Below, piece after piece: positions 1 to 38,708 of a stretch of 38,708 nucleotides of DNA; positions within the stretch are counted from its first letter, which is position 1; every line of letters begins with the position of its first letter. Origin of the DNA: an uncultured virus (IMG/VR IMGVR_UViG_3300032257_000051). The notes below the pieces were generated by a model. It ran no database searches, was not told the origin of the DNA, and worked only from the letters and a program-made list of their open reading frames with translations. The DNA lies in the IMG/VR virus record IMGVR_UViG_3300032257_000051, positions 1 through 38,708 of that record. One strand, written 5' to 3'. The translations under genes were made by a program, and so were the position numbers.

Positions 1-2284
1 AGGCGTTTGTATCCCCAGCGTGGAGCCGCAAATGATCCGTTGTCTGATGTGCAAAATAAACGCCACCAGAGTTGCTATTGCCTGCATCACCGAACGAAAT
101 GCCCGTGGTGAGTTCTGTTCCCGAGCCGCCCGCTGCGGAGCCTTGAATGTAGATGTAGGCATCATCGGAAACCGCTGTGCCGGTATTCTCAAACCACGCA
201 ACCGCGTCCGAGCCAGTTTGCCTTATGTCGAGCGCATAGCCCGGCGAGGTGTGGCCGTGGGATATGCCGGTTGCGTTGATCTTCGAGACCGCAGAGCCGC
301 CTTCATAGAAGGTAATGCCAGCGGTGCTTACGATCAGCCGCCCATCGTTTGACCCTGCATCTGCCTGTAGGTCGATACTCTCGCCAGAGGCCGCCTGGAG
401 AATGTTGGCGTTGGCGCTTGTGCCAAAGAAAGACAGGTTCGTGGCGTTGGCGCTGTTGATCAGTTCAAGGACGCGGACGCCGTCGGTGCTTTGGTCAACA
501 GTAAGGCGTGCGCTGCCAGACGTTGCGCCAACATTCAGATCGCCATTGCTATCGACAACCATGGCGACTGCTGCGGCGACCGTGACTTCCAGATAATCGC
601 CAGAGGTATCATTGCGGTAGCGTATCATCCCGGCATCAACGTCGCCCGCATCGCCAAACCGGATACCCGTCCATGCCTCATTGGTGGAACCATCGACTTG
701 CGAGCGAATGTCAACGTATGCGTGACTTCCGTCAGCGGTGTTCAGGTTCTCAAACCGACCAATAACCTGCGTGCCTGTCTGGCCGACATGAAGCCCGGCT
801 GACGGGGAGGCGCGGTTAATACCTAACCGGCCTTGGCTTTCATCGTAGGTTAAAACAAAGGTAGTCCCGATGGTCATATCTGCGGTCGCATTGATAGCGC
901 CGGTTACGTCAAGCGCAACAGACGGGCTGGTGTTGCCAATGCCCAATCGGGAAGCACTGGCGTCCCAAAACAAGTCGGGAGAGGTGCCAGCGGCGTCGTA
1001 GAAAGATATATCGCCCAGATAGTCAATGCTAATGGCCTTGTAATCAACGCTCCCGCGAGAGTGATAAAAGTTCAAAAACGTATTCGTGCCAATCGGGCCT
1101 ATCGAGGCTACTTCGGCGGCGGATTGATAATGAACGTAAAGCCCAGTTGTGGCGGGCGTAAACGCATAGTTTCCGCTGTTGAATATCGCGCCCTGCACAC
1201 CAACCGTTGTGACTGCGAGTTCCGCTGTTGCGGTAATCCCGCCATTCAGTGCTGCTGCGCCGCTCGCCGCCAGCGTCGTGAACGCGCCCGCTGCCGGGGT
1301 AGAGCCGCCGATAGGCGTGCTGTCCAGGGCGGTCGCCTTAATACTGCCGGTGACATCCAGGGCAACAGTCGGGTTGGTGTTGCCGATGCCCAGGCCAGTG
1401 CCATTCCATCTGCCAACAGGTGACCCGGAGAGATTAACGTACACCTCAGAGCCGCCAATATAGAGCGGCTGGTAGGTGCTTTCGGTGTTGTCGGTGGCCT
1501 CCAGGAGAACGCCGACCGAGGCGATAGACTGCGACCTGAGAGCATAAGAAGCGCCCGCGAACCGCGCGGAAGTCACGCCATCAAGCGCTGTGACATGCAG
1601 AGGGACGAGAGGGGTGGCTTCATTGACGCCCAGGCGGCCCGAGCTCTCATCATAGAAAAGCGTGTTGCTTGTGCCGACGGTCAGATCGCCGGTCAGGGTC
1701 AGGCCAACGAAGGTCGGGCTGGACGTGATCTGCAGATCCTGGTCCATCCAGGCTTCAAAGGCTGAGCCGTTGTAGACCTTCAGCTTGTTGTTCGTGCTGT
1801 CCCAGTAGATGTGGCCTTCGACCAGAGCACCGCCAGACAGATCCGAGGTCGGATCCGAGGCCTGAGCGCCGAGATAGTAGTCCGACATGTCCGAGTGGCT
1901 GGCCCGGTAGACATCCGTGCCATCGCACAGAGCCACCCAGAACTCGCCGACCGCAATCTCGACATCGACACCGCCAGCAGAGATCGTGGCCGCTGCGTCC
2001 GTGTTGTTGCGGATCCAGTACCACTTCTCGACAGCCGGGATGGTGATCGTGAAGGCAGCGCCAGGTGTGCCGTTGAGCTCGATCATGGCCAGGCGCGCCT
2101 CATCAGTCGCGTAGTTGGTCGATGAGAGCGTCTTGTTACCGGTGATCGTGTGGCTTTCCCACCCGGCAATCGCGTCTTCCAGGAGCTGGATCGCGTTGCT
2201 GTTGAGGTCAGCGCCCCAGGTGTTCAGCTTGTCGCCTGTGCCAATGAGCTCCAGGCGGAGGGATGCGGATGGTGAACTTGCCAT
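1..2284 (-). CDS. Tail fibre / receptor-binding protein, N-terminal part (at least 761 aa, runs off the left edge)
   Basis: Not in the ORF track because it has no stop in the window; translated by hand. ATG at 2284 overlaps the upstream TAA (TAATG). Starts MASSPSASLRLELIGTGDKLNTWGADLN and contains repeated RLGIGNTSPSVALDVTG-type beta repeats. Rich in G/S/T/A. Confidence 0.88.
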   Translation of the reverse strand, partial: MASSPSASLRLELIGTGDKLNTWGADLNSNAIQLLEDAIAGWESHTITGNKTLSSTNYATDEARLAMIELNGTPGAAFTITIPAVEKWYWIRNNTDAAATISAGGVDVEIAVGEFWVALCDGTDVYRASHSDMSDYYLGAQASDPTSDLSGGALVEGHIYWDSTNNKLKVYNGSAFEAWMDQDLQITSSPTFVGLTLTGDLTVGTSNTLFYDESSGRLGVNEATPLVPLHVTALDGVTSARFAGASYALRSQSIASVGVLLEATDNTESTYQPLYIGGSEVYVNLSGSPVGRWNGTGLGIGNTNPTVALDVTGSIKATALDSTPIGGSTPAAGAFTTLAASGAAALNGGITATAELAVTTVGVQGAIFNSGNYAFTPATTGLYVHYQSAAEVASIGPIGTNTFLNFYHSRGSVDYKAISIDYLGDISFYDAAGTSPDLFWDASASRLGIGNTSPSVALDVTGAINATADMTIGTTFVLTYDESQGRLGINRASPSAGLHVGQTGTQVIGRFENLNTADGSHAYVDIRSQVDGSTNEAWTGIRFGDAGDVDAGMIRYRNDTSGDYLEVTVAAAVAMVVDSNGDLNVGATSGSARLTVDQSTDGVRVLELINSANATNLSFFGTSANANILQAASGESIDLQADAGSNDGRLIVSTAGITFYEGGSAVSKINATGISHGHTSPGYALDIRQTGSDAVAWFENTGTAVSDDAYIYIQGSAAGGSGTELTTGISFGDAGNSNSGGVYFAHQTTDHLRLHAGDTNA

Positions 2285-2532
2285 TAGACTGTCGCCTCAT
2301 CGGATTGATACCGCCAGTTCGTTCCATCGGAATACGCTGTGCGGTTGGTTGTCGTAACGAAGATGAGATGGCCAGTGTATTCCGTGGCGTCCGGCAGAGC
2401 CGTGCTGGAGTACTGGGGCAGCGGCACAGGAGCCCTGGGCCGTGCGTTTGTGTTTAACACCCGTTCGAGGGATCTGGCAAACCTATGCGCCCAGGTGGGT
2501 GCTTCCTGGGGCATTATGACCTGGCCCCTCAT
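2284..2532 (-). CDS. Small virion protein with a fibre-like LP..A..IFV..AYSDGTNWR motif
   Basis: Coupled to both neighbours (ATGA and TAATG overlaps). The C-terminal SDGTNWR motif resembles phage fibre or decoration domains. The true start may be the second Met. Confidence 0.7.
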   Translation of the reverse strand: MRGQVIMPQEAPTWAHRFARSLERVLNTNARPRAPVPLPQYSSTALPDATEYTGHLIFVTTTNRTAYSDGTNWRYQSDEATV

Positions 2533-3152
2533 GAGCCAGACCCATAGGCCGGCTGCAACTTGGTGCCCTTCCTGTCCGTCCTGGATCCGGCAGCGTTCGC
2601 CTCCTCGATGGCGCGTTCGAGCCGTCCTTCCCAGAGCGCCACACGAGCGTCGTCCATGATGTAGAGCATCGCCTCACACATCGCCGCATAGAGCAGGACG
2701 TCGTGATGGGCGGGCATGATCGTGTTGGTCTCCTGGGTCGTCAACACCAGGGCGGCTGGCTTGGCGTAGTATTCCAGGGTGATGTTCGTGCTCTCATCTG
2801 GCGTCGGGAAGAGGAGCATGGTGCTGCCTCCCTGGACACGATAGGAGCAGGGGCGGCCAGTCGTGCCATCCCGGTATTCTTTCTGCGCTGCTCGGCGACC
2901 GATTGCACTCAGCGGGACGGTAGGATCTGACTGCAGCTCAGCGGTTTCCATGGACAGAAAATCGGCCGGCAGAGAGACGCTCGCCGCCGCCACCACAGTG
3001 GCCGTCGAGATCATCTCTGGGACACGCAGCTTGCGGTTTACTCGGGTCTCGCCCAGGGCGATGAACTCATCGATCCGGTCGTCGATGTCATTGCGGCCCT
3101 TCAGGTAGTTCGAGACTGCCGTCTTCAGGGTTGAGAAGGTCGTGATGCTCAT
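2529..3152 (-). CDS. Head-tail adaptor (tail tubular A / SU10-adaptor-like)
   Basis: 207 aa starting MSITTFSTLKTAVSNYL..R.D..DRIDEFIALGE.R.NR.LR, with a LLFPTPD..YYAKP..HDVLLYAA pattern. Lies downstream of the capsid gene. Confidence 0.8.
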   Translation of the reverse strand: MSITTFSTLKTAVSNYLKGRNDIDDRIDEFIALGETRVNRKLRVPEMISTATVVAAASVSLPADFLSMETAELQSDPTVPLSAIGRRAAQKEYRDGTTGRPCSYRVQGGSTMLLFPTPDESTNITLEYYAKPAALVLTTQETNTIMPAHHDVLLYAAMCEAMLYIMDDARVALWEGRLERAIEEANAAGSRTDRKGTKLQPAYGSGS

Positions 3153-3460
3153 AATCTACCTTTCCAGACACGGTACTTCCTGCGATCAGGATCGTTCAGC
3201 CACCGCTTGAAGGCGACCGGATCTCTATCGATCCCCTGGCGCTGCAGATCCATGTATTCCGCAATGGGTATGCGAGCGGCCAGGCGCATGTCAGCTCCAG
3301 CACGAGAGTGCTCTTCTTCCATGGCCTGGTTCTCGTCGATCAGCTCCGTCACATCCTGTTCCCAGGGGAGATAGAGCTTGCCTGCGTCCTCATCCAGGAC
3401 GACCTGCCGCAGGATCTTGGCCTGCGGATTGTAATCGAACCCGGACTTGTCCTCGGCCAT
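3149..3460 (-). CDS. Conserved hypothetical phage protein (post-capsid)
   Basis: 103 aa with a QDV..LID.N...AARIP....KRWLNDPD..YR pattern, as often seen after this capsid type. GAGGAG RBS upstream. Confidence 0.8.
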   Translation of the reverse strand: MAEDKSGFDYNPQAKILRQVVLDEDAGKLYLPWEQDVTELIDENQAMEEEHSRAGADMRLAARIPIAEYMDLQRQGIDRDPVAFKRWLNDPDRRKYRVWKGRL

Positions 3461-3463
3461 GAC

Positions 3464-3754
3464 CTACTCCTCGTCGCCTTCGTCAGCGAGCGGATCGATT
3501 TCGTCCAGGGGATCCTCGGCCATCTCGGCGAGTTCTTCCTTGGTGTACTTTTTGACGTCTGCGAGCTTCGTGATCTTGGCGGTTGCTGCCGCCTTCACGA
3601 CGCGCCGTGCCTTCAGGAGACTGCGTGCAGCATCCTCCGGCACTTCGATCACATTGTCCGCGTTGAAATACTTGGCATTCGGGATCTCTGCCCCGGTCGC
3701 GATCTCGCCCTCGTAGAGAACTTTGAGTTTGATCATTTTCTTCGCTTTGGCCAT
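3464..3754 (-). CDS. Hypothetical protein (basic N-terminus, acidic tail), possibly capsid-associated
   Basis: 96-aa ORF with AGGAAGGG RBS. Fills the gap between the capsid terminator and the next gene. Confidence 0.72.
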   Translation of the reverse strand: MAKAKKMIKLKVLYEGEIATGAEIPNAKYFNADNVIEVPEDAARSLLKARRVVKAAATAKITKLADVKKYTKEELAEMAEDPLDEIDPLADEGDEE

Positions 3755-3815
3755 TTGGGTTTCCCTTCCTGGGGTTGGTTAAAGTCTGGTCCAGTCTGCT
3801 TCATCGCATGTCAGG

Positions 3816-3841
3816 AAAAGGGGAAGGCCGAAGCCCTCCCC
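3816..3841 (-). terminator. Intrinsic terminator after the major capsid gene
   Basis: Minus strand GGGGAGGGC-TTCG-GCCTTCCCC-TTTT: a GC stem with a UUCG tetraloop and short U tract, 15 nt past the capsid stop. Confidence 0.8.
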
Positions 3842-3856
3842 TCCCTGGTGCCTCGA

Positions 3857-4807
3857 TTAAGAGGTCGAGAGATCCGCGACAACGCCGTGGGCGCTCTCGT
3901 TTTTCATCTCCAGCGTAGCTTCGCAGAGCATATAGCCCCGGATGCTGTCGCCGACTTTCGCCAGTGGAACGTCCTGCATGGGGCGCAGGGTCGAGACACT
4001 GACGTACTCCGGGTCCACCAGGAGGCAGGACCGAGAGCGGTGGTGAGCCGATGGGAACACCTTCAGATCGCCGAAGTCAGATGCATAAACATCGACCGAA
4101 GCGTGAACGGTATTCTCGGACACCATTTGCCGGCTGTTCGAGCGGCCAGTGAAGCCAGAGAACGCCTGCTTGTTGAACGAGCCAACATAGGCATTCTTCG
4201 GGGTTGCACCCTCGTCGAACATGTTCTGAAGAACCGCCTTGAGCAGAGTCTCCGTGAACGCCCGCTGAGTGCCATCAGTCGGAGCCGACGTTGCGTTTGC
4301 AGCGTTAGCACCAGATGTCCCGCGAGACGTGTTGGTGGAGATCCAGCTCTCGAAACCACGAGCCAGGCGAGCGGTGGTAGCATTACCAGCGTTCTGACCT
4401 TGCTCACCGAACAGGATGCGCTCCATGTCACGGCGGCACTCGATAGCGCGGTTCACCTTGATGCGTGCCACCTCGGAGGCGCGGCCCGCTTTGCGAACCT
4501 TCTCCTGGGTGCCAGTGACGGCCCAGCTCTTGCGGAAGATCTGGTTGTAGTTGCCGACCCGGACGGGCACGGTTGATGCGACTGGCGTGACATCGTCACC
4601 TTCCAGCGCGGCGTTGGAAGCGTCAACTGCAGCCAAACTGTCAGTCATCCACTCGTGGAAAGTCGCCTCTGCGGCATTGGTGGCACATGCCGAAAGGATC
4701 GGTGTCTGTTCATTCTCCACACGGTAGAGAACATCGCCGAGATCCTCGCGGTTACCACCCGCAGAGCCGACAGTGAAGGTCGTGAGACCATTTGTCGTAA
4801 GAGCCAT
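3857..4807 (-). other. Major capsid protein (DUF5309 / SU10-type HK97 fold)
   Basis: 316 aa with GNREDL.D......TP, HEW.TD.L, NY.QIFRK..AVTGTQ, Y.SDFG.L and E.TLE..NE.AHG motifs. Follows the scaffold gene and is followed by a terminator. Confidence 0.92.
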
Positions 4808-4812
4808 TGTGG

Positions 4813-5823
4813 CTACTCCTCAAACTGAGCCAGCAGGCTGATCGCGTCATCCCTGCTGTTCGTTTTGTTGAAAGACCTTCGGGCCTGGGCCGTCTTTCGA
4901 CCCTTGCCTTTCAGTCGGGGTTTGGGTGCGCGGGTCTTGCGAACTTTCGGCGCTGGGGCTTTTCCCTCCTTGGCTGCAGTGCGTTCCTGCAGCTGGCGGT
5001 ACTTCCAGGCGTCTCGTGCAATAGCCCATGCTACCGGATTGGCCGTCTGTTCAATCTCCTTGGGATCCATGCCGCGTTCAACGAGGTGTTGCGCCACAGC
5101 AGTGAGCTCCTTCTTTCGTAGATCCATGTCGGCCCATTCCGGTATGACCTCCGGGAACACCTGGGCCGCTTGGGCCATCTGGTGCCGGAGTGTCTCTTGC
5201 CGCTGCTGATGGAGGGCCACGGCCAGGCCCTTCGAGTTCTGAGCAAGGTTCAGGATCTGCTCCCGTTTGCCTCGTAGCTCAGCACCACGTTTCGGATCGA
5301 ACGCCATAGCGTCCTTGATGTCATTTTCGCTCGGAGCGAGCGTCTCAATCTGACCGGCCATGCCCAGGTATGCGTCGGCATAACTGAGGGCGGTCTGCTG
5401 CACCTGGTTCACTCCCTGCTCGACCTGCTTGCGCTGAAACGACAGCTCCTGGGTCTTGCGGGTGTAGTCAGCCTGGCGCTGGTATCCATTGCGAAGCTCA
5501 GAGAGGCGTACTTCCTGGTCTTCTCCGTTGATCTTTACCGCGACCCAGGGATCCTCTCCCTCGTCGCCGTCGTCGTAATCCTCGGCATCGTCGGCATCGC
5601 CGTCGTCGTCAGCCGCAAGTTCGTCATGATCGCCGTCGTCGTCAGCCAGAACCTCTTCTGGACCGCCTTCTGTTTCTGCGCCGCCATTGATCTGCTCCTC
5701 TTCGAGATCCACCCCTTCGCCACCGTCCACGTTCTCTTCGAACCCGGCCAGGAGGGCCGTGGCATCAGAGACTGAGACGTTGCCTTCAGCAGGGACTTCA
5801 GCTGTTTCCTGATTGGTCGCCAT
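4813..5823 (-). CDS. Capsid scaffolding protein
   Basis: Acidic N-terminus, VKINGEDQEV.LSEL..GYQRQADYTRKTQEL motif, coiled-coil middle and basic C-terminus. Directly upstream of the capsid gene. Confidence 0.88.
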   Translation of the reverse strand: MATNQETAEVPAEGNVSVSDATALLAGFEENVDGGEGVDLEEEQINGGAETEGGPEEVLADDDGDHDELAADDDGDADDAEDYDDGDEGEDPWVAVKINGEDQEVRLSELRNGYQRQADYTRKTQELSFQRKQVEQGVNQVQQTALSYADAYLGMAGQIETLAPSENDIKDAMAFDPKRGAELRGKREQILNLAQNSKGLAVALHQQRQETLRHQMAQAAQVFPEVIPEWADMDLRKKELTAVAQHLVERGMDPKEIEQTANPVAWAIARDAWKYRQLQERTAAKEGKAPAPKVRKTRAPKPRLKGKGRKTAQARRSFNKTNSRDDAISLLAQFEE

Positions 5824-6073
5824 TGCTTTCTGCTCTCTTCTTTTTTGCGGCCCTGCGTTCCTTCGCTGCTGCCGCGTTGATATAGCCCCTCATGGTTTCC
5901 ACCACCGCATCGACCCCCTGGATCTTCGCCCAGATGACCTCGCGGCCTTGCACGTCCTCTGCCTCCGTTTCCGTCCAATCGTCAACGAGGGACATCTTGG
6001 TCCAGTTCACGACCTTCAGGAAGGTCTCATCGTCCAGGATGGACTGAAGTCTCTCCATCTCGCCCCTGGTCAT
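5798..6073 (-). CDS. Small conserved head-module protein
   Basis: 91-aa helical ORF (ILDDETF..V.......W......RE.IW) of the type usually found between portal and scaffold. ATGA overlap with the upstream gene. Confidence 0.75.
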   Translation of the reverse strand: MTRGEMERLQSILDDETFLKVVNWTKMSLVDDWTETEAEDVQGREVIWAKIQGVDAVVETMRGYINAAAAKERRAAKKKRAESNGDQSGNS

Positions 6074-7452
6074 CCAAACAGCCCCATTCTACTGAGCATG
6101 GCCTGCATTGATGTCGGATCCGGGGCCGCTGCCTGGGCAGGTGCCTGTGCCATTGCCGGTGCAGCCGCAGCCATCCCAGGCGGGTAGGCATGCCCCACAC
6201 CGCCACTCTCATTCGGGAGGGGAGGCGTACCGGGAACCGGCACCCTTGGGTCTGGTGTGGCCGCTGAGATGTTCACCTGGCTGTAGTGCTGGCGCTCGCC
6301 GCCATCGCGGCCATATCGGTTCCAATCGATGGGAGCCGCAACGGTTTCCGGGTCGGGGTTCTGCACACCTGGTCCACCAGGAATGACACCGCCGCCAGGG
6401 AAGCCGCCATAGCCGCCACCGTCGGGATTGCCGCCCTCGCCGGGATTGCCCCATCCGTCACCATAGCCGTTGTCACCAATGCCGCGCCAGATGTCACGAG
6501 GGTCTGTGATCCATCCAATGCCATTGCCATTGCCACCGCTCTCTCCCGGAACCGTGAAGCTGCGGGCATCAGTGAGAGCTCCATCGACCGTGTTCTGAAG
6601 GTCGCCGATCTGGCCCGTCAGGCCGCTCAGGTCCACCTCAGTAGATCCCCAGCCACCGCGCGTCTGCCAGGCATCGAGCTCGTCGCCCAGGAGTGCCTGG
6701 ATGCCGCTCATGTCTGGCTGGAAGTTGCGGAGCATGTCGTTGCCGGTGCCGATGCCCTGGGCCAGGCTATCGAACCCGCCCTGCATAAACTCGGGAAGAC
6801 CAGCCAGGAACTCAGCCTGAGATCCCGCCGCACCCTGGAGAGTGCCGATGGATCCCTGGAGATCCCCGAACTGCCCCATGATGTCGCCTCGGACATTCGA
6901 CAGGCTGCCGGTGAGGGCCTCGATGCCGGAGCCCATGTTGTTGGATAGCGCCCCGATCTGATCCTGCAGTGCGCTGGTGTCAAAGTCTGTGTTGATATCG
7001 CCGATGCGGCTGTTCAGGCGATCCTCGAACCCACCCATCAGATCTCCCAGGTTCGCCTGGTTGTTGGCGTTCTGCTGGCTCAAGCCAGAGATCCCCTGGG
7101 CCAGGCTGTCAAAGCCACCCTGCATGAAGGGTGTGAGCCCTCCCAGGAAGCGGGACGTGTCGGCCAGGGCTGTGTTGTTCGTCTGCACAAGATCCTGGAG
7201 ACCACCGAACTGGCTGGTCATGCCCTCGTTGAACATCGCGCCCAGGCGATCATAGTCCACCGAAGGACCAGGCTGACTGCCGAAGCTATCGAACCGCTCA
7301 TTGAAGGAGCTCGACAGGGCATTGAACCGGCTGTCCAGGAGTTCATTCAGAGCGTCCATATCGAGGCCTCCACCCATGGGCTCAGGAGTGGTCGTGCCGA
7401 AGCCTGGAGGGGTGCCTCCACCAGTGGTGGGAGGCGGGATCAATGAGGTCAT
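6070..7452 (-). CDS. Gly/Pro-rich protein with amphipathic repeats, function unknown (possible internal or ejection protein)
   Basis: 460 aa with GGAGGA RBS and ATGA overlaps at both ends. Contains a duplicated FL.GL..FMQGGFDSLAQGI segment. Confidence 0.75.
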   Translation of the reverse strand: MTSLIPPPTTGGGTPPGFGTTTPEPMGGGLDMDALNELLDSRFNALSSSFNERFDSFGSQPGPSVDYDRLGAMFNEGMTSQFGGLQDLVQTNNTALADTSRFLGGLTPFMQGGFDSLAQGISGLSQQNANNQANLGDLMGGFEDRLNSRIGDINTDFDTSALQDQIGALSNNMGSGIEALTGSLSNVRGDIMGQFGDLQGSIGTLQGAAGSQAEFLAGLPEFMQGGFDSLAQGIGTGNDMLRNFQPDMSGIQALLGDELDAWQTRGGWGSTEVDLSGLTGQIGDLQNTVDGALTDARSFTVPGESGGNGNGIGWITDPRDIWRGIGDNGYGDGWGNPGEGGNPDGGGYGGFPGGGVIPGGPGVQNPDPETVAAPIDWNRYGRDGGERQHYSQVNISAATPDPRVPVPGTPPLPNESGGVGHAYPPGMAAAAPAMAQAPAQAAAPDPTSMQAMLSRMGLFG

Positions 7453-9656
7453 TGTGGTCTTCCTCCTGGGAATAGGGTCTCAGTCGGGGCCGGCTGCCCT
7501 TTGGGCTGCTGGTTGCCCTGGGGAGGCTGGTTGGAAGGGGTTTTCGGCCCAGCTCCCGATGGCTTCCCCGACTGAGCTGGTTGAGCAGTGCTCTCTTGAT
7601 CGTTGCCCTGCTGCATAATCTTCGCACGCTCGACGGCTTCCTGGCTGCCGAGCTTCTCTGCCTGGATGGCAAGATCCGCGTCGCTGTCGTCTCGCTCGCG
7701 GCGATCCTTGATCAGCTCGCGCTGGGTCTGGTGCTGCTGCTTCATGTTCTCGACCACATAGACGATGTCCTGGGTCGGATCCGGCGGAGGCGGAGGCTGT
7801 GGTGGTGGCATCTCCGTCACGTCCTGGACATACGGATCGATGGCCGGCATGTCGGCTGCCTTCAGGAGATCCACGAACAGATTGTAGATCTGCTCTTCCC
7901 CGATACCCCGGAAGCCCTGGGCCTTCAGTTTCTCCATGGCCGCACCAACCTGGGTGAGGATCTGCATCCGCACCTGGGAGCGACCAGCGCCAACACCTGG
8001 AGCCACCTCGACATCCATGCCGGGTGACCACTGGGATGGGTCGATCTTCACGAACTTGCCCTTCCGGCGGATCATCCGGTGGCTGTCCTGGTGATGAATG
8101 ATCAGCTTGAGCAGCTCACGGTACAGACGGGTGAACCCATTCTCGGCAATGTCCTTGGCCATCTTCTCCTGGCGGATCAGTGAGGCCTGCATGATGTTGT
8201 CCACCGTGCCCTCGGCATGGCGTGTCAGCGAGCTGGCAGCCTGGACCTGGCCGTGTGGACTGATGCCGGAGCGACGCTCGACCAGCTGATCGATCATCTG
8301 CATGAGCGGCATCGCCTGGGCACCTTCCCAGCGCTGATCCAGGCGCATGATTGCGTCGTGCTGCTTCACCCGGATGACAGACCCAGGTTCGTTCTCTTCA
8401 AGCTCCGTCTCATCGACCACCTTGCCCTCAAGCTGAGACCAGCGAGGGTGATTGGTCAGGAAGAGACCGTCGATCATCTGGCGCGTGGCCTCCGAGCGGA
8501 GACGCTGCAGATCCTCGACCGCATCGACCGGGCACAAGCCATCGATCTGGTGCGGTAGATTGATCGGGCTCAGCGGGGTGAACGGGTGGCCATCGCACTG
8601 CTCGACATCGAGCACCGTGCCGTTGCCTCCCTCGTCCACATTGCCGGCCATGGTGACATGCACCCACTCGGCGATCCCATCGCCATCCAGGTCCACGCGG
8701 ATGTAGGCATCCAGAACCTGGACTTCCTCCATCGCCTTGTCGTTCCTGGTCACCGTGTTGACGCGGGTGTCTGAGTTATATCGGCCACGACGTCGATCAG
8801 TCTCGGTCGTCATGGCAGCTGGCAGACCCATCACCTTGTCGAAGTCATGCCCCTCGGCAATCAGATCCGAGCGGGAGACCGTGTCGAACTGCCCGATGAA
8901 GGGCACGTCGTCGATGTTCCTGGCGCGTCTGGCAAAGACCATCTGCTCAGGCGGCACAGCCTCGACCTTGATCCGGCCCTCTTGCCACTGACGCTTGACC
9001 CGGACATCGAAGACCTTGCCAGGCTGTCCAGTCTGAGGATCCACCGGGCCTTCCTTCTCCTCGACGACCTCGACCTTGGCTTCGCCGGTCTGTTGGTCAC
9101 CCAGGGCGAGCACTTCGTTCTGGTCCAGGCCGGAGAAGCGCTTGGTCTCCTCGCGGTCTTCCTTCACCCAGTAGTGCTTCCACCATCCCAGGCGCTGCAC
9201 CAGGGCGTCCTTGACCACCGTGTTGGTGACCAGGTAGCCAGGGTTGTCCACGTTGTAGATGTAGTTGACATAGTCCGTGGCCTCTCGGGCCTGGGAGATC
9301 CGCTCTGCTGCCTGGGCGTCATCATCTGCGATGGCCGGCGCAAAGCTCACTGCCTGGTCGTTGCCGTGGAAGACCTTCATCAGGAAGGGCAGCAGGCTCT
9401 CGACCGTCTCATAGCTGGTGCGGTCAACGTGCTGGGAATAGCCTGAGCGTTCGTTGCCATACGGCTTGCCCAGGTAGCTGTCGATGTTCCGGCTCCGAGA
9501 CCCATCGAGCTCATCATCCGCAATGCCGGCAGCGTCGGTCAGTTCCTGGGAGATGATACCGGCCAGCAGGCTCTCATCGATCTCGCCAGTCTCTGGATCC
9601 ATCAGGGGCGTGTCCGGGGAGCGATTTTCCTGGTCCTGGTTCTTGTCCTTAGCCAT
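7449..9656 (-). CDS. Portal protein (P22/SU10-like)
   Basis: 735 aa right after TerL, with YLGKPYGNE..G.S..V, A..ATDYVNY, KDAL....G, and GRIKVEAVPPE motifs and a Pro/Gln-rich C-terminus. Confidence 0.93.
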   Translation of the reverse strand: MAKDKNQDQENRSPDTPLMDPETGEIDESLLAGIISQELTDAAGIADDELDGSRSRNIDSYLGKPYGNERSGYSQHVDRTSYETVESLLPFLMKVFHGNDQAVSFAPAIADDDAQAAERISQAREATDYVNYIYNVDNPGYLVTNTVVKDALVQRLGWWKHYWVKEDREETKRFSGLDQNEVLALGDQQTGEAKVEVVEEKEGPVDPQTGQPGKVFDVRVKRQWQEGRIKVEAVPPEQMVFARRARNIDDVPFIGQFDTVSRSDLIAEGHDFDKVMGLPAAMTTETDRRRGRYNSDTRVNTVTRNDKAMEEVQVLDAYIRVDLDGDGIAEWVHVTMAGNVDEGGNGTVLDVEQCDGHPFTPLSPINLPHQIDGLCPVDAVEDLQRLRSEATRQMIDGLFLTNHPRWSQLEGKVVDETELEENEPGSVIRVKQHDAIMRLDQRWEGAQAMPLMQMIDQLVERRSGISPHGQVQAASSLTRHAEGTVDNIMQASLIRQEKMAKDIAENGFTRLYRELLKLIIHHQDSHRMIRRKGKFVKIDPSQWSPGMDVEVAPGVGAGRSQVRMQILTQVGAAMEKLKAQGFRGIGEEQIYNLFVDLLKAADMPAIDPYVQDVTEMPPPQPPPPPDPTQDIVYVVENMKQQHQTQRELIKDRRERDDSDADLAIQAEKLGSQEAVERAKIMQQGNDQESTAQPAQSGKPSGAGPKTPSNQPPQGNQQPKGQPAPTETLFPGGRPQ

Positions 9657-11095
9657 CAGCTGATCCTTCTCACGCGGCCTCGTGTGCGCCGCCGTTCGAC
9701 TGGTTTGTAGACTGCTTCGCGCAGCATCATAACCCCATATCGCGTGGCGGCCATCAGGTCGTCCACTTCCTTGACGATGATGCCATCCTTGCGGTGGTAC
9801 AGGCGGAACTCATCGAACCAGTCCTCCAGGTGATCGAGCACCTTGAACCGGCCAGTCTGCATGCGGTCCAGCATCATGGTGACGCCAGCCTCGACACCGT
9901 TGGTCCCGTCCTCGAACGTCGCCCGCTCATCCATCATGTTCAGACCGGCATTTCGATACTGCTCGGCCAGCTGCTCACCAGATCCCTTGTCATGCTGCAG
10001 GCCATCATGAGGCCAGGCAAAGGGGATCCAAGACCCCCAGGGCTTCACGTTGGCCGAGAACAGGAGCGGCGTTGCCTCTCTCTGCCTGGCACACCGTCGA
10101 ACGTAGACGATGTCTGCCTCCCGGTCGTGCCGGAGCTCGACAGCTGCGGTCGGGTGATCCCACCCAAAGTCCAGGGCACCCAGGCATGGCAGCGTGTCCA
10201 GGAAATCCTCCAGCTCGGGGGTCGCCTTGACCTTGATGCTCTCCTCGGTGATCGGAAACACTCGTCCACTCCCCAGGGCCGGGATCCCTTTGATCCGAGC
10301 CTCTCTCTCATGTGCCGGATAGCCGGCGATGATCTTGGTCTTCTCTGCCTGGCTGATGTGATCGGCGTCGTCAATCGTCATGCGAACGTGCTGGCGATCC
10401 TCGCTCTCTTCCTTCAGGAAGCGGAGCACCACCGATGACATGCCCAGGAGCGGAGTGAAGGTCAGCCGGAGCTGGCCCATGGTTGCTGTGATCCTGGCCA
10501 GGGCCTCCATGTACACATCGACAGGAGGCTCCTCATCCATCCACACTTCATGGACCGTGTCGCCCTGCCACTTGGTGCGGCCCTGGTCGTATGATTTGAA
10601 CACCAGGGAGCTGTTGCCCCCGGCGATATGCTTGACCGTCAGAGCGGCTATCGTGTTGGGCACACCTGGGCGCGGCCTCACATTGTCCAGGAGCTTGGCG
10701 GGTATCATCCCCGTCCCCCTGGCTCCCTCGTCTGATGGATCCCCCACCAGGATCCTCTGCACACTGTCCCTGGTCACCTCGTTGGTGACTGAGCCAGCCC
10801 ATGCACGGATCGGGTGGTCGTATCTCTTGCCATCCCACCAGTCAGGGTAGGATCCCGTCAGGTGGTAGGTCAGGTTGGCCCCGCCTGAGTATGTCTTGCC
10901 CAGCTGGTTGCCGGCCATCAACAGGCCCTCGCGGGACTTCAGAGCATGGAACTCCAGCTGCTTAGTGTACGGACGATACCGGGCTATCTGGTTCGTCTTC
11001 AGGCGTAGCTCCCGTTCCATCGCCAACCTGGCTGCTTCCACCTTCAAGTCGCGCAATGGCGGCAGTGATGTTTCTGATGCGCTGATCGAGCTCAT
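9656..11095 (-). CDS. terL: Terminase large subunit, P22-like (headful packaging likely)
   Basis: Walker A MAGNQLGKT, YHLTG.YP.WW.G, Walker B VWMDEEPP, TFTPLLG, and nuclease motifs ALDFGWDHPTA and DDLMAATRY. Start uncertain (11095 or 11020). Confidence 0.96.
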   Translation of the reverse strand: MSSISASETSLPPLRDLKVEAARLAMERELRLKTNQIARYRPYTKQLEFHALKSREGLLMAGNQLGKTYSGGANLTYHLTGSYPDWWDGKRYDHPIRAWAGSVTNEVTRDSVQRILVGDPSDEGARGTGMIPAKLLDNVRPRPGVPNTIAALTVKHIAGGNSSLVFKSYDQGRTKWQGDTVHEVWMDEEPPVDVYMEALARITATMGQLRLTFTPLLGMSSVVLRFLKEESEDRQHVRMTIDDADHISQAEKTKIIAGYPAHEREARIKGIPALGSGRVFPITEESIKVKATPELEDFLDTLPCLGALDFGWDHPTAAVELRHDREADIVYVRRCARQREATPLLFSANVKPWGSWIPFAWPHDGLQHDKGSGEQLAEQYRNAGLNMMDERATFEDGTNGVEAGVTMMLDRMQTGRFKVLDHLEDWFDEFRLYHRKDGIIVKEVDDLMAATRYGVMMLREAVYKPVERRRTRGRVRRIS

Positions 11096-11420
11096 CGTCT
11101 GTCAGATCCTCTAGCTCACTCACGTTGACGTTCAGCTCCTTGGGCAGGATCGAGGCCACGCATTTCACGTACTGTACTGGGTCGGAGATCCGCATCATCT
11201 GGATGGACTTCTGTCCGTTCTCTTCCCAGTCAGCGAGCAGGTCAGCGAGGAAGACCTCGCCCAGCTTGTTCCTGGAGCCCTTCGGTCGGCCTCCCATCCC
11301 AGTATGGCCCATTACAAACTGGCCAGTCTTGGGATCCTTGTCAGTGGACGGGCTGGCCTTCGTCTGGGCCTTGCTCTTCCTGGGTGCCGACTGCCTCTTT
11401 GGCTTGGTCGTCTTGGCCAT
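10962..11420 (-). CDS. terS: Terminase small subunit (putative)
   Basis: GQF..G..G.GGRPKGSRNKL..FL..L..DW...G...I......DP..YVK.VASILPKE motif, immediately upstream of and overlapping TerL. GGAG RBS. Confidence 0.8.
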   Translation of the reverse strand: MAKTTKPKRQSAPRKSKAQTKASPSTDKDPKTGQFVMGHTGMGGRPKGSRNKLGEVFLADLLADWEENGQKSIQMMRISDPVQYVKCVASILPKELNVNVSELEDLTDDELDQRIRNITAAIARLEGGSSQVGDGTGATPEDEPDSPVSSVH

Positions 11421-11640
11421 CTGTCACTCCTGCGATCTCTCGGTATGTGTTCATGATGGAGGCGTGCGGCCCATTGTCGAGAGACATGTTGAGCGCGCCC
11501 CCGGCTGTCGGGATGATGTCGATCTGCGAGTTGTTTGCACACGACGCCATGAAGGCGCAGGTGTTTGCGAAGATTGTCATGGCCTCCCGCTGGGCTGGGG
11601 TCATCTCGTTGACCGCCTCGTAGAACTCTTTCAGCGTCAT
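11341..11640 (-). CDS. Hypothetical protein (probable paralogue of 11637..11894)
   Basis: Start trimmed to the ATG at 11640 (ATGA overlap, GGAG RBS). Begins MTLKEFYEAVNEMTPAQREAMTIFANTC. Confidence 0.65.
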   Translation of the reverse strand: MTLKEFYEAVNEMTPAQREAMTIFANTCAFMASCANNSQIDIIPTAGGALNMSLDNGPHASIMNTYREIAGVTDGQDDQAKEAVGTQEEQGPDEGQPVH

Positions 11641-11894
11641 GTGGTCTCCGTGGTCATTCCGGCCAGGAGATCCTGGTACATCTCCAGGCGTTCCTTCAGC
11701 CAGACCTCGCCGCCGAAGTCCAGGTATGGAATGCCCTTCTCTGCCGGCATCCCGAACTCGATGCATGGATCACATGCGGCAGCGAAGAGGACCATGGCCT
11801 CTTTCTGCTCTGTCGTCATCCCAGCGGCGACGGCCTGCCACTCAATGAGCTTGGCCTTGTCGTATTCCACCAGGGCCTTGGCTTCGGGCCTCAT
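11637..11894 (-). CDS. Hypothetical protein
   Basis: 85 aa with ATGA overlaps at both ends. Contains MTTEQKEAMVLFAAAC. Confidence 0.7.
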   Translation of the reverse strand: MRPEAKALVEYDKAKLIEWQAVAAGMTTEQKEAMVLFAAACDPCIEFGMPAEKGIPYLDFGGEVWLKERLEMYQDLLAGMTTETT

Positions 11895-12193
11895 GCCTTG
11901 ACCAGGGAGCGGATCGGCTGAGCCGGGTGGTTGGGATCCTGGCGCTCACTGATCATGACGCCTGGCACGAAGGTCACAGCCTCCGCGACCTGGCCGCCCT
12001 GTTGCGTGGTCACCTGGACCAGGACGCCGGCCCCTTCGATTTCCATGGCCTTCGTGGACTTCATCCAGCCCTCAGCCTCAGAGTAGGCCTTCGAGAGTAG
12101 ACGCCACATGTCGCCGTTGCCGGCGACCACCAGGTCAGAGACGTTCATGCGAGCGCCGCTGATGTTTGTGTTTTTCAGTGTCTTCTTTGCCAT
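11891..12193 (-). CDS. Conserved hypothetical phage protein, first gene of the late operon
   Basis: Start trimmed to ATG 12193 (AGGAAGGGG RBS). The KA.SE.EGWMKSTKAMEI.G.G..VQVTTQQ...VAEAVTFVPG motif is one I recall from other phages. Confidence 0.8.
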   Translation of the reverse strand: MAKKTLKNTNISGARMNVSDLVVAGNGDMWRLLSKAYSEAEGWMKSTKAMEIEGAGVLVQVTTQQGGQVAEAVTFVPGVMISERQDPNHPAQPIRSLVKA

Positions 12194-12293
12194 GTCAGAA
12201 CCCCTTCCTGAAGCGAACGACCCCAGGCGGGGACTAATCACCTGGGGCCAATCGGACATGCGATGGAGCAGACTGTCTCAGCCTGCCTATCGG

Positions 12294-12323
12294 ACATAGC
12301 CTGTGTTCGCGGGCACCGTCAAG
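12294..12323 (-). promoter_or_regulatory. Candidate leftward (late) sigma70-type promoter
   Basis: Minus strand CTTGAC-N18-CTATGT, close to the rhizobial CTTGAC-N17-CTATAT consensus. About 100 nt upstream of the first late gene. Confidence 0.5.
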
Positions 12324-12332
12324 AAGATCGTC

Positions 12333-12398
12333 TCCCTGGGTTGACCCTCTCCCGTACCTGGTGTACATAATGGAGCAACAGCAACGGAGAGAGACATG
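12333..12398 (+). repeat. Promoter/leader repeat copy 1 (copy 2 at 13222-13284)
   Basis: TCCCTGGGTTGACCC..C.CGTACCTGGTGTACATAATGG.GCAACA..CGGAG is near-identical at both sites. Confidence 0.9.
12341..12371 (+). promoter_or_regulatory. Early promoter P1 with operator at 12353-12367
   Basis: TTGACC-N17-TACATA(AT). The palindrome CGTACC-TGG-TGTACA overlaps the spacer and -10. Confidence 0.8.
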
Positions 12399-12623
12399 AG
12401 CAACCGCATCCAGTTCAACACCGGACGTCAGTACACCGCCAAGGGCCAGCGCATTGTGGCCATTCGCCAGGGTGAAGACGTCATCTTCATGGACCACGAC
12501 CGCAAGATCGCAGGTCTGATCGAGGACTTCTTCGGAGATCTCACCCCTCAAAACGTCGTCGGGTACTATGACGCAGGCAGCTATGTGATGCACACCCCGA
12601 CCGAGGCCCTGGCCCTGGCCTGA
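12396..12623 (+). CDS. Hypothetical early protein
   Basis: 75 aa directly behind P1, with GGAG RBS and phage-like codon usage (FNTGRQYT.KGQRI). Confidence 0.82.
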   Translation: MSNRIQFNTGRQYTAKGQRIVAIRQGEDVIFMDHDRKIAGLIEDFFGDLTPQNVVGYYDAGSYVMHTPTEALALA

Positions 12624-12642
12624 TCCACCCCCAGCGCGGAAG

Positions 12643-12685
12643 ACCCGCCCGTCCCCGGAGCCGAAAGGTGGCCGGGGTTTCGGGT
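12643..12685 (+). other. Intergenic stem-loop (possible processing or antitermination element)
   Basis: Nested stem ACCCG..CCCCGG-AGCC-GAAA-GGTGG-CCGGGG..CGGGT with a GNRA loop and no long U tract. Confidence 0.5.
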
Positions 12686-12709
12686 ATCTGAAATGCAATG
12701 GAGCGCATC

Positions 12710-13171
12710 ATGAACAAGCACTTTGTCATCGACCCGAATGGCGAGAAGCACACCCGCAACTCGAAGACCCGCGAATACAGCCACTGCGTCCTGGCCCGTC
12801 TGACGAACGAGAGCCGCATGAGGAGCTTGAAATGCGGCCTGCAAAACGCCTCTGAGCTGGTCCGCAAGTACTCGGATCCAGATCATGTCGAGCGCCAGGT
12901 TGCCTACTACAGCCGGCCAGGTGCAATCACGAAGAAGACCCGAGAGCAGGTCGAGGCCGAGGAGGCCAAGTACCTGGCTGAATACGTCGCGAACGCCAAG
13001 GCGTACCGCACCGAGATAGAGGTGGCTGAGGCCGCCATCGCTCGGGGTGAGGAGCTGGATCCGACCTGGGGCTCTATCGGTTGGGCGTCCCGCCTGGACC
13101 TGGCACACAAGAACGCGGCAGGCTACCAGAACGGCTGGCACACCATGGTCGTTCAGGCCGAACGCGAGTAA
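12710..13171 (+). CDS. Hypothetical early protein
   Basis: Start set at ATG 12710 (GGAG upstream). MNKHFVIDPNGEKHTRNSKTREYSH...GWASRLDLA. Followed by a terminator. Confidence 0.82.
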   Translation: MNKHFVIDPNGEKHTRNSKTREYSHCVLARLTNESRMRSLKCGLQNASELVRKYSDPDHVERQVAYYSRPGAITKKTREQVEAEEAKYLAEYVANAKAYRTEIEVAEAAIARGEELDPTWGSIGWASRLDLAHKNAAGYQNGWHTMVVQAERE

Positions 13172-13195
13172 GATCCCCAGCTCTCTCCCAACTGG

Positions 13196-13220
13196 CCCCG
13201 CTTCGGCGGGGTATTTTTTT
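13196..13220 (+). terminator. Intrinsic terminator
   Basis: CCCCGC-TTCG-GCGGGG-TATTTTTTT. Confidence 0.92.
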
Positions 13221-13229
13221 GTCCCTGGG

Positions 13230-13260
13230 TTGACCCCATCTCGTACCTGGTGTACATAAT
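13230..13260 (+). promoter_or_regulatory. Early promoter P2 (duplicate of P1) with operator at 13242-13256
   Basis: TTGACC-N17-TACATA(AT) immediately after the terminator, with the same operator as P1. Confidence 0.8.
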
Positions 13261-13281
13261 GGGGCAACAACGGAGCGACAC

Positions 13282-14076
13282 ATGAACCTGATCAACACCA
13301 TCCCCACCACCAGCCTGGACAACGAGATCGATGCTCTCATCGAGCGTGGAGCCCTCTTCGTGGTCAACCACAGCGCCGGCAAGGACAGCCAGGCGATGAC
13401 CGCAGTGCTTCGTGCTCGCGTTCCTGCTGAGCAGCTCCTGGTCGTTCACGCTGACCTGGGCCGCGTCGAGTGGGCCGGCAACCTGGAGCACATCGAGGCG
13501 ACGACTGGCGGCCTGCCGATCATCGTGGCTCGGAACCTCAACAAGGACTTCCTGCAGATGGTCGAGCGCCGTGGCGCGTTCCCGTCTCCGTCGATCCGCC
13601 AATGCACCAGCGACCTGAAGCGCGACCCCATCGAGCGTGAGGTACGCCGCTTCCTGAAGGCCAACCCTCAGTTCGACGGCCTGGTCGTCAACTGCATGGG
13701 GATCCGCGCCCAGGAGAGCACGGCCCGGTCTCGCCAGCAGGCCTTCCGCTTCAACAAGCGCAACAGCAAGGCTGGCCGTGAGTGGTACGACTGGCTGCCG
13801 ATCTTCGAGTGGACCGAGGACCAGGTCTTCGCCCGCATCGCAGCTGAGGGCCAGGAGCCGCACGGTGCATACGCTGCCGGCATGAGCCGCCTGTCCTGCG
13901 TGTTCTGCATCATGGCCAGCAAGTCAGATCTGCAGACCGCAGCTCGCCTGAACCCGGAGCTCTACGCTGAGTATGTGGATCTGGAGAAGCGCATCGACCA
14001 CACCATGAACATGCAGGGCAAGTCCCTGGAGGAAGTAACCGGCATCAAAGCCCAGCGCACCTGCTGCGCGGCATAG
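13282..14076 (+). CDS. Phosphoadenosine phosphosulfate (PAPS) reductase family protein
   Basis: PP-loop NHSAGKDS, RQCTSDLK, GIRAQES..R, WLPIFEW and RLSCVFC (candidate Fe-S cysteines). Confidence 0.9.
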   Translation: MNLINTIPTTSLDNEIDALIERGALFVVNHSAGKDSQAMTAVLRARVPAEQLLVVHADLGRVEWAGNLEHIEATTGGLPIIVARNLNKDFLQMVERRGAFPSPSIRQCTSDLKRDPIEREVRRFLKANPQFDGLVVNCMGIRAQESTARSRQQAFRFNKRNSKAGREWYDWLPIFEWTEDQVFARIAAEGQEPHGAYAAGMSRLSCVFCIMASKSDLQTAARLNPELYAEYVDLEKRIDHTMNMQGKSLEEVTGIKAQRTCCAA

Positions 14077-14085
14077 GAGGACTAC

Positions 14086-14364
14086 ATGGCACATTGGAGC
14101 ATCCACATCTGGCGCGATAGCGATGGCGACGCGCCTTCCACCTCGGAATACGCAAACCGCGCTAACGACGACATGACCAAGCGCCAGGCCCAGGAGCGGG
14201 CGCGACGCATCAGTCGCCTTCCTGGGATCCAGGCGGTGGACATCACCAAGTGGTCGGGGCACCTCTGGGAGATGAACGGGAACTGGGAAAAGACCTTTGA
14301 CCAGCTCGGCAGCCAGATCTATCGCAAGGGATACCTGAGCGAGAACGCAGGAGACACGGCATGA
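14086..14364 (+). CDS. Hypothetical protein
   Basis: 92 aa with a strong AGGAGG RBS. Confidence 0.75.
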   Translation: MAHWSIHIWRDSDGDAPSTSEYANRANDDMTKRQAQERARRISRLPGIQAVDITKWSGHLWEMNGNWEKTFDQLGSQIYRKGYLSENAGDTA

Positions 14365-14618
14365 TAACCACCTGGTCACAAGAACTGCCGGCAGCCTGGT
14401 TTGATTACCTGGTCGAGGGCACGAAGGACGGATACACCGATCAGCAGCTGCTCGACATCGACAAGTGGACGCCCGATCAGTCTGTCTGCGAGCGAGCGTC
14501 TGAGCCCTTCACAGGATCCTGGCGCGGTGTCTCAACCGAGATGCGGTCGTTCTGCTTTCGGTATGAGGGGCCAGGGTCTCCGTCGAGGCATTGGCCTTCA
14601 CAGTTGGGGCAGCCATAA
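14361..14618 (+). CDS. Hypothetical acidic protein
   Basis: ATGA overlap and AGGAG RBS. LPAAWFDYLVEG..DG pattern. Its 3' end overlaps a convergent ORF. Confidence 0.6.
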   Translation: MITTWSQELPAAWFDYLVEGTKDGYTDQQLLDIDKWTPDQSVCERASEPFTGSWRGVSTEMRSFCFRYEGPGSPSRHWPSQLGQP

Positions 14619-14668
14619 CGGCCCGCCCCTGGGTCCACATCCGGGTATCCACAGAAGGCGCACTTCAT
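14477..14668 (-). CDS. Small zinc-ribbon protein
   Basis: CAFC...GRYGCPNC. ATGA overlap with the upstream gene 14665..15213. Confidence 0.55.
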   Translation of the reverse strand: MKCAFCGYPDVDPGAGRYGCPNCEGQCLDGDPGPSYRKQNDRISVETPRQDPVKGSDARSQTD

Positions 14669-15213
14669 CGTAAGCCCAGCGCCCAGGCGACCCTCTCCAG
14701 GACCACCACCAGCGCCGTCGTGTCATCAGGGAAGACCTGGTGCATGACGGCGTTTCTCGTTGTGTCGATGTCCTGCGGCCGGCAGGATCCCAGGGCTTCC
14801 TGGATCTTGGTGAGCTCGCGCCTGGCCTGGCGGATCTGTCGAGCACTGGACCCGCGCCCAGGGCCGGTTGGTTCTCGCTGCATGGCGAGCCTGGGGCCCT
14901 CGCCGGCCAAGAGCTTCCTCGTCGCAGATCTCCACATGGCAGCCGCCCTGGCCTGGCCCTCAGAGAGTACCTGGGGATCTCCACGGTAGAGCACATCTAT
15001 CGGATCCGCGATGTCCAAGGGGGCGTGTGGCTTCCCCGTCAGTGCCTGGCGTTTGGCCTGCACTTCAGGGGTGCCACGATCTGGCGCAGAAGATCGCTTC
15101 GGACGGCCTGAAGGCTCTCGCTCCACCATCGACTTGCGCCTGGATCCTCGCCTCTTAGTCAGCCGACTTCTCCATATCCTGGACCACGCGCTCACCACGC
15201 TGGAGGATCCCAT
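14665..15213 (-). CDS. Putative late-gene regulator (Q-position protein, DUF6456-like); start uncertain
   Basis: Basic N-terminus KRRGSRRKS..EREPSGRP, LSEGQARAA and a helical C-terminus. Lies after the replication genes. The function is inferred from position only. Confidence 0.6.
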   Translation of the reverse strand: MGSSSVVSAWSRIWRSRLTKRRGSRRKSMVEREPSGRPKRSSAPDRGTPEVQAKRQALTGKPHAPLDIADPIDVLYRGDPQVLSEGQARAAAMWRSATRKLLAGEGPRLAMQREPTGPGRGSSARQIRQARRELTKIQEALGSCRPQDIDTTRNAVMHQVFPDDTTALVVVLERVAWALGLR

Positions 15214-15547
15214 TGCGAGCCGCGACGATGGGCTCGATCAACCTGAGCAGCTTGCCAGGCTTCGGCATGAAGGCGTCGTCATTGCGCCGCCACTGCACGC
15301 AGGCTGACCGCAAGATGTCAGCTGGCACGCCAGTGAGATCCTGGACCCAGGCATTTGCCCAGAGCTTCCAGCCGACCTCGTCCCGGTCCTGGTGCGGGTG
15401 ATGTGTAGCCAGGGCTTCCAGCTCCATCACGATCTCCTCGCGGCTGGCCGGCTGGCTGAGCTTCATGGTCTGGGCCAAGGCCTGCTTCACGCCTCCCAGC
15501 GTCTCTGGATCTGCGAGGCCTGCCTTCAGCTCATCCAGGGGCTTCAT
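15155..15547 (-). CDS. Putative helicase loader (lambda-P position)
   Basis: W.QDL.GVPADIL..AC..WRR....FMPKPG.L motif directly after the initiator. Start trimmed from 15781 to avoid a 250-nt overlap. Confidence 0.68.
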   Translation of the reverse strand: MKPLDELKAGLADPETLGGVKQALAQTMKLSQPASREEIVMELEALATHHPHQDRDEVGWKLWANAWVQDLTGVPADILRSACVQWRRNDDAFMPKPGKLLRLIEPIVAARNGILQRGERVVQDMEKSAD

Positions 15548-16301
15548 CAAGAGCTGCCCGAAGGGCGTCGCGTCTACGGGCGGTGTTGGCAGCTGAGCGG
15601 TTGGCAGGGTATTGGCCGCGTCGATTTGAAGAGCCGGCGGTAGAGCCACCCCCGCTTTTGGAGACCTCTTCTCGGATCCAGCGTTCCCAGGTTCGCTTCC
15701 AATCAACCTTCCTGGCAGTGGGGCCGGCTTTTGCGATCCAGTAGTCGGCGAAGTCTGTGGCTGTTTCTTCTGCTTGGTCATGCGTCATTCCTTTTTTGAG
15801 GGCATAGTTCATCCAATCCGATGGACATGTCCAATCGGGGGGGAGACGGGTTCCATCGGAGCCCGACTTCTTTTTAGACCCGGTAGGGTCTTTTTCTTTT
15901 CTAGCTTCTGGCTTCTGGCTTCTAATATGGCTGGATTTGGGCTGAGGTGTTTCGGAAGCCGATGGTTGTTTTTGCTGGCGTATTTCGCCGCCTAGCTTTG
16001 ATTTGTTGCGGAGTAGAACCTGGTTTCTAATCTCCGTTTCTGCGCGCTTATTCGTGATGTAGCCGCCCACGATCTGCAGTTTGCCGCAGTCCACCAGCTC
16101 ATCCAGGGCCTTGGCCAGGACGCTGTTGGATGTGTTGCAGAGCCTGGCGAGGCGTCTCCGGTTGTCCGGTATCGGCCCGCCGTTGTCATAGATCGCGGCC
16201 AGGATGGTGATGTAGACCCCGCGCTCAGCCGCCGTGAGCGTGGCAACGCCGGCCAGGAAGTCGGAGCTGTAGAGCTTGAACCAGTGGAGTGGCTTGGTCA
16301 T
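15531..16301 (-). CDS. Replication initiator, DUF1376 (YdaU) family
   Basis: WFKLYSSDFLAG...LTAAERGVYI.IL..IY..GGPIP.....LARL N-domain, plus a GTRLP.DW...F.DYW.......K.DW..TW..WIR C-domain. Confidence 0.88.
   Translation of the reverse strand: MTKPLHWFKLYSSDFLAGVATLTAAERGVYITILAAIYDNGGPIPDNRRRLARLCNTSNSVLAKALDELVDCGKLQIVGGYITNKRAETEIRNQVLLRNKSKLGGEIRQQKQPSASETPQPKSSHIRSQKPEARKEKDPTGSKKKSGSDGTRLPPDWTCPSDWMNYALKKGMTHDQAEETATDFADYWIAKAGPTARKVDWKRTWERWIREEVSKSGGGSTAGSSNRRGQYPANRSAANTARRRDALRAALDEAPG
15860..16040. promoter_or_regulatory. Candidate replication origin inside the initiator gene
   Basis: Locally AT-rich with T tracts and tandem GCTTCTG-GCTTCTG-GCTTCTA (15904-15924). Lambdoid origins typically lie in the initiator linker. 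Confidence 0.45.
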
Positions 16302-16681
16302 CGGCGCGTCACCTTTCCATCGAAGCCACGCTTCCAGCCGCTGGCCTTCGACCCTGGCATTGGCCGAGAGGGGATCGCCTGGGTCTTGCCCTCGGCCCGC
16401 CTCTTCTGCTGGCCTGTCTCACCGCCCTGGCGTCGAGCCTTGGCGTGGATGGTCGTCCACTCCGCAGTCTTGGCCAGGTGGCAGCCGTGACAGATGGCCG
16501 CGAAGTTGTCGAGCTGCTCGCGCTCGGCAGCATCCTCCTCGTCAACAGCCATGCGACGTTCCTTGCGATGGTCGAAGTCGATGTCTCCGATCACCAGCTT
16601 CTCGCTACAATCAATGCACCGACCGCCCTGGTCGAGGACGATCTTGGCCTTCTGATTGCGAGTGAGCTTGCGCCGCTTCAT
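16298..16681 (-). CDS. HNH endonuclease
   Basis: GRCIDC...DFDH...DN....CHGCH..KT. Confidence 0.85.
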   Translation of the reverse strand: MKRRKLTRNQKAKIVLDQGGRCIDCSEKLVIGDIDFDHRKERRMAVDEEDAAEREQLDNFAAICHGCHLAKTAEWTTIHAKARRQGGETGQQKRRAEGKTQAIPSRPMPGSKASGWKRGFDGKVTRR

Positions 16682-16899
16682 GAGATCCGCTCGGCAATGT
16701 GGTCGAAAGACCTGGCGGCACGACGCAGCTGGGTCAGGGCGACAGTCGGACGAAATCCGGTTGCCTGCTTATAGAGGAAGTCACCAGCCAGTCGTACCTT
16801 GGACGGGGCGAGTGCCAGGTTGGATCCTGTGTAGTAGACCAGCCGGTCTCCAGGCTTTGAGGTCGCGTACCAGTCCATCACATCGATATCCGTTTTCAT
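16678..16899 (-). CDS. Hypothetical protein
   Basis: W...SKPGDRLVYYTG.....V.LTQ.R.....FD.IAER. Coupled to neighbours. Start at 16899 or 16908. Confidence 0.7.
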   Translation of the reverse strand: MKTDIDVMDWYATSKPGDRLVYYTGSNLALAPSKVRLAGDFLYKQATGFRPTVALTQLRRAARSFDHIAERIS

Positions 16900-16900
16900 G

Positions 16901-17260
16901 CTAGTCATCCTTTTTCCAAGCTGAGAGCAGAACACGGCAGTCAACCATGTCCGGCAGGTTTCTGCTCCAGAAGATCACCATCTTCTGGCAGTCGCGGTCG
17001 TTCTTGATCACCCCCATCATCTGCAGGAGATCAGAGATAGGCTTCTCCAGGTTGCCGATGTCCGCTTTGGTCGCATCCGGGTGGACGCGGATCGAGATAG
17101 AGTATTTCCCGTCGATGGACGGGCGGCCCTGCGATATGATCGAGAGCCCGCCAACCTTCTCCCAGGATTTGTAGTCCTTCGTCTTCACCCGCCCCACGCT
17201 CGGGACGTTGCGGTAGAGCTTGTTGGTTGAAGGTGGAACCGGGAGGTCGAGTTGTATCAT
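16901..17260 (-). CDS. rusA: RusA-family Holliday junction resolvase
   Basis: LPVPPSTN.LY, DIGNLEKPISDLL...GVI.ND (D-N-K-D-D catalytic pattern). Confidence 0.88.
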   Translation of the reverse strand: MIQLDLPVPPSTNKLYRNVPSVGRVKTKDYKSWEKVGGLSIISQGRPSIDGKYSISIRVHPDATKADIGNLEKPISDLLQMMGVIKNDRDCQKMVIFWSRNLPDMVDCRVLLSAWKKDD

Positions 17261-17487
17261 GTCGTCTCCCTCACCGCGCTGGCCGCGATGTTTGACGCAT
17301 CGTACAGCTCATTCAGGGTGAGACGTATCTTCCGATTGCCAGCAACCCGCAGAAGAGCAGACCAGTAGGCCAGGGGGATCATCTCTCGACGAGCCCAGCC
17401 GGCAGCGGTGTTATTGCTGACGCCGATGGATCGAGCAGCTTCCGCCACAGATCCGTACCGTTGAAGGATTTCTTTGCAAGTAGTCAT
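17257..17487 (-). CDS. Cro-like HTH transcriptional regulator
   Basis: ILQRYGSVAEAARSIGVSNNTAAGWARREMIP..YW..L. First gene of the leftward operon. Confidence 0.85.
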   Translation of the reverse strand: MTTCKEILQRYGSVAEAARSIGVSNNTAAGWARREMIPLAYWSALLRVAGNRKIRLTLNELYDASNIAASAVRETT

Positions 17488-17495
17488 GGGGACGG

Positions 17496-17524
17496 CTTAT
17501 ACCTCACACGTACACCCTGTGCAA
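17496..17524 (-). promoter_or_regulatory. Leftward promoter of the cro/replication operon with operator at 17509-17523
   Basis: Minus strand TTGCAC-N17-TATAAG, 8 nt before the ATG, with no SD. Confidence 0.75.
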
Positions 17525-17532
17525 GTTTCTTG

Positions 17533-17561
17533 TTGACCATCGTACACAATGCACGTAGAAT
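17533..17561 (+). promoter_or_regulatory. Rightward promoter of the recombination operon with operator at 17541-17555
   Basis: TTGACC-N17-TAGAAT, near-consensus sigma70. Confidence 0.85.
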
Positions 17562-17596
17562 GAGGCTTCATTCAACGGACAAAGATGGAACAATAG

Positions 17597-17884
17597 ATGA
17601 CTTTCAAACATGACCCCACCACGCTTCTGAACGCCAGTGTGCATCTGCGGATCAGATCGATCGAGCTCGTCGGCGACGCGATCCACTGTGTCGCGATGGC
17701 GATGGTCCACGGCGACGAGAAGAAGGACTTCTCGTACAAGTGGGAAATCAATCAGGCGAAGGAAAAGATCGCCGCGCTGCGGAAGAGCATCGACCAGGCC
17801 GAGGAGTATATCGACCAGGCCGTCTTCGTGGAAGAGGCTGAGGCCGAAGCCAATGGCACCGCTGATGCTGGAGGTGACGCATGA
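17597..17884 (+). CDS. Hypothetical coiled-coil protein
   Basis: 95 aa, first gene behind the rightward promoter. ATGA overlap with the YqaJ gene. Confidence 0.75.
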   Translation: MTFKHDPTTLLNASVHLRIRSIELVGDAIHCVAMAMVHGDEKKDFSYKWEINQAKEKIAALRKSIDQAEEYIDQAVFVEEAEAEANGTADAGGDA

Positions 17885-18714
17885 GCCGCCTCCCCCTGAT
17901 CGCCGACCTCTCGTCCCTGGGCCTGTCCCAGGCAGCCCTGGAGGGCCGCGCTAAAACCATCGGCGGTTCGGATGCAAACATCCTTGCCGCTGGCAATCCT
18001 GAGCGCATCTATCAGATGTGGGCCGAGAAGGCCGGCAAGGTCGAGCGCGAGGATCTCTCCCAGGTTCTGCCCGTTCAGATGGGCAACTGGACCGAGCCCT
18101 TCAATGCCGCCTGGTATCAGCAGGAGACCGGCAACCTGATCTCGGAGCGCGACAGTGCGATCTCCGACATGGAGCACTCCTGGCGCACTGCCACCCTGGA
18201 TGGGTTCGTAACCCTGGACCAGGGCCGCGCCATCTGGGAGGCCAAGCACACGAACGCCTTCGCCTCAATGGAAGAGGCCATCGACAAGTACTTCCCTCAG
18301 CTCCAGCACAACATGGACGTGGCCGGCGTCAACTTCGCCGTCCTGTCTGTCCTGTTTGGGAACCTGAAGTATGGGTTCGCGGTGATCGAGCGCGACGAGG
18401 ACTATGCGGCCCAGCTGTTCGAGCTGGAGAAGAGCTTCTACCAGAACATGGTGACCGGCGAGGCTCCGGTTGTTCTCAACACCATCGAGAAGCCGGTGGA
18501 TCCAGACGACATGCGTGTCGTTGACATGGAAGGCAACAATGAGTGGGCCAGCCTCTCGGCTGACTACTTCGAGCACAAGGAAGGGGCGGCCACTTTCGAC
18601 AAGGCAAAGGCGTCCCTGAAGAAACTGGTCGAGAAGGACGTCAAGATGGCGTCCGGGTACGGCCTCATCATCAAGCGGTCGGCGAACGGTTCGCTCCGCT
18701 TCAGCGAGGAATAG
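17881..18714 (+). CDS. YqaJ-like (lambda exonuclease family) recombination nuclease
   Basis: R..TIGGSDA..L.......W.EK.G, G...EP, ATLDG, WEAKHT and Y.PQLQH.M.V motifs. Confidence 0.92.
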   Translation: MSRLPLIADLSSLGLSQAALEGRAKTIGGSDANILAAGNPERIYQMWAEKAGKVEREDLSQVLPVQMGNWTEPFNAAWYQQETGNLISERDSAISDMEHSWRTATLDGFVTLDQGRAIWEAKHTNAFASMEEAIDKYFPQLQHNMDVAGVNFAVLSVLFGNLKYGFAVIERDEDYAAQLFELEKSFYQNMVTGEAPVVLNTIEKPVDPDDMRVVDMEGNNEWASLSADYFEHKEGAATFDKAKASLKKLVEKDVKMASGYGLIIKRSANGSLRFSEE

Positions 18715-18717
18715 AAA

Positions 18718-19488
18718 ATGTCAGAAGTCCCCAACACCAAAAGGATCTATGGCGCTCTGGCGGCTGCCCAGGGAAAGCTGAAGAACCCCGAGAAGACCAA
18801 GGAAGCGGTCGTCAAGGGTAAGTCGAAATCGACCGGACGGGCATACGAGATGCGGTACAAGTACGCCGACATCGCCGATGTCCTGAACGCTGTGCGCCCT
18901 ATCCTGGCGAAGGAAGACCTGGCCGTCGCTCAGCACACGCGGGTGAGTGACAACCAGTACCTGTTCGTGGACACGATCCTCTACCATGGGGACGGTGGAT
19001 CCATCAAATCCGAGTTCCCTGTCTGCCCGGTCGTTGCCGATCAGCAGAAGATGGGTGGCTCGCTCACCTATGCCCGCCGCTATGCGCTGTGCGCTCTGCT
19101 GGGCATCGCAGCCGAGGAAGACATCGACCGCGCCGACCAGGTTGCCGAGGATTTCGAGAGCGGCAAGCGCCAGGCCCCTCCCCTGGGAGAGCAGAAGCAA
19201 GAGGAGCGGCCAGCGGGCAAGGTTCCTGATTTCCCAGCGCCAGACGCGCCGGCTGAAGTGAAGCCGGTAACCGGAAGCGACGAGGACATCCGTGCCTGGG
19301 CGACCCCGTTCGCCAACACCATCAAAAAGGCACCCTCCGCAACCATCATGGCGGACTGGTTTGATAGCAACAAGGACCACATCGAGCACCTGGCTATTGT
19401 GGCACCGAAGCTCAGCCAGCGCCTGACAGACATCAGCAAGGCCCGCGTTGAAGCGCTGGCCAAGGAAACCGAAGAGGCAAGCGAGTAA
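18718..19488 (+). CDS. erf: ERF-family single-strand annealing protein
   Basis: [19 protein letters not shown]...VRP.L, and [25 protein letters not shown] motifs. Confidence 0.92.
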
Positions 19489-19937
19489 TGGCAGGATCAG
19501 TGAACAAGGTCATCCTGGTGGGCAATCTCGGAGCAGATCCCGAGATCCGCCGGATGAATAGCGGCGACCCAGTGGTCAATCTACGGATCGCCACCAGTGA
19601 GAGCTGGCGGGACAAGAACTCCGGCGAGCGCAAAGAGAAGACCGAGTGGCACAGCGTCGTCATCTTCAATGAGAACCTGGCCAAGGTCGCGGAGAACTAT
19701 CTGAAGAAAGGCGCGAAGGTCTACCTGGACGGCCAGCTTCAGACCCGCAAATGGCAGGACCGCGACGGCAATGATCGCTACTCCACCGAGATCGTGCTGC
19801 AGCGGTTCCGGGGAGATCTCCAGATGCTCGACAAGCCGGACGGTCGAGAGGGCGGAGACGACCGCTATGATCGGGGCAACCAGAAGCGCGATGCAGAGTT
19901 CCGCAACGACGACATGGATGACGAGATCCCATTCTAG
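19488..19937 (+). CDS. ssb: Single-stranded DNA-binding protein
   Basis: [19 protein letters not shown]...[19 protein letters not shown]...DDEIPF, of alphaproteobacterial type. Confidence 0.98.
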
Positions 19938-19939
19938 CC

Positions 19940-19978
19940 ATCGGGACTACGGGGCGCGCCAGGACGGTGCGTCCCGAT
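19940..19978 (+). other. Intergenic stem-loop after ssb
   Basis: An 11-bp stem CGGGGCGCGCC/GGTGCGTCCCG (two G-U pairs), or the alternative pairing ATCGGGAC/GTCCCGAT. Confidence 0.5.
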
Positions 19979-20009
19979 ACGATGCAACAAACGGACATGG
20001 AGAGACAAC

Positions 20010-20321
20010 ATGGTGAGTGAGGACGCAAATCAGTACCCGCTCTTCCCAGCGGCGCACAAGAAAGCCCCGCGAACATCTCACGATGCAGCGAAGAAAGCGG
20101 CACCCAGGAACAGGAGCGCCCAGGCGCGCCTGGCCAAGATCCTGAAGGTGGCAGCCATGACACCCGAGGAGGCCGCCCAGGTTCTCAACCTGGATCTGTT
20201 CACCATCCGGCCTGCCTTCAGCATGCTGCGGAAGCAAGGCAAGATCGAGGACAGTGGCCGGCGCGGCGAAAGCCGGACGGGTCGCAAGGCGGTAGCCTGG
20301 AGGTGGGTCGATGGCGCGTGA
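20010..20321 (+). CDS. Putative winged-helix DNA-binding protein
   Basis: TSHDAA...MTPEEAAQVL.....TIRP.FS.L...GKIEDSG.R....GR.A..W. GGAG RBS. Confidence 0.75.
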   Translation: MVSEDANQYPLFPAAHKKAPRTSHDAAKKAAPRNRSAQARLAKILKVAAMTPEEAAQVLNLDLFTIRPAFSMLRKQGKIEDSGRRGESRTGRKAVAWRWVDGA

Positions 20322-20766
20322 AATCATTATGCGGATCGCGCCAGCCAAGTGGGCAGGTCAGCGTTTCCTCGTGCCGGTCGATGCTAAGGGCGAACAAACC
20401 CTGGCCGACATCAAGAGCGACCAGATCCTGGGATGCACCATCCGCCAGAAGCGGAACCTGGCCCACCACAACAAGTACTGGGCACTGATGGCGGCGTGCT
20501 GGGATCACCAGGCTCTCTACCCCACGACCGAGGCGCTGAGCGACGGCATCAAGATGGCCTGCGGGCACACCGAGGAAACATTGAACCCGGTGACCATGGA
20601 GATCTCCCTGAAGCCGGCGTCTATTGCCTTCGACAAGATGGACCAGGACGCCTTCGAGGAGTTCTATGAACGTGCCGTGGGCATCATCATCGAGCGTATC
20701 CTGCCCGGTGTGAACAGCCAGGATCTGGACAACCAGATCGACGATATAATGAAGGGAAGATCATGA
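20311..20766 (+). CDS. DUF1367 (NinB-like) protein
   Basis: RN..HH.KYWAL...K...GH....P.SIAFDKMDQ..FEEFY. Confidence 0.85.
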   Translation: MAREIIMRIAPAKWAGQRFLVPVDAKGEQTLADIKSDQILGCTIRQKRNLAHHNKYWALMAACWDHQALYPTTEALSDGIKMACGHTEETLNPVTMEISLKPASIAFDKMDQDAFEEFYERAVGIIIERILPGVNSQDLDNQIDDIMKGRS

Positions 20767-21029
20767 CGACAGAAACAGAAGCAGATTGCGCTCGCCGAGA
20801 TCCGAAGATCTGGGATGGCTTCACCGGCACCCAGGAAGCCGCCCCCTCCCTTTGGCGTCCTATCGAGGAAGCGCCAAAGGATGGAACAAGGATTTACATC
20901 CTGGGCGGGACGGCGTTGTGGTGCAAAGACAGGGCAGGCTGGTTTAGCGACAGCGCCCAAGCCATGGTTCAGTGGGAGATCTCCCACTTCATTCCTCTCT
21001 CCACTCTTGGAACACCGGGAGAAGGATAA
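20763..21029 (+). CDS. Hypothetical protein (DUF551-like)
   Basis: WRPIEEAPKDGTRI...SHFIPL motif. ATGA overlap. Confidence 0.7.
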   Translation: MTTETEADCARRDPKIWDGFTGTQEAAPSLWRPIEEAPKDGTRIYILGGTALWCKDRAGWFSDSAQAMVQWEISHFIPLSTLGTPGEG

Positions 21030-21045
21030 CGGCTGGCGAAGCTGG

Positions 21046-21291
21046 CTAAGGACAACCGCCCAGGGTAGCGACCAGATCGTCACGCGCTTGGTCGATCACC
21101 TCATCCCCGGTGTCACCCTTGCTGCATAGAGCGGCGAGGGTGGCGCGGCCTTCCACCCGGTGGTGAACCTCTTCAATGTGGTTGTCCAGGTGGAAGATCG
21201 CGGTCGTTACTGCCGATGAAAGCGTGAGGAACCCCGCCGCGATGGCCGCGATGGTCTTCCACCCGAAGCTAACGGTTACCTGCTGGGCCAT
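21046..21291 (-). CDS. Small membrane-anchored lysis-cassette protein (possible spanin component)
   Basis: Start trimmed to ATG 21291 (GGAG upstream). N-terminal TM segment IAAIAAGFLTLSSAVTTAIF and two Cys. Confidence 0.6.
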   Translation of the reverse strand: MAQQVTVSFGWKTIAAIAAGFLTLSSAVTTAIFHLDNHIEEVHHRVEGRATLAALCSKGDTGDEVIDQARDDLVATLGGCP

Positions 21292-21727
21292 TATCATCTC
21301 CCGCAGGCGGGACTTGGTTCTGGCTGACGCCGATGCGGACAGACGAGCCGGTGTTCTCCAGCGTCCGACCCACGACATAGCCGCCAATGCCGACGGAGAG
21401 CAGCGTCCACATGCCATCAGGCATCTCAAGGACGGCGACACTCTCAACGCCCAGCGCCATGAGCCACGGCACCAGGATGTAGTTGTTGGCGAGGATGGCA
21501 CCGAAGATCAGCATGATGATCGGTCGCCAGTTGCGGGCGATCCAGCTCTTCGACTGGGCCTCTGCCACGACAACGTCCCGGCTGGCATTCACCAGCGAGC
21601 TCTCCTGCTCAAGCAGAGCCTGGCGCAGCTTGTGTTCAAACTCGATGCGCTTGTCCGGGTCTTCGATAAACTCTGAGATCAGGTCCGAGGCCGGCCCAAT
21701 GATCTGGCCTATCAATCGTCCAATCAT
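21269..21727 (-). CDS. Holin (3TM, GTA-holin type)
   Basis: I.DPDK.......AEAQS.SW...WRP...TM...LL..GIGGY..GRT.E pattern. GGAGG RBS. Confidence 0.88.
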   Translation of the reverse strand: MIGRLIGQIIGPASDLISEFIEDPDKRIEFEHKLRQALLEQESSLVNASRDVVVAEAQSKSWIARNWRPIIMLIFGAILANNYILVPWLMALGVESVAVLEMPDGMWTLLSVGIGGYVVGRTLENTGSSVRIGVSQNQVPPAGDDNGPAGNR

Positions 21728-21728
21728 G

Positions 21729-21989
21729 CTATCCTCCCATGGCCCGTAAGGCCGTCTCTAAAAATGCAATCGCAACAGCTGCCGCAATCGCACCGATCAG
21801 TCCCGATTGCCACCGCAAAAGAACTATCTGCTTTTCCAGCTCGACGATCCGGTCCTGCAGCTTTTCGCACTTCTCGTCAGTCTCTTCCTTCATCGACTTG
21901 GTGATCGAGAAGAGCGTCCTGATGTTGTCGATCAGAAGACGCTTGTACTCCTTGAAGTCGCCAGTCTCTATATCTTCGCCACCCATCAT
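21729..21989 (-). CDS. Coiled-coil protein with C-terminal transmembrane helix (holin accessory-like)
   Basis: Charged coiled coil followed by GLIGAIAAAVAIAFL. GGAGG RBS. Confidence 0.72.
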   Translation of the reverse strand: MMGGEDIETGDFKEYKRLLIDNIRTLFSITKSMKEETDEKCEKLQDRIVELEKQIVLLRWQSGLIGAIAAAVAIAFLETALRAMGG

Positions 21990-21993
21990 GGCC

Positions 21994-22467
21994 CTAGCCT
22001 CCGGGTAGGTTTCTCATGATGACTGAGCCCAGGCCCAGCCCTGCGATCTTTGCAACTCTCCCATCTTGATGACGCTCAACAGGCCACTTGGCAACGAATA
22101 GAAGCTGGTGCTTCTTTACCTGGGGGAGTGGAACCCGCTCCACGCCGACCTGCATTTTTCCTGTCCGTATTACTTTGAGATCGAGGTCCGAGAACTCGTC
22201 TGCCGTCTCTGTATCCCACGCCTCGCTATCGAGCCTGCCGGCATAAAGGATCGGCGCGATGTCGTACATCGTCTCGTAGGCCCGGTTCGTCAAAAGCATC
22301 TGGCCGTCATCGCCCTTCACCCAGGCAGGCATAGGCGCGTCCATGAAGAAGGCCTCGAACGCGCCGGGGTGGTTTATGAAGGCTACCTCGATGCTGTCCA
22401 GGCGATTGCTCTGCGCGATCAGCGCCTGGAGGCCTGTTTCTGCTGTCTCTATGCAGGCCATCTTCAC
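21994..22467 (-). CDS. Stand-alone PAS-domain protein
   Basis: FF.DAPMPAWVKGDDGQMLLTNRAYE.MY......AGR.D...W..ETA.EF...D..VI.TG......E........L...KWPV....G.V..IAG, a PAS_4-type pattern. Start GTG 22467 or ATG 22461. Confidence 0.85.
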   Translation of the reverse strand: MKMACIETAETGLQALIAQSNRLDSIEVAFINHPGAFEAFFMDAPMPAWVKGDDGQMLLTNRAYETMYDIAPILYAGRLDSEAWDTETADEFSDLDLKVIRTGKMQVGVERVPLPQVKKHQLLFVAKWPVERHQDGRVAKIAGLGLGSVIMRNLPGG

Positions 22468-22949
22468 CTCACCAGCTCAAAGTGGGGGAGGTCGTCGAAG
22501 CGCTGATCTGCTCGATCCCCGTCGCTGTCCCAGTCCGCGCCTGGGCGAACCTCGATCCCCAGCTCTTTGGCAATGCGAAGGATCAGGGCGTACAGAACGC
22601 CGAAGCCGAACTCATCATCCCAGTTGATCTTGCCCTCATACGGGGCGACATCGATAGCGTCCGACACGCCATCATCGTGGTCATCGCTGACCGGCTCTCC
22701 GGTATGAATGTGGACTGCCTGGTGCTTGGATCTGCGCTCGACCCCATCACGATGCGTGACAATCCGTCCAGGGCCTGATCGTCCCTGGGCGTAGAGCTCC
22801 TGCTGGCGAGGGGTTGATCGCTTGCCTTCGATCACTGCGAAGTCAATCGGAGAGATCTGCTCCACCCTTCGGATGATGCGGATCCAATCCGGGTGACATG
22901 TGCCCAGGCGCTGAAGCGACCTGGATCCTAGCTTTGCTTTCTGCGTCAT
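22464..22949 (-). CDS. Endolysin, M15-family (L-Ala-D-Glu) peptidase
   Basis: S..RL...HPD, DF.VIEG.RS..RQ..LYAQGR..PG.IVT, SKH...AID, and W.....D.PHFEL motifs. Confidence 0.92.
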   Translation of the reverse strand: MTQKAKLGSRSLQRLGTCHPDWIRIIRRVEQISPIDFAVIEGKRSTPRQQELYAQGRSGPGRIVTHRDGVERRSKHQAVHIHTGEPVSDDHDDGVSDAIDVAPYEGKINWDDEFGFGVLYALILRIAKELGIEVRPGADWDSDGDRADQRFDDLPHFELVR

Positions 22950-25900
22950 CGTTCTCGCATCCTCATCTCAGCCTGTCGCATCTGTATCAATCCGCGAACT
23001 CGCTCCGTATCTTGAGCGATTTCCCGAACCTGTCCACGGCTGTTTTGCCAGCGGGTCGCTGCCATGTCTGCATCGATTAGATCATAGCCCACTGCCTGGC
23101 CGGTGCGTTGTTGATAGAGACGCGCCACATCTGGGGACACCTCCTCAAGGGTTTCCCAGAGCACGTCATAGTCTGCCTGGGGCCGACCGATGCGCCCATG
23201 GAAGCCGGTCTGGCGCAGGGCGTTGTCCGCTTCCCAGACATTCATGGCGCGCAAAAGATCGATGGCCATGCCGCGCTCTTCGCCCGGCAGCTCGATCACC
23301 TGGTTGGACCCAGGGGCCCGCAAGCTGTTGTCGCTGAGCATGCGGCGGATCTGGCTGTTGATCTGCATCATCTCCTGGCCCCGGCGCATCGGGTGAGCAT
23401 CGCGAGCACCAGGTGCCAGGGCATTAAACCTCAGACTGCCAGCACCATGCGTGTTCACGAGCACCCATTCCTGGGAGACTGGATCCAGGTCTCTGAAATA
23501 AGCCAGGGCACGCTCTGTCTCCCCAGCGTCAACCAGGGCCCGATAGGCGGCCTGCGCTTTGGAGAGGTTCCCGCCTCTGCGGTTAGCTTCTCTCCAGAAG
23601 TCGGTGACGGACTGAGACCCGGTTGATGGGTTGTCAATGAAGCGGCGGATGATCAGCTGCTGGTCAGTTCCCATAGCCGGGGCGTTCGGATCCATCCCCC
23701 GCTCCAGGATCCTGTAGTCAGCTGCATAGGTGCCGCCCAGGGAGAAGAGCATGTGATCGATCAGCATCGGGCTCCAGCCCATGCTCTCACCCACCCAGCG
23801 CGAGAACGAGCTGGTCCGCTCAGAGTATTGGAGCGGCGCAGGGAGGCCAGACATATGATCAGGGACGATGGGCCTGCCGTTGTCGAACTGCTCATTGGTC
23901 ATGAGCTCACCAGCCACCTGGAGGATCGGGATCTCTCCTGGCGGCAGCATGGTGTGCTGCAGATCCAGGAAGGCCTGGCCGCGCTGGGTTGGATCGTCCC
24001 AGTAAGAGGCCAGGAGATAACGCTCCAGGATGTTGGCCGGCACAGCCAGCTCGAACGGCTTTGGCATGCGGATCCAGTTGCCGTTCTCATCCTTCCACAG
24101 GTGCCAGTGCGTGGCGCGCATGCGGTCATCGATCTCGGCATAGTCCGGGTCATCCTGGTGAGCCGCTGTCAGCATGGCAGAGAAGGCAGCCATGGCAGCC
24201 ATCCAGGGCCACATGGTCAGGGCCGCGCGCAGATCCTGCTTTTCAGCTTCCGACAGGTTGGGCTTCCGCCCCGAAAAAATCGGCCGCATAAGACGTGGCA
24301 GCTCGCGCAGAGTGCGACCACCCAGGGCGGTGCGAACCGCTTTCTCCGTACCCTGGAGAGCCGGATTAAAGAACGGGATCAGCCGGCCAAAGATGTAGGC
24401 CGTCATGGATCCGCCCTTCCGGCGGTAGTCGATCACATCTCGGGCCTGGTAAGCCGAGTGCAGAGCAGCGTCCCAGTCGGACATGCCCAGCTTCTTCGCC
24501 ATCTTGCGGTAGGCCTTGTAGTTGCCCAGGCGGGTCGAGCTCTCCGTGACGTCGAACGCCGCAGAAACACCGCGCCAGGATCCAACCTCACGAGCCTGCC
24601 GACCAGAGCGTAGATCCTGGACGTTGGCACTGCGCTGGTTCCGCTCGGCAATGGACGCATTGATGCCGCCCATATGGCCGCCAGCGACCATGTACTCCTG
24701 GACCAGCTCAGGGTTGCCGAAAAGGTTTGCCGCCCCCTCAGCGCCCGTCACAAACGGAGTGAAGCCATTAGGAGACAGGGTCGCGGTGGCGAACTGGTCG
24801 CGCACCCAGTTGACCAGGGGGAAGGCCGGGTGGCCTGTGATCGACTGGGTCAGGATCCGCGTCGGCAATGACACGAGATCCACCAGCCAGTGATGTCGGT
24901 CCTTGCCCAGGCCGACCAGGGCGTCCCAGAGCATCTGGCCGCGCTTGTCATTATTCAGGCGCAGCATCTTGCGCTGGCCATCGCGCCACAGATAGACGAT
25001 CTGCTCGCCGAGCTCAGGAGCATTCTCCAGGCCGTAGATCATCGTCATGGTCTGGCCATCCAAGGCCTCTTCCATTGCGCCGACAACCAGGGCAGCATCT
25101 TGCTCATCGACCCCAGCGCGCTCAGCAGCCAGACGGAAGATCTTCTTGGCGTCCACACCCTGGACAACGGTCTGCTGGGCAGGCACCTCGGTCAGGATCT
25201 CAGCAGATCCAGCACCAGTGGCAACGGCCATGTCATACAGAGCGCCGATGGTCTCGTTGCGCCAGATCGCCTGGTTGGTCTGGTAGGCGTCGCGGATCAT
25301 GCTCTCGATGGGATTGATGATCGAGCGATCAGATCCCTGGAAGCGGCGGATCCGGTTGTCGTTGTTGTTGGCAGAGCTCGTGGAGTTCACAGATCCGCGA
25401 CCGCGACGGGTATCGCGCAGCAGCGGAACGTAGAACGACCGGGTCTCAGTGAAGCGGGTGTACTGCTCCTGGGTGATGAAGCCGGCGTCCAGCTTCTTCT
25501 TGAGAAGGTTGCGGCCCCACTCATTCACCATATCGGCAGCTTCGCGCCACTTCGGGTTCGCAGCCTCATGGTCGCGAACAGCCTGCAGGTGCTCGGCCAG
25601 GGAATAGCGATCCGGGTTCCGGCGCAGTAGGCCCTCATCTTTCCGGCGGTACTCCTCGATGATCCGACGGCTGGCCAGGTAAGCGCCGAACTGATCGACC
25701 CTCTCCTCTTTCCACTCGGTCATGACGTTGTCACCCAGGGCCAGCTGGAGAGCTTTCCCCAGGGCGGGGCCCTCGGCCTTCAGCTTCTTGAAGCCCACCA
25801 CGCCATTCATGATATCTACGGACCCACCCTGGTATCCATCCGCAGCCAGGCGAGCCAGGCGCGAGAAGTCATTCGATGGGCTGAAGTCGTAGTTGGTTCC

Positions 25901-28900
25901 GTGGTTCTTCTGATACATGGAGGCCAGGTCACGCTGGACCCGATAGATCGGTGCGGTCGCGTCAAACATCGCGGCATAGAAGCCCTCGATCCAGTCGGCC
26001 ACCAGGGAGCCGCCTCGATAGCCGGCCTCCTCGCGCATGTTCTTCACGCCATCGATGATGCCAGAGATCCCGTTGCGGACACCCGTCCGAGAGATGTGGC
26101 CCTCAATCGCCCTGGCGGACGACTGGGTCATGTATCGGTTGTAGCGCCGGCTGAGCTCCTGGAGGCCGCTCATCAGCTTCTCATCAGCAGAGAAGAAGGC
26201 GTCCACAAAAGACTTCAGGGCGTTGGGTGTGTTCTTGGCCAGGTAGACCGGGCTCTCGACGAAGATGCGGACCATCTCGGCGAAGGCCTCGTCCATCTGC
26301 TCGCCTGCGCGAACATCGACACCAGCATTGAGCTGGAGCATCTCCTGGCCAGCTTCCCGGACCAGTTTCGCATAGGCCTCCGGGTGACGAGCTGCCAGCA
26401 TGTGGCCGGCCTCATGCACCAGGGTGGCGAAGTCTTCACCAAAGCGCAGGCGGATCTCGTGGGTGCGCTCGTTGAACTCACCGTCGGCACCACGCTGGGT
26501 CATCCGGCCTTCAGTCACAGCCGTGCCCAGGATGCGCTTCAGATCCTCGACCAGGTCGCGGATCGCTACGGTCTCCAACTTCTCGTCCAGGAGGCCTTCC
26601 ATCTTGGCGTCGGCATCCTCGGCCACAGCCCCGTCCTCATTGACAGGGATCGGGCGGCCCCGTTGCCTGGATCCTGGAGCGTTGGCGTACTTCTTCCTCT
26701 TTCGGCGAGCCAGGGTGCGCTCAGAAGTCGGGACGATGAACAGGCTGTCCATCACACGCCGGCCTTCCAGGTCGAGCGAGATCTGATCAGATCCACGCAG
26801 GGCGCGATAGATCTCTCCCATCCAGTTCTTGAACGCCTCGAACGCGCCTTCCAGGCCTTCGACCGGAGCAACGCCCTCTTTCAGGTATGCCTCGAAACCC
26901 TCGGCGAACTTTTCGTGCTGTTCGCGAGTAGGGCGGGCACCCTCCTCCACGCCCAGCCACTGGCGCATCGCATCATATTCTTCCTTGATGACCTTGCTGT
27001 CAGCTGCGAGCTCTCGGTACATCTCCAGGAAGAGGTGCGCGCTCTCGTGCATGAAGCTCGACACATCGGACTGCTCACCCAGGCGGATCAGAACCTCATT
27101 GCCAGAGAAGACACCGCCCTCCGGGATCGTCACCGAGGCGCGGTTCTCCTGCTTCATGAAGTCAGGGTTCGAACCATCGAAGGCTCCCTCGTTGAAAGGG
27201 GACTTGATCTGCTCAGGAGAGAACACCACCCAGCTCGTGGATCCATAATCCTCGGCGCGATTGGTGTACTTGATGCCGTCATAACCCTCTTCGATGAGAC
27301 GGTTCATGATGTTCTCGTGCGATGTCGGGACGAGACCAGGCATCAGGTCGGTGTCCCTGGGCCCCGCCTTGATCTGCTCGCGGATATACTCCGCCAGGTC
27401 TGGCCGTCCATTATCATCGATGACGTCAGCCACCTGGTCGAACATATCGTTGTCATTCTGCCAAGGTCTGGTGATGAACCCTCGGCGCGGACCCGCTTCT
27501 CTGCCTACGTCGATGGGATTGTTGATCCGCAGATAGACAGGCAGCGTCCGTTCGCCGACCTCCGCTCCCTTGTTGGTGTTTTCTCCGCGCGTCCCTGATC
27601 GATCCTTCGCCGCCTGCTGGGTGCCAAAGTGGCTCAGGATCTTGAACTGACTGAAGTCACTCCAGTGATTGGTGTTGTGATACTGCGGCTCCGGGTTGCC
27701 CTGGCCATCGACAACCTTGCTGTCCTCCCACCAGGCCTTGAACTCCTGGGTCTCAGTTGGAGACTGCATCAGGATGTTGGGATTGGATCCGTCGAAGCTC
27801 CCCTCGTTGAAAGGAGACTTGATTTGACCAGCCTGGAAAGCGTTCCAGGTGAGCTCGCCCTCCTCGAAAGCGCTCATGCCATCAAAGCCAGCGCCCTCAA
27901 TCTTCCGGCGGAAGACATCATCAAAGGCGAACATCTCGAACGCCGTGGTGTCGATGTCTTTGCCCTTCATGCTGCGGAAGGATGTGTCCTCAATGGTGAA
28001 GGCCGTGCCGTTTGCCTCGTTGACAGCGTCCAGGATCTCCTGGGCACCATAGTTCTCTGACATGTCGATCTGTTCGGGGACGACAAACGGGTTCTCAATC
28101 CGCAGGTATGCGGGGATCGTTCTCGGCTGCCCATCACCATCATCGTTGTACTTTTCGGTGACGCTGGGGTTCACAGCAAACCACGCCCCGAAGTCCAGGG
28201 TATCGAACGACACGAAGTCATTGGGCGTGCCATGGTAGACAACCAGGGGCAGGCCATCAGGGCCCACCACCTTGCTGTCACCGAACCACTCCCGGAACTC
28301 AGGCGTGCTGACCGGGTCGATGTCTCCCGACTGATTGAGGGTGAAGCTGTCGTCCGTTACCGGGGCTGTTGTTGCAGCATCCTGCGGGTTAAGCGTCGTC
28401 TCAGATCCGGCTGTTGATCCAGCAGATCCAGGCCGTCCGCTCCGCCCAGCATCCTGGCCACCTTGGGCCGCGATTTCTTTTGCGATTTCTTCATAGCTAA
28501 TATCCGCCGTCTGGCGAGCTCCCATCTGTCCGTACAAACGCTTTTCATAGTACCACAGAACGGCCTGGATGTCAGCAATGGACATCTCGACGCCGCGCCG
28601 CTTCAGCCGGCGACGGACATTCTCCGTCGTGCGGATCATGAACTCCCGGTCAGAAGCGTTGAAGGGCTGATCTTCCAGAGCCTCGTAAGCGTGCTTATAG
28701 AGGGTGTTGGCAGCCTTCTCGGTGATCGTGCCGTTCTTGTATCCCTTCGCGGCATAGGACGCCACATACTCAACCGTGTGAGCCAGGAGCTGGTGGTCGG
28801 TCATCGCCTCCTGGGAAGTGTCCAGGCCCGTATCGTGGCGCAGCAGATCCCGGAAGCGAGCCAGGCCCGCCTCTGTCGGTTGCGCCAGGAGCGTCCCGCG

Positions 28901-31900
28901 CATCCGGTTGAAGGTCCGGGACCACCAGCGGTCCATCGTCAGATAGCCGGTGTCGCCCATCAGATTGGCGTAGAAGGCACCCAGCTTTGGACCGAAGACC
29001 AGGGCGGCATTCGGCAGCTGCATGTCTGCCTTGTAGGCGACGTTGAACTCCACGCCCTCGGCGCGGGCCTGGGCCCTCAGATTAGAGACCGTGTCTTTCT
29101 TCAGCAGCCAGGTGTGCATGCCCTGGGGGCCGCGATTGATCAGAACGTCCTGGATGTTGGCCAGGTTCACCCGCATGGACTTGTTGCGCTCGCCCCCGAA
29201 GGTGACATCGTTTGAGACCGTGCCGTCATTGCGGAACTGCTCATAGACCTGGGCGGCAAAGCGGAAGTTCTCACGAACCTTCGCGCCGTCCGATGTGATG
29301 GCGATCAGCGCCGTCATGAAGTTGCGGGCGGCCTGCTGGCTTCCCAGGATCTTCACGCCAGGGAGATCGGCAGACATGTCCCCGGCCAGCTCAGGAAACC
29401 GCGCGGCCATCTCATCGAGAGCACGCTGGAACTTTTCGGTGTACCATCCGACAGCTGACTTCCCAGGCTGCTGAGCGGCCAGGTCAACCTCGAACATGAC
29501 CTCATCGACCATCCAGCCGGCAATACGACGCGCAGCTGCTGGGGAATAGTCGCCACGCTCGATGGTGCCGTACTTCTTCCGCTGGCGCGCCTCCAGGGCC
29601 GCAGCGATCTCGCGGGTCTTGTAAGTCTTGCCAGGCTCCAGGCCGTACTTCTTCAGGGTCTGAGTGCCACGGCGAAGCGGCACAGACTGGTTGAGGGTCT
29701 GGCTGTTGGCGAACGGGCTCGGCTTGCCCTTGTAGACAGACGCTGGGCTGATAGCGATCTGCTCATTGAGAACCTGGTCATTCATGTCCTCAGTCGCGCC
29801 TGGGGCCGTAGCACGGCGCTCCTCTGCAGACATGTTTCTGCGGGCCTCGGTGTTCCTGGCCTCAACCTCTCCGGCCAGGGCCATGTAGAAGGCGTAGTTG
29901 CCCGGCTGCACCCAGGAGGCCATGCCCTCGTCGAGCACGAGCTCGGCACCATGGTCGCCATAGATCTCTCTGGCGCGCTCGCGGATGGGTGCCATCTCGG
30001 GGCTCTCCAGGAAAGCCTTGTATTCCTGGAAGGCCACCTCGGCGAGCTGGGTCGCGTCCTCTTCGGTCAGGGTCTCATTATTCGCGGCGCGGGCGTTCAG
30101 CTCTTCGACAACCACCGCATTAAGAAGCTGCTCATATGCCATCCGCTGGTCCGGGAAGAGCACGATCTCGGGATCCTCCAGAAGGCGGGTCCGCATCGTT
30201 GGCTCATCGAGCGTGTGAATAGCCTCTACCAGGAGCTCTCGGTTCGGCGTTCCATCTGCGAACTCAGCAGACAGATCGGTCCATCCGTTGCCCATGGTCT
30301 CGGCATAGTAGGCCTTCGCCTGGTCAGGATTGCCGCCAGGTGCAAAGCGCTCGATGTGCTGGATGGCGTGTTGCGTCTCGTGCATCAGCGTGCCCAGGGC
30401 GGCGTCCATGCTTGGAGCCTCAACCTGGATCACGGTGCCAAAGGATTGCGGCCCAGCGGAAGGATCCCCGTCCAGGATCTCGCCATAGCCGCCAGAGATC
30501 TGGGCCTCTTTCAGGGACGGGTCGATGCGGACCTGTGTCTTCAAGCGCTGCAGAACCGGGTAAGCATCGAACAGCTGCTCGTGCTGGATCATGTCGCCCA
30601 TCGGGCCTTCCTGCCAGCCGGTTTCGTTCGGGTCGAGATATCCTTCGGCCCAGGATGCCTGGCTGTCGTCAACCTCGAAGCGCCACTTGCGGTCCTGGCC
30701 ACGATGCCAGCCGGTTTCCTGGCGGATCTCTTCAGGCGTTGTGCCGGCGCTGTCCAGCTCCTGGGCGCGAGCCAGGGAAGTGCGGTCTGCCGTCTTCGCG
30801 TTCACGCCGGCAAACTGCTGGAGCTCGTTGGAGGCCTGCCCAGGCTCGCCCTGCTCGATCCGCAGGTTCATGTCTTTGATACGCGCAGCGAAGGCTTCAG
30901 GATCCTTGGTCGCCAAGGTCTCCAGTTTCGCCTGGAAAATGGCCGTCGAGGCAATGATCTCACCGTCCTCCTGGCCTTGCTGTGCCAGGCCCTGGGAGAC
31001 AACATCGACCAGCCGGTCGATCTCGGGCTGGATCTCCTGGGGAACCACGCCTTCGAGGCCAGGTTCAGGGAGCGGCATGCTGCGGCGCTCTGCTTCATCG
31101 CGCAGCGTCTCCAGCTCAGAGACGTGGCCGTCAAGCTGATTGATGATCTCGGGGGTGGAGTATCCCTGGGCCTTCATTGCATCCCAGGCAGCGTTGTACT
31201 CGACCTCTCCCTGGATGATCGCCGCAGCCAGGAGATCGTCGGACAGAGCCCTCTGGCCACTGTTTGCCAGCTGGCCACCGACAGAGACACCGCCGCCGAC
31301 CGCAAAGCCGATCAGGCCACCAAGAGCTGCCGCGTACCCAGCGCCCTCCAGGACGTCCCGATCTGGATCCCAGCCGACCGTGCGGGCGTTGATGTTTTGA
31401 GCAATATGCGCGCCGCCTTCCTGGATCGCCTCTTCCAGGCTCTCCGCTCCGCCTTCTTGCAGAACGCGCCGCCAGGAAAAGCGCCTTGGCATGAAGCGCT
31501 CGACGCGCCCCATGGCCCGGCTCAGAGGGATGGCCTCGGTTACGCCGATGCCCATGCCGACCAGGGTGCCAATCGCTCCCTGAGCAAACGAAGCATCGTG
31601 CGCGACAGCATCTTCCAGCGCCTGAGATCCGCCCTGGGTCGAGCCCATAGCCATCATGGCAGGAAGTCTCGCGGACCCGGCAACAACGCCGCCGGCCAGG
31701 TAAGGCACGGTCGATCCGAGGCCCTCACCAAGGGCCTGGCCGATCTGCTGCTGCTGCTGTCTGAAGCTATCGGTCGGGAAGATCTCTTGCTGCTGCTCGC
31801 GATAAGCGTCGGCTTGACCGTAGAGCCAGGTGTCTTCCTGGGGCATTTCACCCCGGAGCGCAGCCTCCACATTGGAGGCGACCCGGAGCGCATCAGACGG

Positions 31901-32452
31901 CAGACGGGTGGCTTCATTCACGAAGCCGTGAGCCGCCGACGGAAGGGCGTGCATAGTCGTGCCCTCTTCCTCGCCATCCACAACGCGCTGAGCTCGCTCT
32001 AAAGCCTCATTGGCGGCCTGTTCATCCGCCCGAGCATTATGGCGTGCAACATTCCCCCATACGTGCTGACTGACGCCGCCGCCAATCGGAAAGGGGATGT
32101 CATCAACGCCGCCGTCTTCGACAAACTCTCGATAGGCCCGCCGCATTGGGGCACGGCGCTCCTGGTGGGCAAGATCCCGCTCATTGGACCGCTGCCGTTC
32201 TTCATCATCGAGATAGAATAAACCAGGGAAGCGCTCCTGGAGTGCCTGGTAGCCCTCCCGAGCACCGCCCAGCGGCGTGAAACCACTCTCGACCGCCCGG
32301 ACCCTCTCCCAGAAGGATGGGGCAGCCTCGACCGGCGGGGTGGGCGCAGCGCCACCTTGTTCAGAGAGGATCTCTTCTCGGCGGGCTCGGATTTGCTCCA
32401 AGAGCCGCTGGCGACGTTCCTCTGGCGTTTCCTGCTGTTCGATGAGAGCCAT
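22946..32452 (-). CDS. Giant polyvalent virion/ejection protein (LPD23-like + zincin, glycosylase-like, two ART-PolyVal-like, two further HExxH, LPD38-like)
   Basis: 3168-aa ORF at the end of the ejection-gene block. Motifs: TGWHRG.D.KWRFEVDD, HETQH..AGEVEAR, GWY..GPKLGAF..TMDRW..QAVLW, two F..W..DSKVV..YH.T..YLRI.NP..G.DG..QIKS domains, HESAH, HEAGH, PFFN...QG and RMPKPFE. Confidence 0.88.
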   Translation of the reverse strand: MALIEQQETPEERRQRLLEQIRARREEILSEQGGAAPTPPVEAAPSFWERVRAVESGFTPLGGAREGYQALQERFPGLFYLDDEERQRSNERDLAHQERRAPMRRAYREFVEDGGVDDIPFPIGGGVSQHVWGNVARHNARADEQAANEALERAQRVVDGEEEGTTMHALPSAAHGFVNEATRLPSDALRVASNVEAALRGEMPQEDTWLYGQADAYREQQQEIFPTDSFRQQQQQIGQALGEGLGSTVPYLAGGVVAGSARLPAMMAMGSTQGGSQALEDAVAHDASFAQGAIGTLVGMGIGVTEAIPLSRAMGRVERFMPRRFSWRRVLQEGGAESLEEAIQEGGAHIAQNINARTVGWDPDRDVLEGAGYAAALGGLIGFAVGGGVSVGGQLANSGQRALSDDLLAAAIIQGEVEYNAAWDAMKAQGYSTPEIINQLDGHVSELETLRDEAERRSMPLPEPGLEGVVPQEIQPEIDRLVDVVSQGLAQQGQEDGEIIASTAIFQAKLETLATKDPEAFAARIKDMNLRIEQGEPGQASNELQQFAGVNAKTADRTSLARAQELDSAGTTPEEIRQETGWHRGQDRKWRFEVDDSQASWAEGYLDPNETGWQEGPMGDMIQHEQLFDAYPVLQRLKTQVRIDPSLKEAQISGGYGEILDGDPSAGPQSFGTVIQVEAPSMDAALGTLMHETQHAIQHIERFAPGGNPDQAKAYYAETMGNGWTDLSAEFADGTPNRELLVEAIHTLDEPTMRTRLLEDPEIVLFPDQRMAYEQLLNAVVVEELNARAANNETLTEEDATQLAEVAFQEYKAFLESPEMAPIRERAREIYGDHGAELVLDEGMASWVQPGNYAFYMALAGEVEARNTEARRNMSAEERRATAPGATEDMNDQVLNEQIAISPASVYKGKPSPFANSQTLNQSVPLRRGTQTLKKYGLEPGKTYKTREIAAALEARQRKKYGTIERGDYSPAAARRIAGWMVDEVMFEVDLAAQQPGKSAVGWYTEKFQRALDEMAARFPELAGDMSADLPGVKILGSQQAARNFMTALIAITSDGAKVRENFRFAAQVYEQFRNDGTVSNDVTFGGERNKSMRVNLANIQDVLINRGPQGMHTWLLKKDTVSNLRAQARAEGVEFNVAYKADMQLPNAALVFGPKLGAFYANLMGDTGYLTMDRWWSRTFNRMRGTLLAQPTEAGLARFRDLLRHDTGLDTSQEAMTDHQLLAHTVEYVASYAAKGYKNGTITEKAANTLYKHAYEALEDQPFNASDREFMIRTTENVRRRLKRRGVEMSIADIQAVLWYYEKRLYGQMGARQTADISYEEIAKEIAAQGGQDAGRSGRPGSAGSTAGSETTLNPQDAATTAPVTDDSFTLNQSGDIDPVSTPEFREWFGDSKVVGPDGLPLVVYHGTPNDFVSFDTLDFGAWFAVNPSVTEKYNDDGDGQPRTIPAYLRIENPFVVPEQIDMSENYGAQEILDAVNEANGTAFTIEDTSFRSMKGKDIDTTAFEMFAFDDVFRRKIEGAGFDGMSAFEEGELTWNAFQAGQIKSPFNEGSFDGSNPNILMQSPTETQEFKAWWEDSKVVDGQGNPEPQYHNTNHWSDFSQFKILSHFGTQQAAKDRSGTRGENTNKGAEVGERTLPVYLRINNPIDVGREAGPRRGFITRPWQNDNDMFDQVADVIDDNGRPDLAEYIREQIKAGPRDTDLMPGLVPTSHENIMNRLIEEGYDGIKYTNRAEDYGSTSWVVFSPEQIKSPFNEGAFDGSNPDFMKQENRASVTIPEGGVFSGNEVLIRLGEQSDVSSFMHESAHLFLEMYRELAADSKVIKEEYDAMRQWLGVEEGARPTREQHEKFAEGFEAYLKEGVAPVEGLEGAFEAFKNWMGEIYRALRGSDQISLDLEGRRVMDSLFIVPTSERTLARRKRKKYANAPGSRQRGRPIPVNEDGAVAEDADAKMEGLLDEKLETVAIRDLVEDLKRILGTAVTEGRMTQRGADGEFNERTHEIRLRFGEDFATLVHEAGHMLAARHPEAYAKLVREAGQEMLQLNAGVDVRAGEQMDEAFAEMVRIFVESPVYLAKNTPNALKSFVDAFFSADEKLMSGLQELSRRYNRYMTQSSARAIEGHISRTGVRNGISGIIDGVKNMREEAGYRGGSLVADWIEGFYAAMFDATAPIYRVQRDLASMYQKNHGTNYDFSPSNDFSRLARLAADGYQGGSVDIMNGVVGFKKLKAEGPALGKALQLALGDNVMTEWKEERVDQFGAYLASRRIIEEYRRKDEGLLRRNPDRYSLAEHLQAVRDHEAANPKWREAADMVNEWGRNLLKKKLDAGFITQEQYTRFTETRSFYVPLLRDTRRGRGSVNSTSSANNNDNRIRRFQGSDRSIINPIESMIRDAYQTNQAIWRNETIGALYDMAVATGAGSAEILTEVPAQQTVVQGVDAKKIFRLAAERAGVDEQDAALVVGAMEEALDGQTMTMIYGLENAPELGEQIVYLWRDGQRKMLRLNNDKRGQMLWDALVGLGKDRHHWLVDLVSLPTRILTQSITGHPAFPLVNWVRDQFATATLSPNGFTPFVTGAEGAANLFGNPELVQEYMVAGGHMGGINASIAERNQRSANVQDLRSGRQAREVGSWRGVSAAFDVTESSTRLGNYKAYRKMAKKLGMSDWDAALHSAYQARDVIDYRRKGGSMTAYIFGRLIPFFNPALQGTEKAVRTALGGRTLRELPRLMRPIFSGRKPNLSEAEKQDLRAALTMWPWMAAMAAFSAMLTAAHQDDPDYAEIDDRMRATHWHLWKDENGNWIRMPKPFELAVPANILERYLLASYWDDPTQRGQAFLDLQHTMLPPGEIPILQVAGELMTNEQFDNGRPIVPDHMSGLPAPLQYSERTSSFSRWVGESMGWSPMLIDHMLFSLGGTYAADYRILERGMDPNAPAMGTDQQLIIRRFIDNPSTGSQSVTDFWREANRRGGNLSKAQAAYRALVDAGETERALAYFRDLDPVSQEWVLVNTHGAGSLRFNALAPGARDAHPMRRGQEMMQINSQIRRMLSDNSLRAPGSNQVIELPGEERGMAIDLLRAMNVWEADNALRQTGFHGRIGRPQADYDVLWETLEEVSPDVARLYQQRTGQAVGYDLIDADMAATRWQNSRGQVREIAQDTERVRGLIQMRQAEMRMRER

Positions 32453-32463
32453 GTCTCAGATCC

Positions 32464-33450
32464 TTATTGTGGTGGGCGCAGCAGGGCCTCCGCCGCTTCC
32501 AGCCTTTCCAGCTCAGATTCCGGCTCCGAACCATCCTCCCCGCCATTCATCAGAGACAATACCTGGTTTCGTGTGGTTTCATCCAGGTTCTGCAGCACCA
32601 TAGTCATCGCAAAGGCGTCATTGAAGCCCATGCCCGTCGAAGGTCTGTCGTTTTGATAGATCGCATTCGTGATGCCCTGGAGCCGCGTGACTTCCTCCGG
32701 CGGGATGTCGCCATCCGGGAAGCGTGAGATCACATCGTTGGCGACGCTCGCTATCACGGAGTCCCGAGAGTTGCGGGGCTGATCGACACCCGTCATCAAG
32801 CGCAGGGCGCTGTCGCGCTCTTCACCTTCCAGGCCCATGGCGTCCACAACACGGACGACCTCCGGCGGACGGTTGTCTTGGTCAATCTGGTGATCGAGGC
32901 GATCCGCCTCCAGACCCAGGCGGGCGCGATCAATGCCGAGGCCTTGACGCTGAATATCCCGACCGGCCTCGCCTTCGCTGGCTTGGAAGTCACGCTGGTC
33001 CTGCGCCATGCCGCGCTGGTGGTCCTGGCTGCCCTGCGCCATCTCGCGTTGGAAGTCGCGACCCTGGCGAGCCTGAAGCGCCTGCATAGCCGCCTCCTCG
33101 CCGCCCATGGCGTAGGCCTGCCAGAAGGACGTGTCGCTCTCTGGGACTGTATCGCGCAGATGCTGGAAGCGCAGCTGCCGGCGACGGGCGTCTTCGGTCG
33201 ATGAGCGTACCCGCTCCTGCTGGTCGTTCCATGCGTTTATGTGTCCGCCCTGGCGGCCATCGTATGATGCGCCCATGTCCTGCATGGTTGCGCCAACCCC
33301 CTGGAGGGCCTGGGCCCAGCGGGGAAGCTGTTGCGGCGCATCTTGCTTGATGTCCCGCTCCATGTTGCTGAGAGCGCTGGATCTATTGGATCCACCGCCG
33401 GCACCAGCCTGCTTCGCGAGCTGTGCTAGTCGAGGATTAAAGCCAAACAT
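32464..33450 (-). CDS. Putative ejection (DNA pilot) protein
   Basis: 328 aa, helical and Q/R/A-rich. Lies between two other ejection-type genes. Confidence 0.65.
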   Translation of the reverse strand: MFGFNPRLAQLAKQAGAGGGSNRSSALSNMERDIKQDAPQQLPRWAQALQGVGATMQDMGASYDGRQGGHINAWNDQQERVRSSTEDARRRQLRFQHLRDTVPESDTSFWQAYAMGGEEAAMQALQARQGRDFQREMAQGSQDHQRGMAQDQRDFQASEGEAGRDIQRQGLGIDRARLGLEADRLDHQIDQDNRPPEVVRVVDAMGLEGEERDSALRLMTGVDQPRNSRDSVIASVANDVISRFPDGDIPPEEVTRLQGITNAIYQNDRPSTGMGFNDAFAMTMVLQNLDETTRNQVLSLMNGGEDGSEPESELERLEAAEALLRPPQ

Positions 33451-35874
33451 CTATGCCTCCAGAGCCATCAGGTCGTAGTTGACCATGTCGAAGCCGGACA
33501 TGCCACGGATGACATATCGCGGATCAATCTCATCGGACATCACGCCGACGTGTCGTGTTCCAGGATCCCAGATGTAGCCGAACTCATAAAGCCCGCCACC
33601 CAGGGACTGAGCGTTGGTCTTCAGTCGGCGATCAGAGAACGCTGCCAATGAGCCGATGCCGCTGGCCAGAGATCCCAGGCTTCCCAGCATCCCGCCAGTG
33701 CGGTCTTGCGACGGAGCGGTGGTGGTGGTTCCGAACATACCCTGCGGCACACCGGAGAGCGCACCGATCATCATCTGCAGGCCATCGATGTCGTGCTGGC
33801 GCTGGCGGTTGTAGTCGCCGTATGCGGTATCCATGCCACGCTGGCGGAGGCCGCGTTCCATCTCTCCGATCTGGAAGAGGCGGTCCACATCCTCGTTGTT
33901 CGAGCCTCGGCGCATGTTTGCCAGGCCGGCCATCTGGTCGCCAGCACGAGAGGCGTTCTGCCGGTTCATGTTCTCGGCACCCAGGAATGTTTCCATTCCG
34001 AAGCGGCGAGCCATGTTCATCGCGTCCTGGTTTCGTCCTGCAGCATCCTGGGAGAGCTGAGCGCGGAACTGGTTGTTCTGGTTCGATGCATCCGCCATGT
34101 GGCGACCTGAGCCGTCGCTCCGGCCTGCGTAATCCATCAACGATGCGTTGGTGGCCCCGGCGTTTTGCATGTTCACCTGCTGCCCGAGATTGGCACGCAG
34201 TCCCTGGGTCTGGTTCCAGGCGTCGGAGATCGAGCGGCTGGAAGCATCCCCACGCTGGGTGAAGTCCATCAGGGCAGCGTTGCGGGCAGCCGCGTTCCCC
34301 ATGCCGGCCTGCTGGTCGAAGCCAGCCTGCTGCATTGCGAACTGATTGCCCATCTCAGCGGCATACCTTGATGCGTCTGTCATCCGGTCGGCATTGCGCT
34401 CCGAAAGACCTTGAGACTGGTTGGCGTTGAACTGGGACATGCCGGCATTGCGCTCGGCATCCGTCTGACCAGCCTGGAGCGCGGTGTCGTATCCCTGCTG
34501 GCGCAGATTGGAGATCACGTCCCCGCGCATATCGTTAAAGTTTCGACCGATCTCGCCTTCCATGATGGCTGAGCGGGATCCACCAAAGGCCTCAGCCCCT
34601 GCAGCACGTCGTCGTGCCTGGGAGAGATCTCGCGTTTCCTGGCGGTCGATGTCGTCCATCGCCCGGTCGATCACGCGGGTCTGGTGTGGGTTGTCATAGT
34701 TGGCCATGAAGTCCGCGCCATTGCGAGCTCCGCCCTGGGCGAGAGATCCCATCGATGCAGCATAGTCTGCAGCACGACCGAGCTGGCCGCCCTGGATGTT
34801 TGCCACCTGGGCAGGACCGCCAGCGGCGTATCCGCGCATCATGTCGAACGCGCCCATCTGGGCATCTCGTGTCGGGGCCGGGCCTGCCGCCTGGTATCCA
34901 CGCGCCGCGCCAGGATCCGCAGATCCCATCATGGCCGCGCTGTACTCCCAGGGATTGCCTGGCGTTTGCGGTTGAGGCGTCTGACCACCGGGGCCGGGGT
35001 TCCACCCCTCGCCGCCGCGCTCATCAGGAATGCGAGGCTCTGGTGGCACAGTGCCGTAGCTGATACCGCCGCGCTCATCAGGAAGCGTCGCTCCGCCTGG
35101 CAGCACGGAAGGCACCTGGGTGAACTGACCGCCGCCACCCGTCACTGGGCCTGGACCCGCGCTCGTGATGCCGCTCAAACCGGGTGGCAGGTGTCCAGTT
35201 GTCGGTACCTCGTAGTCTACCGGGCCGTTGCCACCTGCTTTCATAAGACCGCCAGCGCCACCGCCAGCGAATGGATTGGGATCGCCTTCTTTCCAGCCTT
35301 CCGGCATGACTGCAGATCTACCGATTTCAGGGAAGCCGCCCGTTTGAGGCATTGGAGGCGGTGAGCCGCCACCCAGGGGAGCCGGCCCGCCATGCAACCC
35401 ATCGATGCCGGGCGGCAGGTGGCCATTGTTCTGACCAAAGGTTGGAGGTGGCCCGCCACCCGGAGCATCGAGGCCCTGCATGTACTGAGCACCAGCGGCA
35501 GCAGCCTGGGGCGCTTGACCACCTATCGGAGGTCCGCCTGGGAAACCTGCGCCCATGCCGCCAGCTAAAGGATCATGCTGTGGACTTTGCGTACCGGGAG
35601 GCCGGATTGCCTGGCCGCCCTGCTGCATATACTGAGCAGCCTGGTCGTATCCCTGGTTGGATTGACCGACCATGCCGCGCTGAAGATCAAACGAGTTCTG
35701 CTGATCCTGGGTCCAGTCGGCAATGCGAGGCCCGCCGTACATCTCGTAGGGTCGATTGGCCACCTGCCCAGCGCGGGCCACATTGCCCTGCTGCGCCTGT
35801 TGATACCAGGCCGGGACATCTACCGAAGTTGTTGTGGTGTCTGTACCACCGCCGCCAAAGCTCATTGCCGCCAC
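33451..35874 (-). CDS. Putative ejection protein with a C-terminal S74-type (intramolecular chaperone-like) domain
   Basis: GGGG.TTTT...P.W N-terminus, AFGGSR, Q/A/N-rich helices, a Gly-rich hydrophobic helix, then FSDRRLKTN..Y.F.Y....GVM..E......G...VNY. Confidence 0.75.
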   Translation of the reverse strand: MAAMSFGGGGTDTTTTSVDVPAWYQQAQQGNVARAGQVANRPYEMYGGPRIADWTQDQQNSFDLQRGMVGQSNQGYDQAAQYMQQGGQAIRPPGTQSPQHDPLAGGMGAGFPGGPPIGGQAPQAAAAGAQYMQGLDAPGGGPPPTFGQNNGHLPPGIDGLHGGPAPLGGGSPPPMPQTGGFPEIGRSAVMPEGWKEGDPNPFAGGGAGGLMKAGGNGPVDYEVPTTGHLPPGLSGITSAGPGPVTGGGGQFTQVPSVLPGGATLPDERGGISYGTVPPEPRIPDERGGEGWNPGPGGQTPQPQTPGNPWEYSAAMMGSADPGAARGYQAAGPAPTRDAQMGAFDMMRGYAAGGPAQVANIQGGQLGRAADYAASMGSLAQGGARNGADFMANYDNPHQTRVIDRAMDDIDRQETRDLSQARRRAAGAEAFGGSRSAIMEGEIGRNFNDMRGDVISNLRQQGYDTALQAGQTDAERNAGMSQFNANQSQGLSERNADRMTDASRYAAEMGNQFAMQQAGFDQQAGMGNAAARNAALMDFTQRGDASSRSISDAWNQTQGLRANLGQQVNMQNAGATNASLMDYAGRSDGSGRHMADASNQNNQFRAQLSQDAAGRNQDAMNMARRFGMETFLGAENMNRQNASRAGDQMAGLANMRRGSNNEDVDRLFQIGEMERGLRQRGMDTAYGDYNRQRQHDIDGLQMMIGALSGVPQGMFGTTTTAPSQDRTGGMLGSLGSLASGIGSLAAFSDRRLKTNAQSLGGGLYEFGYIWDPGTRHVGVMSDEIDPRYVIRGMSGFDMVNYDLMALEA

Positions 35875-36317
35875 TCCTCAAAAAGTTCGGTCTGGTCACT
35901 GGTGTAGAGCTGTTCTGCCACCATGTCTCGGACCTGTGTTGCCCAGTCAAATCCCCCGATGATCTCAGCCACCGCAACGGCGACCTGGTCGAGGCTCTCT
36001 CTCCAGACAAATGCATAGGACTGGCGGTGCTGATCCTTGGCTTCCCAGCGTGTCGCCTGCAACCAGTTAGCGGTTGCGGTCAAGATCACCTGTCGGAGCT
36101 CGACAGAATGAGCCAAGTAGAACGGGTTCGTGAAGATCTCCCCGAACATCACAGCCATCAATCTGGCCATGTCCCCAGGTTTGTCGTCCCCGTCTGCAAT
36201 ATCATCAGCGATTTGCGAGGCCTTGTATAGGCTCCCCAGGAAAGCTGCAGCATGCTGATCGCCCTGGGCGACCTGGAGAAGCAAGCGATCCTCTTTGATT
36301 TCGTCCAGTTCTGGCAT
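35862..36317 (-). CDS. Conserved helical phage protein with a DDxxD motif
   Basis: Start trimmed to ATG 36317 (TGATG overlap with the nozzle gene). ADDIADGD, NPFY, W..A..WE and IGGFDW motifs. Confidence 0.75.
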   Translation of the reverse strand: MPELDEIKEDRLLLQVAQGDQHAAAFLGSLYKASQIADDIADGDDKPGDMARLMAVMFGEIFTNPFYLAHSVELRQVILTATANWLQATRWEAKDQHRQSYAFVWRESLDQVAVAVAEIIGGFDWATQVRDMVAEQLYTSDQTELFEEWRQ

Positions 36318-37828
36318 CAGACCCTCGCCCCCTGTGGTACGATGTCGAAGCGCATGTCTCCCAAGCGCCAGAACTCCGGCGCTGAGGCCCCGGCAACCTT
36401 GAACCTGGCAAAGCGCCCAAACGCCTCGAACCAGACCCGCTCTGTCGCACTCGAAATCGAATAGGGACCGAACGTGCGCTCGGCTCCCCTGGCCGTCTCC
36501 CTGGTGAACACCGTCAGCTGCAGACCACCCGTCTGCCCCTGGACGTCCGGCATACACCCTCGGATGTAGACCATGTTCTCGCCGTCCTGGATATTGATCA
36601 GGCCGCTCTCGATTGATGCGCCCATCAGGCCGCCATTGTCAGACGCCCCGGTCTCGTGGAGATAGACATTGCCGCTGGCATCAGGAGCAATCGGGCTGGA
36701 GAAGACGGCGCTGTCAGTCCAGCAAGTCCGCTCCATCGTTCCCGAGGACCACACACCCTCAACCACATCGTAGATCACATAGCGCGAGATCTCGTTGCCG
36801 TCGCGCTCATCGGGGTAGAACCACCAGATCTCATTGAACTGATCGACCACCGCGCAGAAGCACTTCTCTTCCTGGCCTGGCGAAATGTTGGAGAAGATCT
36901 CCGTGTCCAGCTCGGAAGGGATCGGCTCAGGCGCGCCGCCCGCATACCGATAGAAACCATTGTGCCCCATCCAGTAGACAGCACCGCCGAGCTGGCCCAT
37001 CGCATTGGGCCCCAGGAGACCACAGTTGCGGCCAACCAGGGGGAAGCCCCAGATCAGATCGTCAAAGGTCTGGCGCATGGCAAAGAGGGATGTGTCTGTC
37101 CAGATCAAGTGTTCCTGGGTGCCGGCAATCCCGCCGACAATCCTGGATCCTTCCTGGAGTTCGAGCTCCCCGGCCTCTCCAGTCGAAACCGTCGTCCAGC
37201 CAGTGTTATCTTCCTGATCGCTCCAGCGGACCAGGCGAGGGTTAAAGGTGCCGGAAACCTCCTCAGTCGTGCCCAGGAGGACAACGAAGCGGGAAGGCGT
37301 CACAAACATGTCCTGGATGTCCGTAGGAGCTCCAGTGACAGCCGCAGCGACCACAGCGGTGTCGAGCGCCCACTCGAACAACCCCTGCCGCCTGGGTGCC
37401 GCCAGGAGGTTCTGCCCCCAGTTTGCCAGGGCCCAGATCATCGGAGATGAAGCAGTGCCGGATCCAGAGCCGTAGGTGCCACCGGAATAGGTACCAGTGC
37501 CAAAGCCGACACCAGCCAGGCCATCAACGTCTCCAGCGGTAAAGCCGGCGGAAGGTGTGATGTCGAAGATCTGCCCACCGACGACGACCTCCAGGGCGTC
37601 ATGCTCCCCGAAGGCAGCGCGATCAATCTGGCCGGCGCATGTCCAGGCACGAGCTGATCGAGCTACACCATTGAGGCTGCCGTTGACGAACGCCTCCCAG
37701 CCACCAATGGACTGAGCGCGACCATCCTCAAAGCGGACCTTGTCACCAGCAATCCAGCGGCCCTGGGAGGCCGCATAGGTGTTGTCCTGGACAATGCCAG
37801 GAGCCACAGAGAGTGTCGTCTCAGGCAT
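36317..37828 (-). CDS. Tail nozzle / DNA stabilisation protein (P22 gp10 / tail tubular B-like)
   Basis: 503 aa, beta-rich. W...DKVRF..G....IGGW, W...NWG..L.A, P.LVRWSDQE...W, FNEIWWFYP and WRLG..R.DI.P.G motifs. Confidence 0.82.
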   Translation of the reverse strand: MPETTLSVAPGIVQDNTYAASQGRWIAGDKVRFEDGRAQSIGGWEAFVNGSLNGVARSARAWTCAGQIDRAAFGEHDALEVVVGGQIFDITPSAGFTAGDVDGLAGVGFGTGTYSGGTYGSGSGTASSPMIWALANWGQNLLAAPRRQGLFEWALDTAVVAAAVTGAPTDIQDMFVTPSRFVVLLGTTEEVSGTFNPRLVRWSDQEDNTGWTTVSTGEAGELELQEGSRIVGGIAGTQEHLIWTDTSLFAMRQTFDDLIWGFPLVGRNCGLLGPNAMGQLGGAVYWMGHNGFYRYAGGAPEPIPSELDTEIFSNISPGQEEKCFCAVVDQFNEIWWFYPDERDGNEISRYVIYDVVEGVWSSGTMERTCWTDSAVFSSPIAPDASGNVYLHETGASDNGGLMGASIESGLINIQDGENMVYIRGCMPDVQGQTGGLQLTVFTRETARGAERTFGPYSISSATERVWFEAFGRFARFKVAGASAPEFWRLGDMRFDIVPQGARV

Positions 37829-37831
37829 GGC

Positions 37832-38161
37832 TTACTCCCAAGGAAGGCCGGTGCCGGCGTCTGCCGCGATCGCTGCCAGCTTGGTGTCGTGGCGAGCCAA
37901 GGCGTTTGCCTCTTGTTCGGCGGTAAACTCAACGGGGAGCCAGCCGAGGACCGTCTCTTCGGTCAGATCGGCATAGTCCGAGAAGTCATTCGGATCTGGG
38001 TCTTCCAGGGAGTGGGTGCCGATTGTCCGAATGGTCGGACCATCCTCGACGCCCTCATCCTTGGTGATGAAGGACCAGTGAATGACGGAGACCGCCTTCG
38101 GGCAGCCTTCCTTGTTGATGTAGTCGCAGCTTTCGACTTTCCAGTTGTGTTCTTTGGCCAT
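37832..38161 (-). CDS. Tail-fibre-associated protein (chaperone-like)
   Basis: V..IHW......G...L..PDP..F..YADLTEE.VLGW......GLPW pattern. AGGAG RBS. Follows the fibre gene. Confidence 0.78.
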   Translation of the reverse strand: MAKEHNWKVESCDYINKEGCPKAVSVIHWSFITKDEGVEDGPTIRTIGTHSLEDPDPNDFSDYADLTEETVLGWLPVEFTAEQEANALARHDTKLAAIAADAGTGLPWE

Positions 38162-38173
38162 GATGTTCTCCTT

Positions 38174-38708
38174 TTATGCGACGTTGATCACGCCGCTACT
38201 GTTCCAAAGATCGCCAGTCGCTAGGCCGCTCGCGGACGTTGGAAGATTTGCAATGTTCACGATTGTTGTATGGGTGGCGTCATATTTGACAGTCAGACCT
38301 GCGCTATTCCCTGCCATGATAGCCGTGTTGTGGTTTGAAAGAGCGCCCATGTAAACGCCAGCGCTGAACACTTGAAGCTCACCTTGAACGGTATTTGTAG
38401 TGTCCTCAATGCGGAAGGACGCGCCACCCGCGAAGTGCATTTCCAACCCAGCGCCGGTTGCGGTGGATATGCCAGTTGTGCCTATGCCGACATTGCCGGA
38501 GCTATCGATTGTCAGGGCGTCGGAGCCACCTGTGCGGATACGAACAGTCTGGGTGCCAGAATAGCCGCCAAGGTAAATGGTGGTTGCGGTGCTGTCGTTG
38601 TAGAGCGTTCCAGACTGATACAAAAGTGTCCGAGCGGTATGGCTTCCAGCGATTGCGGAAAGAGTAGCCGTTCCAGACGCGGTGCTATTGTAGGCGCTTA
38701 TAGACGTG
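38174..38708 (-). CDS. Tail fibre, C-terminal part (open to the right edge)
   Basis: The frame stays open from 38707 (TSISAYNSTASG...). Contains LTIDSSGNVGIGTT and ends NLPTSASGLATGDLWNSSGVINVA. Confidence 0.85.
   Translation of the reverse strand, partial: TSISAYNSTASGTATLSAIAGSHTARTLLYQSGTLYNDSTATTIYLGGYSGTQTVRIRTGGSDALTIDSSGNVGIGTTGISTATGAGLEMHFAGGASFRIEDTTNTVQGELQVFSAGVYMGALSNHNTAIMAGNSAGLTVKYDATHTTIVNIANLPTSASGLATGDLWNSSGVINVA

Follow-up and report, generated by a model that had tools for sequence, protein, structure and literature searches.

The window analyzed here is the whole 38,708-nt stretch of DNA from an uncultured virus (IMG/VR IMGVR_UViG_3300032257_000051, positions 1 to 38,708). 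On its minus strand lie five consecutive genes: an endolysin (22464–22949), a 157-aa PAS protein (21994–22467), an 86-aa coiled-coil protein with a C-terminal TM (21729–21989), a GTA-type 3TM holin (21269–21727), and a small protein with an N-terminal TM (21046–21297). The endolysin stop overlaps the GTG start of the PAS gene by 4 nt, and an alternative ATG start for the PAS gene lies at 22461 behind a GAGG-type ribosome site. The gap between the PAS stop and the start of the 86-aa gene is 4 nt, and that between the 86-aa stop and the holin start is 1 nt. The 3' end of the holin gene overlaps the small TM gene, which starts at 21297 or 21291, by 29 or 23 nt. No promoter-like site was found on that strand inside the cassette. 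The gene order and spacing given in the original prediction, in which all five genes overlap or lie within 5 nt of each other, are therefore confirmed, as is the absence of a kinase, GGDEF, or DNA-binding part in the PAS protein. A megablast search with 20.7 kb of the window against 50,697 phage records found no match.

The 161-aa endolysin matched phrog_465 (E = 1.5e-34) and had no Pfam hit. It has no hydrophobic N-terminal segment, so it is probably cytoplasmic until the holin acts. The 152-aa holin matched PF11351 (GTA_holin_3TM; 69.8 bits against a gathering cut-off of 24.8, E = 3.8e-19) and the holin family phrog_3427 (E = 4.5e-29). The designation “3TM” rests on the family name, since a crude hydropathy scan flagged only one segment. 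The last gene of the cassette encodes an 83-aa protein with an N-terminal TM and a C-terminal part of roughly 50 aa holding two Cys. It matched no Pfam or PHROG family, and a search for an o-spanin (a lipobox ORF) embedded in or following this gene found none. A spanin-like protein or a second regulator are possibilities for its role.

The PAS protein matched Pfam PAS_4 (PF08448) at residues 44–139 with a score of 33.5 bits against a gathering cut-off of 23.1 (E = 5.4e-08), and no other domain was detected. The AF2 model has a mean pLDDT of 94.7 and a pTM of 0.80. It shows an N-terminal helix (residues 2–32) followed by the canonical PAS order of two strands (48–52 and 57–60), four helices (62–68, 72–75, 80–83, and 86–102), and three strands (106–114, 119–132, and 138–150), in agreement with the five-stranded antiparallel sheet of PAS domains. 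A Foldseek search with this model gave at least 423 PDB matches at E ≤ 1e-3 with a probability of 1.00, and every listed one is a PAS or LOV domain. LOV domains carry a conserved Cys that forms a flavin adduct, and His-ligated heme PAS sensors carry a His in the F helix. No invariant or nearly invariant Cys or His was found in two family alignments (69 and 37 sequences), which argues against LOV-type flavin adducts and His-ligated heme, and no cofactor signature was found.

The 86-aa protein has one hydrophobic segment near its C-terminus (residues 55–73) and an N-terminal coiled coil predicted to be cytoplasmic. This architecture, and the position beside holin and endolysin genes, resemble those of XhlA. 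An alignment of the partner proteins shows a shared N-terminal F/W..YR motif. A Pfam scan at E ≤ 1 listed only DUF2680, YuiB, PTRF_SDPR, DUF2951, DASH_Dad3, and Lipoprotein_8, all below cut-off, and no match to XhlA (PF10779). The nearest named ESM Atlas clusters are DUF7201, XhlA, and DUF2951, all at a score of 0.92, which we regard only as a lead. A search for homologous proteins returned six relatives of the partner, one of them the window's own, with no Pfam family. The same search with the PAS protein returned only the protein itself and one 78% relative.

To examine whether the PAS gene is a one-off, we collected its relatives. A phmmer search against 1.84 billion representatives gave 860 hits at E ≤ 1e-3, and 67 of the 150 listed are shorter than 260 aa and carry a single PAS. 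Searches for related loci with the single protein or a 5-sequence alignment found nothing usable, and a degenerate DNA motif was used instead. The motif found 34 IMG/VR stretches, 34 of which are family members by HMM, 12 stretches in 596 Gb of prokaryote genomes, of which 9 are small members, and 81 metagenome stretches. In all, 124 of 129 loci carry a member, giving 77 clusters at 85% identity, 76 of which are small proteins. The gene is not a one-off but belongs to a phage family of small PAS proteins. One pattern hit is a 1591-aa bacterial protein, and the best non-phage relatives in the phmmer search are multi-PAS proteins of 750–2460 aa (down to E = 4e-24).

The family reaches the membrane in three ways. 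All 16 of 16 stand-alone PAS clusters are directly followed, at a gap of −55 to +18 nt, by a gene for a small coiled-coil protein with a TM at or near its C-terminus. In 54 of 76 clusters, mostly Bacteroidota-associated, a hydrophobic N-terminal segment and a coiled coil are instead carried in the same chain as PAS. One subfamily is a 3TM-PAS fusion with holin-like topology, and a search for related loci with its alignment returned only the locus already in the set. The five 3TM-PAS proteins matched PAS_4 only in a profile search, and the N-terminal TM of another fused PAS protein (P0054) gave a weak hit to Phage_holin_2_3 (E = 1.5e-3; 18.9 bits, below the cut-off of 28.8). In 46 of the 54 clusters with an N-terminal TM, more K/R residues follow the TM than precede it (means of 3.1 and 0.8, respectively). 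This bias predicts an N-out, C-in orientation and so a cytoplasmic PAS.

Peptidoglycan hydrolases lie within two genes of PAS in 16 of 76 clusters (at most 20), and they comprise M15_3, GH19 with PG_binding_1, Amidase_2, M15_4, M23, Phage_lysozyme, and phrog_465. Four more hydrolase matches (Phage_lysozyme, Amidase_3, Amidase_2, and M15_3) occur among the 148 other neighbors scanned, and DUF5675 sits at +1 in 3 clusters. By position, counting the three DUF5675, 14 lie at +1, 2 at +2, and 3 at −1. Where the next gene is a wall hydrolase, it usually overlaps the PAS stop by 4 nt. Most clusters (56 to 60 of 76) show no recognizable wall hydrolase within two genes, although many of these loci are cut short or have neighbors that match nothing, and PHROGs named few neighbors. 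As a control, we examined 148 same-strand genes five or more genes away in the same loci, and none of the 25 families shown (of 53) is a wall hydrolase; weak hydrolase hits cannot be excluded because the other families were not shown. The binomial probability of 16 or more of 76 is 9e-07 if 5% of genes lie that close to an endolysin and 3e-03 if 10% do, both rates being assumed. In a quick tree, in which 36 of 69 inner branches are unresolved, the adjacent enzyme switches between GH19, M15_3, and DUF5675 within one well-supported PAS clade. The link is therefore to the cassette and not to one enzyme.

Other lysis genes also recur nearby. Genes resembling u-spanins (lipobox plus C-terminal TM, read by eye) sit at +1 in the loci designated L009 and L029, at +2 in L130, and at +3 in L115. 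Holin-like genes with 2–3 TM sit next to PAS in eight loci (L021, L026, L031, L035, L043, L077, L086, and L111). In cultured phages, gp089 of Cellulophaga phage phi14:2 (TM, coiled coil, and PAS) overlaps the GH19 endolysin gp088, and Chryseobacterium phage MA9V-1 has GH108 at −2 and a PG_binding_3 protein at −1. In contrast, some −1 neighbors are major capsid, terminase, tail, or tail-fiber proteins, and the gene often sits at a module boundary, where accessory genes (morons) also collect. In Brevundimonas phage Kabachok (356 kb), the one of seven matching Brevundimonas records whose region was read, the PAS plus anchor pair lies beside tRNA genes, PhoH, and a DnaT-like gene, and no lysis gene was recognized within 4 kb.

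The original prediction interpreted the PAS protein as a ligand- or redox-gated lysis timer that binds the adjacent coiled-coil membrane protein or the cytoplasmic N-terminus of the holin, and this interpretation is partly supported. The PAS fold and the association of homologues with lysis genes, the absence of either of which was set beforehand as a ground for refutation, were borne out, and homologues are linked or fused to membrane anchors. The suggestion that PAS works with the adjacent coiled-coil protein receives strong comparative support from the 16 of 16 stand-alone clusters and from the fused form of most other members. Prediction of a complex between PAS and residues 1–59 of the 86-aa partner gave a score of 0.00 in two runs without controls, and we count it neither for nor against binding.

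Our best reading, which we consider about as likely as not, is that the PAS and 86-aa proteins form a two-gene module of the lysis cassette, a membrane-tethered cytoplasmic sensor that works with or on the holin. In this view, the N-terminal helix of PAS (residues 2–32) would pair with the cytoplasmic coiled coil of the 86-aa protein, whose C-terminal TM would sit in the bilayer beside the 3TM holin. The state of the PAS domain (ligand, redox, or dimer state) would change the oligomeric state of the coiled coil and TM and shift the time of hole formation. The module would act either as a brake, like an antiholin, or as a helper, as the co-holin XhlA does with XhlB in PBSX. Our analysis establishes the PAS fold as modeled, the gene order, the obligatory pairing or fusion of PAS with an anchor across the family, the predicted cytoplasmic side, and the recurrent adjacency to endolysins, holin-like genes, and spanin-like genes. 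The physical contact, the action on the holin, the signal, and any effect on timing are inferred, and neither experiment nor contact prediction supports binding to the partner or the holin. The module travels with non-homologous holins and endolysins, so a specific contact with this 3TM holin is not implied. An encoded position between endolysin and holin, next to the latter, is as expected for an antiholin or holin regulator.

Alternatively, the module may itself be a membrane-permeabilizing effector, a new holin type, in which the TM, coiled-coil, and PAS chain, or PAS plus its membrane-anchored partner, would make or nucleate the lesion and PAS would serve as the cytoplasmic oligomerization or trigger domain. 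This appears unlikely but has some support: the module combines freely with unrelated endolysins and holins, as holins do; no other small TM gene lies between the structural genes and the endolysin in phi14:2; the 3TM-PAS form has the N-out, C-in layout of class I holins; and the weak holin hit of P0054 and the XhlA cluster near the partner point the same way, XhlA being described as a putative holin essential for PBSX lysis (PMC6834076). However, the window and several other loci already have a holin or holin-like gene next door, no TM part reaches a holin family cut-off, and a folded 120-aa sensor domain is unusual baggage for a holin. Equally unlikely in our view is a moron unrelated to lysis, a membrane-tethered PAS decoy that pairs with the PAS domains of host membrane sensor kinases or otherwise rewires host signaling, and that sits near lysis and tail-fiber genes only because this boundary tolerates insertions. 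The large multi-PAS relatives, the capsid, terminase, and tail neighbors, and the Kabachok pair are consistent with this idea, while the tight junctions between endolysin and holin without an internal promoter-like site, the 4-nt overlaps with wall hydrolases, and the adjacency that persists while the enzyme family changes speak against it.

Another late membrane function, such as superinfection exclusion, sensing of secondary infection, or holding the endolysin at the membrane until release, is very unlikely. Membrane tethering, the late-operon position, and the frequent location directly upstream of and overlapping the endolysin would fit, but the PAS is predicted to be cytoplasmic and not periplasmic, where incoming phage would be sensed. 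A specific chaperone for the adjacent endolysin was also considered and dropped, because the adjacent enzymes belong to at least eight unrelated families.

A more far-reaching possibility, which remains doubtful, is that many phages of Bacteroidota, Alphaproteobacteria, and other hosts carry in the lysis cassette a dedicated cytoplasmic sensor that gates holin triggering on a metabolite or on the redox or energy state of the dying cell. That would be the first sensor-domain antiholin or holin, with the TM, coiled-coil, and PAS form and the 3TM-PAS form representing a new class of signal-gated holin. Literature searches, which did not extend to supplementary files, found no description of a PAS protein in a lysis cassette, and PMC4541368 proved irrelevant on inspection. 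Lysis timing sets phage fitness and is thought to be set mainly by holin accumulation, with only a few known signal inputs such as T4 lysis inhibition. A widespread PAS sensor built into lysis cassettes would mean that many environmental phages read an intracellular cue before bursting the host. It would also provide a testable handle on lysis genes in Bacteroidota and crAss-like phages, where holins are poorly known, a marker for lysis cassettes in metagenomic phages, and a natural ligand-gated lysis switch for engineering. Cultured systems exist in Cellulophaga phi14:2, Chryseobacterium MA9V-1 and MA9V-2, and the Brevundimonas jumbo phages.

Among known systems, the xhlA-xhlB-xlyA cassette of PBSX in Bacillus subtilis also has a small protein directly beside a holin and a wall hydrolase, and XhlA has an N-terminal coiled coil and a C-terminal TM. 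XhlA cassettes are not known to carry a PAS gene, and the host here is probably Gram-negative. The T4 antiholins RI (periplasmic) and RIII (cytoplasmic) are small accessory proteins that bind a domain of holin T and set lysis time in response to a signal, which is superinfection; they are not PAS proteins, whereas here a generic sensor fold is tethered by a coiled coil. The 3TM-PAS subfamily shares with class I holins such as lambda S, which has an S107 antiholin form, the three-TM layout with a cytoplasmic C-terminal regulatory part, but that part is a folded PAS domain rather than a short charged tail. The short stand-alone proteins PpSB1-LOV and PF5-LOV and the FAD-PAS redox sensors NifL and Aer have a single PAS core with a flanking helix and no enzymatic output, and they are the top fold matches (2gj3, 9qq6, 7r56, and 7r5n) at 12–19% identity. 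Those proteins are cellular and are not membrane-tethered through a separate partner. VqmA-Phage of vibriophage VP882, a PAS plus HTH quorum-sensing receptor, couples a small-molecule signal to killing of the host through a phage-encoded PAS domain, but it is a DNA-binding transcription factor that controls the lysis-lysogeny switch, while the protein here has no DNA-binding part, is predicted to be tied to the membrane, and is encoded inside the lysis cassette. Host VqmA structures (6ugl, 6ide, and 6kju) are among the fold matches of the PAS model.

The 38,708-base record is linear, and its completeness was estimated to be about 48%. It encodes a major head protein, scaffold, portal, large terminase, an ejection protein and a RecE-like exonuclease. 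The GC content is about 60%, and no phage record was close at the DNA level. The exonuclease (phrog_434) belongs to a recombination module on the plus strand (17881-19937), together with a 256-aa protein and an SSB-like 149-aa protein, and this module converges on the lysis cassette. Directly upstream of the endolysin gene on the minus strand, and overlapping its start, lies the gene for a 3168-aa polyvalent protein (22946-32452) with ART-PolyVal (two stretches), LPD38 and LPD23 domains, which is probably an injected multi-enzyme protein.

The lysis cassette consists of five genes on the minus strand, all overlapping or separated by no more than 4 nt. These are an endolysin at 22464-22949 (phrog_465, E 1.5e-34), a 157-aa protein at 21994-22467 whose only family match is PAS_4 (E 5.4e-08, 33.5 bits against a cut-off of 23.1), an 86-aa protein at 21729-21989 with one hydrophobic segment near its C-terminus, a holin at 21269-21727 (GTA_holin_3TM, E 3.8e-19; phrog_3427), and an 83-aa protein at 21046-21297 with an N-terminal TM. 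The last protein contains two Cys and matches no family. No lipoprotein (o-spanin) ORF is embedded in its gene or follows it, so the spanin function of this phage is unaccounted for. The AF2 model of the 157-aa protein, built on a 69-sequence alignment, has a mean pLDDT of 94.7 and shows a long N-terminal helix (residues 2-32) followed by the canonical PAS order of strands and helices. A Foldseek search returned at least 423 PDB matches at E <= 1e-3, and all of the listed ones are PAS or LOV domains, with NifL, PpsR, short LOV proteins and VqmA as the top matches. The original prediction of a stand-alone PAS domain embedded in the lysis cassette is confirmed.

To examine whether this protein belongs to a wider group, we performed an exhaustive phmmer search, which gave 860 hits at E <= 1e-3. 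Of the 150 listed hits, 67 are single-PAS proteins shorter than 260 aa, while the rest are long proteins with one to nine matched PAS stretches. We also searched with a degenerate DNA motif encoding P-x-W-h-K-x3-G-x-M-x3-N-x2-Y. In IMG/VR, 34 stretches were found, and 34 of 34 were confirmed by an HMM built from the family alignment. In 596 Gb of prokaryote genomes, 12 stretches were found, comprising 9 small family members, one 1591-aa protein and two with no match. In metagenome contigs, 81 stretches were found, of which 3 had no match and one was the locus under study and was dropped. Together with two named phage loci and the present one, 124 of 129 loci (numbered with the prefix L hereafter) carry a member, and the members fall into 77 clusters at 85% identity, 76 of them small proteins. 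The 1591-aa protein (PAS at residues 323-457; L048, a Burkholderiaceae MAG contig) is the only motif match inside a long cellular protein, and it illustrates the cellular multi-PAS proteins from which the phage family probably derives. Cultured phages with a member are Cellulophaga phi14:2, Chryseobacterium MA9V-1 and MA9V-2, and seven Brevundimonas jumbo phages.

The family members appear to reach the membrane in three ways. In 16 of 16 clusters where the PAS protein has no hydrophobic segment of its own, the next gene (gap of -55 to +18 nt) encodes a 72-148-aa protein with an N-terminal coiled coil and a TM at or near its C-terminus. This set includes the present cassette, Brevundimonas phage Kabachok, one ORF cut at its 5' end (L088), and one locus read by eye (L055). 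These partner proteins share a weak N-terminal F/W..YR..h motif. In 54 of 76 clusters, the PAS chain itself starts with a hydrophobic segment and a coiled coil. Finally, a small subfamily carries three TM segments before the PAS domain (3TM-PAS). Four clusters are truncated and two could not be classified. More K/R residues follow the TM than precede it in 46 of the 54 fused clusters (means of 3.1 against 0.8), which predicts an N-out, C-in topology and hence a cytoplasmic PAS domain. The eight exceptions are mostly ORFs that were started too early by our longest-ORF rule. A quick tree of 72 PAS domains separates the two main architectures with few changes (4, against 14.7 in shuffles), and the fused forms are mostly Bacteroidota-associated. 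One origin of each form is not excluded, although the resolution of the tree is poor.

Representatives of the neighbour clusters match several wall-hydrolase families, namely Peptidase_M15_3, Amidase_2, Peptidase_M15_4, Peptidase_M23, Phage_lysozyme, and PG_binding_1 on a GH19-like protein, and DUF5675 also recurs. The phi14:2 neighbour is a phrog_181 endolysin annotated as GH19. Counting only these clusters, 16 of 76 PAS clusters have a wall hydrolase within two genes. With the three DUF5675 proteins at +1 included, the positions are 14 at +1, 2 at +2 and 3 at -1. Among the 148 other neighbours at +/-1 and +/-2, four more match Phage_lysozyme, Amidase_3, Amidase_2 or M15_3. In MA9V-1, a GH108 enzyme and a PG_binding_3 protein precede the PAS gene. 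Genes for u-spanin-like proteins (lipobox plus C-terminal TM, read by eye) and for 2-3 TM holin-like proteins are frequent neighbours. The closest relative with context (L111, 44% identity) reads tail-like gene, PAS, anchored partner and 2TM protein. Within one well-supported PAS clade, the adjacent enzyme changes family.

As a control, 148 same-strand genes located five or more genes away in the same loci were scanned, and none of the 25 families inspected, out of 53, is a wall hydrolase, with the remaining 28 families being a limit of this control. A binomial test gives a probability of 9e-07 for 16 or more of 76 if 5% of genes lie that close to an endolysin and 3e-03 if 10% do, both rates being our assumption. 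On the other hand, most clusters show no recognisable hydrolase nearby, and some neighbours are capsid, terminase or tail genes. In the 356-kb jumbo phage Kabachok (L003, 3857-4787), the pair of stand-alone PAS and membrane-anchored coiled-coil genes lies next to a tRNA cluster, PhoH and a DnaT-like gene, and not beside recognisable lysis genes. Moreover, the tail-lysis boundary is also a known place for accessory genes.

The observation is more general than could be seen from a single sequence, and it defines an undescribed, widespread phage module of PAS plus a membrane anchor within lysis cassettes. Most likely, the PAS domain is held at the cytoplasmic face of the inner membrane, either by its own TM and coiled coil or by a separately encoded membrane-anchored coiled coil, and would act there with or on the holin. 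In the present cassette, the PAS helix 2-32 would pair with the coiled coil of the 86-aa protein, whose TM would lie beside the 3TM holin. The fold, the gene order, the obligatory anchor, the predicted side of the membrane and the lysis neighbourhood are supported directly by the analysis, while the contact, the signal and any effect on timing are inferred. The interpretation in the original prediction, a ligand- or redox-gated lysis timer, is supported only in part, and sensor-gated lysis remains a plausible hypothesis. The family has no invariant Cys or His, which argues against LOV-type and His-haem chemistry.

The 86-aa protein resembles XhlA of PBSX in architecture and position, and XhlA is described as a putative holin essential for lysis (PMC6834076). 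A search of the ESM Atlas listed an XhlA cluster at 0.92, which we regard as a lead only, and the 86-aa protein is nevertheless not a Pfam XhlA member. The T4 antiholins RI and RIII are functional analogues, and VqmA-Phage is a phage PAS protein with a different output. Full-text literature searches, which did not cover supplementary files, found no description of a PAS protein in a lysis cassette.

In L021 (790-1979, minus strand; also represented as L131), the tail genes are followed by a roughly 100-aa 3TM protein, then a 3TM-PAS fusion (P0082), and then a Phage_lysozyme that overlaps it by 4 nt, and this could be a holin paired with a sensor-bearing holin-like protein. In the Bacteroidota-like phage contigs L009 (2988-3482) and L029 (729-1226), the genes directly after the PAS gene encode proteins with a lipobox near the N-terminus and a TM at the C-terminus, which is the layout of unimolecular spanins. 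DUF5675 proteins repeatedly occupy the slot taken elsewhere by endolysins (+1 of PAS in L033, L105 and L110; -3 in L112), suggesting that DUF5675 is a peptidoglycan hydrolase.
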